64,000 nucleotides of DNA from Eledone cirrhosa (taxonomy: Eukaryota). Of the stretch, positions 1 to 64,000 are shown in pieces (the stretch's first letter is position 1; every line of letters begins with the position of its first letter). The stretch spans positions 61,008,001 through 61,072,000 of the forward strand of contig OZ024747.1 in NCBI GenBank assembly GCA_964016885.1, given 5' to 3'. The translations under genes were made by a program, and so were the position numbers. The notes under the pieces are model-generated. The model was not told the origin of the DNA. It saw nothing but the letters and a program-made list of their open reading frames with translations, and did no database searches.

Positions 1-180
1 CTTTGTGACATGTAGTTACAGCTTTTTATGTTCTGAGTTCAAATCCCACCAAAGTTAACTTTGTCTTTCATCCTTACGGGTTCGATAAAATAAAGTACCA
101 GTAACACGCTGGGGTTGATTTAATTGACAAAATTGTTGGCCTTGTGCCTGAATCAGAAACCATTATTATTTTTATTATCG

Positions 181-362
181 GTGGATTGGCAGTATCGGTA
201 GAGGGTTGGACACCATGCTTTCCAGCATAGTTACGTCCCTTTACGATCTGAGTTCAAATCCCGCCGAGGTTGACTTTGCCTTTCATCCTTACGGGGTCGA
301 TAAAATAAAGTACCAGTAATGCACTGGGTAATTGCTGGCCTTGTGCCTAAAGTAGAAACCAT
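181..362 (+). mobile_element. tRNA-derived SINE family A (representative; partial copy also at 1-165)
   Basis: A-box TGGCAGTATCGG, B-box GAGTTCAAATCC, conserved GCCTTTCATCCTTACGGGGTCGATAAAATAAAGTACCAG body, (ATT)n tail. Confidence 0.9.
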
Positions 363-579
363 TATTATTTTTTATTATCAGTAGAGCATCGGACAACATG
401 GTTTATTATTGGAAAAGACTTGAAAAATGCGATTCTGACTGTCATGGAACGAGGAAAGAGACTTATGTCTTTTTACAACGAATTTTATAACTTATCCCAA
501 TATGGGGTCACACAGTTATTGCAGTGGATAGGTAGAGAGAAAGGTTTAGAGGAAGCCTCTTACTTAAAGTACCAGATTT

Positions 580-830
580 TAAATGGTCTATTTTAAGTGC
601 AATCATTTATTATGTTTTTATGTAGTCTTGCTATTTAACTTAGTATCTCAGCCCTGTTTTAAGTATTAATTAAATACATCTTTAATATTCTTTTCTAACT
701 TTTACTTTAATTTCTGTGTATTAAACTTTGTCTAGTTAATTCTTTCCTAAGTATTTGTAAGCCTGTGTTTGGCTTAATTCCCCTGTCTCTATTCTTTCAT
801 CCAATATGTTGCCCATGTTCCTAATTAATT
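580..830 (-). pseudogene. Decayed R4/Dong-like non-LTR RT C-terminal fragment
   Basis: Minus strand ELSQTQAYKYLG and EIKVKVRKEY*RCI*LILKT. Confidence 0.55.
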
Positions 831-1014
831 TTCTTCACTTCTATCAAACCTTTTAGTGAATCTGTGTATAACCTGCAGAGGTGTTTCTAGTTGTTTATCA
901 TTTTCAGCTGATAACTTGAGGCCATCGACGTAGAAAAAAGTAGCTCAAAGTCTTCCCAACATTTTCAACCCTTGCAGCCATTATTATTGTTATTATTAAT
1001 GATGTTTATAAATT

Positions 1015-1056
<42 letters not shown>

Positions 1057-1499
1057 TTGTAAAATCACTTTCAGAAAGCAATAAATGAATATCTGAATAA
1101 CTAAATCAGTATATAAAAGTGTCATAAAAAAAAAGTGGGTTTTTTTTTTTTTTGTACAATTTTCGTATATATATATTTTGTCCTGTTATTTAAAGAAACC
1201 ATTTTTCATTCAAACTAAGTCCTTCTCTTCTTTCCTGTATTAATCCTGACACAGAGATATACAAACAGTTACATTCTGTAAGATATTTTTTAACACTCAT
1301 AAAGAATAATAATATTAAGAATAATAGTTAAGAATACTTAATGGACACAGACGCAAATCTTTTAGTTTTCTTCTCCAATATCTGCCAACTTCCAGAAAGA
1401 AATATCAGTAAAAGAGAAAGAGAAAACAAGAATAATTCCTCTTAGATATGTCTGTCCGTTTATGAAAGGTATTTAATATGTGGGGAAAACAGAGAAAGA

Positions 1500-1912
1500 A
1501 TATATCATTTATGTATGTATCTATGTATATACGTATGTATATATGTATATATATATATTAGTATATATGTATATATATGCGTGTATGTATGTATATATAT
1601 GTGTGTATATATATATATATATTAGTATATATGTATATATATATATATATATGTGTATATATATATATTAGTATATATGTATATATATATGTGTATATAT
1701 ATATACATATATATATATTAGTATATATGTGTATATATATATGTGTATATATATATATATGTGTGTATATATATATATATATGTAAATATGTGTGTATAT
1801 ATATATATATATATCTTGTGTGTATATTTATGTATGTATGTACGTACATATGTGTATGTGTGTATATATATATCTTGTGTAGATATGTATGTATGTATGT
1901 ATGTACGTACAA

Positions 1913-1950
<38 letters not shown>

Positions 1951-3074
1951 ATATTTATGTATGCATGTATGCACGTACATATATGTGTATGTGTATATAT
2001 ATATATATATATACCATCATCATCATCATCATCATTTATTAACATATATATATATATCGTGTGTATATTTATGTATGTATGTATGTACGTACATGTATGG
2101 GTGTATGTATTCATAAATATATGTCAATAATTTTTGTGTTGAGTTTCCTTTTTCAAAAAATGCACAAAACCTTTGAGAATAGAAAAGATATTTGCTTACA
2201 GCCAAACCCAGATTTCGTTCATTGTATGGAGAATATGACAGAACTTTTAGGAAATATTCTCCATCTTCTTCTGCTTCTTCATTCTTCTTCATCTTTCTCT
2301 TCTAATATATTTGTTGTTGATGTTGTCGATGTTGTTTATATTATTGTAGTCTTCTATTTCTTATAGTTATTTGGTAGGAGGGAAGGAAGTTATTTTTACA
2401 TATATAGACACACATACATACACACACAGACATACACACACAGACACAGATATACACACACACACACATAGGCACACACATACATAGACATACACACACA
2501 GGCACACACATATATATAGACAGACACATACACACACAGACATACATAGGCATACATAGACATACACACACAGGCACACACATACACACACACACACATA
2601 AATATATAGACAGACACATACATACACAGATATACACACACAGACATACACACACAGACAGATATACACACACAGACATACACACACACACACATAGGCA
2701 CACACATACATAGACATACACACACAGGCACACACACACACAGACATACATAGGCATACATATACATAGACATACACACACAGGCACACACATACACACA
2801 CACACACATAAATATATAGACAGACACATACATACACAGATATACTCAGACACATACATAAACACACAAACACACATATCCCCCATCACTTGACACAGAC
2901 ACATACATAAATGCACACACACACACACAGTCACACTCACACTCACAAAGACACATAAACACACACACACACTCACAAAGACACATACATGCACACACAC
3001 ACACTCACAAAGACACAAACATGCACACACACATACTCACAAAGACACATATACACGGACACAGACACTCACAG

Positions 3075-3106
<32 letters not shown>

Positions 3107-3800
3107 ACTCACAAAGACACACTCACAAAGACACACACACACACACACACTCACAAAGACACACACACACACTCACAAAGACACACACACACACAAACTC
3201 ACAAAGACACAGAATACAACAGACACACACACAAACTCACAAAGACAACAGACACAGACACACTCACAAAGACACACACACACACACACACTCACAAAGA
3301 CACACACACACACACAGACACACTCACAAAGACACACGCACACAAAGTCACAAAGACACAGAATACAACAGACACACACACACTCAGAAAGACACACATA
3401 CACACAAACTCACAAAGACAACAGACACAGACACACTCACAAAGACACACACACACAGACACACTCACAAAACACACACACACAAACTCTCAAAGACACA
3501 GAATACAACAGACACACACAAACTCACAAAAACAACATACACAGACACACTCACAAAGACACACAAACACACACACACTCACACAGACACACTCACAAAG
3601 ACACACACACTCACACAGACACTCACAAAGACACACACACATACACACACACACAAAGACAGACACACTCACAAAGATAAACACACACATACACACACTC
3701 ACACAGACATGCTCACAAAGACACACACACACACACACATACACACACACACACAAAGACAGACACACTCACAAAAACACACACACACATACACACACAT
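1500..3800. repeat. Compound TA/CA microsatellite fields; similar fields at 10800-11240, 13020-13740, 14030-15180, 20180-21830, 23630-25560, 30480-30975, 32810-33615, 52240-52960
   Basis: Visible di-, tri- and pentanucleotide repeats. Confidence 0.95.
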
Positions 3801-4009
3801 ATGTATGGCTCCTTTTCTTTGTGACTGTATTTCTATTCAACAAACCACCTGTAATCAAATCTCTTCTCAGTTATATTTGACAGCGCTGATCATTCTAGAA
3901 TGAGCTTAACTTATACTTACTCTCACAACTCTCTTTATCATACTTCAATTTTTTTTCCCCCCCCCATTTCATACATTGTTGTTGTTGTTGTTGTTATTAT
4001 TGGGGGGGG

Positions 4010-4591
4010 GGGCGCTGAATTGGTAGAGAGTTGGACAAGATGCTGTGTTGTATCGAGTTATGGCCCTTTAATGTTTTGAGTTCAAATCCCACCGAATTTA
4101 AACTTTGATTTTCATCCTTACGGGGTTGATAAAATAAAGTACCAGTAATGTACTGGTACTGGTACTGGTACTTTCCCCTCTCTCCAAATTGCTGGCCTTG
4201 TGATTATAGTAGAAATCATTATTAGATTGGCAGTATTGGTAGAGTGTCAGATGCCATGCTTTGGCGCATAGAGTAACGGCCCTTGCCATTCTGAGTTCAA
4301 ATCCCGTCGAGGTTAACTTTACCTTTCATCCTTACGGGGTCGATAAAATAAAGTACCAGTAATACACTGGGTAATTGCTGGCCTTGTGCCTAAAGTAGAA
4401 ACAATTATTAGTGGAGAGACAAATCTATGTTTGTGAGGAATCAGCTGTAGTTTGCAAGAGAAGATACAGCTGGTATCGATATGTGGTGGATTGGCAGTAG
4501 TAGTAGTAGTAACAGTAGTAGTAGTAGTAGTAGTAGTAATAGTAGTAGTAACAGTAGTAGTAGTAGTAGTAGTAGTAGTAGGTGGATTGGC

Positions 4592-4622
<31 letters not shown>

Positions 4623-5075
4623 ACAGTAGTAGTAGTAGTAATAGTAGTAGTAGTAGTAACAGTAGTAGTAGTAGTAGTAACAGTAGTAGTAGTAGTAGTA
4701 GTAACAGTAGTAGTAGTAGTAGTAGTAACAGTAGTAGTAGTAGTAGGTGGATTGGCAGTATCAGTAGAGAGTTGGATAGTATGTTGGTGGAGTTACATCC
4801 CTTTACGTTCTGAGTTCAAATCCCACCGAGGTTAACTTTGCCTTTCATCCTTACAGGGGTCGATAAAATAAAGTACCAGTCATGCACTGGGGTCAATTTT
4901 ATCGACTTTCCTCTCCCCCCCAAAATTGCTGGCCTTGTGCCTATATAAGGAACCATTATCATTATTAATCCTGTCGAGGTTAACTTTGCCTTTCGTCCTT
5001 ACGGGGGTCGGTAAAATAAAGTAGCAGTAATACACTGGGGGTAATTGCTGGCCTTGTGCCAAAGGTAGAAACAAT
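4010..5075 (+). mobile_element. Tandem cluster of ~4 SINE A copies, one with a (GTA)n-expanded head
   Basis: Copies at ~4010-4220, 4225-4408, 4482-4957 and 4968-5073. Confidence 0.85.
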
Positions 5076-5291
5076 TATTATTATTACCATCACCAGTATT
5101 CTTCTTATTACAATTATAATAACCAGCCATGTGGTTGTTGTTGCTGTTATGTTCCCCATACAGTATTATGAAATAAAGAACAGCAACAGAATATATGTGA
5201 GCAGGTGGGGGATGTGAGGGAAGAAAACTTGTCAGACTCCATAATATTTGTCTCTTCTTCAACTTGGTTATATTTATATATATATATATAA

Positions 5292-5334
<43 letters not shown>

Positions 5335-5478
5335 CTGTCTTTCTGTTTCACAATGTCGCTTTTGTATTGTATGTAGCTTTACATATGTGCATGTGCATGT
5401 GTGTGGGTGAGAGGGTGAGAGAAGGACTATGTGAATGTATCTTGCAATTCATATACAGATGTGCACATCATTATTCCA

Positions 5479-5553
<75 letters not shown>

Positions 5554-5554
5554 G

Positions 5555-5596
<42 letters not shown>

Positions 5597-5749
5597 TTTA
5601 TATATATATATATAAATATATATGTAGGAGGTGAGTTTTATTGTAGTACAATAAAGCAATGCAGATATCGGATAAGAAGCACTCTACAGTTTGTGGGACT
5701 GGAGTATGCATAATATAAGATCAAAAGATGGTTAAAGGAGTTCCATATA

Positions 5750-5816
5750 TTTTATTATGCGCATTTCAAAAACAAACATCATCAAGCAATAATATTTGTG
5801 TTTTCATCAGATAAAA
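5750..5816 (-). ncRNA. Type I minimal hammerhead ribozyme (left arm, inverted copy)
   Basis: Reverse complement of 8187-8253. Confidence 0.85.
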
Positions 5817-6599
5817 CAGGAGAACATGATATGAAGGCTAAAAAACACTTGTTGATAGTGCAGTTTTAAATCAACATATGAAAAGTGGTTTTAGATTGAT
5901 GTGTGATATTGGGAAAAATATTTTATTTAGAGAGGGGGGGGGGAAGGATGAAAAGGGAAGGAGATGAGAGGGAGAGATGGGTGATAGAGAGAAAGAGATA
6001 GTTTTTATAACTGAAGGAGATATATTTTTTACATAGAGGGGTTGAAAACCGTTGGAAGATACTGTATAAATTAAACATTTTGAAAATTAACGAAGGGAGG
6101 ATATGTGCGAGGAAAAAATATTTTATTTAGGGAGGGGGGGGGATGAAAAAAAAGGGGGGAGGAGATGAGAGTGAAGGTGGAGAGGGAGAGATGGGTGATA
6201 GAGAGAAAGAGATAGTTTTTATAACTGAGAAAAAGATATATTGTTTTAATATAGAGAGGTTGGGAACCGTTGGAAGATAATGTATAAATTAAAGGAATTT
6301 GAAAATTAACGAAGGGAAATTATGTATGAAGATAGAGAGAAAAAAATAATAATTGTGGGTGAATATTCTAACGTCAAAAGAAGAAATGTATGTATTGTGG
6401 CAATTTCAAAATTAGCGAAGAGAAAAGTTGTTATGGTTTGTGTGTAGAAGGATTTGAGAAAAATAATGTGAAGTTAAAGTTTGTATATTGAATTGATATG
6501 TATTAATAATGAGTTCGTTGATGGGGAGAAAAAAAAATAATAATAAATTAAGGATGAAATTGAGATTAAAAAGATTTATGATAGAGAGAAAAAATAATA

Positions 6600-7193
6600 A
6601 TGATTGCGGATGAATATTCAACGTCAAACACAACTTCGCTAAATGTTCATAATCCAACTCTAAATCAAGAAACTATTATTCCTATTATTCCTATCGCAAA
6701 CAACTTCTCCAATCCAATTCCTTCTATAGATAACACTAGATCACTCATTAATAATCTCTCTAATTGCAACTGCCGCATCAAAAATAAATGTCCTCTCAAC
6801 AACCATTGCCTCGATAAAAACTTAATTTATGAATGTAAAATTATAACTAGCACCAATTCCTTCACCTATTTTGGCTCCATTTCCACCTCTTTTAAAGCTC
6901 GTCTCTATAATCATCATTCATCTTTCAAATACAAACTTAAAAGAACTAACACTGCTCTCTCAGAACTCATATGGTCCTTAAAAGACAAAAACATTAAATA
7001 TAACATCTTTTGGAAAAAGATTTCTTCTGCATCCTCATACTTGAACAGCTCTCTATCTAAAATCTGTAATCTCTGCCTAAATGAAAAATTTACCATTATC
7101 TCTAACCTAGATTCTATAATAAACAGACGCTCAGATTTGTTTTCTATCTGCCTGCATAAATTCCATAGAACTTTTCACAAAGTATACAGTTAA
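6600..7193 (+). CDS. GIY-YIG endonuclease domain of a Penelope-like element (no RT), 197 aa open frame
   Basis: CNCRIKNKC (CxCx5C linker described for Naiad PLEs), LIY...YFG (GIY-YIG core), FKARLYNH (catalytic R), CNLCLNEK (catalytic E), IINRRSD (conserved N), terminal CLH. The ATG is supplied by the inverted arm. Confidence 0.85.
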   Translation: MIADEYSTSNTTSLNVHNPTLNQETIIPIIPIANNFSNPIPSIDNTRSLINNLSNCNCRIKNKCPLNNHCLDKNLIYECKIITSTNSFTYFGSISTSFKARLYNHHSSFKYKLKRTNTALSELIWSLKDKNIKYNIFWKKISSASSYLNSSLSKICNLCLNEKFTIISNLDSIINRRSDLFSICLHKFHRTFHKVYS

Positions 7194-8186
7194 TATTCAA
7201 TTCTTTATCAATTTAGAATCTTTTCTCAAAGGCACATATACATACACCTCTTTAAAATATACCCATCTACCTTACCTTACTTTAAAGGGCATTATACACT
7301 CTATAATACTCGTTTACTCATTACCCTCCTTCTATCTTCTCGTAAAATAATAACATTTGTTTTTGACATTTTGAATATTCATCCGCAATCATTATTATTT
7401 TTTCTCTCTATCATAAATCTTTTTAATCTCAATTTCATCCTTAATTTATTATTATTTTTTTTCTCCCCATCAACGAACTCATTATTAATACATATCAATT
7501 CAATATACAAACTTTAACTTCACATTATTTTTCTCAAATCCTTCTACACACAAACCATAACAACTTTTCTCTTCGCTAATTTTGAAATTGCCACAATACA
7601 TACATTTCTTCTTTTGACGTTAGAATATTCACCCACAATTATTATTTTTTTCTCTCTATCTTCATACATAATTTCCCTTCGTTAATTTTCAAATTCCTTT
7701 AATTTATACATTATCTTCCAACGGTTCCCAACCTCTCTATATTAAAACAATATATCTTTTTCTCAGTTATAAAAACTATCTCTTTCTCTCTATCACCCAT
7801 CTCTCCCTCTCCACCTTCACTCTCATCTCCTCCCCCCTTTTTTTCATCCTTTCCACCCCCCCCCCCTCCCTAAATAAAATATTTTTTCCTCGCACATATC
7901 CTCCCTTCGTTAATTTTCAAAATTTTTAATTTATACAGTATCTTCCAACGGTTTTCAACCCCTCTATGTAAAAAATATATCTCCTTCAGTTATAAAAACT
8001 ATCTCTTTCTCTCTATCACCCATCTCTCCCTCTCATCTCCTTCCCTTTTCATCCTTTCCCCCCCCCCCCTCTCTAAATAAAATATTTTTCCCAATATCAC
8101 ACATCAATCTAAAACCACTTTTCATATGTTGATTTAAAACTGCACTATCAACAAGTGTTTTTTAGCCTTCATATCATGTTCTCCTG

Positions 8187-8253
8187 TTTTATCTGATGAA
8201 AACACAAATATTATTGCTTGATGATGTTTGTTTTTGAAATGCGCATAATAAAA
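8187..8253 (+). ncRNA. Type I minimal hammerhead ribozyme (right arm)
   Basis: TTTTAT-CTGATGA-[stem II AAACACAAATATTATT/GATGATGTTTGTTTT]-GAAAT-GCGC-ATA-ATAAAA. Stem I TTTTAT/ATAAAA, palindromic stem III ATGCGCAT, AUA cleavage triplet. Confidence 0.85.
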
Positions 8254-8297
8254 TATATGGAACTCCTTTAACCATCTTTTGATCTTATATTATATAA

Positions 8298-8333
<36 letters not shown>

Positions 8334-8433
8334 GTATATATATATAAACGTTATATATATATATATATATATATAAACGTTAAATGAGGATGATGATGAT
8401 GATGATATATACATAGAAAGAGATTCGTTTTCA

Positions 8434-8480
<47 letters not shown>

Positions 8481-8541
8481 AACATGTATGCATATGCAGG
8501 AAAATATACATGGCTATACACACACACATACTTGTCTCTCA

Positions 8542-8580
<39 letters not shown>

Positions 8581-8587
8581 TATATAT

Positions 8588-8618
<31 letters not shown>

Positions 8619-8812
8619 CTGTTTTACGTCCGTTCTTCCACGCTAGCATGGGTTAGACGGGTTGTCCTGTTGTGGGCAGTGTCTGGTCGGCTGACCATGC
8701 CTTGCTCATACAGGAACTGATATATATATTTATATATACACACACATATATTTATCTATTAATAAAATATGTACTACATCTCTTCTCTCTCATATATATA
8801 TATATAATATAT

Positions 8813-9177
8813 ATACAATGATATTAAATAAATGGAAACTATATTTATAAAACCATATTTATTCTATTATATATATTTCAAGGGTACCAAAACTTTGGTA
8901 CGCTCTCATCAGATAAAATACAAACTTTGTTTTATAAATGTTGACATAATCAAGAAAAGATACCTTAAGGGTTCAAGTTTTCCTTGGAAGGAAAACTTGA
9001 ACTGTTAAGGTATCTTTAAACCGTTAAGGTACCCTTGAAATATATATAATAAAATAAACATGGTTTTATAAATAATATCATTGGATATTATACTCCAGAA
9101 AACCTGTTGAGTGCTCTGAATCAGTTATAAACATTTATATTTGTTGAATTACCAACAAATTGAATATCCCTTTTGCT
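8813..9177 (-). mobile_element. Small PLE-derived fold-back with hammerhead and one-sided tail
   Basis: Arms ~8843-8888 / 9028-9074, internal hairpin 8957-9016, tail with TACTC(9091)...GAGTGC(9109), flanked by (TA)n. Confidence 0.7.
8860..8920 (-). ncRNA. Type I hammerhead ribozyme
   Basis: Minus strand TATTTTAT-CTGATGA-GAGCGTACCAAAGTTTTGGTACCCTT-GAAAT-ATAT-ATA-ATAGAATA; all three stems can pair. Confidence 0.8.
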
Positions 9178-9360
9178 TATATATAATATATATATATTTA
9201 TTATTATTATTATTACTATTATCTGAGTTCAAATCCCGCTGAGGTTAACTTTGCCTTTCATCCTTACGGGGTCGATAAAATAAAGTACCAGTAATACACT
9301 GGGCAATTGCTGGCTTTGTTCCTAACGTAGAAACAATTATTATTACTATTATATATATAT

Positions 9361-9731
9361 AATATATTAACAAATGGAAACTATATTTATAAAACCATAT
9401 TTATTTCATTATACATATTTCAAGGGCCACCAAAGCAGATTATGGTGCGCTTTCATCAGATAAAATATAATATAGATTAGTTTTATAAATAAATATTGAC
9501 ATGCCCTGAAAAAATGCAACCTTCACGGTTGGAGTCTCCTGGATAGGAGCGCACCATAATCTGCTTTGGTGGCCATTGAAATATGTATAATGAAATAAAT
9601 ATGGTTCTATAAATATAGTTTCCATTTGTTAATATATTGTATATTTACTCCAATAAATATGTTGAGTGCTTTATATCAGTTATAAAAATATTTTGCTTGT
9701 TGTATCCCAACGAATTAAATATAACCTCTAC
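9361..9731 (-). mobile_element. Small PLE-derived fold-back, relative of 8813-9177
   Basis: Arms 9361-9451 / 9548-9638, tail with TACTC(9646)...GAGTGC(9664), flanked by (TA)n. Confidence 0.75.
9402..9467 (-). ncRNA. Type I hammerhead ribozyme
   Basis: Minus strand TATTTTAT-CTGATGA-AAGCGCACCATAATCTGCTTTGGTGGCCCTT-GAAAT-ATGT-ATA-ATGAAATA. Confidence 0.75.
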
Positions 9732-9769
9732 ATATATATATATATATATACTATTATTATTATTACTAT

Positions 9770-9832
<63 letters not shown>

Positions 9833-9913
9833 TATTATTATTATTACTATCATTCAGGAGAAATCATCAGGACTAAAACATATATATATATATATACTGA
9901 GAGAGAGAATAAT

Positions 9914-9953
9914 ATAGTCTGATGAAGGATTATAATTTGAAAGCGCTCACTGT
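9914..9953 (+). ncRNA. Minimal type I hammerhead candidate
   Basis: ATAGT-CTGATGA-AGGATTATAATTT-GAAA-GCGC-TC-ACTGT. Stem I ATAGT/ACTGT, palindromic stem III AGCGCT, weak stem II. Confidence 0.6.
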
Positions 9954-10070
9954 CAAGTGAACAATACTAACCCAGCTTCAAGACCCGTAGACTGTAGCTA
10001 TTTGTGCGTTCACACTAACTATAATCCTAATCCTAACTTTAATTCTAACATTACTGTCATCTAAACAAAT

Positions 10071-10362
10071 AATTGTTTCTACTTTAGGCACAAGGCCAGC
10101 AAATACCCAGTACATTACTGGTACTTTAATTTATCGACCCCGTAAGGATGAAAAGCAAAGTCAACCTCGGCGGGATTTGAACTCAGATCGTAAAGGGCCG
10201 TAAATATGCTGGAAAGCATGGTGTCCGACCCTCTACCGATACTGCCAATCCACTAATAATAATAATAATAACTGTTTCTACTTTTTGCACAAGGCCAGCA
10301 GTTACCCCAGTACATTACTGGTGCTTTATTTACTGGGGTAATTGCTGGCCTTGTGCCAAAAG
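10071..10362 (-). mobile_element. SINE A copy plus rearranged fragments
   Basis: Reverse complement of the SINE A consensus at 10071-10252; further 3' pieces at 10272-10362; a 3' half on + at 9222-9338. Confidence 0.85.
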
Positions 10363-11147
10363 TATTTATCCCACCACAACACATCCTGGATTAGCCATTT
10401 TGCTGTATGACATTTCAACAAATCTCACTCTATATAATATTTTGGTTTTCTCCCTGGAATTATTCAAGTAAGAGAAATGATAAAATTATTATTATCTTTA
10501 TTAACATCATCATCATCATCATTATTATTATTATTATTATTATTACTATTATTGTTGCTGTTGTTATTATTTGCTATTGCCATTTTTCATTCCTGTGTGC
10601 TTAAAATATTCTAAACATCAACTTGACCTTTGTTCTCATCTTAAAGATTATATAAAAACAACCAGCAACCAACCACCAACCATATTACTACCATTCTATT
10701 GCGATGTGTAGAATTACTAAGATGAGGAATGGAACTTCTTTGTTTATACAACAGTTCTTGGTCTTCCTTCTATATTGGTGGTGTTGTTGTTGTTGTTGGT
10801 GGTGATGGTGGTGGTTGTTTCTTCTTCTTCTTCTTCTTCTTCTTCTCATATTTCTATTTCTTTCTATTCTTCTTCTTCTTTTTCTTATTTCTTCTTCTTC
10901 TTTTTCTTCTTTTTTCTTCTTTTTCTTCTTTTTCTTCTTTTTCTTCTTTTTCTTTTTCTTCTTTTTTCTTCTTTTTCTTTTTTCTTCTTTTTCTTTTCTT
11001 CTTTTCTTCTTTCCATCTCCTTACCCCTCTTCCCACCCTCCTCCTCCCCTTTTCTATCTTTTTTTTCTCTTTTTATGATAAACTCTGTCAAGATAGACCT
11101 TATGCATCACAGAAATCTCTCTCTTTCTCTCTCTCTCTATCTCTCTC

Positions 11148-11226
<79 letters not shown>

Positions 11227-11419
11227 TACACACACATACACTCCTACACACAGAAGTAGCTAATCTAACAGTTATTGCTGAGTGGATGACCACCCAATTG
11301 CTAACACTAACAACTCTCTAACTCAACAACTTCTACATGGTTACATTTCTGCTGAAGAGAATTAATCAGACTTTGCTGTTTTTATTTGCTTGACATTTAC
11401 TACCAAGTGTCGTGGCAAA

Positions 11420-12060
11420 GTGATGAATTCTTGTTGAACCTAATTTGTAGTTCAAATGTAGAAGAAAGTGATAAATTCTTGTTGAACCTAATTTGTAGTT
11501 CAAATGTAGAGTTACGTAAAGTAATAGACTATTGTTGAACTGTTGAACCTAATTTGTAGTTCCAATGTAGAGTTACGTAAAGTAATAGACTATTGTTGAA
11601 CTGTTGAACCTAATTTGTAGTTCCAATGTAGAGTTAATAAATTTTTGTTGAATCTAATTTGTAGTTAAAATGTAGAGTTAAGTAAAGTAATAGACTATTG
11701 TTGGACCTAATTTGTAGTTCAAATGTAGAGTTAAGTAATAAATTCTTGTTGAACCTAATTTGTAGTTCAAATGTAGAACAAAGTGATAAATCTTTGTAGC
11801 TCAAATGTAGAGTTAAGTAAAGTAATAGACTATTGTTGAACCTAATTTGTAGCTCAAATGTAGAATTAAGTAATAAACTGTTGTTGAGACTAATTTGTAG
11901 TTCAAATGTAGAGTTAAGTAATAAATTCTTGTTGAACCTAATTTGTAGCTCAAATTTAGAGGTGAGTGATAAATTCTTGTTGAACCTAATTTGTAGTTCA
12001 AATGTAGAGCTAAGTTATAAATTCTTTTTGAAGCTTATTTGTAGCTCAAATGTGGAGCTT
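11420..12060. repeat. Minisatellite, ~48-bp unit
   Basis: TTGTTGAACCTAATTTGTAGTTCAAATGTAGAGTTAAGTAATAAATTC repeated about 13 times. Confidence 0.9.
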
Positions 12061-14025
12061 GGTCTTTGAATTCTTTCATTTCTCTTCTTTTTTTTTTATT
12101 ATCATTGCAAAACGGTTGATGGTGATGGTGTCTGGGTAGTTGGCATATGTTGGTAGTGGTTTATGGTGCTGGTTGTTAGTAGATGACTAGTGAGGGATGG
12201 TTATTATTTTATCTGACTGCTTCCTGTGCATGCTTGTTGCTATCAAGTTCTCTGATGTCATTGGTCCCCAAACTGCTGTTTTCCACCTCCCTTCTCCCAT
12301 CCATGTTACTGATGCTGGCATGGCTTTGCTTGGTTGTCACTAATTGTCTCTCTGAGATGCACAAACAGGCAACCAAACAATTGCTGTATTGATACCCCAC
12401 ACATCAAAATGTTGCTGTGCAATAGTTTTAGATTAAAAATATTTTTGCTCAAAGTATCAAACTTTCTGTTTGCTGGTTAGGAAAAATTAGAGGGTAGATT
12501 TATTGTCAAAGTTTGAGAATAGATGGATTAGAGAACTATGTCTTTTTCATATTTCCCATTTTTAGCATATCTACAGCTGGATGCCTTTCTTAGTGCCAAC
12601 CTCTTTACTGAGTGTACTGGATGTCATTTATCATTTCACCAACACTACTACTTTAGAGAATGTAATGGGTGTATTTTATTGTGGCACCAGTACTACCATT
12701 TCACAGCGTCAACTGGACGCAATTTATCATGGCACCAGGACTACCACTTTACAGAGTGGACTGCATGCAATTTATCAACGGTCATCAGCACTACCACTTT
12801 ACAGAGTGTACTGGGTGTATTCTTTCATGATACCAACAATATCACTTACAAAATGACAGACATCAAAACTTTCCATTTCAGTCCTATGAATACTAAGATT
12901 GTAAGAAAACATTTTTAGATATTGAAGAAAATGTAAAAGATGTAAAAATATTAGACAGAAACGAGACTAGACTGCTCTGATGGTAGTGAGTGTAGAATAG
13001 GGTGTAGTGGAAGTTGTTGGTGGTGGTGGTGGTGGTGGTGGTGGTGGTGGTGGTGGTGGTGGTGGTGGTGGTGGAGGAGAGAGGTGTAGTGAAAGATGTT
13101 GTTGTTATTGGTGGTGGTGGTAGAGAGAGATGGTGGTGGGAGAAAGGGGGGAATGGAGGTAGTGAGAGATGGTGGTGGGAGAAAGGGGGAATGGAGGTAG
13201 TGAGAGATGGTGGTGGGAGAAAGGGGGAATGGAGGTAGTGAGAGATGGTGGTGATGGAGAGGGGGATGGTGGTAGAGAGGGGGAATGGCGATGGTAGGGA
13301 GGGGTGATGGTGGTAGTGAGAGATGGTGGTGGTAGAGAGCGGTGATGGTGGTAGTGAGAGATGGTGGTGGTAGAGAGCGGTGATGGTGGTAGTGAGAGAT
13401 GGTGATGGTAGAGAGCGGTGATGGTGGTGGTGGTAGAGAGTGGTGATGGTGGTAGTGAGAGATGATGGTGGTAGAGAGGGGTGATGGTGGTAGAGAGGGG
13501 GAATGGTGATGGTAGAGAGCGGTGATGGTGATAGTGAGAGATGGTGGTGGTAGAGAGCGGTGATGGTGGTAGTGAGAGGTGATGGTGGTAGTGAGAGATG
13601 ATGGTGGTAGAGAGGGGTGATGGTGGTAGAGAGGGGGAATGGTGGTGGTAGAGAGCGGTGATGGTGCTAGTGAGAGGTGATGGTGGTAGTGAGAGATGGT
13701 GGTGGTAGTAAGAGATGGTGGTGGTAGTGAGGGGTATGTAGAGAAAGACTGAGGTGTAGTGATGGTGATGGTGATAGAGTTATAGACATCTTGATAGAAG
13801 AGAAAAAATATCCATTTAATAAAATAATTTATCGAATGGTTATTTTCTGCCAACTAAGCAGGATTTTAGTGAGTGGTGGGCGTATTTGGAGAGGAAACAG
13901 AGAGATACAGAAGGTTACAGGTTATAGAGAGGGAGAGTAGGAGGTGAGAAGATGAAGAGAACAAGCTGTAGGGAGAATATGATGTGAAGTGTGGAGGAAA
14001 GAGATTGAGTGAAAAAGATGTTTGG

Positions 14026-14088
<63 letters not shown>

Positions 14089-14154
14089 ACACATATATAT
14101 GTAATATAAACATATATATATATATATGTGTATACATGTATATATATATATATA

Positions 14155-14266
<112 letters not shown>

Positions 14267-14319
14267 ACACATATATATGTAATATAAACATATATATATA
14301 TATATGTGTATACATGTAT

Positions 14320-14356
<37 letters not shown>

Positions 14357-14386
14357 ATATACATTTCTGCAATATATATATACATA

Positions 14387-14437
<51 letters not shown>

Positions 14438-14524
14438 GTATATATATATATATATATATGTATACACACACATATATTTATGTAATATATGTATATATAA
14501 TACACATATTTATGTAATACATCC

Positions 14525-14579
<55 letters not shown>

Positions 14580-14590
14580 TATATATATAT

Positions 14591-14723
<133 letters not shown>

Positions 14724-14922
14724 ACATATGTAATATATATATTGATAAAATGAAGGAAATTTGGAAAGAAAGGGAAGGAGGAGGATGTGTTATATAAGCT
14801 GAGTCAGTGAGTTGATTATTTTCTGAGTCATATTGATCTCTCTGCAGCAACCTAACAGTGAAATATCAAAGGAAGGAGTGTATACAGATAATACTGTATA
14901 TACATATACATGCATATATGTG

Positions 14923-14958
<36 letters not shown>

Positions 14959-15063
14959 CACATATATATATATATATATATATGGATACATGCACACACA
15001 CACATATATATATACAGGTACATGCACAACTACATATATGCACACATGTTTGCATCTATGTAC

Positions 15064-15108
<45 letters not shown>

Positions 15109-15134
15109 TATATATATATACCTACACACACATG

Positions 15135-15182
<48 letters not shown>

Positions 15183-18100
15183 TGTATACAAAGAGACAGA
15201 ATGTGTAAATTTGTAAAATTAGCAGTGTGTTTAATGAGTCAGAAGTTATGTAAATATGTTTAGGTTCAATATTTATACACAATTATATACATACACATAC
15301 TGTCTAAAAGGAAATACACAACCAGTGTGTAATGTTTCAGGTAATGTATAAATGTCACCACTTTCCTGTGTCATTTCAATATAAAATGCTTGAGTTTCAT
15401 TATGGTAGAGATAGTAGACTAGCAAGAAAAGCAGAACTGATCTTTTACATATACAACTAACCCAGGCTCTGCTGCTCTTCGGGCCGAGGAGGGTAAACTC
15501 TCCAAATATTGGTCGCTTTCTGACAGTTGCATGATTTAGCCCGTGGTAGTGGAGACTTCTGGTGTCCTTGAACCTAGGGCCACCTTTCTGCTCGCGACCA
15601 TCGGCACAGTGTTGGCTACCCGCAGCACATCTCCCTCTCCATCCTCCGGAGAAATGCCTTCTCTTTTCTGTCCGCCAGGGCCACGAGGTGACCAGTGCAT
15701 GGGCCCCCATTTGCTTATAATAGTGAGAGATGGGAAGAACAGGTGAGATGGAGGCAGTAACAGTGGGACTTTGGTTCTTTTGTGTTTGGACATGGTGTAT
15801 ATTTATTTACCACACCAGGCATAAACCCATCCATGTCTCATATACTGGTTCGATCCACTTTACTATGCCCCACCCCGATAATGTGTGGCCTTGTGCACAT
15901 ATACAACATTAAGCCATGAAGTAAATAAATGCCTTGTGATTTTTGTTATGTCCTTTTGTTACTCTTTAGCCCCAAATGACATCTAACTACGTCTGTGGCA
16001 GAGTAATCGGGGTTCCATTCTTCATGATCATCGTTTTTACATCCACTTTTCTATGTTTACATGGGTTGGACAGGTCCTCCTCGGTATAGCACCTTTCCAC
16101 TTGTCATGTTCCTACGTCATCTCTTCTATTAGTCATAGTGATTTGTATCTGGCAGAGGAGATGACGAAGGAACATGACAAGTGGAGGGATGCTGTCCTGA
16201 GAAAGATCCTTGTCTTTCATAAAATATAATCTGGAATTCTAAGGGACTGTTGATGATCTGTGTTGGCAGGAATTGGTCTGAAATGGAATGGAATGGAACT
16301 CTATTGGTTTCAACAAGTGTCTCATGTGTTCAATATATGGAACAGCCGGCTCGTAAATTAACATGTAGGCAGTTGAGCACTCTATAGGCTTGAGTACCCT
16401 TAATGTAATTATCAAATAGTATGTGACTAGACATTGGCAGCAGACAGGGTTGGATTTGGTGGGGGTTAATGGGGGCAAGTGACAGCAATAGACATTTATT
16501 TGTACCCTCAGATGGGCATTTTTAGTTTTAGGATGGTTAGAATTTTTTAATTTAATACCTGTATGTATAACTTTTCAGTTCCAATTACTTGCGCCAAGCT
16601 AACTTTGATATGTAAAATTTTGTGGTTTGCTGTGTATTCTAATTTTTTGTGAATGCCCCCATCCCCCAACCTGAAGTGGCCCGGACCCCACAAGGTCTAA
16701 ATCCAATCCTGGCAGCAGGATATTGGATGTGATCAGTAGCAAAATCTAATAAACCAGATTTTTAGTATTGTATTACAATGGTCTCATGTAAATAATCCAT
16801 CATGTTAGATAGATACTGTGAGAACACATAGAGTAGTGCCTTGTGTTCCCTACTACTTGTGCAACTGAAAAATATAGGGCATCCCACTGGATGATTAAGG
16901 ATAGGATAGTATTATAGGTATGGTTCATTTAACAGGCTTCTAAACAGTTTCTGTCCACTCAAATTCTCACACAAAGCTTAAGTCAACCTAAGGCTCTGGT
17001 AAATGACATTTGCCCAAGATGTCATGGAGTGGGATCAAAACATAGATCTAATGAATGTGAAGTGAACATCATAACTATTCAGCCATGCTGCATGCTAAAA
17101 CTTCACGATAATACAGCCATTACAACACAAATACTTCACCATTAAGGCAGAATTACAAAGCAACATGTAGCTATCACTTCAAATTCCACAATTCACCAAC
17201 ATTGAAACAAAACGACTTCCCCATTAAGGCAGAATTATGAAGCAACATGTAGCTTACTACTCAAACTTCACAGTAATACAACCCAAATCTCTGGTGCATA
17301 TTTGTTAATTTTCCTTCTATTTTCTTATGTAGACTTATGAACACATATAAATGTATTCTTTCAACAACTTTAACCTCGATTGTCATTTATATATTGCACT
17401 GCATTCTATATAGCTCATCAAATATATTTCTATGGGAGATTCAATGAAAAATCTGACATTTTTACTACTCTCTGTTTGCATATTAAGAAAATATTGTTGT
17501 AAATTCTACTTGATTTCTGACTACACACTACTTCGTATGATATACAACAACCAGTGTTTTAAGGGCATTGGTTCTGCCGAAGCGGGTGTTAAACTTATGG
17601 CCCTCATGGCAAGCTTAATTATCATATATTCCGCATGGGTCCTTTTTGAGGCAATGTTTTATAACTGGAAGCCCTACCCAGCACCTTCCTATTTCGTAGC
17701 CTCTAATGACATGCAGGGATGTGGTTTACCTGCTATTAATTGGATACACAGTAAGACTTAAATACCAAATTGCAGTTTAAAATAAAGGGCAGACAACTGT
17801 ACTGGACTAAGTTGTTAGAGTGTAGAATGTAGTATTTGTTCCAGCTGTTTGGGTTTTGAGTTCAAATTCTGATGTGGCCTACTTTGGGTGGAAGACTTAA
17901 TCCATCACATAGTTTAACACCACCACCCGATCTTTGGGTAGTAGACTTAATCCATTCATGTAGTTTAACACCACCACCTGTAGTAGACTTAATCCACCAC
18001 CTGACTTTGGGTTCTCTTTAGCAGAGTTCACCCTTTTGTAAGAATTTGAATCAGCTCTCGGGTTTTAGGATGACTTTCTTCCTCTAAACCTGGAGGATGT

Positions 18101-18779
18101 GAAAAAATAATGGATCATAACGGCTGCCATTACCTCCCTGACTAAATGGTAAAAGAAAATTATATACACATACATATGAAAAAAATGAAATTTACTGCTC
18201 ACACCTGGTACACAGGTTTAGCTGGCCTACTATGAAGTTGAATCATATAGAAGGTTCCCAGATGCTTCAATGATAGGGGCTCCAGTCTTATCACACACAC
18301 ACACACAAAGAAAGAAGGAAATAATATTTAGTATGTATAGTATATTTTAAAGCCTGAAGGTTCATCAAGCTGAAGCTTGCCCTGGTTTCATTGGCATTAA
18401 GTGACTAAAAGTATAAAACACTCCCCTGCACTGGACATTGATCTGACACAAGTTTAACTCCAACTTAATTCTGGTCCTAATATTTCAGCTGTGTAGTATA
18501 ATGGATTGGTAGTGTTGGTTGAGTGTCTGACAACATGCTTTATGGCATAGAGTTACGTGCCTTTACAATCTGAGTTCAAATCCTGCCAAAGTTAGCTTTG
18601 CCTTTCATCCTTACAGGGCCAGTAAAATAAAATACCAGTAATACACTGGAGTCAATTTAGCCGACTTTCCCCGCCCCCAAAATTGTTGGCTTTATGCCTA
18701 AATCAGAAACCATTATTTCAGCTGTGTGAATTAAAACAGTATGAAATGTAGTGTTGTGCTCAAGGATATGATGCACCAT

Positions 18780-19865
18780 TTAATCTAGAAATTGAACCTT
18801 ACAAACATAAGTCACTTAATCTAGAAATTGAACCTTACAAACATAAGTCACTTAATCTAGAAATTGAACCTATAACCTTACAATCATAAGTCACTTGATC
18901 TAGAAATTGAACCTTACAATCACGAGTTACTTGATGTAGAAATTAAACCCATAACTTTACAACTATGAGTCACTTGATCTAGAAATTGAACCTAAAACCT
19001 TACAATCACGAGTCAACTTGATCTAGAAATTAAACCTATTACCTTACAGTCATGAGTCACTTGATCTAGAAATTGAACCTAAAACCTTACAATCACGAGT
19101 CAACTTGATCTAGAAATTAAACCTATTACCTTACAGTCATGAGTCACTTGATCTAGAAATTGAACCTATAACCTTACAATCATAAGTCACTTGATCTAGA
19201 AATTGAACCTTACAATCACGAGTTACTTGATGTAGAAATTAAACCCATAACTTTACAACTATGAGTCACTTGATCTAGAAATTGAACCTAAAACCTTACA
19301 ATCACGAGTCAACTTGATCTAGAAATTAAACCTATTACCTTACAGTCATGAGTCACTTGATCTAGAAATTGAACCTAAAACCTTACAATCACGAGTCAAC
19401 TTGATCTAGAAATTAAACCTATTACCTTACAGTCATGAGTCACTTGATCTAGAAATTGAACCTATAACCTTACAATCATAAGTCACTTGATCTAGAAATT
19501 GAACCTAAAACCTTACAATCACGAGTCAACTTGATCTAAAAATTAAACCTATTACCTTACAGTCATGAGTCACTTGATCTAGAAATTGAACCTATAACCT
19601 TACAATCACGAGTCAACTTGATCTAGAAATTAAACCTATTACCTTACAGTCATGAGTCACTTGATCTAGAAATTGAACCTATAACCTTACAATCATAAGT
19701 CACTTGATCTAGAAATTGAACCTTACAATCATGGGTCACTTGATCTAGAAATTGAACCTATAAACTTACAATCATGGGTCACTTGATCTACAAATTGAAC
19801 CTATAAACTTACAATCATGGGTCACTTGATCTAGAAATTGAACCTATAAACTTACAATCATGAGT
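18780..19865. repeat. Minisatellite, ~43-bp unit (~25 copies) expanded from a SINE head
   Basis: GAGTCACTTGATCTAGAAATTGAACCTATAACCTTACAATCAT, flanked by the remaining minus-strand SINE parts. Confidence 0.9.
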
Positions 19866-20256
19866 TGCCCAATAATCACACCAGTAGACCACACGCCTTC
19901 ACTGTATAGTAGAGTTTATTTGTTTGTTTGTTTGATTCTAAATATTCTGTCCATCAATCTTGTGGAATTTTTTGTTCCCTGTCCATTATTCAAGTTATCT
20001 TGGCAAGGAATTCATGTTCTGAACAGACAGATACACACAAAAGTGCATTCACTTGCCGCCTGTCTTATTGTCAATTGTCGAACTAGAAACATCCAGAATT
20101 GACTTCATCAAATACAAAAGAGAGAGAGTGAGATATAGAAAAACAACAAGAAAAGATAAGAGACTTAGCCATCATCCACACATACAGGCACATAGATAGA
20201 TACATACATACATACACAGAGATATATAGATACATAAATACATACACACACATAGA

Positions 20257-20345
20257 TAGATATGTTTCTCTATTAGCCACAGGGGCACAAAAGAAGGGGA
20301 CAAATACAAAGGGGGAAGTTTACATACAATAAAAATGTGTAAAAT
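20257..20345 (-). mobile_element. Short 3' end of a related GATA-associated LINE
   Basis: GATATGTTTCTCTATTAGCCACAGGGGCAC..GGACAAATACAAAGGGGGAAGTTTAC resembles 42467-42531. Confidence 0.55.
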
Positions 20346-21415
20346 ATACACATAGATAGATAGATAGATAGATACATACATACATACATACATACACATA
20401 GATAGATAGATACATACATACATACACATAGATTGATAGATACATACATACATAAATACATACACACATATAGATAGATACATACATACATACACACATA
20501 GATAGATACATTCATACACACACATAGATACATTCATACACACACACACATACACACACACACACAAACACACATAGATACAAACATACACACATACACA
20601 CATACACACATGCATACATACATTAATTCATACATACATACACACACAGGTACATACATTCATGCACATACATACATACATACATACATAAATTCAGAAA
20701 GACACATACATTCATGCACATACATACGTAGATACATAGATACGCATATATACATACATACACAGGTACAAACACACACATATACAAACACACACATATA
20801 CAAACACACACATATACAAACACACACATATACAAACATGCACAGATGCATACACAAAAGCAGGCAGCCATAGTCTCGAGAACCTTCTAGATACAGCAGA
20901 ATCTGGCCACATTTAGAGATCTTTGCTGCCAAAACTAAAAGCCTTCGTGAACACAGATAAAAAATAAACTTTATATTCTTCAAACTCCTGTCAAATAAGA
21001 ACTAAATAACAAAAAAATACCCCAGCCTCACCACATTTAGATCAACATTAACCAAAATACAGAAATACTGGTGGTTATACTAAAGATGGCCGACACTTTG
21101 GCTCTGTGTGTGTGTGTGCATATTATGCGTGTGTATATGTATATATATATATATGTGTGTGTGTATATATATATATTGTGTATGTATCATCATCATCATC
21201 ATCATCATCATTTTACGTCCGCTTGATGATGATGATGATGATGATATATATATTATATGTGTGTGTGCGTGTATATATATATATATATAAATATTATATG
21301 TGTGTATATATATTATATGTGTATGTGTGTGTATATATATTATATGTGTATGTATATATATATATTATATGTGTGTGTATATATATTATATGTGTATGTG
21401 TGTGTATATTATATA

Positions 21416-21446
<31 letters not shown>

Positions 21447-21641
21447 TATATGTGTGTGCATATATATATATATTATATGTGTGTATATATATTATATGTG
21501 TATGTATATATATATATTTTATGTGTGTGTGTGTAAGCATATGAGTATAAATATCCTCAACATTTATTAATGTTATTTTTTGTTGTTGTTGTATATTTCT
21601 TTCCTATTGTACATTGTTTTCAATGTTGTTTTCCTTGTTGC

Positions 21642-21719
<78 letters not shown>

Positions 21720-21792
21720 CACATCTACATATACTATATAAATATATATACATATATATATACATACTATATCCATATATATTATATACACA

Positions 21793-21827
<35 letters not shown>

Positions 21828-21831
<4 letters not shown>

Positions 21832-22138
21832 AGGCACATGGCACATGCAATCGAAAGGTTGTGAGTTCAATTCTCAGACAGGGTGATGTGTTGTTTCCTT
21901 GAGCAAGACACTTTATTTCACATTGCTCCGCTGTAGAAATGAGATGATAGAGACTGTGGTCCCTATCATTCCACTGCAAAGTGGTCGTGGAGGTGCCATG
22001 GCAAAAAAGCACCCAGCACTCACTGTAAATGAAGTTGGTGTTAGGAAGGGCATCCAGCTGTAGATATCAAGCCAGAATCAGTTCCCGTCCCACCCTTGCA
22101 AGCAGGGAAAAGGCGGACGTAAAATGAAATGATGATGA

Positions 22139-22142
<4 letters not shown>
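21828..22142 (+). mobile_element. SINE B copy (internally deleted)
   Basis: Colinear with 57228-57715. Confidence 0.8.
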
Positions 22143-22178
<36 letters not shown>

Positions 22179-22293
22179 TCATTTTATTTCCTTTCAAAAT
22201 TTATATTTCAGTATAGAGTTGAAGTAATGTTTAAATGCAACACTTCGGTGGCATTAAAGAATCGGGTGAGAAATCTATGAGTTGAAACTATAT

Positions 22294-22336
<43 letters not shown>

Positions 22337-22724
22337 TGTAAATGTGGTTGGTGTCAGGAAGGGCATCCAGCTGTAGAAAACCTGCCTGATAGTCCTATGT
22401 GAGTGAGACACGTCACCCAGCCAACCTTGCCTCAAGTGGGACAGCTCCCGTCTAACCCATGCTAGCATGGAAGATGGACGTTAAACGAAAATGATGATAT
22501 ATATGTGTGTGTGTGTGTGTATTATGTATACTGTTTGTATATCTGTATACTACATGCATGTATGTCTTTGTAAATACTCTATATATGTTTGTGTGTATAA
22601 TTTCTGTGTGTTTGTAGTAGTAGTTTGCAGGTGTGTGTATGTAATGGGCAGGTGTGTGTGGTAGGTGGATGTTAAATTCCTACCTCAGGTTTAACTTTAA
22701 CTAGAAATGATTATTTACTGACCT

Positions 22725-23095
22725 ACACAGCCCACAATACACAGCCCACATTACACAGCCCACATTACACTGCCCACATTACACTGCCCACATTACACAG
22801 CCGACATAACACAGCCCACATTACACAGCCCACATTACACAGCCCACTTTACACAGCCCACATTACACAGCCCACTTTACACAGCCCACAGTACACAACC
22901 CACATTACACAGCCCACTTTATGTAGTTCACATTACACCCCTTCACACTATACAACGTACATTACACAACCCACATTACATAATTCATATTACACAGCCC
23001 ACATTACACAACCTTTATTACACAACTCACATTACACAACCCACATTACATAACCCACATTACATAAACTACATTACACAGTCTATATTACACAA
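22725..23095. repeat. 15-bp minisatellite
   Basis: CACATTACACAGCCC repeats. Confidence 0.9.
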
Positions 23096-23629
23096 CCCAA
23101 ACGCCATAACAGACAATAACTTCACATTAGAGTTTTAAGCTATTGTTGTTGTTATTTTGTTTTTGAATTTGTTTTGCAAGATTCCTTATCTGAAAATGTT
23201 TGTTTAAACAGATCTTCTTGTACATTGGTAAGGCCATGCTACCAATAAAAACACACTCACCTGTTGGTTTTCACACCAATATATTATAAACTTCTGATTG
23301 GTTAGTTGGTTCAATTACTGGACGGTTGTTTATTTATTGTCAAAGCTATTTTGTCACACATTCTGTGACCTCCTCAAAGACTGATTTGTTATTCTGTGTC
23401 TCTCCTTTGTTCTGTCTTACACCATCTGGTTTTTGTCTGTTGTTATTATTATTATTTTTAATACTACTTAAAGTTATTACATATATAAATATATGAATGT
23501 ATATTCAATATTATTAACGTTAAAAAGTGAGTCTTGTTGCTATGGAGTTTTGGCTGTTTATCATAGGGTCATCAGACAAGAACTAATGTTTCAATGGCAG
23601 ACACATATGGATATATGAATGTATATATG

Positions 23630-23660
<31 letters not shown>

Positions 23661-23761
23661 ATGTGTGTTTGTAGGTGGTGAGTTTGTGTGTGTACTGTAT
23701 GTAAGCCTTTTCATATGCCCTCTCTCTTTCTCTGCTCCTTCTCTATTTATATATAAACAAA

Positions 23762-23855
<94 letters not shown>

Positions 23856-23983
23856 CATATATTTATATATATAAATGTATATATAAAAATAGATACATAT
23901 ATATGTATATATAAACAAACACACACACATATATATATACACATACACAAACATTTATATATATATACACACGCACACACACG

Positions 23984-24055
<72 letters not shown>

Positions 24056-24184
24056 CATACATACATAAATATACATAAATATATACATATATATATACAT
24101 ATACATATACATAAATATATATAAATGTATGTGTGTATGTGTGTGTGTGTGCATATATATATATATATATGTATATATAAACAA

Positions 24185-24227
<43 letters not shown>

Positions 24228-25567
24228 AACATTTATATATATAAATATATATAATATATTATAAAAATAGATACATATATATGTATATATAGACAAACAC
24301 ACACACTCACATATATATATGCGTGTATGTGTATGTGTGTGTGTGTATGTGTGTGTGTAGTTAATAGCAGATGTATTAATATTTTTGTTGGTGTACTGTA
24401 TAAACTTAACAAATTTTCTTATCTACACCAAGGGAAGTTATCATCACCATCATAAACACCATCATCATCATCATCATCTGTATCATGTTCATCATCATCA
24501 TAATCACCATCAACATATCATCATAATCACCATCATCATCATCATCATCTGTATCATGTTCATCATCATCATAATCACCATCAACATATCATCATAATCA
24601 TCATTATCAGCATCATCGCCATCATCATCATCATCATAATCATCATTATCAGTATCATCACCATCACCACCACCATCACCATCACCATCATCACCATCAT
24701 CACCATCACCATCATCACCACCACCATCACCATCATCATTATTATTGTTATTAGTATTATTTATATATATATTTACTATCAATGATTCTTTTTTATAATT
24801 TCTGCATATTTAGAGAGGAGGGGGGGGGGGGGAGTAGCATAGCCCTTCCCTCTCTCTCACACACACTCCCCCTCTCTCTCTCTCACACACTCCCCCTCTC
24901 TCTCTCTCACACACTCCCCCTCTCTCTCTCACACACACTCCTCCTCTCTCTCTCACACACACTCCTCCTCTCTCTCTCACACACACTCACCCTCTCTCTC
25001 ACACACTCACCCTCTCTCTCTCTCACACACTCACCCTCTCTCTCTCTCACACACTCACCCCTCTCTCTCTCACACACACTCCTCCTCTCTCTCTCTCACA
25101 CACTCCCCCTCTCTCTCTCTCACACACACTCCCGCGCTCTCTCTCACACACACACACCCTCTCTCTTTCTCACACACACACACACTCTCTCTCTCACACA
25201 TACACACTCTCTCTCTCTCTCTCATACATACTCCTCCCTCTCTCTATCACGCACTCTCCCCCTCTCTCTCTCTCACACACACACTCTCTCTCGCACAAAC
25301 TCCCCTTCTCTCTCTCACACACTGCCCCTCTCTCTCTCTCACATGCTCCCTCTCTCTCTCTCACATGCTCCCTCTCTCTCTCTCTCACACACACTCTCCC
25401 TCTCACACACAGTCTCCCTCTCTCTCTCTCACACACGCCCGCCTCTCTCTCTCTCACACACGCTCCCCCCTCTCTCACATATTCCCCCCTCTCTCACCCC
25501 CTCTCATACCCCTCCCTCTCTCTCATACCGCCCCTCTCTCTCTCTCACACACCCGCTCTCTTAGTCT

Positions 25568-26312
25568 ATTACTGGTACTTCATTTTATCAACCCTGTAAC
25601 GATGAAAGGCAAAGCTAACCTCGGCAGGATTTGAACTCAGAACGCAAAGGGACGTAACTCTATGCTGCAAAGCATGTTGTCCGATGCTTGACCGATACTG
25701 CCAATTCACCAATCTTCTTTGCAATAATAATAATGTTTCTACTTTTCTACACACGGCCTGCAATTACCCCAGTGCATTACTGGTACTTTATTTTCTTGAC
25801 CCCGTAAGGATGAAAGGCAAAGTTAACCTCGGCAAATTTGAACTCAGAACGTAAAGAGCCATAACTCTATGCTGCAAAGCATGGTGTCTGACACTCTACC
25901 GATACTGCCAAACCAAATTTCTGATTTAGTCGCAAGGCCAACAAAACTTGGGAAGGGGAAGTCAATGAAATCGACCTCAATGTGTTACTGGTATTTTATT
26001 TTATCACCTTTGTAAAGATGAAAGACAAAGCTAAATTTGGTGGGATTTGAACTCAGAACACAAAGGGATGTAACTCTATGCCATGAAGTATTTTATCCGA
26101 TACTGCCAATCCACCACCGTTTGCAATAATAGTAATTGTTTCTACTTTTTGGCACAAGTCCAGCAATTACCCCAGTGCATTACTGGTACTTTATTTTCTT
26201 GACCCCAAAAGGATGAAAGGCAAAGTTAAACTCGGAGGGATTTGAACTCAGACCGTAAAGGGACGTAACTCTATGCTGCAAAGCATAATGTCCGACCCTC
26301 TACCGATACTGC
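25568..26312 (-). mobile_element. Tandem cluster of 4 SINE A copies
   Basis: Copies at ~25568-25710, 25734-25910, 25918-26117 and 26135-26312. Confidence 0.85.
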
Positions 26313-26899
26313 CCTATAATAATAATAACAACAACAAAGATTTACCATCTGCTTGATCAAAAAGAAATGAACCTCGTTGGTAGTTAGAGACCTGACTTTA
26401 TTCAATCATTATTCTGTTGCTTGTTAAGATCAATTCCACTTCTAGTTGTTTGTCTGAATTTGTATTTTATATAGCTTTTTTCTCTGTATTTGATGTTTTA
26501 TAATTAGTGTGTTGTGAGTCAGACAACCGAAGACATAGAGTTATGTCCCTTGCTCATGTTAAACAGGCATTGCATTCTAACCTTTTTGGCTTCATAAAGA
26601 AATCGATAATTGAGTACTAAAAATGCCAAAAAAAAAAATGATAATAATAATAATAAATAGAAAAATATAGAAAATTTTATTAGATAACATCAAAGAGAGA
26701 AAGCTAAAATATTTCGGACATTTAATTAGAAAAAATAGTTTATGGAGACTGGTAATAGAAAACAAAATGTATTGGAAAAATGAAAGATGAAACTAGAAAT
26801 TATGTGGATGGATATTATGGAGGATTGGTCAAACATAACCCTTTTGATACTAAATTACCTGAAACTGTCTCAAGTGCTATAATACTAGTCAGTTTGTTT

Positions 26900-27815
26900 T
26901 AAAATGTCGACCGTTGTTAATGTTGCTTGCAAAATGGAGGTGTGAGCCAGTGTGAACTATATATAAGTATATATGGTAAATATATTTGGAAGTGATATCA
27001 TGACTGGTAGGTATAGAATCAGTCAGCTGGAATTTGTTGATGTCATAGTATTACTTAACTTGAGAAAAGGTGATCTCAAACTTGCACTTGATATGTTTGA
27101 TGTCGAGTGCTGCATGGTTGGAATGATAATCTGTGCTGTGAAAACTGAGACAATCTTCCTCTCAAGGAAGCCTGTGCAGTGCACTTTAGAGGGAGCTCCA
27201 CCAAAGCAAGTGTAGAAGTTCAAATATCTCAGGGCCATATTCACGAGTGATGGAAGTTAGGAGGCTGAATTAAGTGCAAGAATTGCAGGAGCTGGTGCAG
27301 TAATGTACCAGCTTCAGAATTTGGTAATCAGAAGAAGCGGGGTAGGTATAAAAGCCAAACTTGCTATTTTCAATTTGGTATTCATACCATGAGTCTTGAG
27401 AAATGACTAAAAGAATATGATTGCGAATACAAGCAGCCAAAATGGAGTTCTTCAGAATGGTGTCTGGAATAACATTACCCAATAGAGAGTGTACCTCAGA
27501 GATCAGAGAATCACTCCAGTTAGAACCACTACCTCTCTAAATTGAAAGATTACAACTCCAATACTATGAGCATGGGGTTAGTATATCTCGAAAAAGAATT
27601 GCTGGACAACCAGCAAAACCAGCCAGCAGGAGACCCAGGGATAGACTCCGAGCAAGATGGTTGGATAACATCTATAAGCTTGGCTTGTCTCATTTGGGGA
27701 TCCAGCTGAATTAATTGTAGAGGGTTGCTTCTGCCAGGACCTGCTAGAAGGAGTGTTTGAGAACTCTGTTCCCATGACCCCCTCAGGAATAAGTGGGCAA
27801 AGAAGAAGATATTTA
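26900..27815 (+). mobile_element. Decayed RTE-clade LINE, 3' part
   Basis: QV*KFKYLRAIFTSDG, RIAGAGAVMYQL, IQAAKMEFFR and RRPRDRLRARWLD motifs with frameshifts. Confidence 0.8.
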
Positions 27816-28322
27816 GCAGCAAATATGTTTATATTCATATAAAAAATCCTTTAATAATAATTTTATGTAAGAACTTCTGTTAAATTATGCTCCAAACACC
27901 AGAGGAATAATGAAAAGATTAGTTATAGCGAGGGTTGGGATTATATTCTTGATTGTCTTCAAATTGATTTGAAAATAATAAGCATAGTCTTTCATGAGAA
28001 ATATGTTAATGGAAATAGGATAACTCTTTGTTATTACTAATCCACAGCTCTAATTCAGCCTGAAACTATTAACAAAAGTTAATTGTTATGACTGCATTAT
28101 TTGTTGGCAGAGTCATTAGAATGTCAGATAGAATGCTTTGTGGTATTCCTTCCAACTCTCTAATCTCTGGGTTTAAATCCCGCCAAGGTCAACTTTACAG
28201 TTCATCCTTTCGGGGTTGATAAAATAAAGTACTAGTAACACACTGAGGTCATTTTAATCGACTTTCCCCTCCTCCATAATTGTTGGCCATGTACCTAAAA
28301 CAAAAACCCTTATTTATATATA

Positions 28323-29024
28323 CTAGCAGAAAAACCACCCCACGGGTGGGTTTCTGCTAGCATGTGTAGTGCGTATATTGATATTATACACAAATATATA
28401 TGCATGTAGATATTATACACAAATATATATGCATGTAGATATGATACATCAAATAAAATCATAATTGACAATATACACAGAAATTGAACAAAGCCTACGT
28501 TACACTGTCTTCTGTAATCAGTAATCCATGATATATTTTAAAAAAAGATGACATTTTATATAAACTGCATTAGGAGAAATTAGCGATGGAAATATATGCG
28601 ATTATAAGTGTTACAATATAACTGCCGCTAACCGGAAGTGTTGACATTTGATAATTTTAAAGATTAAGCTATAAAATATATTTAATCACAGCCACGAAAT
28701 TTAGCACATAAATTATTTAATATTCATTCATTATTTATTCAGGGCGGTGGATTGGCAGTATCGGTAGAAGGTCGGACACCATGCTTTGACGCATAGAGTT
28801 ACGGCCCTTGCCATTCTGAGTTCAAATCCCGCCGAGGTTAACTTTGCCTTTCATCCTTACGGGGTCGATAAAATAAGGTACCAGTAATGCACTGGGTAAT
28901 TGTTGGCCTTGTGCCAAAAGTAGAGACAATTATTTATTCAAAGTAATCCAACTTATTTTACAAACGGGGTAAACAAATATATTTTGGACGCAGTCCCGCA
29001 CTCCTTACTTTATTATAGTTAAGA
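28323..29024 (-). mobile_element. Non-autonomous Helitron (with nested SINE)
   Basis: Minus strand starts A|TCTTAACTATAATAAAG and ends with a GC-rich hairpin then CTAG|T, with no TSD. Homologous to 54314-54791. Confidence 0.8.
28742..28928 (+). mobile_element. SINE A inserted in the Helitron
   Basis: 12-bp TSD ATTATTTATTCA (28730-28741, 28929-28940); the empty site is present in the second Helitron copy. Confidence 0.9.
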
Positions 29025-29539
29025 TATAACAACTCAACTTGCTAAAAAGGGCAGCCTAATACCCTTTCCTCCTCCTACTTGTTGTCCAGACACTTATAAA
29101 GCTCATTCTCTCTTACGCATATATACACCAGGTCCAAACACAAAAGAACCAAACACCCAGTCTCTTGCTCTCCCCATCTCTCCTGCTCCCTCTGCTCTCC
29201 CCATCTCTCTGTCATTGGTTATAAACTATTATTTCATTATATTAAATTGTAAAATTAACAAAATTGAAAACCCTAACTAAAAAGTTCATAAAGTAGAATT
29301 TGTGTTTTATACCAAAATATATCTGTAGCTGATATTGATAGAATAAATTTACAAGACACACAGTTACACACACACACATATATATTCATCATCATTTAAT
29401 GTTCATTATCCATGCTAGCATGGGTTAGACGGGTTGTCCCATTAGAGGCAAGTGAGGTCAGGTGACTGTGTCTTGCTAATATAGAACTGTTTCTGGCTAG
29501 GTTTTGTATGGCTGGATACCCTTCTAAGACCAACCACAT

Positions 29540-30150
29540 TTACAGTGTGCTGGGTGTCTTTTGTCATGATACCTACACAACAAATTTACAGTGTGGGCAG
29601 GGTGCTTTTTGTTGTGACACCTACACGACTACTTTACAGTGTGGGCAGGGTGCTTTTTGTTGTGACACCTACACGACTACTTTACAGTGTGGGCAGGGTG
29701 CTTTTTGTTGTGACACCTACACGACTAGTTTACAGTGTGGGCAGGGTGCTTTTTGTTGTGACACCTACACGACTACTTTACAGTGTGGGCAGGGTGCTTT
29801 TTGCTGTGACACCTACACGACTACTTTACAGTGTGGGCAGGGTGCTTTTTGTTGTGACACCTACACGACTACTTTACAGTGTGGGCAGGGTGCTTTTTGT
29901 TGTGACACCTACAAGACTACTTTACAGTGTGGTCGTGACACCTACACGACTACTTTACAGTGTGGGCTGGGTGCTTTTTGTCGTGACACCTACACGACTA
30001 CTTTACAGTGTGGGCTGGGTGCTTTTTGTCGTGACACCTACATGACTACTTTACAGTGTGGGCTGGTTGATTTTTATTGTGACACCCACATGATCCCTTT
30101 ACAGTGGGGGCTGGATGCATTTTGTTGTGATACCAACATAACTTTACAGT
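29540..30150. repeat. 48-bp minisatellite expanded inside the RTE-tailed element
   Basis: ACTTTACAGTGTGGGCAGGGTGCTTTTTGTTGTGACACCTACACGACT about 12 times. Confidence 0.9.
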
Positions 30151-30628
30151 GTAAGGGTGGTGTGTACAGGAGTGGGTGCATGGGGTATAGTGTTTAAGAG
30201 GTCCTTACAAGATGTATGTTTGACTCGGTGCAAATGGGAAGGTGTGTCTTCTGTATAACTGCATAACACCAAAGATCTTGACCCTGTATCATTGCCTATG
30301 AGAGGTGCAATTGCACAAGGTCAATTTATATATATATGAACATCCACTAGTTTCAATGATAAGAGCTCCAGTTGTTTGATCAACAAAACTTCCTGTTCAT
30401 TCAATTAATATGTAAGTGGCTGAGCATTCCACAGTCACATGTACAGTGACAGGGAGGCTTAGGTACACAGGCACATGTAGATAGACACACATGTACATAG
30501 ACATGCACAAATATACACAGGCATACTCATAGACTTACATATATATATACATACATACACATATATATATATACACAGATAAACACAGACACACACAGAC
30601 ATACATACATACACACTTACACAGACAT

Positions 30629-30668
<40 letters not shown>

Positions 30669-30740
30669 TGGCAGGGTTATATACACAGATAAACACATAG
30701 ACACACACAGACATACATACACACACACTTACACAGACAT

Positions 30741-30786
<46 letters not shown>

Positions 30787-31812
30787 TGGCAGGGTTATAT
30801 ACACAGATAAACACATAGACACACACAGACATACATACATACATACACACTTACACAGACATACACACATATATATATATACACAGAGTGGCAGGGTTAT
30901 ATACACAGATAAACACATAGACACACACAGACATACATACACACACACTTACACACATATATATATATATATATACACAAGAGACAGGGTTGTATACACA
31001 GGCATACACATGTAAACAGATTGACAAAGAGATATAATGCAAAGTGATAGAGGTCTTATACAAGGAGAGAATTATCTGTTAGACACGCAGTGACTAACAA
31101 CAGAATGTTTTAAGTCTGCATGTCTGACATATATGCGTAGCTTGTGAATAAAAAATTCAAGGGGTTTCCTTGGCCGTGGTGATCCCTGCCAAACATCTTT
31201 TATAATGTATTGTCTTATTGGCTAATTTCATCGTCTTATTGGCTAATCAACAAATGAGAGTAATTGTTGCTCAAAAGCATCCGCCACTTTGTTTGCATGT
31301 TTATTTATCGTTTCGCTTTCGAATCTTCCTCCTGTATTTCGTCGTTTATCATCAAAATATTTTTCTCGTTTTGGTAACTTATATTGTTAATTTATATATG
31401 ATTTTTTAAATTTATATTAACTATTTTTTTTTCAGTTCGTTATAACATGCTTATAATATTGGTTTTATCATATTTACTTGTATATTTGTCCATATTATTG
31501 TTCGTTTTATGTTAGATTATTTTATTATTATTATGTTAGATTATTTTTGTATTATTATGTTAGACTATTTGTATGTAATATTTAATTTTTATTAATTCAA
31601 CTATAACAATTATTATGTAAAATATATTTATATAATATTGATTGTTTTTTGTAGTTGTTTATATTAAAAGTCTGAAAATATTTTTATACATCTTACAATA
31701 ATATTTATAAGATCATTTATAAAATAACAATTATATAATCTAATTACATTACAACAATAATTTATTATTAATATATATCATATTTAACTAGAGTTGCCTT
31801 AAAAAAATATTA

Positions 31813-32260
31813 AACTAGACCTGAAAAATGTGCAAGCTCAAAAGAGCCACAGAATGTTATAATAAACCTTCAAAAGTGTGGGACTAGAGTTGTTGCTCAA
31901 AAATATTGTAATCATTATCGATCGCGCACTCTGTGGCATCCTTTTATAAAAAAGAGACTCATAACGAACTCAAGATGACACGATTATTATTTAAGTGAAT
32001 TTATAATATAGAATTCGGTTTAAGTGCATTTCGTATTAATCATTACTAAACATCTAATATGAGATATTGAACATTAGCTTTAATAATTATCATGTCGTCT
32101 TGAGTTCGTTATGAGTCTCTTTTTTATGAAAGGATGCCACAGAGTGTACGATAGATAATGATTACAATATTTTTGAGCAACAACTCTAGTCCCACACTTT
32201 TGAAGATTTATTATAACATTCTGTGGCTCTTTTGAGCTGGCGCATTTTTCAGGTCTAGTT
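31813..32260. mobile_element. MITE-like inverted repeat, ~180-bp arms
   Basis: AACTAGACCTGAAAAATG...GATTATTA (31813-31990) is the reverse complement of ~32083-32260 (...CATTTTTCAGGTCTAGTT). Confidence 0.75.
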
Positions 32261-32383
32261 ATATATTATTATGCAGTAAGTACAGTAATTTAGTATAACA
32301 TTTAGAGAAGAACAAATATGGACTATTTTGTGAAGTTGAACCTGGATATCAACTGAAGTCCAGTCAAGAGGATCAAAAGTAAT

Positions 32384-32442
<59 letters not shown>

Positions 32443-33811
32443 TATATACAAACGTACATATATACATATATGTGTAGCAAATGTGTATGTGTAGATATAT
32501 ATATATATAGAGAGAGATAAACATACCTATATACATATATACACACAAATATATGCACATACATATAAGTACATACATACACACACACTCACAGAAGCAT
32601 ACATTTAAAACATGCAGATATATGCACATGCATATACACACACTTATATGTATATATATATATATATAAATTCACACACATACACACACAAACTGTGCAA
32701 TGTTTTGCTACAAGTCTTCTTTTCTGATTTATGTGTATATATTTCAAGAACAAATAGGGAATCATCTGTTCACAGTAACTCCCCTTACAACATCTCTATC
32801 AACAACAACAACAACACAACCACCAACCACACCACCACCACAAACCACACCACCACCACAAACCACACCACCACCACCCCCACACCACCACCACCACCAA
32901 AACAACCACCACCACCACCACCACCAAAAACCACCACCACCACCAATACAACCACCCCCACACCACCAACACCCCACCACCCCCACCACTAACCACACCA
33001 CCACCAATAACCACCACCACCACTACCAATACAACCCCCCCAACCAACCCCAACCACCACCACCAACCACAACACTACCACCACCACCAACCACACCACC
33101 ACCACTAACCACACCACCACCACAAACCACACCACCCCCACTAATACCACCACCACCACCAAAAACCACCACCACCACCACCACCAATACAACCCCCCCC
33201 CCCACCCCACCACCACAAACCACACCACCACCACCACCACCACCAATACAACCACCCCACACCACCAACACCCCACCACTAACCACACCACCACCACCAA
33301 CCACAACACTACCACCACCACCAACCACCCCACCACCACTAACCACACCACCACCACAAACCGCACCACCACCACCACCAAAAACCACCACCACCACCAC
33401 CAATACAACCCCCCCCACCACCACTCCCACCCCCACCACCCCACCACAAACCACACCACCACCACCACCACTAATACCACCACCACCACCACCACCACCA
33501 ATACAACCACCCCACACCACCAACACCCCACCACTAACCACCCCACACCACCACCACTCCACCACCAACCACAACACTACCACCACCACCACCCACACCA
33601 CCACCACCACCACTAGACCTGGTCACTCCATTCCAAGTGTAAACACCAACTATTTGCTAATGGCACAACATTAACAGAGAAGGCCTACAAACACTTATTC
33701 ATTGGCATTGACAATCATACATACTTGGCTTCACTTTAAACTCGTTCCCGCCCTCTCCCTCTCTCTCTCCCCCTCTCTCTCTCTATCTATCTATCTCTCT
33801 TTCTCTTTGTA

Positions 33812-33864
<53 letters not shown>

Positions 33865-35019
33865 TGTATGGTCACTGGAGTGAGTACTCAATACTATTGT
33901 AGAGATTGATAATATTTATTATGTGTGTGTGTGTGTAGGAGTTGTGTGTGTGTGTAGTGTGTGTCCATCATTCCTTGCACCTGTCCATCCATTACCCAGC
34001 AATGTTGCTAAGTAATGATGCAAGGATCTACTTAATTTGAAGTCTCTGGTAGATTTATGTTGTTGACACTTTAGAAATAATTCAGAGAATTCAGAGATGT
34101 TTTGGCTGTTTGCTAGGTAACCTTCTGGTACATTCTTTATGTTCTATTCCCCCTTTCTCCCTCACCTCCCACTTTCTACTTCCCTGGCCCTTGCCATTCT
34201 GAGTTCAAATCCCGCCGAGGTTAACTTTGCCTTTCATCCTTAAGGGGTCGATAAAATAAAGTACCAGTAATACACTGGGTAATTGCTGGCCTTGTGCCAA
34301 AAGTAGAAACAATTATTGTTGATTATCGTTAGAATTGAGGACTGATACATCACAATATATACTACACTGAAGTTTTTATTTACTATGATCTTAACCCTTT
34401 TGTTAACAGATTTCTAATAAAATAGACTTACTAGTAACATTCAAATTCTTCTGAAAGTAACCAAGAATTTGTTAACATATTTCTAAGATAGACTTACTTG
34501 TAACTTTCAAATCATTCTGAAAGTAACCAGGAATTTGTTAACATGTCTTACAACATGAGGATCAGAGAGGAGAGCTGTTTTACATTGCAAAGCTGTGTGT
34601 CAGTGTGAATCAGGATGTTGTTGGGAAAAAGTATATTCACAATAACACTAGCGCACTTAGCATTGCTGATGCTCACAAGAAAGAGTCTTGGAAATGGAAT
34701 AATGAGAGACTGATGAAAGTGGAGAATACAAGCAGTTAACCTCAGTAGACTCAACAAAGGGACTAGCTATTGAAACTAACATTTAAAGGGTCACAGAAGC
34801 AATCAAGGAGATGAAAATTGGTAAAGCCGTTGGACCATCAAAGATAGTCATTGAAGTGTTAAAATCATCTGAATAAGTAGGAGCTGAATTAGTCACCAAA
34901 ATAATCAATCAGGTTATACAGAATGAAGTTACACCCAATAACTGGCACAGTGGTAAACTCATTAATTGTTACTAGGGAAAGGGTGAGGCACTAGAAAGGA
35001 GCAACTATAAGGACATTAA

Positions 35020-35240
35020 CCCTTTAGCATTTACATTATTCTACATTTACTATTGTATTTTTGTGGTAAAGGAATTATCTCACATAATCATCTCACATAA
35101 TATTGAATCTATGAGATTTTGATATTATTTATTTTGAGAACAATACCTTAACATCTGTATGTGTGGCCAGTTACGGCCATTTTGAACAGAAAGAAGTGAG
35201 AGAATTCTAACTGGATATAGCCAGTTTAAATGCTAAAGGG
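35020..35240. mobile_element. piggyBac-type MITE
   Basis: TTAA|CCCTTTAGCATTTA...TAAATGCTAAAGGG|TTAA; interrupts the RTE coding remnant. Confidence 0.85.
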
Positions 35241-35319
35241 TTAAACTAATGAACCAAACTATGAAAGTGACAGAAATTGTTTTAACATATGCATTCATGA
35301 GTCTTATATCGAGTAATAA

Positions 35320-35812
35320 TAATTGTTTCTACTTTTGGCACAAGGCCAGCAATTATCCCAGTGTATTACTGGTACTTTATTTTATCAACCCTGTATGGAT
35401 GAGAAGCAAAGTTAACCTTGGCAGGATTTGAACTCAGACCATAAAGGGACATAACTCTGTGCTGCAAACCATGGCGTCCGACCCTCCACCGATACTGCCA
35501 ATCCACCAATAATAATATTATAACATCATTAGTATTCTAAAACATATGGTGTTGTGAGGCTGTTTGCTTGCAAATGAATCGAATACTTATGATGGTGGAT
35601 TGGCAGTATCGGTAGAGGGTCGGACGCCATGCTTTTCCGCATAGAGTTACGGCCCTTTATGATCTGAGTTCAAATCCCACTGAAGTTAACTTTGCCTTTC
35701 ATCCTTACGGGGTCGATAAAATAAAGTACCAGTCACGCACTGGGTTCAATTTCATCGACTTTTCCCTCCCTCAAAATTGCTGGCCTTGTGCCTATATAAG
35801 AAACCATTATTA
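35320..35812. mobile_element. Divergently oriented SINE A pair inside the RTE LINE
   Basis: Minus copy 35320-35507, plus copy 35594-35812. Confidence 0.85.
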
Positions 35813-37577
35813 TTCTATAAAATGCACACAATGCAGATCCTGGGTACACAAGAGATGTAGCGTGATAGCAGGCAAACTTACAGGTAGGGAGAAATAAGTA
35901 TGCAGTAGATGTACAGGGAAATTAGACAGTAGAAGTCGCATTGATAGACACATTTTTCAAATGCAGGCTGGTGCTATAGAAGTGGTGGATAGCTTCTGGT
36001 ACCTAGGAGATCAGTTTAGCATGGGAGGGGTGTTCCGAGGCCATAGTATCTAGAATAAGGACGGGTTGGAAGAAGTTTAGGGAGCTGCTTCCTCTGCTGA
36101 CGAAGAAGGGTTTCTCCCTGCGTACGAAAGGCCGGTTATATGATGCCTGTGTGAGGAGCGCGATGCTGCATGGTAGTGAGACATGGGTAGCAACTGCAGA
36201 GATATGCGACGGCTGGAGAGAAATGAGGCAAGCATGCTCCGTTGGATGTGCAGTGTCAATGTGCGTGAACGACCCAGCATGAATGTGTTGAGAGAGAAAC
36301 TGTATCTGAGAGGGATAGAATGTAGTGTACGGGAGAGGAGACTGCTGTGGTATGGACATGTGATGCGCATGGAGGATGACTGATGGGTGAAGAAGTGCCA
36401 CAAAATGCCAGTTGAAGGAAGACGTGGTAGAGGTAAACCACGAAAAACATGGGCGGAGGTGGTGAGAACAGGCCTCAGATCGCTGAAGCTCACGGTGGAG
36501 ATGACGAAGAACCGTGAGAAGTGGAGAGATGCTGTGCTGAATAAGACCCGTCCCGCCCTTGCAAGCAGGGAAGAGTGGACGTGAAATGATGATGATGATG
36601 ATGATTCGATATAAAACTCATGAATACATTTTACGTATCCACTGTGTTAGAGTGAACACAAATTTTGTTTTTAATTTTCAACAAAGCCAGCTGTAAAATC
36701 ACTTGAACCGGAGCAGTAGTACCTGTTAGGGTTCATTTATGGGGTAAATAATTATTTTACTCAAGTGGTGCCACTAATGTATTATCAGCCATTGAAAAGA
36801 AACATAGAGAGCATATTTAACAGCACTAGGGTTAGATCCCTTAACAACACTATCATGGAGAAGTCTGGTCATTATGACTCTGCTGGTTTGGAGCCTCGGG
36901 GGGGGGGGGGGGGGGGGGCAGTGGATGATGCAAGTGCTTTCTCTGAGATACAACTTAATAAATATATATATATATATATTTGTATATCATTATCACCATC
37001 ATTTTACTCTCATGTTTCATGTTGGCTGGGCAGGTTGTCTTGGTCGGAGATTAAACAGGTCAGAGAGACCTTATCTTGCTGAAATCTTCTTCTTATATAT
37101 ATGAGAGAGAGAGATAGAGAGAGATGGAAAGAATCATTGAGAGAGACACATACAGAAAGATTAAAGTGAAGCCAAACGTGTATGATTGTCAATAGCACTG
37201 AATAAGTGTTTGTAAGCCTTCTCTGTTAATGCTGTACCATTAACAAATAGTTGGTGTTTACACTTGGAACAGACTGCTGAATTGATCATTAAAAACACCA
37301 GTAATCTAATTTAGAAAGTGATGTACTCCAATGTATATTTAGAATGACTTTAATTAAGTTAAGACTTATAGATCAGTAGAATATCTATTAATTATGATAT
37401 GTCATAAGTTTATTACATTGTCTTAAATATACACCCCTTCCTTCTTCAACACACGATGGTGTTTGTAGGGGTACAGTAATGACATATGCTGTGTTTTGGT
37501 CATTTGATACCAAACTGCCTGAAACTTCTCCTCGTTCTATGATATGATATAAAGCTGTTTATTTTAAAGTTTTTATA

Positions 37578-37890
37578 TACATATAAAAATGAGAAAACTC
37601 ATCGCTAGAACAGCCATTAAAACAGTTAAATCCTGTCAAAGACAACGATAGGCAAAAATGCCTTAGAGGACAGAGACCAGTGGCCAGTGATCAACAGAGA
37701 GACAATTCACAAAATGGGCGGCAGGCAGATGAAATATAGAAAAGATTGAAAGATTACTGTCTTGACAGCATTTAGCCGTTTTCACAGCTGTTCTAGCAAT
37801 GAATTTTCGCATGTTTATGTGTTCAAATACACTCTCACTTCGTCCCAATTGGAGACAACATTGTTTTTTCATATAAAGTTGTTATATTTA
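37578..37890. repeat. Old, diverged fold-back, possibly of the same PLE class
   Basis: 37589-37643 versus the reverse complement of 37759-37812; CAGATGA...GAAAG remnant between the arms; CACTC...GAGAC downstream. Confidence 0.4.
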
Positions 37891-38056
37891 TCTAAAGACC
37901 TTCCAGTATAATCTTATGTAAGAACCTTTGTTTAGTAATATTCTGAACACCAGCTTATTAATGAAAATATCTTCACTAAATTCTTCCAAATTCTCAATTA
38001 TTTGAAAATCATAAGCAGCAGTGTTCCATTATAAATATGGTAATGAAAGGGTTGTG

Positions 38057-38388
38057 TGAAGACACATAGTGGTTAGATTCTTGGGCTTGCAACTGAGAGG
38101 ACATGAGTTCGATTCTTGAGTCGAGTGATGTGTTGTGTCCTTGAGCAAGACACTTTATTTCACGTTGCTCCAGTTCACTCAGCAGTAGAAATGAGTTGCG
38201 ACATCACTGTTGCCAAGCTGTATTGACCATTGCCTTTCCCTTGACAACATGATAGTGTGGAGAATGGAGGCTGGTATGTATGGGCGACTGCTGGTCTCCC
38301 ACAAACAAACTTCGCCCAGGCTTGTGCCTCAGAAGGAAACTTTCTAGGTACAAAACCATGGTCATTTGTAACTGATGGAGGTCTTTGA
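38057..38388 (+). mobile_element. CORE-like tRNA SINE with a different tail (related copies 39110-39420, 53150-53290, 56450-56720)
   Basis: GTGGTTAG..GAGTTCGATTC..GTTGTGTCCTTGAGCAAGACACTTTATTTCACG. Confidence 0.75.
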
Positions 38389-39989
38389 ATGAAAGAGTTA
38401 ATCACACAAACTTGAGCAAAGTGATTTATGTACTTTAGTGAAGGTTATAAAAGAATATCTGTTGTAAGACTTGACCCTTGTGGTGTGTGGCCAATTGTTG
38501 CACTTGGTGGTGAATTGATGGCTGTTTTCGTTTTTGCTTCCCTCTTTTTTCTTCCTTTTTTCCTTTCTCTTGCTCTGGTCATGTGTTTTGTTGTGTTGTT
38601 TTTGTGAGGTTCCTGGCGAGGGTTAGTTGTACTTATATGTGTTTATATTTGTGTTTATCAACGACATTATATTTGTAATGTTATTCTGAAAGAATTGTAA
38701 ATAATTTGTAATGTTATTTATGTATATATATATGTTATTTAATGAAAATATCATTAAGACTTGAACCTACGATCACATCGGTTATATTCCAGCATTATCA
38801 TGCTCACATCTATTTCACAGTTTCTTATTCCAAGAAATAATTATCTACTTCAACAATTTATGCAAATAGAAAAATTGAACATTGGAGAAAAAGCATCAGA
38901 TAAACTGTTTCCATTTTTGAAATGAACATGAAGTTTAAAATAATACCTAAATAAATTTAGTTTATTCAGTTTGTGATAATAATGATACACAATTGTGAAA
39001 ACGTATTCACAAAAATATGCAACAAGGTTGCACAGGTAGAAATGGATGTAAAATTGTATTTAACAAGAAACAAAATAGCATGTAGCAAACTGTAATAGTT
39101 TTTGAAGATGAAGGTGCATGGCTTTGGGGTTAGAGTATTCAACCTGCAATTGTAAGGTCGTGAGTTCAATTCCCAGTGGTGCGTTGTGTCCTTGAGCAAG
39201 ACACTTTATTTTACGTTGTTCCTGTTCACTCAGTGGCAAAAATGAGTTGTACCTGTAATTCAAAAGGCCTTGTCACACATTCTGTGTTACGCTGAATCTC
39301 CCTAAGAATTATCTTAAGGCTCAGTCAGTTGCTCAGTCACTTGCCCGTTAATTTTACGAGTAGGCTGTTCCATTGATTGGATCAACTGAAACACTCATAG
39401 TTATCACGGACAGAGTGCCCTGAAAAAAAATATAATAGTTGTGAAGTGAAATAAATAATTAAATATTTTATGAATTCCTATGTTCAAGCCTGAATCATAA
39501 TTCAATTTGAATTTTTCATTCTACCCTTGTAGAATGTATTGTATGTACAGATCCGTGCCCCCTAATGGAGTCGAATCGGTGTTGCTGTGACATACAGCAT
39601 GTCTTCGGCACTTTAAAACTGGCAGAGCTCATTTCTCCTCTTCTGTTTAGTACACTGCTGATTTCTTCCAAAGATGGTGAGAGAGAAAGAGAGGAAGTGA
39701 GAAAGATATAGAGGAAGAATCCACTACTGTATTGGACTGGTAATTTTTTTTATTAAACTCAAAAAGATGAAAGTCAAAATTAAACTCCATGAGATTCGAA
39801 GTCAGAGAACAGAGAGAGCTGAAATAAATATTGCAAAACATATTCTATCAATTTTCTGCACCAGCCTTTGTAGAATATTTACCAAAATTTCCTGCCAGAT
39901 TTGAAGGATACTTTATATAAATACAAATTGTTCACAAATTGTTACAAATTGTTCACAATTCTTTCAGAATTAAAATATAAACACATAAT

Positions 39990-40302
39990 AAATACAATTG
40001 ATTATTGCTAGGACCTTACAAATATAACATACTAAAATATACGTTCAAAGTGAGAGAAAGAAAAATAAAAGGAACCAAAAACGACCATCAATTCACTAGT
40101 GTGTGATAATCGATGCATATCACAAGAGTCAACGGAAATTTTTCAGGCAAGCCAGCATGATTACACCATTACTGCAGGTGATGGCAAAGCTAAGGCGCTG
40201 GAACAACCAAGCACCCTCACGAGCATCACCCAATATCTCAGTAAGGCGTGCCGCTAACGATGACAAGAACTTCACTGTCAGCCGCCCAACTCCACTAAAC
40301 AC
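39990..40302 (-). mobile_element. 3' fragment of a CRE-like (restriction-like endonuclease) non-LTR retrotransposon
   Basis: Minus strand FSGVGRLTVKFLSSLAARLTEILGDAREGAWLFQRLSFAITCSNGVIML matches the GD.RE..WL.QRLS.A...GN C-terminal motif. Confidence 0.7.
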
Positions 40303-40473
40303 ATTCTATAATAATTTTTATAAATAATTATTAATTTAACAAAGCACAAAGCCAAATTTTCAAAGAAAGAGATATAAGAGATTGAATAAGCTGTAGTATA
40401 TTACTGGTACTTAGCATATCATTGAGATCTAGTTTAATCTATTGCTCAGTTTACTACTACTTTGGTGTCTTAA

Positions 40474-40681
40474 CCCTTTAGTATTTAAACCGGTTGTATC
40501 CAGCCAGAATTCTCTCACCTCTTTCTGTCCAAACCAGATGTAACCAACCGCTCATACTGATATTAAGGTATCATTCTCAAAATAAATAATATCAAATTTT
40601 CGAAGATTTGATATTATGTGAGGTAAAGCCATTACCACGAAAATATAAGAGTAAATATAGAGTAATGTAAATTCTAAAGGG
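40474..40681. mobile_element. piggyBac-type MITE (same family, opposite orientation)
   Basis: TTAA|CCCTTTAG...CTAAAGGG|TTAA. Confidence 0.85.
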
Positions 40682-42467
40682 TTAAGTCAAGTCCATTCTG
40701 CTCTAAGAATTCTCTTTGGTTCTCTAATCTGAGGATAGCTTTTTTTATGTAGATTTGGTTTCTGTTTCTGGCAGATTAAATGACCAGGTAGAAGCTCACT
40801 TATTGGTCTTGCCACAGGCGTGGAAATTGTGTAGATCTGAAGAAGATATTGAAAAAATATATTATCTTTAAAATTAACTTGTTTATATTTCATTTTTTTT
40901 TTTATTTATTTAATTTATTTTATTTTTACATTCCTCTTTAAAAGATAATATCCTTAAATCCTGATTATTCCTGTTTAATTTATGATTATTGTTGTGGTCA
41001 AAGACGGTGGGGGCAGAAATCAGAAATTAAAAAAAAATATATTTGTTGGTGGGAGAGAAAAAAAATACATTTAACAAAAACAAAAAAAAATAATTAAAAA
41101 AATAACTCCAAAAACTCCTTGCAATAGCTAATTAGAGTTTAATTAGTTAGAAGTAATGAGATGAAGTAAAATAACGAACAGACATTTCTTTACATTTGGA
41201 AGTTGGTAAGTGTGGTGGCGAGGAGTAAGGAGTGGGGAATGAAGAATAAGGTGTCTTTTGATGAAATTAGAATTCTAATGTTATATTAGACCACAATATA
41301 ATTGCTATATAATGCAATTAACGTAATCATACCTCGTTAGCTTGTCTTAGCTTTCATTGTCTTTCACTGTATGTATGTATGTGTGTGTGTATGTGTATGT
41401 GTATGTGTGTATATATGTGTGTGTGTCTTTTTGTTAGACTTTTTTTAATGATCTGTTTCAGGTCTTTTTGTTCACATTTATTATTGTTGTTGTTGTTGTT
41501 GTTGTTATTATTGTTATCGTCATCATCGTTATCAATACCTGAGGACTTTCTTCCATGTACTTTTCTTTCACTCCTCTCAAAATGACAAAGTTGTTGTTGT
41601 TGTTCTTTTTCTTCTTCTTCTTCTTCTTCTTTATTACACATTCCTTTATCCCCCCCCTCTCCCCCTGGAACTGCCTATTCTATTGTCCGTTTATAACCTT
41701 CTTAATTAAAATGACCGACGGAAGTTATTTTCAGACGTTCTGTAAAAAAAAAAGTTCTTAGTTCTTTGATGATATTATTACCAACGAAAGAAAGAAAGTA
41801 TGAACGAAAGAAAGAAGAAAAGAAAGAAAAAAAGAACGAGGAGGGGAACGAAACAGGTCATTAACTCTTTCAGTTATAGTTTAATACTTTTTAATTAATT
41901 TCCAAGCTAAATGGTGATTTATGTCAACAAGTAGCTAGTTAAACTAATTTTATGTTTACTTGTTTATTAATTTTTGTTTCATTAGCTTGGACAGGAGGAA
42001 AGGGGCTGAGTGTGTGGTCTTTGTAGACCATCTGAGACTGTTAGGATCAACCAATATATATGATAGGGGTGTGTCCTAACTAGCCACACCACACTGCACC
42101 ACAACACCAACACTGCACCACATCACAACACCACCAACACTCCACACCACATCAACACCAACACGTCACCACACCACATCAACACCAACACTTCACCACA
42201 TCAACACCAACACTACACCACACCACATCAACCAACACTCCACCACACCAACCAACACCAACACTACACCACATCAACACTGCACGACACCAACCAACAC
42301 TGCACCACAACACACCAACACCAACCAACACTGCACCACATCACACCAACACCACAAACACTGCACCACACACCACACTATGCTTCCATAAAGGGATGGT
42401 GTGATTGTTATGTTGGTATCATCTGGAAAACTGTAAAAGATAGGTAGATAGATAGATAGATAAATAG

Positions 42468-43017
42468 ATATGTTTCTTTTATTTGCCACCAGGGCATCAA
42501 AAGTGGGACAAGTACAATGGGGGGAGTTTACAAAACAAGGCGTCCTCAATAAGGAGGAGGCAATAACAATATATAAAAATAAAATAAAATATAACAAAAA
42601 ATAAAATTTATAACAAAGTCCTCAATAGAGAGGAGGCGCCTTGGGGGGTCGCACACACCCCCGAAAAAAGTGTGCAACCCTTCTCCTCAGGAGCACAGAG
42701 AAGGGGTGCTCCCTTGGTCTTTCATCTTCCTCACCTATAGTCTGATGTAGAGTGAAGGCCCATTCACACGGGCCATTCTCGCCACTTTCACCCATCTTTC
42801 ATAGAAACGGCTGGGGTGCAGCACCTCTCTCTCCATCCTGATCCTTCTTCCGAAATGATATCGGAAGAAACGGACCAGTTGTTGGCCAGAGAGAAAGGTG
42901 TCTGACCTCAGTCCTTTCAGACGCGTCCACCATACAACCTCTTTCGCCATGGCTATTACGCACAGAAACACCGCCTCTCCTTCGTTTTTGAAGGGGGGAG
43001 GCGGCTTGATCGAGCCA
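42468..43017 (-). mobile_element. 3' fragment of a Tx1/L1-like LINE inserted in (GATA)n
   Basis: ORF2-like C-terminus AMAKEVVWWTR...FYERW, 3' UTR ending AATAAAAGAAACATATC, both ends in GATA repeats. Confidence 0.65.
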
Positions 43018-43590
43018 GATAGATAGATAGTTAGACAAATAGATAGAAAGATAGGCAGGTAAATAGGTTGGTAGGTACATAGGAAATAGATAGATAAATA
43101 GATAGACATATAGATAAATAGATATATAGGTAGATAGGCAGATAGACAAATAAATAGATATATAGATAGATATGCAGGCAGGCAATACAGTACAATACAA
43201 TACAATTAAGTAATTTGAATCAACTAACAAATAGCTGTAGACCTTGGGCTTTATTGCTGGAAATAACCTTGATAACACTGTGGTCAGGTTTGACAAGATT
43301 GCTCCTATTGAAAATGTCAGTATTTCAGAAAAGTGCTTTCATTTGTTTCCCCTGAGCAGTACAATAAAATTTATTTTCCTCGGTGGTTGACAACACAGGT
43401 ACTAATTATGGACTGAGTTGTGCTAGGGGACAAGCCAGATAAGGCTGAGATTGGGTTTCACAATAGCACTCCTACAGAAAATGTTAATATTGCTGAAAAT
43501 CACCTTGTCCTACCTACCCTGACCTCTGATTTGAACTCACAGCCTTATGATCGTGAGCTCAATGCACTAATCACAAAGCCACACACCTTC

Positions 43591-44157
43591 ACTGCATTAT
43601 TACATACAGTAAAGATATAACAGAACTGTGAAGGTTGTGAGCTGTACATAGCTGCAGTATTACATACAGTAAAGATATAACAGAACTGTGAAGGTTGTGA
43701 GCTATACATAGCTGCAGTATTACATACAGTAAAGATATAACAGAACTGTGAAGGATGTGAGCTATACATAGCTGCAGTATTACATACAGTAAAGATATAA
43801 CAGAACTGTGAAGGTTGTGAGCTATACATAGCTGCAGTATTACATACAGTAAAGATATAACAGAACTGTGAAGGTTGTGAGCTATACATAGCTGCAGTAT
43901 TACATACAGTAAAGATATAACAGAACTGTGAAGGTTGTGAGCTATACATAGCTGCAGTATTACATACAGTAAAGATATAACAGAACTGTGAAGGTTGTGA
44001 GCTATACATAGCTGCAGTATTACATACAGTAAAGATATAACAGAACTGTGAAGGTTGTGAGCTATACATAGCTGCAGTATTACATACAGTAAAGATATAA
44101 CAGAACTGTGAAGGATGTGAGCTGTACATAGCTGCAGTATTACATACAGTAAAGATT
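43591..44157. repeat. Near-perfect 60-bp minisatellite, ~9.4 copies
   Basis: Successive 60-nt lines are almost identical: CAGAACTGTGAAGGTTGTGAGCTATACATAGCTGCAGTATTACATACAGTAAAGATATAA. Confidence 0.95.
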
Positions 44158-44765
44158 TAACTACTGACTGGATGAATATAAAATAAGGTAACTTGCTGAG
44201 GATACAATGCCCTGTCCTGTCAAGTCAGGGGACTGAAGAATACATTATCTTACAATTGTAAACTTAACACCATAAGCATTAGGCCATGCTCTTTCATCTT
44301 TATAACATGAAACCCAAACAAATTATTACATCTACCCAAGGTGTTCAATAATAGAGTGAAAACATGTAATAAAAATAAGACTATTTAAAAATAACAATAA
44401 ATATTGGTTATTACAAGGGAGAGAAAAAGAAAAGGTTTGATGTAAAAGCGAATGGAAGATTGGTAAAATTGATTCTTTAATGTTTTGAATAAGTTGTTTG
44501 AAGTGCTCGTCAAGTAGATTTAATTATTTTCATAAGAAATTCCTTTGTACAGAGTCTTCAACTATCCTCTATCTAATTATCTAGTTTAGATTCTTCAAAG
44601 ATGGGATGGACGAAGACATAACTACTACTTACATATACACATATATGTCTATGTCTGCTACACTCTCAGTTTCTCTGTCTGTATGTATGTGTGTGTGTGT
44701 GTTTACATATGCATGTGTGTATATGCCTGTATATATATATTCATACACACACACAGACACATATA

Positions 44766-44866
44766 CAGGGTGTTCCCAAAAAATGTATACATACTTTGAT
44801 TACCTTTACAGGCAATATTTATTAAAATGCTGTTGAAGTGTGAATACATTTTTTGGGGACACTCTG
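44766..44866. mobile_element. Tc1/mariner-type 100-bp MITE
   Basis: TA|CAGGGTGTTCCCAAAAAATGTAT...ATACATTTTTTGGGGACACTCTG|TA. Confidence 0.8.
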
Positions 44867-44879
44867 TATATATATTTAT

Positions 44880-44952
<73 letters not shown>

Positions 44953-44966
44953 GTAAACTCACATAC

Positions 44967-45170
44967 CTGCTGTCTAATAAGTAAGGCAGTATTTAACATT
45001 ACAGCAATGTTTAAAAGCTGTTTTAATTGTGAGACACCTCGTATGATTGTGTACATGAGTATGTCTGTGTCATTTCCTTCATCTTTATTATCATCATCAA
45101 AGTCAGATTCCCCAGTCTGGTTGGCACTAGCAGTAGATAGTTTGACCAATAACACTCCCACAAGTCCATT
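44967..45170 (-). CDS. Candidate internal coding exon (204 nt, phase 0-0), product unidentified
   Basis: Acceptor TTTTATATAG|, donor CAG|GTATGT, and an open frame exactly between them: NGLVGVLLVKLSTASANQTGESDFDDDNKDEGNDTDILMYTIIRGVSQLKQLLNIAVMLNTALLIRQQ. Non-repetitive sequence. Confidence 0.55.
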
Positions 45171-45265
45171 CTATATAAAATGCAATATTCCTTGAGTCTT
45201 TTGATCTATTTGCTATCTTCACAACATTGTTATGATGTTACAAATGCTGCTGTCTTACTTACCAC

Positions 45266-45280
45266 GGCGCCCTCTGGTGA
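45266..45280 (-). promoter_or_regulatory. CTCF-like motif
   Basis: Minus strand TCACCAGAGGGCGCC, one mismatch from CCACCAGAGGGCGC, in otherwise AT-rich DNA. Confidence 0.35.
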
Positions 45281-45333
45281 TGCTGTGTATCAACACATTG
45301 TTGTTGTTTATTGCTAGGTCATTCCTCTCTTAA

Positions 45334-45737
45334 CCCTTTAGCATTTAAACCGGCTATATCTGGCCAGAATTCTCTCACTTTTTTCTGTTTAATCTAGCCA
45401 TAACTGGCTGCTCATACTGATGTTAAGGTATTCTTCTCAAAATCAATAATATCAAAACCTCATAGATTCGATATTATGTGGGATAATAATTGTTTCTACT
45501 TTTGGCACAAGGCCAGCAATTACCCAGTGCATTACTGGTACTTTATTTCATCGACCCCGTGAGGATGAAAGGCAAAGTTAACCTTGGCGGGATTTGAACT
45601 CAGAATGGCAAGGGACGTAACTCTATGCATCAAAGCATGGCGTCCGACCCTCTACCGATACTGCCATGTGGGATAATAATGTGAGATAAAGTGTTTACTG
45701 TGAAGATACAATAGTAAATATAGAGTAAGGTAAAGGG
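45334..45737. mobile_element. piggyBac-type MITE with nested SINE (45491-45665)
   Basis: TTAA TSD and CCCTTTA TIRs. The SINE is flanked by the 15-bp TSD ATGTGGGATAATAAT (45476-45490, 45666-45680). Confidence 0.85.
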
Positions 45738-46459
45738 TTAAGTTCTTTTGATGTTCTAAAGCCCTTAAAAGAGTAAGATGCCTCCTTTATATTATATAAG
45801 GTGGTGAATTGACAGAGTCATTAAAATGGTGGGCAGAATCTTTTCTGGTATTCATTGATGCTGACTTTGAGTGTCAGAATAATGAACCATTATCTGCACT
45901 GCACTTTTAGGAACTCTTCATTTACTACAAGGAAACAAACAAAAGGTTACATGAACATTTGACATTTTCACATTTTCCATTTAACTTATCTTTTTGTCTT
46001 TTCTCTACAGCTTACAGACTCTTGTTTGTGGAATAAAGAAAATAAATAAATAGATAGAACAATTTGACAAATGCTTTAACCTGTTTATGAATGAAAAGCT
46101 ACCAAGTTTGGCAACTTTCACATCAACAAGCAAATTGAAGAGGACTTTAGCTGGAATTTAAAGTAGCTCTATAAAATATGCAGAAATCTCAGACCCAGTA
46201 TTTCTAACCCCCAGTCAGTTGAGTCAGGCAATATTGTAGTTTGATTCTTGTGGCTATATAAGAGCAAAATTTTGATGATGGTGATGATGATTATGTTGAT
46301 TATTATGATGATGATGATGATGATTATGTTGATGACTAAATCTTGTTAGCAAATTTAGGTGTAACGGCACAGGTTTACACAGGTGATAAAATATTGATTA
46401 TTTACACAAAGTTATTGGTAAAAAATGTTCCTTCCTAAGATCTTCATTTTTTTCTTTGA

Positions 46460-46514
<55 letters not shown>

Positions 46515-47149
46515 CTTAATATTCTTAAGGTGAGAATGTCAAGATGAGAGAACTGGCTGACTTTAGAAAGCTGTTGATGAAATTATCAATAGATTTTTTT
46601 TTTCTCTCGTTCTTCCATATATACACTCTCCGACAAAAAAACATAAACAAAACACATCATATTGGAATATAAATTCCATTTTTGCTGATCTTTTTACTTA
46701 TATACCTCCTCCCCTCCTCCCCTTTTGACATTTTCTTGTTTGTTTATTGTTTGCTGCTTATTAGTTATAATTTCAATTAGTGGTTTCATTAAGTTCCATG
46801 AAATAGAAAATATTTCCCTCCTAATTTGTCATGTGACGTTAATAAGTATGAAAGGGGAGGCACACATGTGGATTGAGAGAAAGACTGGGTCTAAGAGGAA
46901 TCAGATGTAGTGTGAGAGGTGAAAGAGATATAGAGGAAGAATCTACCCCAGTACTAGACTGGTATTTTTTGTTATTGACCTTGAAAGTATGAAAGACAAA
47001 GATAACCTTGGCGAGATTTAAACTCAGAGAGCAGAAGGTGGAACTAATACCATAAAGCATCTATACAACATTCTATTAACTCTGCTAGTTTAACATCTAA
47101 AACTATATAATTTATATAGTTATATATATTATATATATATTATATATTA

Positions 47150-47505
47150 TACTGGCGTCATGCAGTAATACAGAGTACCCAACCTCCCATGGGTACAAGC
47201 TGAAGCATATAGACAATATGCCCCCCCCCCCCCCCACCGCAAGGTCGTCATGGAGGTGCCACGGTAAAAAAGCACCCAGCCCACACTGTAAAGTGGACGT
47301 GTAGGCACCACGAAAAAGCACCCAGCACTCACTGTAAATGAGGTTGGTGTTAGGAAGGGCATCCAGCTGTAGAAATCAAGCCAGATCAGTTCCTGTATGA
47401 GCAAGGCATGGTCAGCCGACCAGACACTGCCCACAACAGGACAACCCGTCTAACCCATGCTAGCGTGGAAGAACGGACGTAAAACGGTGATGATGATGAT
47501 GATGA
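47150..47505 (+). mobile_element. Non-autonomous element with RTE-like (GAT)n tail (other copies or pieces at 8591-8720, 22335-22497, 29387-29560, 55086-55400, 57810-58050)
   Basis: GGAAGGGCATCCAGCTGTAGAAA..CCCGTCTAACCCATGCTAGCGTGGAAGAACGGACGTAAAACGGTGATGATG. Confidence 0.75.
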
Positions 47506-47520
47506 TATATTATATATATA

Positions 47521-47972
47521 ACAAAGGAATTGTGGTAAGGAACCAGATGCACCATAACGCACCAGAGTACTCAATACTTAGGGTAGTAGAGTGGGAAATA
47601 GGAAAAAGTATGATCCCGACGGCAGAGCTCAAGCCGTTTCGACAGCTATTTCTGGACTAAATTAGAAACTTTAGCCTGGTGAATAAATAGCCGAACTTTT
47701 CAAAGTGGTACTTCCTTATATGGGAAGATTGGAGTTGTCAAGAGGATTGGTTAAAATTTGTTGTAAACACAAACACCAAATGCCATGATAGACTTATTTG
47801 TGTTTACAACGAATTTTAACCAATCCTCTTGACAACTACAATCTTCCCATATAAGGAAGTACCCCCTTGAAAAATTCGGCTATTTATTCACCAGGCTAAG
47901 AATTCTAATTTAGTCCAGAAATAGCCGTCGAAACGGCTTGAGCTCTGCCGTCGGGTCATACTTTTTCCTATT
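47521..47972 (+). mobile_element. Fold-back element with degenerate hammerhead in both arms and a left-side tail
   Basis: Arms ~47598-47773 / 47797-47972. Each has TTGAAAA in place of CTGANGA, stem II CGGCTATTT/AAATAGCCG and GAAAC-GGC..GCC-GTC. Tail 47521-47597 has CACTC...GAGTAC on the minus strand. Flanked by (TA)n. Confidence 0.7.
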
Positions 47973-48356
47973 ATATATATATATATATATTAAATGTTCA
48001 TGTGTGTGTATATATATAATATAAACTATACACTATATATAGTTGTATACATAAAATATATCTATACTACATATACCTCTATAATATAACTTCATAATGC
48101 ACATGTGTATATATATATATGCCATATAATACATATACCTTACATGTTATTACTAAAGCTAGTGATAACACATGGCTGGCATATATGATAAATATGATTA
48201 GATTAATGGAGAATTTGGATGAAATAATTGAACTGAATCATTTGACATAAATCTGAATGGATGAGATAATAGAGTGTAAGGTTGATAGGTGGATATCAGC
48301 AATTACATAAAACAACACTCTCTGTCCATTATTATAGAGTATAGGCAAATAAAGGG

Positions 48357-49928
48357 CGATGGATTGGCAGTATTGGTAGAGGGTCGGACGCCATGCTTTG
48401 TAGCATAGAGTTATGGTCCTTTACAGTCTGAGTTCAAATCCTGCCAAGGTTAACTTTGCCTTTCATCCCTAGAGGGTCGATAAAATAAAGCACTAGTAAC
48501 ATACTGGGGTCGATTTAATCAACTTTCAACTCCCCCCAAATTACTGACCTTGTGCCTATACTAGAAATCATGGATTGGCAGTTTCGGTAGAGGGTCGGAT
48601 GCCATGCTTTGATGCATAGAGTTACGGCCCTTTACGATCTGAGTTCAAATCCCGTCGAGGTTAACTTTGCCTTTCATCCTTACGGGGTCGATAAAATAAA
48701 GTACCAGTAATGCACTGGGTAATTGCTGGCCTTGAGCCTAAAGTAGAAACAATTATTATAGAGTATAGGTAAATAAAGGGCAATGGATTGGCAGAATCAG
48801 TAGATCATCAGACGCCAATCTTTCCAGTATATAGTTACAGCCCTTCACGATCTGAGTTCAAATCCTGCCGAACTCAGCTATGCCTTTTATCACTGGGGTC
48901 GATTTAATAGACTTTCCCCTTCACATTGCTGGTCTTTTGATTAAAGTAGAAACAATTATTATTATTAGAGGGTCAGTAGAGGGTCGGACGCCATGCTTTC
49001 TAGCATAGTTACGTCCCTTTATGATCTGAGTTCAAATCCCGCCGAGGTTAACTTTGCCTTTCATCCTTACGGGGTCGATAAAATAAAGTACCAGTAATGC
49101 ACTGGGTAATTGCTGGCCTTGTGCCTAACGTAGAAACAATTATTATTATTATTACTGAGGGTGGCGGATTGGCAGTATCGGTAGAGCATCGGACACCATG
49201 CGTTGCAGCATAAAGTTATGGCCCTTTACAGTTTGAGTTCAAATCCTGCCGAGGTTAGTTTTGTCTTTCATCTTTATGGGCTCAATAAAATAAAGTACCA
49301 GTAATGTACTGGGGTCAATTTAATAGACTTTCCCTTCCCCCCAAATTGTTGGCTTTGTGCCTAAAAGTACAAACCATTATTATACAGGGAAATAATAGTT
49401 TCTGATTTAGGCACAAGGCCGACAATTTTGGGGGAAGAGGAAAGTTGATTAAATTGACTCCAGTGCATTACTGGTACTTATTTTATCAACCCCCCATAAG
49501 GATAAAGAGCAAAGCAATAACCTTAGTGGGATTTGAACTCAGAGCACAAAGGACCATAGCTATGTTGTCAGATATTCTACCAATTGACTGCCCTCGATAA
49601 TAATAATTGTTTCTACTTTAGGCACAAGGCCAGCAATTACCCAGTGTATTACTGGTACTTTATTTTATCAACCCCGTAAGGATGAAAGGCAAAGTTAACC
49701 TCGGCGGGATTTGAACTCAGAATGGAAAGGGCCGTAACTCTATGCTGGAAAGCATGGCGTCCAACCCTCTACCGATACTGCCAATCCACCAATAATAATA
49801 ATAATAATAATAATTGTTTCTACTTTTGGCACAAGGCCAGCAATTATCCCAGTACATTACTGGTACTTTATTTTATCGACCCCGCAAGGATGAAAGGCAA
49901 AGTTAACCTCGGCGGGATTTGAACTCAG

Positions 49929-49962
<34 letters not shown>

Positions 49963-50160
49963 GTTTCTTATATAGACACAAAGCCAGCAATTTTGGGAGG
50001 AGGGGAAAATCGATTAAATTGACCCCAGTGCATGACTGGTACTTTATTTTATCAACCCCCGTAAGGAGGAAAGGCAAAGTTAACCTCGGTGGGATTTGAA
50101 CTCAGAACATAAAGGACTGTAACTCTATGCTGCAAAGAATGTTGTCCGACACTTTGTCAA
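48357..50160. mobile_element. Cluster of ~9-10 SINE A copies: five or six on + then four on -
   Basis: + at ~48357, 48571, 48784, 48968, 49160; - at ~49398-49590, 49604-49789, 49813-49927, 49961-50160. Other single copies at 18504, 28103, 34187, 51020 and 53615. Confidence 0.85.
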
Positions 50161-50523
50161 TCCACAACCTAACAATTCTGTCAATCCACCACCTAACAAT
50201 TCTGTCAATCCACCACCTAACTTGTCAGCTTAATAATGGTACCAAAATAACCTGATGTGTTCTTCAATAGAGAGAAGCAGTGGATGCATCTGAAGCAAAG
50301 TTTCAAAGCTGCATGTTTGATAGATGTCTGGAAGATATCAAAAGTGCACTGATGCAGCACCGCATGATGTTGGAAGAGCCAGAAATTGCATCGTGTATCA
50401 AACCCCGAGAGTAAATGTAATCCAGCTAATTCCATTACTCACACAGGCACACACTTACATATACATATATAGGCATACATACATATACATATATGAATAT
50501 ATATATATATATATATATATACA

Positions 50524-50620
50524 CAGGGTGTCCAAAAAAATGTATACACACTTTGATTACCTGTACAGGCAATATTTATTAGAATGCTGTTGAAGTGTGT
50601 ATACATCTTTTGGGAACACC

Positions 50621-50623
<3 letters not shown>
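50524..50623. mobile_element. Tc1/mariner-type MITE, second copy
   Basis: CAGGGTGTCC...GAACACCCTG|TA; colinear with 44766-44866. Confidence 0.8.
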
Positions 50624-50705
<82 letters not shown>

Positions 50706-51214
50706 GTAAATTTCATAAAAAAAGTTTATATCCAAAGTTGGCAGAGCACTCAGTCGGAGGGATGAGTTGTAATATACAAAATTTAGTTAAATTCTCAATA
50801 TTTTCATCTGCCAAATACGTGTTTCACTGGGGAGGTGAATTTAACCAAATTGTGTGTGTGTGTGTGTGTGTCTATATATATATTTATATATATATATACA
50901 CACACATAATTGTATGCATATGCCAATATTGATGATGATGATATATATATATATATATATATAATGTAACAAGGGTTATATATTGAAGCATATACAAAAT
51001 GTTTATGTATAATAATATAATTGTTTCAACAAGGCCAGCTATTACCCCAGAGCATTACTGGTACTTTATTTTATCAACCCTGTAAGGATAAAAGCAAAGT
51101 TAACCTCAGCAGAATCTGAACATAACTCCATGCGTCAAACTATAGCGTCTGACCCTCTAACAATACTTGTATAATAATATAATAAATATCCTTTACACCT
51201 CACTAGGATTTTTT

Positions 51215-51313
51215 AATAAGCAATGATCATTTCACTGCTATTCTTAGCCAAAACGGTAGAGCGTCCTAACAGCACCATTTTCGGAGCTTTATCTGTCATC
51301 AGGGGGGCTTACT
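51215..51313 (-). ncRNA. Degenerate hammerhead
   Basis: Minus strand AGTAAGC(C)n-CTGATGA...CCGAAAATGGT/ACCGTTTTGG...GAAAT-GATC-ATT-GCTTATT; stem I is offset by an unpaired C run. Confidence 0.45.
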
Positions 51314-51494
51314 TCTTCATTTCCAAAACAAAATAAGCTGAAAGCTTATAGTTTATATATATATATATACACATATATATATAAACTGGTGATGTCCCTT
51401 TAAAGTTTTATTGTTTCAAAATACACTATATATATTTCAATAGCCGGATTAAGTAATACTCTGAGTCTATGTATATGCATATATATTTATATAT

Positions 51495-51567
<73 letters not shown>

Positions 51568-51724
51568 CATATATATATATATATATATACACACACATAT
51601 ATATGATTTCTTCCGAATGAAACAGTTCTAGTCTTGTAGAAGCCATTTCTATATTAAATATTTATACTCTGATATGTATTGAGCACCTTACTTACTGTGG
51701 ATACCGCCGATTGTACTTGGGATA

Positions 51725-51802
<78 letters not shown>

Positions 51803-52663
51803 TATATATATGCTTTTCATAAGCATACATATCCATTCAAACCCATGCACATACAAACACACACATTGAAGTCTCTTTCTTCTTTGCTGTCTTGGAATCA
51901 TTCTTTTTCCCTCTCTCTTTGATTGAACCTCCACCTCTGACCATCTCTTCATAAATTCTTTCATCTTTTCATCCTAACCACCTCACCATATTACACACAC
52001 ACACACACACACACACAGAAACTTACATAACACCTACTCCTTTCACTTTGTATACACACCTCCCCTATTCACCCACATCTCCTTCCCCACCTTCAACTAA
52101 TATACTAATCTACGCTCTCCACCTCTACCCTGCATTACATCCCCTACCCACCTGAACTACACCCACAACTTACCTATTTCTACCCACACCTGTCCATATA
52201 CGTTATTCCATTAACACCCATACTTACCTTACCCTCATCTGCACCACACCACACCACACCACACCACACCACACCACACCACACCACACCACACCACACC
52301 ACACCACACCACACCACACCACACCACACCACACCACACCACCCCACACCACCCCACACCACACCACACCACACCACCCCACACCACACCACACCACACC
52401 ACACCACACCACCCCACACCACACCACACCACACCACACCACACCACACCACACCACACCACACCACACCACACCACACCACACCACACCACACCACACC
52501 ACACCACCCCACACCACCCCACTCTATCCACAAATTTTCACAGCAATTTTAAATTCCTAGCTGTATTTAGTGAAGCAAGAAGTGAGTATGTTTGTATATA
52601 TTTATATATATATATATAACTTGTGTGTATACATGTGTGTTTACACACACACATATATATATA

Positions 52664-52698
<35 letters not shown>

Positions 52699-52782
52699 TA
52701 GATAGATAGATATGTGTATGTATAGATATATATACATATAGCTATGTATGTATATATAACTTGTGTGTATACATGCGTGTTT

Positions 52783-52827
<45 letters not shown>

Positions 52828-53898
52828 CATATATATATGTATATATATATACATATATATATGTATATATATATGTATATATATATACATATATATATGT
52901 ATATATAGATAGATAGATAGATATATGTATGTATAGATATATATACATATAGCTATGTGTATGTATGTATTCAGTATTCAATTAATAATGCCTCATCTTT
53001 TCATTCCAATCACCTCCACCCCATCATAATACTACATCCCCACCCGTCACCCTACTCCCTTCCTGTGCCCTCATCCAGTCAGCCATTCATCGACTGATAT
53101 TCATGGAGAAATCTTTCCTGTTGCATACACACACATGTATAAGTGGATTGGTGACTTAGTGGTTAGTGAATTGGATTTGCAATCATGAGGCTGCGAGTTC
53201 AATACTTGGATCAGGCCATACATTATATCCTTGAGCAAGACATTTTATTTCATGTTGCTCTCTTTCTGCCAGGAGTTGCAACTTGTAAATACTTTCAGCA
53301 ATGGAAATACCAATGGAAACATAGTTTCCATGGTCCATTTTTTTAGTTCCATCCCCATTCAGTAGGTGAATGGGGTCTGGTATCTCGTTGATCATTCCTT
53401 CTATCTATATGCAAAATGGCTGACTGAATACACACACGTTATTTTTCTCAAATATTTTTTTCTATTATTTCCTCTTCTTGCTCCATCTTTCTATTTTATT
53501 TTTTATTTCTTATTCTATTTTCTGATGAAGACTAGTGAGTGAAACAAACTCTTTTCCTATGATATCAAGTGTTAAACTAATATATTTTTCATAGTACTGT
53601 TTGGATGAAAGTACTGTAAGGATGAAAGGAAAAGTTAAACTCAGCAGGATTTGAACTCAGACCATGAAGGGTTATAACTCTGTGCTGCAAAGCATGGCGT
53701 CCGACCCTCTATAGATACTCCTAATCCACCACCTTATATTTTGGATGGACTGTTAACTCTAAAATACAAATAACAATATATTTCTTTCAGACTGCAACAT
53801 TTTTTAACTTTATTCATAACTGTAAACTTTTATTGTGATATTTTGATAAGTGATTTGTATATTATCTGTTCTAATTATTCTCTTGAGTGACTTATATC

Positions 53899-54019
53899 GG
53901 TATTTAAATAAACTCTGATGACACCCATGGTCCATACTCACTTATGGCGAATTGTTAAATAAAATAATTCTCCATATTAGTATAACCTGGGTAGAAACAA
54001 TTGTCAGTTTATAAATGCC
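53899..54019 (+). ncRNA. Type I hammerhead ribozyme with long stem II, GUC cleavage site at 54003-54005
   Basis: GGTATTT-AA-ATAAACT-CTGATGA-C-[ACCCA..ATACT..TATGG..GAATTGTT/AATAATTC..CCATA..AGTAT..TGGGT]-A-GAAAC-AATT-GTC-AGTTTAT-AAATGCC. Confidence 0.85.
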
Positions 54020-54133
54020 TTAAATTCTTTGATTTGTAAACAAACTGTAACTATATAACACTGCAGGATCCTCATTGCATTGAGCAAAAAAACACCTAGT
54101 AAATGAGTATATTTATTCTCATTAATATTATTA

Positions 54134-54176
<43 letters not shown>

Positions 54177-54313
54177 TCATTTTTTTGTTTGTTTTTTACA
54201 TGCAGAAATGCCCATTTGTACTGTCCTGTACTCTCTTGTGCTGTCCTTAATGTTATACTTTATGTCAACCCTTGTGGTTAATAAAGACAGCATTATTACT
54301 ATTATTATTATTA

Positions 54314-54791
54314 CTAGCAGAAAAACAACCTTTCGGGTGGTTTCCTGCTAGTATGTGTAGTGTGTATATTGATATTATACGCAAGTATATATGCATGTAG
54401 GTATGATACACCAAATAAAATCGTAATTGACAATATACACAGAAATTGTACAAAGACTGCATTACACTGTCTTATGTAATCAGTAACGTAATCCATGATA
54501 CATTTTAAAAAATACGATATTATATATAAACTGCATTAGGAGAGAAACAGAAATATATGAGTATTTATTTAAATGATCGCAAACCGGAAGTGTTGACATT
54601 TGAAAATTTTAAACAACTGAATCTTTAAATAAGAAATAAAATATATTCAATGAACAGCCACGATATTTAGTAGATAAATTATGTAATATTCATTCATTAT
54701 TTATTCAAAGTAATCCAACTTATTTTACTAAGGGGATAAAAAATTATAAACCATAAACAGTTCCGTGCTTCTTACTTTATTATAGTTTAGA
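54314..54791 (-). mobile_element. Non-autonomous Helitron, second copy
   Basis: Same TC...hairpin-CTAG termini between A and T; colinear with 28323-29024 minus the SINE. Confidence 0.8.
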
Positions 54792-54849
54792 TATTTAAAA
54801 TTTCAACAGAAGGCCGGACTGGAAGATATGATGTAAATTTTAATTTCGT

Positions 54850-54930
54850 GAAATCACTATACATATTTCAATGGCCCAGCTCCATCATCCAATTATGAGG
54901 CAAGACAGGACAGTCTCATCAGGTAACTTC
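54850..54930 (-). ncRNA. Type I hammerhead ribozyme
   Basis: Minus strand GAAGTTAC-CTGATGA-(~46-nt imperfect stem II)-GAAAT-ATGT-ATA-GTGATTTC; 8-bp stem I with G-U pairs. Confidence 0.7.
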
Positions 54931-55043
54931 AACAGAATTACAAAAGAGGGTTACGTAAAACCCATATTTATCATGGAAGACAGGGAAGAGAGAATAAAAA
55001 ATGAAAATTTGAAAAAAAACTGTTGTGGTTTGGGAAGGCAGCC

Positions 55044-55085
<42 letters not shown>

Positions 55086-57227
55086 ATCATCATCATCACC
55101 GTTTTACGTCCATTCTTCCACGCTAGCATTGGTTAGACAGGCTGTCCTGTTATGGGCGATGTTAGGTCGGGTGAACTTGTCTTGCTCATACGGGAACTGA
55201 TTTTGGCTTGATTTCTACAGCTGGATGCCCTTCCTAACACCAACCTCACAGCGAGTGCTGGGTGCTTTTTTGTCATGGCACCTACATGACCACTTTACAG
55301 TGCGAGAGGGAGGGGGGCATATTGTCTATATGCTTCAGCTTTGGCTTGCTCCCTTGGGAAGTTGGGTCTTCTGTATTACTGCGTGACACCAGAGGTCATG
55401 GTCCTGTATAATCATGTATAATCATCATCAACATCACTAGTTCTGTAAGAGTCCCTTTTCAGTAAGTTATTACACTCACTCTCCTTGATGTATTGAGTAC
55501 CTTACTTTAATTGTGCTTCTTTCCAATCCTAATGGAATCAGTAGCAACAATTATATATAAATCATCTTCATCATTTAACATCCATTTCTTTTCGTGCTAG
55601 AATAGTTTAGACAGGTCGTCACAAACCAAGTCAGTAGTTAATCAATGCCATTGTCCTTGTAGACAAATTGGGAGCTCGTGGACATCTTGCTCATATACAT
55701 TCTTACTCTTACAAAATAATTTTCCCTATTATATATGTGCGTGTGTGTGTGTGTTTGTATATATGTATATAGACTCAAACACACATACATATATATATGT
55801 GTGTGTGGCTATAAATGATAAAGGAAAAACTGATATTAAATGGTGATGACGATGATGAAAAAATTCTTGATTATGTTTCTTTTCCAGTGACATAGTTAGA
55901 CATACAGTATCAATTTATATACTACCATGCATACACACACAGAAACAAAGACATACATGTATGTATATGTGTATACACTGGCATGTATATCTTATAGATA
56001 TATAAAGTTAATTGTATTACAGTAAAACCTATTGTTACTTAGAAATTTGCAAGGAAGCCAACTTGTTAGTAATTTCTTAACGAAGAACATGGGTGATTTC
56101 AAAAATTGTTGATACTGGTTGATTTAACTTCAAATGAAATTCTTCAGTGAAGGTGAAGTATCACAAAAGTAATGCCAAGATTCTTCATTGCAGCCAAACA
56201 AATAATAATTGATGCACATAGACGATGATATATAGGTTTTATTCAATAAGAAACTGGTTAATTCTCTCGAGGAAATTTTTATGATAACTTTTATTACTTT
56301 ATTTATTTTACCTGATATTTAGAATGTTAAACATTGCCATTGTTTTGGGAAAATTATAAATAATTAATGCCATAAGTTTTCAGCTTATAAGATACATAGG
56401 TATATAGAAGGCACTCACATTTTGTGAGAAACAAGTTACAGTAGTAGTTAAGTGAAGGTCCATTGCTTAATGGTAAGAGAATTGGTTTCACAACTGTGAG
56501 GTTACAGTAGTTAAGTGAAGGTATATTGCTTAATGGTTAGAGAATTGGTTTCACAACTGTGAGGTTACAGTAGTTGTTAAGTAACATCACGTTGCTTAAT
56601 GTTAAGACAATTGGTTTCACAATTGTGCAGTTGTGAGTTCAATTCCCAGACCATCAAGGCTGTATGTCCTTAAGCAAGATACTTTATTTCATGTTGCTCT
56701 TTCTGCCAAGAGTTGCAATGGAAAGACCAATGGAAGCATTGTTTTCTTAGACTGATTTGACAAGTTCCACGTCATTCAGTTAACAAATGATGCATGGGAA
56801 CTTGTCAATCAATTAAGAAAGTATTTTTTAAAGTATTTTTATTGAATATAAATTCAACTTTGATGTTAAAAAATAAAAGTTATGTTCCAGATGCAAAAGT
56901 TTGAAAATAATTATTTTATTCTACGTTAAATATCATCATCTTCATTTTATATCTGTTTTCCTGGGTTCAATATGGATTATCAAATATTTTATATCTGTTG
57001 TCCATGTTGTCATGGGTTCAACATGGGCTACCAGATATTTTATATCTGTTTCCTTGGGTTCAATATGGATTAGGCAATATTTTAGGGAAGTATAACTTCA
57101 ACTTTTCCTTTCATCCTTTCATCATCAACAAAAATAAAGTAGAATAAACCAACTCAGGCTTTTGATATATACAGACCCTAAATGAGGACAGAGAATATAA
57201 ATTTTGTACATAGACATCCCCACACAT

Positions 57228-57715
57228 ACATGGCTCAGTGGTTAGAGCATTGGCCTTGCAATCGAAAGGTTGTGAGTTCAATTCTCAGACAGGGTGATGT
57301 GTTGTTTCCTTGAGCAAGACACTTTATTTCACATTGCTCCAGTTTACTCAGCTGTAGAAATGAAATGATAGGGACTGAGGTCCCTATCATTCCACTGCAA
57401 AGTGGCAAAAAAGCCACGGCAGAAAAAAGCACCCAGCCCACACTGTAAAGTGGACATGTAGGTGCCACAGAAAGAAAAAAGCACCCAGCCCACACCGTAA
57501 AGTGGACATGTAGGTGCCACGGAAAAAAAAAGCACCCAGCCCACACTGTAAAGTGGACGTGTAGGTGCCACGGAAAGAAAAAAGCACCCAGCCCACACTG
57601 TAAATGAGGTTGGTGTTAGGAAGGGGATCCAGCTGTAGAAATCAAGCCAGAATGAGTTCCCGTCCCACCCTTGCAAAGCAGGAAAAAGCGGACGTAAAAT
57701 GATGATGATGATGAT
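57228..57715 (+). mobile_element. SINE B: tRNA head, CORE-like domain and RTE-derived 3' tail
   Basis: TGGCTCAGTGGTTAGAGC...GAGTTCAATTC, TTCCTTGAGCAAGACACTTT; the end CCGTCCCACCCTTGCAAAGCAGG..GGACGTAAAATGATGATG matches the RTE end at 36548-36603. Confidence 0.8.
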
Positions 57716-58137
57716 ATATAACTGTTTCATTCAAAAGAAATCATCAAGAAAGCTCTGGTCAGGGGTTCAATCTCAGTCAGGATCTACAGTAAGGTGGTCT
57801 TACTAATTATTGCTAGCGTGGAAGAACGGACGTAAAACGGTGATGATGATGATATATATATCCTTATCATCATCATATTATTTCTGCTTTCCATGCTGGC
57901 ATAGCTGGATGGGTTGTTATGTTCCGGGATTAAATATGTCAGAGAGACCTCATCTTCCTCATATATTCCATATTTGGCATGGTTTCTACAGTTGAATTCC
58001 CTTCTTAATACCAACCACATTACATAGTGTACTGGGTGTATTTTATCATGGTACCAGCAAGCCAAAACCACTTGGTCCCATGGTCGAGATTTTACATATC
58101 TATCTATCTATTTATCTATATATATATATATATATAT

Positions 58138-58467
58138 TATAAGGACGATTTGTTAAGCTTTCATTACATTTATTGATTGGTGACGTGCATTTCATTATTG
58201 ATCAGCTCAAGGTTCAATCTGTATCAATCTGGCCTAACCCTGGAATCAAAAGCTCGTCGGATTCCGAAGTTGGGTCAGATCGACACAGATTGAACCTTGA
58301 GCTGATCAATAGCGAAACACATGTCACCAGTCAATAAACGTAATGAAGGTTTAACGAATCATCCCTGTATTATTATATTTAAACTCTACACCTCGCTACA
58401 GACGTGAACCTAAACATCGAGTGCTCACCTAGGTGAACCTACAGTAACTTCACGTTACACTCCCTGG

Positions 58468-58468
<1 letters not shown>
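58138..58468. mobile_element. Fold-back element retaining the 3' half of a hammerhead, with a right-side tail
   Basis: Arms ~58138-58250 / 58260-58371, GAAAC-ACAT-GTC in the right arm, tail with ACTC(58383)...GAGTGC(58419), flanked by (TA)n. Confidence 0.65.
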
Positions 58469-58510
<42 letters not shown>

Positions 58511-59089
58511 TATATATATATAATAGGTGGTTCAGTAGATTCATGGTTTATTGAGGAAGGTACCAAAATCAGCACTCTATGTTAAGGCAGAGTATATATA
58601 TTAAAAACAAAGTGAGGTTTTTATTGATTATACACAGTTACAACCGTATATATATATACGTCATGTGCATCAATACTCATCTTTTTCCATTTCTCTGAGG
58701 GTTCTTAACCCCACTATCAGGCTAAATAATTTCTTTAATTTCTTTAATCAAAATATGGCGATAGCTTACATTTATAATAATTTAAAACCCGCTCGCTGTT
58801 TCGAGAATATTCTTACTATATATATACTATATATATACATACATACACACACATACATTTATAGTACGCCATATTGTTTTTGTGGGTTGTCATCGGGTTA
58901 TAGTAAGTTTCCTTGTAAATAATAAGAAACCAACATTTATTTTTAATCATTTAAAAGACTTTATATATATATCCTTCACATGCACACACACACACACACA
59001 CACATACATATATGCTTGTTCAGGTACCCAGATAGTAATATATACTTTTTAAAATCTGTATATTTTTACACACACATATCTAAACAGAT

Positions 59090-60220
59090 AAATATGGAAG
59101 CAAGCTATTATAATCTTTATATTTACTTTAAAAGTACTTTACGAAAAATGTTCTAATAAATCTTGAAATATTTTTCAGAAGCTGAACTTTATACTTAAAT
59201 CTATAAATATAAAAGTTCTATTTTACAATGCAAAATAATGTCAGCATAAATTTATAACCAAATATTTTTGGCTAACATCACATGAATTGGCTTTGAGCTT
59301 CTTTGGAATAAAAACATTATATTCTTCAGTTGCTATTTGATTCTTTGAAAAAAAAATTTAAATTTTACTCTATATAACAGTTATGTTAGATAAGTAGTTC
59401 AAAGTTTGAATTAGAAATCTTAAATATTTTTTGGTTTACTGCAATATTTCATGTTAGTGATATTAGAAATTATTCCAGAGAGTTGATTCTACTTTCAGTT
59501 TTTCAAAACGTGTAAGGAAACTGGGTTATTTCTATCTAAACATCCATTTGAACTTTCAGCTAGACTAAAAGATCAACATTGAATAGAAAAAAATTACACA
59601 TCTTTCTGTTATATATTCACCTCTTGAATAAGGTTTGTCTTGCAATGTAGGGTGCCATAATAACTTATTTCAATGCACTTAAGTGTTAACTAAATCTTTG
59701 CAGTGATCATGTAGCTACAAATGACATAGAGTATTTTGAAAACCTTTCTGGGTTTTTTTACTCTCAAACAGAATTTCACTGAGTCAAGATACAAAATATT
59801 CAATTTTGCAATATTTTTGATGTATGCAAATCAATAACAGAGTATTTCTATGACTGAATGTGAAAGCGAACTTTGGGTTAGAAACCTATTTCTAGACTTG
59901 TTAAACTTAAGCAATCTTTCAAGGAAGAAAAGAAACAACAAATAGATGAAACAATCTTAAAATCAAAATTCAAAAAAGTAGAACTGACAAAATTTTGGAT
60001 TTCATTATTAATGGTGTACCTTTCTATGAAGCACAAAAACTTTTAAAATGTTAATGCAATTTCCAACTACATATTTATATGAAAGACTTTTTCACTGTAT
60101 TCAATAACAAAGTACAAATTTAGAAATAGATTAAATATAGAAGTTGACTTACAGTTACAAGTAGCATTTCATTTATAAATATTAATTTTCTTTGTGATCA
60201 GAAGTAAGCTCGAGAAATGT
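59090..60220 (+). pseudogene. Decayed Buster/ZBED5-type hAT transposase
   Basis: Fragments translate as LFLSKHPFELSARLKDQH*IEK, FKKVELTKFWISL, QFPTTYLYERLFS and KYKFRNRLNIEVDLQL (hAT C-terminal dimerisation motif); many stops and frameshifts. Confidence 0.8.
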
Positions 60221-61899
60221 AATCGAATTATGCTAACACACAAAAACACAAGTGTTTTAAATAATTTTCAATGTAAAGCAGCCTTTCAGGTCGTATGATT
60301 GGCTTCATGGAGTCGTTTTTGAAGCAATGTTTTACAGTTAGATGTCTATCTTGGTGCCAGCATTTTATGACATTCAGTGATATGGTATACTGGAAGCATA
60401 CAACAACACTTGATGTCTTTTTGAAACTGACTTGTTTCATGGGTTACTCATGCTTCAATTTTATTCACCAATAGTTGTAACCATCTCTGTGAAATATGGA
60501 TTATGACCTAAAAGATTCAATGTGATACTGACAGCTCTTAAGACTTCAGGCACAATAAAGTATTGGCTGTTTACCTTTGCATATGAAGTTGCTTCCAAGT
60601 ATTGCAACCTCCTCCCCCACCCTGTTACCAGACAATCTTTTAATTATTTCTGTGTATATTTGCCTACAATTACGCCATAACTATGTTTTAAGTCAAATGG
60701 TCTTACACAGCTGCCATAAGGAGTTTATATGTAGTATATATTTGGTTTAGAATAGGCATATCATACCCCTTCTTGTCGTAGGAGGAGAATAAAACTGTTA
60801 ACACCAGGAAGAATATCTTGCCATTAAACATTGCCTTTAAAACAATGATGGTGAGTATGAAACCTATCATGGGTCTACAATCAGAGTTGGATTTAGACCT
60901 TGGGGGGCCGGGGCACTTCAGGTGTCACTGGCCATTCTTTGTGGCAATACCTTTGTCATTTTATCTATGGGGTGCAGCTGAAACACCACTCAGACTTGGG
61001 TTTAGTCTGTTGCTCGCTCTCCCTTCCTTTCTTTCAATGCTTGATTCTCCTTTTTCTGAGTCATTTTTCCTTTTTTTGTTTCCTTATTGCCATGTATATT
61101 GTACAGTTGTTTTACTGTTAGTACATTTATTGGTGACTGTTTGGGAATCTTAGGTATTATAAACATTATTCCTTAAAAGCAGTGCCTCAGCATGGCCACA
61201 GAAACCAAAATGAAAGAATCGTTAAACTTTGAATGACTTAGTTTGGCAATCAATTAAGTAGTCATTTATATAACTTACTCAAAAAACTAATGCAAATATA
61301 TAAATTTGTCGAATTATTAAATCTCTAAATGTACTGGAGAATCAATATAGAGTTATTTTAAAACAAAATTGTATTTATTGATCTCAAAATATGTTCATAT
61401 TTAAGTGAAAACTTTAGAAAATTATTGAACAATCCTTAAAGATTAATTTTAAATTCTCTGGCTAATTGAAGTTTTAATAAATTTCTGATCATTTTCCTTT
61501 TCTTTTGAAAATTAATTAATTATCAATTTGTGATTGTACAGTTTGGTGAAGAAAATTATACACCATTAAAATATGACAATAGTGAATAGAAAATTGCTTT
61601 ACCCTGTGTTATAATGTTATTGAACAATGATAACAACTAAACAGTTATACTAATTAAACAATGATCCTGACTGAGCATTCATCTCAACAGTTTTCATACA
61701 AAACTACCAAAACTTTCTCTGGTTCTGTGATACAAAACTGCCCCTTTTAGAGTGTTCATACTTATATTAAAATATTCCATCTTCATCATCATCATTTAAC
61801 ATCAAATTTGCATGATTGCATGGGTTAGAAGGATTGTCATGTGAGACGAGTTAGGCCAGGTGACTGTGTTTTACTCATAAAGACCTGTATCTGGCTTGG

Positions 61900-62510
61900 T
61901 TTCTACAGCCGGATGTTCTGCTCACAAGGAACTGTTTCTCGTTTGCTTTTTACAGTTACATGCCCTGCTCACAAGGAACTGTTTCTCGTTTGGTTTTTAC
62001 AGTTACATGCCCTGCTCATAAGGAACTGTTTATTGTTTGATTTTTACAGTTAGATGCCCTGCTCATAAGGAACTGTTTATTGTTTGGTTTTTACAGTTAG
62101 ATGCCCTGCTCATAAGGAACTGTTTATTGTTTGATTTTTACAGTTAGATGCCCTGCTCATAAGGAACTGTTTATCGTTTGCTTTTTACAGTTACATGCCC
62201 TGCTCATAAGGAACTGTTTCTCGTTTGGTTTTAACAGTTAAATGCCCTGCTCATAAGGAACTGTTTCTCGTTTGGTTTTAACAGTTAAATGCCCTGCTCA
62301 TAAGGAACTGTTTCTCGTTTGGTTTTTACAGTTATATTTCCTACTCATGAGGAACTGTTTCTTGTTTTGTTTTTTATAGTTAGATGCCCTGCTCATGAGG
62401 AACTGTTTCTCGTTTGGTTTCTTCTGCTCATAAGGAACTATTTCTGGTTTAGTTTCTACTGCTGGATTCCCTGCTAGTAAGGAGCTGTTTCTGGCTTGGT
62501 TTCTACAGGT
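61900..62510. repeat. 47-bp minisatellite derived from the RTE-tailed element
   Basis: ATGCCCTGCTCATAAGGAACTGTTTCTCGTTTGGTTTTTACAGTTAG repeats. Confidence 0.9.
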
Positions 62511-62879
62511 AGAATGCTATCCAATGCTCCAAACACCAGCTTACTTGTGAAAAAGTTAATTATTTTACTAAATTCCTCCAAATTGCTGGTTATTTTGAAA
62601 TTTATTTGAAATTGAGGATGATTTCATTAGAAATCATCCTCAAATTTATGTTTGCTTCCAATGTATGTATAAGTTGAGCCACTATGTTAACAAAAGGATA
62701 CAACAACGATTTATATTGAATGATGAGACTGATTGAACAGTGATACTGAATGGTGAGCTACACTATACAGTGATTCAAATTCAATATTGATCCTTATTGA
62801 ACTTATCACACTGACAATGATTGGGCTCACTTATATACAAACAAAGTGTTATAGTGAAGACATGCAATCTAATAGATTA

Positions 62880-63155
62880 GATGAGGAGATGTGTAGTTGT
62901 GGTGGTCAGAATCTTTCTCAGTGGACTTAAGAAGGCCTGAGAAGATGTGTAATTCTAATGGTTAGAGACTTGCTCAGTGGACTTGAGAAGGTCTGAGGAG
63001 ATGTATAATTGTGGTGGTCAGAAACTTACTCAGTAGATTTCAGAAGGCCTGAGATGTGTAAATGTGGTGGTCAGAGACTTGCTCAGTAGACTTGAGAAGG
63101 CCTGAGGAGATGTGTAATTCTGATGGTCAGAGACTTGCTCAGTGGACTTGAGAAG
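62880..63155. repeat. ~56-bp minisatellite, 5 copies
   Basis: GAGGAGATGTGTAATT..TGGTCAGAGACTTGCTCAGTGGACTTGAGAAGGCCT. Confidence 0.85.
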
Positions 63156-64000
63156 GACAGATAGAGATAGAGTTGTGACGTTACAGATGAAGAGATAAAT
63201 ATTGATTTGCGTGTAGGAGCAGGAGAACTGACCAGGCTAGGGTGTGAGGAGCCGAAGACAAAGGATGCAACCAGAAGATTACGTTAGTTTGTTTTGTCTT
63301 TGTATTCAGTTTACAAGAAAATAGTAGGGTAGAGATTCCTGGAGGATGGGCAGAAGTTAGAGAGGACAGTGTAGTGAAGTGACCAGGTTTGTAAGGTGAA
63401 AGAAGAGTTGATGACGCTGAAGGGAATGTGAAGATGTGGCTGTCATAAAATCAAATTTATACATAGTTGATATATGGTTTGAGTAAGAGAAATCAGATTA
63501 ATTGGCAACAGATTTACTCAATTGCTGAATCATGCTACACTTCACGAGAATTCAGATCAAATCATAATAAATTATAATTTAATCAAACTAAATTTACTGA
63601 ACTGTTGTTTCATTCAAGTTATAAATGTAAGGACAAATAGTGATCACACTTGTAATATATATGGTATGAGGCAGTGAGTTGGTAATCTTTAGTACATCAG
63701 ATGCTGTGCTTTGTAGTATTCAGTTTAGTACTCTACACTCTGAGTTCTAATCTTGCTGAGGTCAATTTTACATTTCATCTTTTCAGGGTTTGGGAAATCA
63801 AGTACAAGTCTAGTACTAAGGACAATATTTCTTCTATATCTCTACCTCTCTCTCTCTCTCCCTCCCTTTCTCTCTGCTTCTCTCTCTCTCCCTTTCTCTG
63901 CCTTTCTCACTTTGTCTCTCTGCCCCCCCCCCCTCTCTCTCAGAAACAAAAGTGATAGACTTCACCAGGTTTAAACTACCCAAGACATCAAGAAGACATG

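Follow-up and report, generated by a model that had tools for sequence, protein, structure and literature searches.

Origin of a nuclease-bearing palindrome in Eledone cirrhosa: a truncated head-to-head insertion of a young Penelope-like family with Hydra-clade motifs

Within a 64,000-nucleotide stretch of the Eledone cirrhosa genome (contig OZ024747.1, 61,008,001–61,072,000; hereafter the window), an open GIY-YIG nuclease frame without a reverse transcriptase (RT) lies between two inverted arms, each of which carries a hammerhead motif. The question raised by this arrangement was whether the locus is a unit with a function or mobility of its own, or a piece of a larger retroelement, and how its inverted arm was formed. 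Our analysis identified it as a truncated head-to-head insertion, in itself unremarkable, of a young and abundant Penelope-like element (PLE) family with Hydra-clade motifs. It probably arose from a double nick, double priming and end joining. The interest lies less in the locus than in a rule for insertion ends that most two-armed insertions of the family follow.

The palindrome and its surroundings

Alignment of the left arm (5710–6621) with the inverted right arm (7371–8293) showed two substitutions and four small indels, which corresponds to 98% identity over 938 columns with gaps counted and bears out the near-identity first described. The 86-nt tail confined to the left arm and the (TA)n tracts on both sides were likewise recovered (Table 1). 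In tandem copies of the family, the pLTR end (site P, window position 8293) is followed by the tail, by site T (window position 5624) and then by the ORF. Full-length copies also have a tail that continues into the ORF.

Table 1. Features of the palindrome in window coordinates
Feature	Position (bp)	Strand	Remarks
Left (TA)n flank, target microsatellite	5484–5623		Nearly every family end adjoins (TA)n
86-nt tail, the unit's leader between site P (pLTR end) and site T	5624–5709	−	Outer end is the T end
Left arm, inverted 3′ UTR copy running on into the tail; T-ended, about 1.0 kb	5710–6621	−	
Minimal type I hammerhead motif; predicted cut between 5756 and 5755	5750–5816	−	Descriptor scan; mirror of 8187–8253
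Mirror of arm-end hot spot (likely RNA 5′ end)	5876–5884	−	Mirror of 8119–8127
Chimeric 197-aa frame: about 6 antisense-arm codons, then parent residues ~607–800 (linker, nuclease)	6600–7193	+	
Head-to-head junction, 3-nt microhomology, genome-unique	6619–6621		
Right arm: 5′-truncated element (linker, nuclease, 3′ UTR), tail-less, ending at site P	6619–8293	+	
CxCx5C linker motif (6765–6791) and GIY-YIG nuclease domain with CxxC and CxH, without CCHH	6765–7190	+	
3′ UTR/pLTR, 1.1 kb, with internal ~165-nt and ~50-nt repeats	7194–8293	+	
Internal arm-end hot spot of the family, some 170 nt short of P; probable RNA 5′ end	8119–8127	+	
Minimal type I hammerhead motif, palindromic stem III; predicted cut after 8247	8187–8253	+	Descriptor scan
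Right (TA)n flank	8294–8477		(TA)n run mapped at 8286–8477

An outward-facing type I hammerhead had been predicted in each arm, and as motifs both were retrieved by a descriptor scan that gave no match in 200 block shuffles of the window. Folded in type I topology, all 24 of 24 pairs were Watson-Crick or G-U. A C-U mismatch follows the first three pairs of stem II; a stricter descriptor missed both motifs because of it, and a looser version was used. An Rfam search gave no hammerhead match at either motif, and the minimum free energy fold was unremarkable (z −0.9). Sister families in the fetched loci kept stem I and the core, had a wholly different stem II and carried A-T in place of G-C in stem III, variation that supports the predicted fold. 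A further motif of minimal hammerhead type, which belongs to an unrelated family of sequences, was found at 9913–9954 (+), directly after a (TA)n run. Additionally, a 43-nt minimal hammerhead (for example L223:4157–4199) was present in 31 identical copies across the fetched loci and is possibly a retrozyme-like repeat.

Two head-to-head mini-insertions of sister families, each of about 400 bp, lay near the locus (8808–9175 and 9345–9735). They had AT-rich flanks, hammerhead motifs at 8862–8918 (−) and 9404–9465 (−) respectively, and a tail-like extension on a single side. The window also contained dispersed repeats with a tRNA-like B box (4065–5086, 9221–9348, 10060–10201 and 57231–57288), one of them with a weak tRNA match, which are likely to be a SINE family. 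Minisatellite arrays with units of 43–60 nt were located at 11417–12053, 18831–19865, 29539–30152, 43592–44161 and 61874–62420.

The parent family and the nuclease frame

A search of the 3.0 Gb host genome returned 61,081 candidates, of which 150 were scored; all 150 scored matches were 98–100% identical. An intact 821-aa stop-to-stop frame, counted by eye, was present in 23 of the 150 and encodes an 800-aa protein of RT and nuclease, the nuclease being its last 140 aa. The 23 nucleases were about 99% identical, and the frame was confirmed in all 20 of the full-frame loci that were fetched. A model of the parent RT had its best structural matches among telomerase RTs (Z 16.9). By the union of RT and GIY-YIG nuclease in a single parent ORF, and by its pLTR partial tandems, inverted 5′-truncated copies and optional tail, the family belongs to the EN+ PLEs. 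The right arm of the window was 99.5% identical to a full-length copy (L050) over 1,672 nt, in keeping with the young 5′-truncated insertion with an inverted partner that had been proposed.

Five nuclease-bearing copies were found in tandem on contig C6 (38,073,260–38,088,333; L010–L013) at a spacing of about 3,657 bp, each with a 312-aa frame, and an inverted copy adjoins this array. Between RT and nuclease, parent residues ~606–677 form a linker of about 70 aa rich in Asn, Ser, Thr and Pro that is absent from 12 homologues; it recalls the Asn-rich inserts of Adineta Penelope elements (PMC3846280). Two runs coded as other organisms (X5 and X7) contained sequence near-identical to window 6400–7370, whose loose ends at 6619 agree with the parent ORF; the family is therefore present in more than this genome.

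The open frame of the locus extends from stop to stop between 6585 bp and 7193 bp (202 aa), or 197 aa when counted from the ATG at 6600. Pfam searches gave no match for the window ORF and nothing meaningful for the parent protein and its homologues, and a sequence search against solved structures had no match. An AlphaFold model of 6750–7190 (pLDDT 82) matched I-TevI (Z 9.1, rmsd 2.4, 89 aligned), T4 EndoII (Z 7.7) and UvrC (Z 6.1). Foldseek ranked a GIY-YIG-type family first for the same model at a weak E of 0.075, and a language-model search with the nuclease gave unnamed clusters and one cluster with 11% GIY-YIG. The open GIY-YIG ORF with CxCx5C that had been read from the sequence is confirmed.

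The in-frame ATG had been attributed to a palindrome at the junction. The ATG is present, but it lies in the inverted arm, 19 nt before the junction, and the ATG that overlaps TGAATATTCA is at 6610 and out of frame. As the parent protein has no Met past residue 325, a truncated nuclease frame needs a junction-derived Met; one had been gained in 16 of 49 comparable truncated arms of sample 1 (described below), one of these beside an N gap. The ATG at 6600 was supplied by the inverted arm by chance. It is preceded by 27 upstream ATGs and would sit inside the inverted-arm duplex of about 0.9 kb. At position 6880, beside the YFG motif, the locus has a private Thr-to-Ile change from which all 9 of 9 reference copies differ, in a column occupied by Ser, Thr or Ala in most homologues. 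Two runs recorded as RNA contained 6% of the words, and one of them (X18) gave one 168-nt contig, too little for or against expression. Nothing in the sequence suggests selection on this frame, which is probably a dead by-product, open because the copy is young.

These observations bear on the readings that would give the locus a standing of its own. Its 197-aa frame with an ATG, the predicted GIY-YIG fold and the intact hammerhead cores are what would be expected if a stand-alone nuclease with its own function were expressed from a self-cleaving fold-back RNA. Yet an open frame is expected anyway at 99.5% identity to the parent, and the frequency of Met gain, the upstream ATGs, the position of the start codon in the duplex and the private Ile all weigh against it; the likely start sites, as placed from the arm-end hot spot, also face outward from the ORF in both arms. 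Expression of this kind appears very unlikely. Terminal inverted repeats around a nuclease ORF had also suggested a self-replicating, nuclease-only mobile element, but RT-bearing parents are common and the junction occurs once in 3.0 Gb, whether searched as an exact 36-mer or as a 24-mer tolerating a single mismatch. Each of the other palindromes examined has its own junction. In this assembly the reading is refuted. A unique junction together with full-length RT-nuclease parents across the genome was the outcome by which the original prediction itself would have regarded the locus as an ordinary truncated PLE, and its special status was given up. That the palindrome is an assembly artefact is highly improbable: no listed contig of four other runs crosses the junction (these being short-read contigs from other samples), but the arms differ by substitutions and indels, are asymmetric like those of more than 120 other loci, and are joined at microhomology.

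Ends, junctions and a proposed integration route

Craig et al. (PMC8557442) count the formation of inverted structures and tails in PLEs among the unanswered questions. The family has both intact full-length elements and young insertions by the thousand, in which a rule of one P end and one T end can be counted. Sample 1 consisted of the window and 100 stretches from the scored list (20 picked for their full frame and 80 others in the order of the list), leaving aside small contigs, a tandem array and the remaining list; as it was picked by nuclease similarity, its arm lengths are biased. Sample 2 consisted of all listed exact ends on contig C1 between 20.5 and 57.4 Mb (75 stretches), from which a script paired 55 insertions. 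Sample 1 yielded 83 head-to-head insertions and 22 single-armed entries, two of which run off the fetched stretch. Among the 83, 74 had one P and one T end (70 under the narrower tolerance first applied), one had two P ends, one had two T ends and seven were unclassifiable. The ends in sample 2 were P+T in 48 of 55 insertions, against an expected 50% (p = 6e-9), T+T in four and P+P in three; about six further insertions, outside the 55, looked P+T by eye. Expressed as one-tailed pairing among classifiable insertions, the rule held in 74/76 and 48/55, with 2/76 and 7/55 exceptions. A one-ended tail has already been described in words (PMC8557442, Fig. 2 legend; PMC3846280). The literature searched, mostly outside subscription papers and older Penelope reviews, yielded no end-pairing count and no two-cDNA model.

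Published proposals derive the inverted arm from fold-back or self-priming and the one-sided tail from nuclease trimming of an intermediate (PMC3846280, PMC8557442). The arms of one insertion are indeed nearly identical, and a few junctions are centred on palindromes (L041, L057 and the hot spot). However, a copy cannot hold sequence that is missing from the longer arm, and the tail was in the shorter arm in 47 of the 74 P+T insertions, the tail-less arm being longer by more than 10 nt. This includes the locus, in which the left arm is tailed and the right arm carries the nuclease. Arms equal within 10 nt were found in just two of the 74, and arms halt at the hot spot irrespective of the partner arm. 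Neither arm was therefore copied from the other, which excludes simple fold-back, and we consider fold-back with trimming unlikely.

Arms of one insertion shared a subfamily marker in 95 of 99 cases, against 36% expected, and on this evidence both arms of an insertion come from one source. Arm concordance was considered as a test of one RNA against two and rejected, as same-type pairs were as concordant as P+T pairs; it fits one RNA, two RNAs of one master, or later gene conversion alike.

Analysis of the 83 junctions of sample 1 revealed 48 with 1–6 nt of microhomology, 7 that were blunt and 28 with extra bases, often short local repeats. Mean microhomology was 2.1 nt, compared with 0.82 nt in simulation (55 junctions without extra bases). 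Junctions of this kind resemble those of polymerase-theta end joining. In sample 2, 39 of 110 arms, both P and T, ended within the nine bases at window 8119–8127, and 15 of 55 insertions were 380–470 nt long. This hot spot, at about 8123, is likely to be the RNA 5′ end. The predicted hammerhead cut site was rejected as the hot spot, since it coincided with 1 of the 166 arm ends of sample 1, none of the 110 of sample 2 and one further case. Abundant on C1 between 20.5 and 57.4 Mb were palindromes of about 430 bp (for example L208, L241 and L244) in which one P arm and one T arm each stop at the hot spot. Exact patterns of ends against (TA)n were counted 8,336 times for T and 5,133 times for P across the genome, and tail-to-ORF junctions 254 times; the short palindromes help to account for the excess of T ends over tail-to-ORF junctions. 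Tailed arms stopped just past P in 9 of 37 cases in sample 1, within limits set after the data were seen, and in 8 of 23 in sample 2 (p = 0.01). Tail-less arms that short are undetectable, so these counts have no matched control. This stalling favours one RNA over two.

At the locus, the full-length RT-nuclease protein probably nicked the two strands of a (TA)n tract, and each nick probably primed its own cDNA on element RNA. One cDNA would have started at site P (8293) and extended 1.67 kb, and the other at site T (5624), 86 nt further down the RNA, and extended 1.0 kb. Their 3′ ends were then probably joined by microhomology at 6619–6621, presumably by a host end-joining pathway. A Poseidon protein, predicted to be a dimer, is reported by Frangieh et al. 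(2024; PMC11167929) to cut and extend both target strands in vitro, initiating at two positions of the RNA on either side of the tail. Taken with the end counts, the simplest account is a pair of target-primed cDNAs that begin at P and T respectively and are joined at their 3′ ends. In that system the two strands were not seen to differ in their start site (PMC11167929), which is compatible with the rule and does not show it.

We extend this to PLEs in general tentatively, as a reading somewhat short of an even chance: both target strands may prime synthesis from a single RNA, each from a different end of the tail, with the tail-primed RT displacing the other cDNA and the products being end-joined head to head. 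If true, double priming would account for the inverted pLTR, for the tail on one side, for stalling past P and for the mini-palindromes of about 430 bp that run off the RNA 5′ end, and no natural record of the process to date would be larger than this family. The countable end rule, the fixed hot spots and the microhomology junctions make for sharp predictions in the in vitro system already available. With near-perfect palindromes in their thousands, the family could also supply much dsRNA for host editing or silencing.

Clade assignment and known systems

The insertion had been called Naiad-type. Naiads share with the family a (TA)n target, inverted 5′-truncated partners, tails and very high copy number, whereas their nuclease is N-terminal, carries CCHH and occurs without canonical hammerheads (PMC8557442). 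The family has the reverse: a nuclease at the parent C terminus, no CCHH, and a hammerhead motif, which is the Hydra pattern. Hydra elements are defined in the consulted parts of Craig et al. (2021; PMC8557442) by DKT, CxCx5C, no CCHH, CxxC and CxH, a hammerhead and (TA)n. In the family, DKG is replaced by DKT, the three Cys of CxCx5C are invariant in 14 sequences, and CxxC and CxH surround the E and N of the nuclease; a motif of the canonical hammerhead type lies near the 3′ end and (TA)n is the apparent target. By these motifs the family falls in the Hydra clade, and it was not found listed in those parts of that paper.

Hydra-clade elements, among them Penelope-13_HM and Hydra-1_Obim, resemble the family in their single ORF of RT and C-terminal nuclease and in all of these motifs (PMC8557442). 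The layout of the locus is that of Penelope-13_HM, for which the supplement records hammerheads on both strands together with a 966-nt inverted copy that is 5′-truncated. The family unit is 3.67–3.9 kb with a long 3′ UTR, whereas Hydra elements are generally under 3 kb, and its tail is 86 nt compared to the 30–40 nt quoted for PLEs (PMC8557442). It also differs in the N-terminal motif, RWT in place of RWK (RWK occupies the same column in 9 of 12 aligned homologues), in the added ~70-aa linker and in its more than 8,000 exact ends. Its hammerhead sequence is unlike that of Hydra-1_Obim of octopus, so the two are different families.

In LINE-1 twin priming, two target strands prime reverse transcription and the cDNAs are joined by microhomology, giving an inversion, as proposed here. 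The two LINE-1 pieces span different parts of the RNA, whereas those of the family span one 3′ region from two fixed starts. Terminon stand-alone GIY-YIG ORFs are PLE-type nucleases without a fused RT, as at the locus, but they keep CX2-5CxxC and CCHH and are stable genes, whereas the locus is a one-off truncation (PMC8557442). Poseidon PAc of Anolis carolinensis is of another clade and has start sites 111–118 nt inside the ORF, compared to 80–166 nt before the ATG in the family (PMC11167929); the accessible text of that study contains no per-insertion end-pairing count and no account of inverted copies. Poseidon PAc and the family are alike in two fixed ends that flank the tail, an AT-rich target and a pLTR hammerhead, and in neither is there a sign that cleaved RNA is the main template (here 1/166 and 0/110 arm ends at the cut).

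Follow-up and report, generated by a model that had tools for sequence, protein, structure and literature searches.

How Penelope-like elements (PLEs) make inverted copies, and what role the hammerhead has, are posed as open questions in the available parts of PMC8557442 and PMC11167929. Both questions are raised by two short fold-back elements, E1 (8811-9177) and E2 (9352-9731), that lie close together in a 64,000-nt stretch of Eledone cirrhosa contig OZ024747.1 (hereafter the window), AT-rich DNA of animal type that is rich in microsatellites and carries one abundant dispersed repeat. A preliminary description of this DNA had placed the start of both inverted arms inside stem II of a hammerhead and suggested that the ribozyme hairpin promotes the template switch or fold-back priming behind the inversion. 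Whether stem II does set the inversion point is the question addressed here.

Layout of E1 and E2

Each element is a head-to-head inverted repeat within a TA run (Table 1), and the two are 71% identical over 429 columns. In both, a complete type I hammerhead motif is found in the left arm, whose sense direction is that of the minus strand, and the right arm is sense on the plus strand and begins within stem II; the inverted parts (8842-8888/9028-9074 in E1, 9352-9451/9548-9647 in E2) are 96% identical in each case. Pattern matches and arm comparison thus bear out the preliminary description, which had recognized hammerhead-bearing pLTR fold-backs with minus-strand motifs whose inverted arms start inside stem II and so lack CTGATGA. 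The two short arms do not begin at the same point of the stem: counted from the C of CUGA, the first position is +24 in E1, which falls within the 3' strand of its stem II (7..32), and +8 in E2, the second base of stem II (7..37). The E1 short arm has in addition a 16-nt deletion, and its tail spans about 9089-9177. The inverted pLTR carries a tail at one end only, as in insertions of EN+ PLEs; the target was AT-rich or (TA)n, with which the loose ends of family contigs agree, and neither element contains an ORF for RT plus GIY-YIG, as expected of 5'-truncated copies.

Table 1. Features of E1, E2 and the neighbouring element (window positions)
Feature	Positions	Strand	Remarks
Neighbouring larger inverted Penelope-like insertion, related family	5624-8292		Arms of about 1 kb
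Neighbour hammerheads	5748-5816; 8187-8255	-; +	Pattern matches
Neighbour GIY-YIG remnant	6634-7193	+	ORF
Candidate 17-nt target-site duplication, E1	8799-8815	+	Matches interrupted TA run 9178-9194; low complexity, tentative
E1 long arm	8811-8985	-	pLTR from ~75 nt upstream of core, through whole hammerhead, to internal 3' end without tail, in (TA)n
E1 type I hammerhead motif	8860-8920	-	Stem I 8920-8913/8867-8860, CUGAUGA 8912-8906, stem II 8905-8880, GAAA 8879-8876
E1 predicted cut	between 8868 and 8867	-	
E1 inner palindrome	8956-9017		30-bp arms, apex 8986-8987; snap-back copy of 5' end of long arm
E1 slipped second copy	9018-9031	+	14 nt, part of snap-back arm
E1 short arm	9028-9177	+	Starts at +24 in stem II, without CUGAUGA; runs to distal 3' end
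Fragment of abundant dispersed repeat, between E1 and E2	9200-9351	-	Many matches of 85-95% across the window
E2 long arm	9352-9546	-	Complete hammerhead; 3' end without tail
E2 type I hammerhead motif	9402-9467	-	CUGAUGA 9459-9453, stem II 9452-9422, GAAA 9421-9418
E2 predicted cut	between 9410 and 9409	-	
5-bp hairpin at 5' end of E2 long arm	9536-9549		Homologous to E1 snap-back apex
E2 short arm	9548-9731	+	First base at +8 in stem II; extends to distal 3' end, with tail at 9645-9731

The join in E1 comprises three steps, namely snap-back copying of 30 nt, a 14-nt slipped copy whose final four bases (9028-9031) are common to the 3' strand of stem II, and a jump at this shared 4-mer into that strand. 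The inner 62-nt palindrome (8956-9017; 90% over its length) and the slipped copy are absent from the preliminary description. The snap-back took place some 75 nt upstream of the core, at a small hairpin; its homologue in E2 is the end of the long arm, where the final two bases of the hairpin belong at the same time to the short arm as its first two. Because E1 snaps back upstream and the E2 long arm ends at the homologous hairpin, the fold-back point lies upstream of the ribozyme, stem II being the place at which the second arm starts. The involvement of snap-back or template switching, as had been suggested, is borne out, a snap-back with 30-bp arms being seen directly in E1; that stem II is the trigger is not supported. 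Among reads of the family, a further joint, 9546 to 9660, and the end of one contig fall at the hairpin site; that the hairpin is the true 5' end of the element is at most a conjecture, since some family contigs run past it.

The 2-4 nt shared at the joins of E1 and E2 occur only or mainly in stem II. The E1 4-mer has two places in the E1 sense pLTR, its donor site and stem II; the E2 join surely has 2 nt in common with the beginning of stem II, or perhaps 3, the third base coming from the thin end of a 0.7-agreement consensus. Both the E1 4-mer and the 3-mer adjoining the E2 join are found in stem II and nowhere else downstream. The GC content of stem II is 46-48%, against 25% elsewhere. The arms of E2 share rare states (T at 9565 is present in less than 10% of the depth in runs X1 and X21), and therefore both arms derive from one source.

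Other structures of the window deserve mention. The repeat fragment between E1 and E2, which we take to be SINE-like, belongs to the abundant dispersed repeat that forms clusters of nested direct and inverted copies at 48350-50170, 35310-35815 and 25560-26335. Four further hairpin-shaped insertions (31803-32270, 47597-47972, 58125-58381 and 16080-16201) are 74-91% self-complementary; two are flanked by TA runs, and none has a clear hammerhead motif.

Hammerhead motifs, family and neighbouring element

The hammerhead pattern matches the minus strand at 8860-8918 and 9402-9465 as well as two copies in the neighbouring insertion, and these four matches in the window compare with none in 100 shuffles, a control of specificity and not of discovery, as the pattern was derived from these very sites. 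The cores of E1 and E2 consist of CUGAUGA, GAAA, a UH cut site and an AUA triplet, and in both motifs stem I is AU-rich and 8 bp in length, stem II is long and contains a C-C mismatch, and the 2 bp of stem III are closed by a self-complementary loop; the stem III hexamers are self-complementary in E1, in E2 (with G-U) and in the neighbour. In the accessible text of PMC4209133, PLE hammerheads are likewise of type I, with a long helix II and a short palindromic helix III suited to dimer cleavage, and opposite-strand pairs 100-700 bp apart are already reported. By comparison, E1 and E2 have one whole motif per element, carry the AUA triplet and lack the G10.1-C11.1 pair (G-U in E1, A-U in E2 and the neighbour), which the same text gives as highly conserved and which is not one of the catalytic core positions. 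E1 and E2 also have U at 11.1 and 15.2, whereas their relatives studied here mostly have GAAAC and GUH. Rfam gave no hammerhead match within 8800-9740 at E<=10, 15 of 15 matches being to models of other families, and a further Rfam search had none among the 150 of 195 matches listed.

Support from folding is modest: with z-scores of -2.43 and 0.05, E1 is predicted to fold into the motif and E2 does not stand out. Helices I and II pair in both elements. Of the natural covariation that had been claimed for stem II, E1 and E2 show only one clean two-sided change (T-A versus C-G), with a bulged G in E2, and stronger covariation is found in the loose-end consensus letters of other family copies. 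In a read-through transcript, the duplex formed by the two arms is predicted to enclose the motif of either element, and in-place cleavage of these copies is therefore unlikely. A solo hammerhead motif at 54845-54931 on the minus strand, whose stem I differs and is fully paired and whose stem II is long and branched, has 23 nt in common with E2; no inverted partner was found for it.

E1 and E2 are the pLTR ends of a multi-copy Penelope-like family, as seen in four sequencing runs (4714 contigs; 28578 and 31596 reads; 54 contigs), two of them RAD-seq, with reads placed on 9452-9731 in one orientation and the small-share runs X6-X20 left aside. As many as 73 contigs have their loose end at the internal 3' end (9644 in E2 numbering, followed by TA repeats), and in E1, E2 and the neighbour alike one arm ends at this internal site and the other about 87 nt further on, a signature that defines the tail. 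In the tail lies a near-palindromic octamer, GAGYRCTY (9664-9671 in E2, 9109-9116 in E1, and loci L004-L109), mostly 59-76 nt past the predicted cut; of 37 distinct hammerheads, 20 have it in the 140 nt downstream and 2 in the 140 nt upstream, in related families that are not independent of one another, and is a candidate protein-binding site between the two start sites.

The neighbour at 5624-8292 carries marks of the Hydra clade. Its protein, with 4550 relatives at E<=0.001, ends in an endonuclease with conserved CxCX5C linker, CxxC and CxH, features shared with the C-terminal GIY-YIG of that clade in the available part of PMC8557442; also in common are the hammerhead in the 3' pLTR and the (TA)n target, to which the clade is directed according to the same source. 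RWK/RWR and DKT motifs, as in the RT of the clade, are seen in two long homologues (P0117 and P0123, one with a weak RT match) and would be a tentative mark for the neighbour, the window itself having no RT. E1 and E2 have no coding part and are linked to the clade through pLTR likeness only, the E2 3' end aligning weakly along the whole length of the neighbour's pLTR and tail (score 31), so that their parent, too, would belong to the Hydra clade. The Naiad clade was rejected as an identity, Naiads having an N-terminal endonuclease and no canonical hammerheads in the accessible text of PMC8557442. No Pfam family was returned for the neighbour's ORF, a search of longer proteins retained 0 of 686 candidates, no autonomous parent of E1 and E2 was found, and the family-specific hammerhead pattern had no match in metagenome contigs. 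In the neighbour, moreover, the 3' UTR is rich in purines and internally duplicated, and the zinc finger is preceded by an N-rich stretch.

Inversion junctions relative to the hammerhead

The probability that both joins of E1 and E2 fall in stem II by chance is 1.2-3.5%, and that both fall anywhere in the hammerhead 6-17%, the latter being the fairer test as the feature was chosen afterwards. Further junctions of the same family were taken from the family reads (the 15 of 29 joints and 12 of 45 between-letter positions that were listed). The intact hammerhead appears there as the expected strand-change joint in four entries; these were set aside, as were three short joints of the go-back kind and a joint that is likely tail-to-tail, and three entries ending at 9660 were merged. 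At least ten other inversion-type junctions are present among the entries listed, with short arms starting at -6, about +38, +40, +46, +69, +73, +85, up to +120, +140 and +174; strands at opposite-strand joints were inferred, and some contig joints have fewer than 30 letters on one side. None of these ten lies clearly inside stem II (7..37) and two are ambiguous, against 1.1 expected, and four fall in the whole hammerhead against 2.4 expected (P 0.19). Read depth has its minimum at the E2 junction (in X21, 686 reads over 9540 against 115 over 9559, many of them intact-hammerhead reads), and this junction is therefore not a shared feature of the family.

For related families, 19 head-to-head junctions from 91 loci encoding related endonucleases and 39 stretches of genome G001 were curated by hand and their positions recomputed, the automatic orientation having been confused by flanks; that of L044 comes from the automatic step and that of L049 in part from it. 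Left out were L023 (-1167, uncertain), tail-to-tail pairs and palindromes that could not be mapped to the pLTR, and G002 yielded no useful hammerhead set. Two of the 19 fall in stem II (L100 at +8, L128 at +11); within -130..+110 this amounts to 2 of 14, against 1.2 expected (P 0.33). Over the whole hammerhead, 9 of these 14 compare with 3.5 expected (P 0.002-0.009 in four versions of a plain uniform null), in a sample that was found via hammerheads and endonuclease genes, required visible arms and may be biased; this clustering is a lead. Several assemblies filed as bacterial (L081-L091 of G001, L084, L086) contain Penelope-like elements of animal type within TA repeats, a sign that host DNA may be present in them.

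Mapped onto the structure in this way, the junctions do not single out stem II, at 0-2 of the 10 listed for the family and 2 of 19 among relatives, which is chance level. It is one of many landing sites, which its position as the GC-richest part may perhaps favour. That stem II stalls or primes the enzyme and so sets the inversion point, as the preliminary description had it, is accordingly quite unlikely: the two joins of E1 and E2 (P 0.012-0.035), the junctions of L100 and L128 and the enrichment of relatives' junctions over the whole hammerhead speak for it, but E1 starts in the 3' strand whereas the E2 arm has passed the whole helix, the E1 snap-back lies elsewhere, and the neighbour is joined at -836.

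Probable twin priming and competing origins

The layout of E1 and E2 is mostly ordinary. In the parts of PMC3846280 and PMC8557442 that were available, EN+ PLE insertions are likewise head-to-head, 5'-truncated inverted copies with a tail at one end, and have in common with E1 and E2 a palindrome at the junction or at the pLTR 5' end, microhomology joins and TA-repeat targets; E1 and E2 differ in having no ORF and a tail of about 87 nt instead of the published 30-40. Non-LTR retrozymes, in the accessible text of bioRxiv 10.64898/2026.07.22.740005, share with them a non-coding nature, a type I hammerhead and derivation from a pLTR, but are head-to-tail tandems with a motif in each unit, whereas E1 and E2 are single head-to-head fold-backs; no such tandem is seen in either, and a few short go-back joints occur elsewhere in the family.

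The polarity of the tail, on which no statement was found in the available parts of PMC3846280 and PMC8557442, bears on the mechanism. Of the 11 scorable insertions, 10 have a tailed arm that is shorter at its 5' side than the other arm (one-sided binomial 12/2048; 11 of 22 were not scorable), namely E1, E2, the neighbour, L100, L109, L103, L106, L090b, L083 and L081; L027 is of opposite polarity. The arms of L106 barely overlap and those of L081 do not overlap at all, as predicted by twin priming on one RNA. Both layouts recur in another genome: L109 repeats that of E1, with a snap-back followed by a jump into the hammerhead at +28, and L100 that of E2, at +8. A purified anole element cuts and extends both target strands, with two start sites that define the tail and uncleaved RNA as template (PMC11167929, in the part available). 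Tail polarity, little or no arm overlap and this two-strand, two-site enzyme together favour twin priming.

E1 and E2 are thus probably two separate, heavily 5'-truncated Hydra-clade insertions made by twin priming and microhomology joining, with an optional snap-back, a reading drawn from sequence comparison. Both cut target strands would prime reverse transcription. One would do so some 55 nt past the predicted cut, at the internal site, copying uncleaved RNA as far as a recurrent stop 75-87 nt upstream of the core and giving the long tail-less arm; the other would prime some 87 nt further 3', at the distal site, and stop early, giving the short tailed arm. The end of the long cDNA may first snap back, by 30 bp in E1, before a head-to-head join of the two cDNAs, for which they would use 2-4 bases that they share. 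LINE-1 twin priming has the same geometry, with an internally primed cDNA that reaches further 5' and joins the end-primed cDNA. Here, in comparison, the position of the internal site is fixed, and an overlap of 50-100 nt between the arms is frequent. This overlap counts against twin priming, one RNA not easily serving both primers, and two RNAs, tandem pLTRs or strand displacement must therefore be assumed; the polarity of L027 counts against it as well. A literature search that fell short of most subscription papers and of supplements found no publication applying twin priming to PLEs and none mapping PLE junctions on the hammerhead.

Alternatively, a single cDNA may have folded back and copied itself from stem II outward, with a later template switch adding the tail, an explanation close to a self-priming proposal in the accessible text of PMC3846280, where palindromes at inverted junctions are also proposed. 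The snap-backs of E1 (30-bp inner palindrome) and L109 (15-bp), copies with a perfect apex (L123, L124, L073, L090a) and the rare variants shared between arms, which in E2 fit self-priming on one cDNA equally well, argue for it; yet it cannot yield the non-overlapping arms of L081 or the barely overlapping ones of L106, and an extra switch is needed to put the tail on the copied arm in 10 of 11 cases, which makes it unlikely, if by no means negligible. The elements could also have been near-perfect palindromes at first, a later microhomology deletion in the DNA having removed part of one arm; the available part of PMC3846280 reports deletions of this kind in these elements, E1 keeps its central palindrome, and the same arm has another deletion, of 16 nt. 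Random loss should strike either arm, however, and with the tailed arm the shorter one in 10 of 11 this is very improbable. More improbable still is a MITE-like, non-autonomous fold-back amplified as a unit, in which the two junctions would go back to one inherited event: the long arms of E1 and E2 do end at the same homologous hairpin, in a multi-copy family, but the junctions differ, each short arm matches stem II of its own long arm, depth is lowest at the junction, and at least ten other junctions occur among the family entries listed.

With their layout already published, E1 and E2 by themselves add little to what is described. Short fold-backs record both cDNA stop points within 400 bp, and a genome-wide map would thus be a cheap test, for which tail polarity and hammerhead-wide clustering, though not stem II alone, are leads worth following. 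Beyond the twin priming favoured for E1 and E2, PLEs in general might integrate by a programmed form of it, with two start sites on opposite strands in fixed roles and the hammerhead setting the distal cDNA stop, as a roadblock in its folded state and also by way of the ends of cleaved RNA; this broader proposal is speculative and doubtful as it stands. It touches on the 5' ends of L126 (1030-1078) and L081 (6180-6230), which lie exactly at the predicted hammerhead cut, and on L123 and L124, perfect fold-backs that start one base past it. These ends are a possible genomic trace of cleavage in vivo, against which the accessible text of PMC11167929 reports no RNA ends at the cut and cleavage that is dispensable in vitro. 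If the proposal is true, the ribozyme would shape the insertions of these elements, and the insertions would be genomic evidence of its cleavage in vivo.
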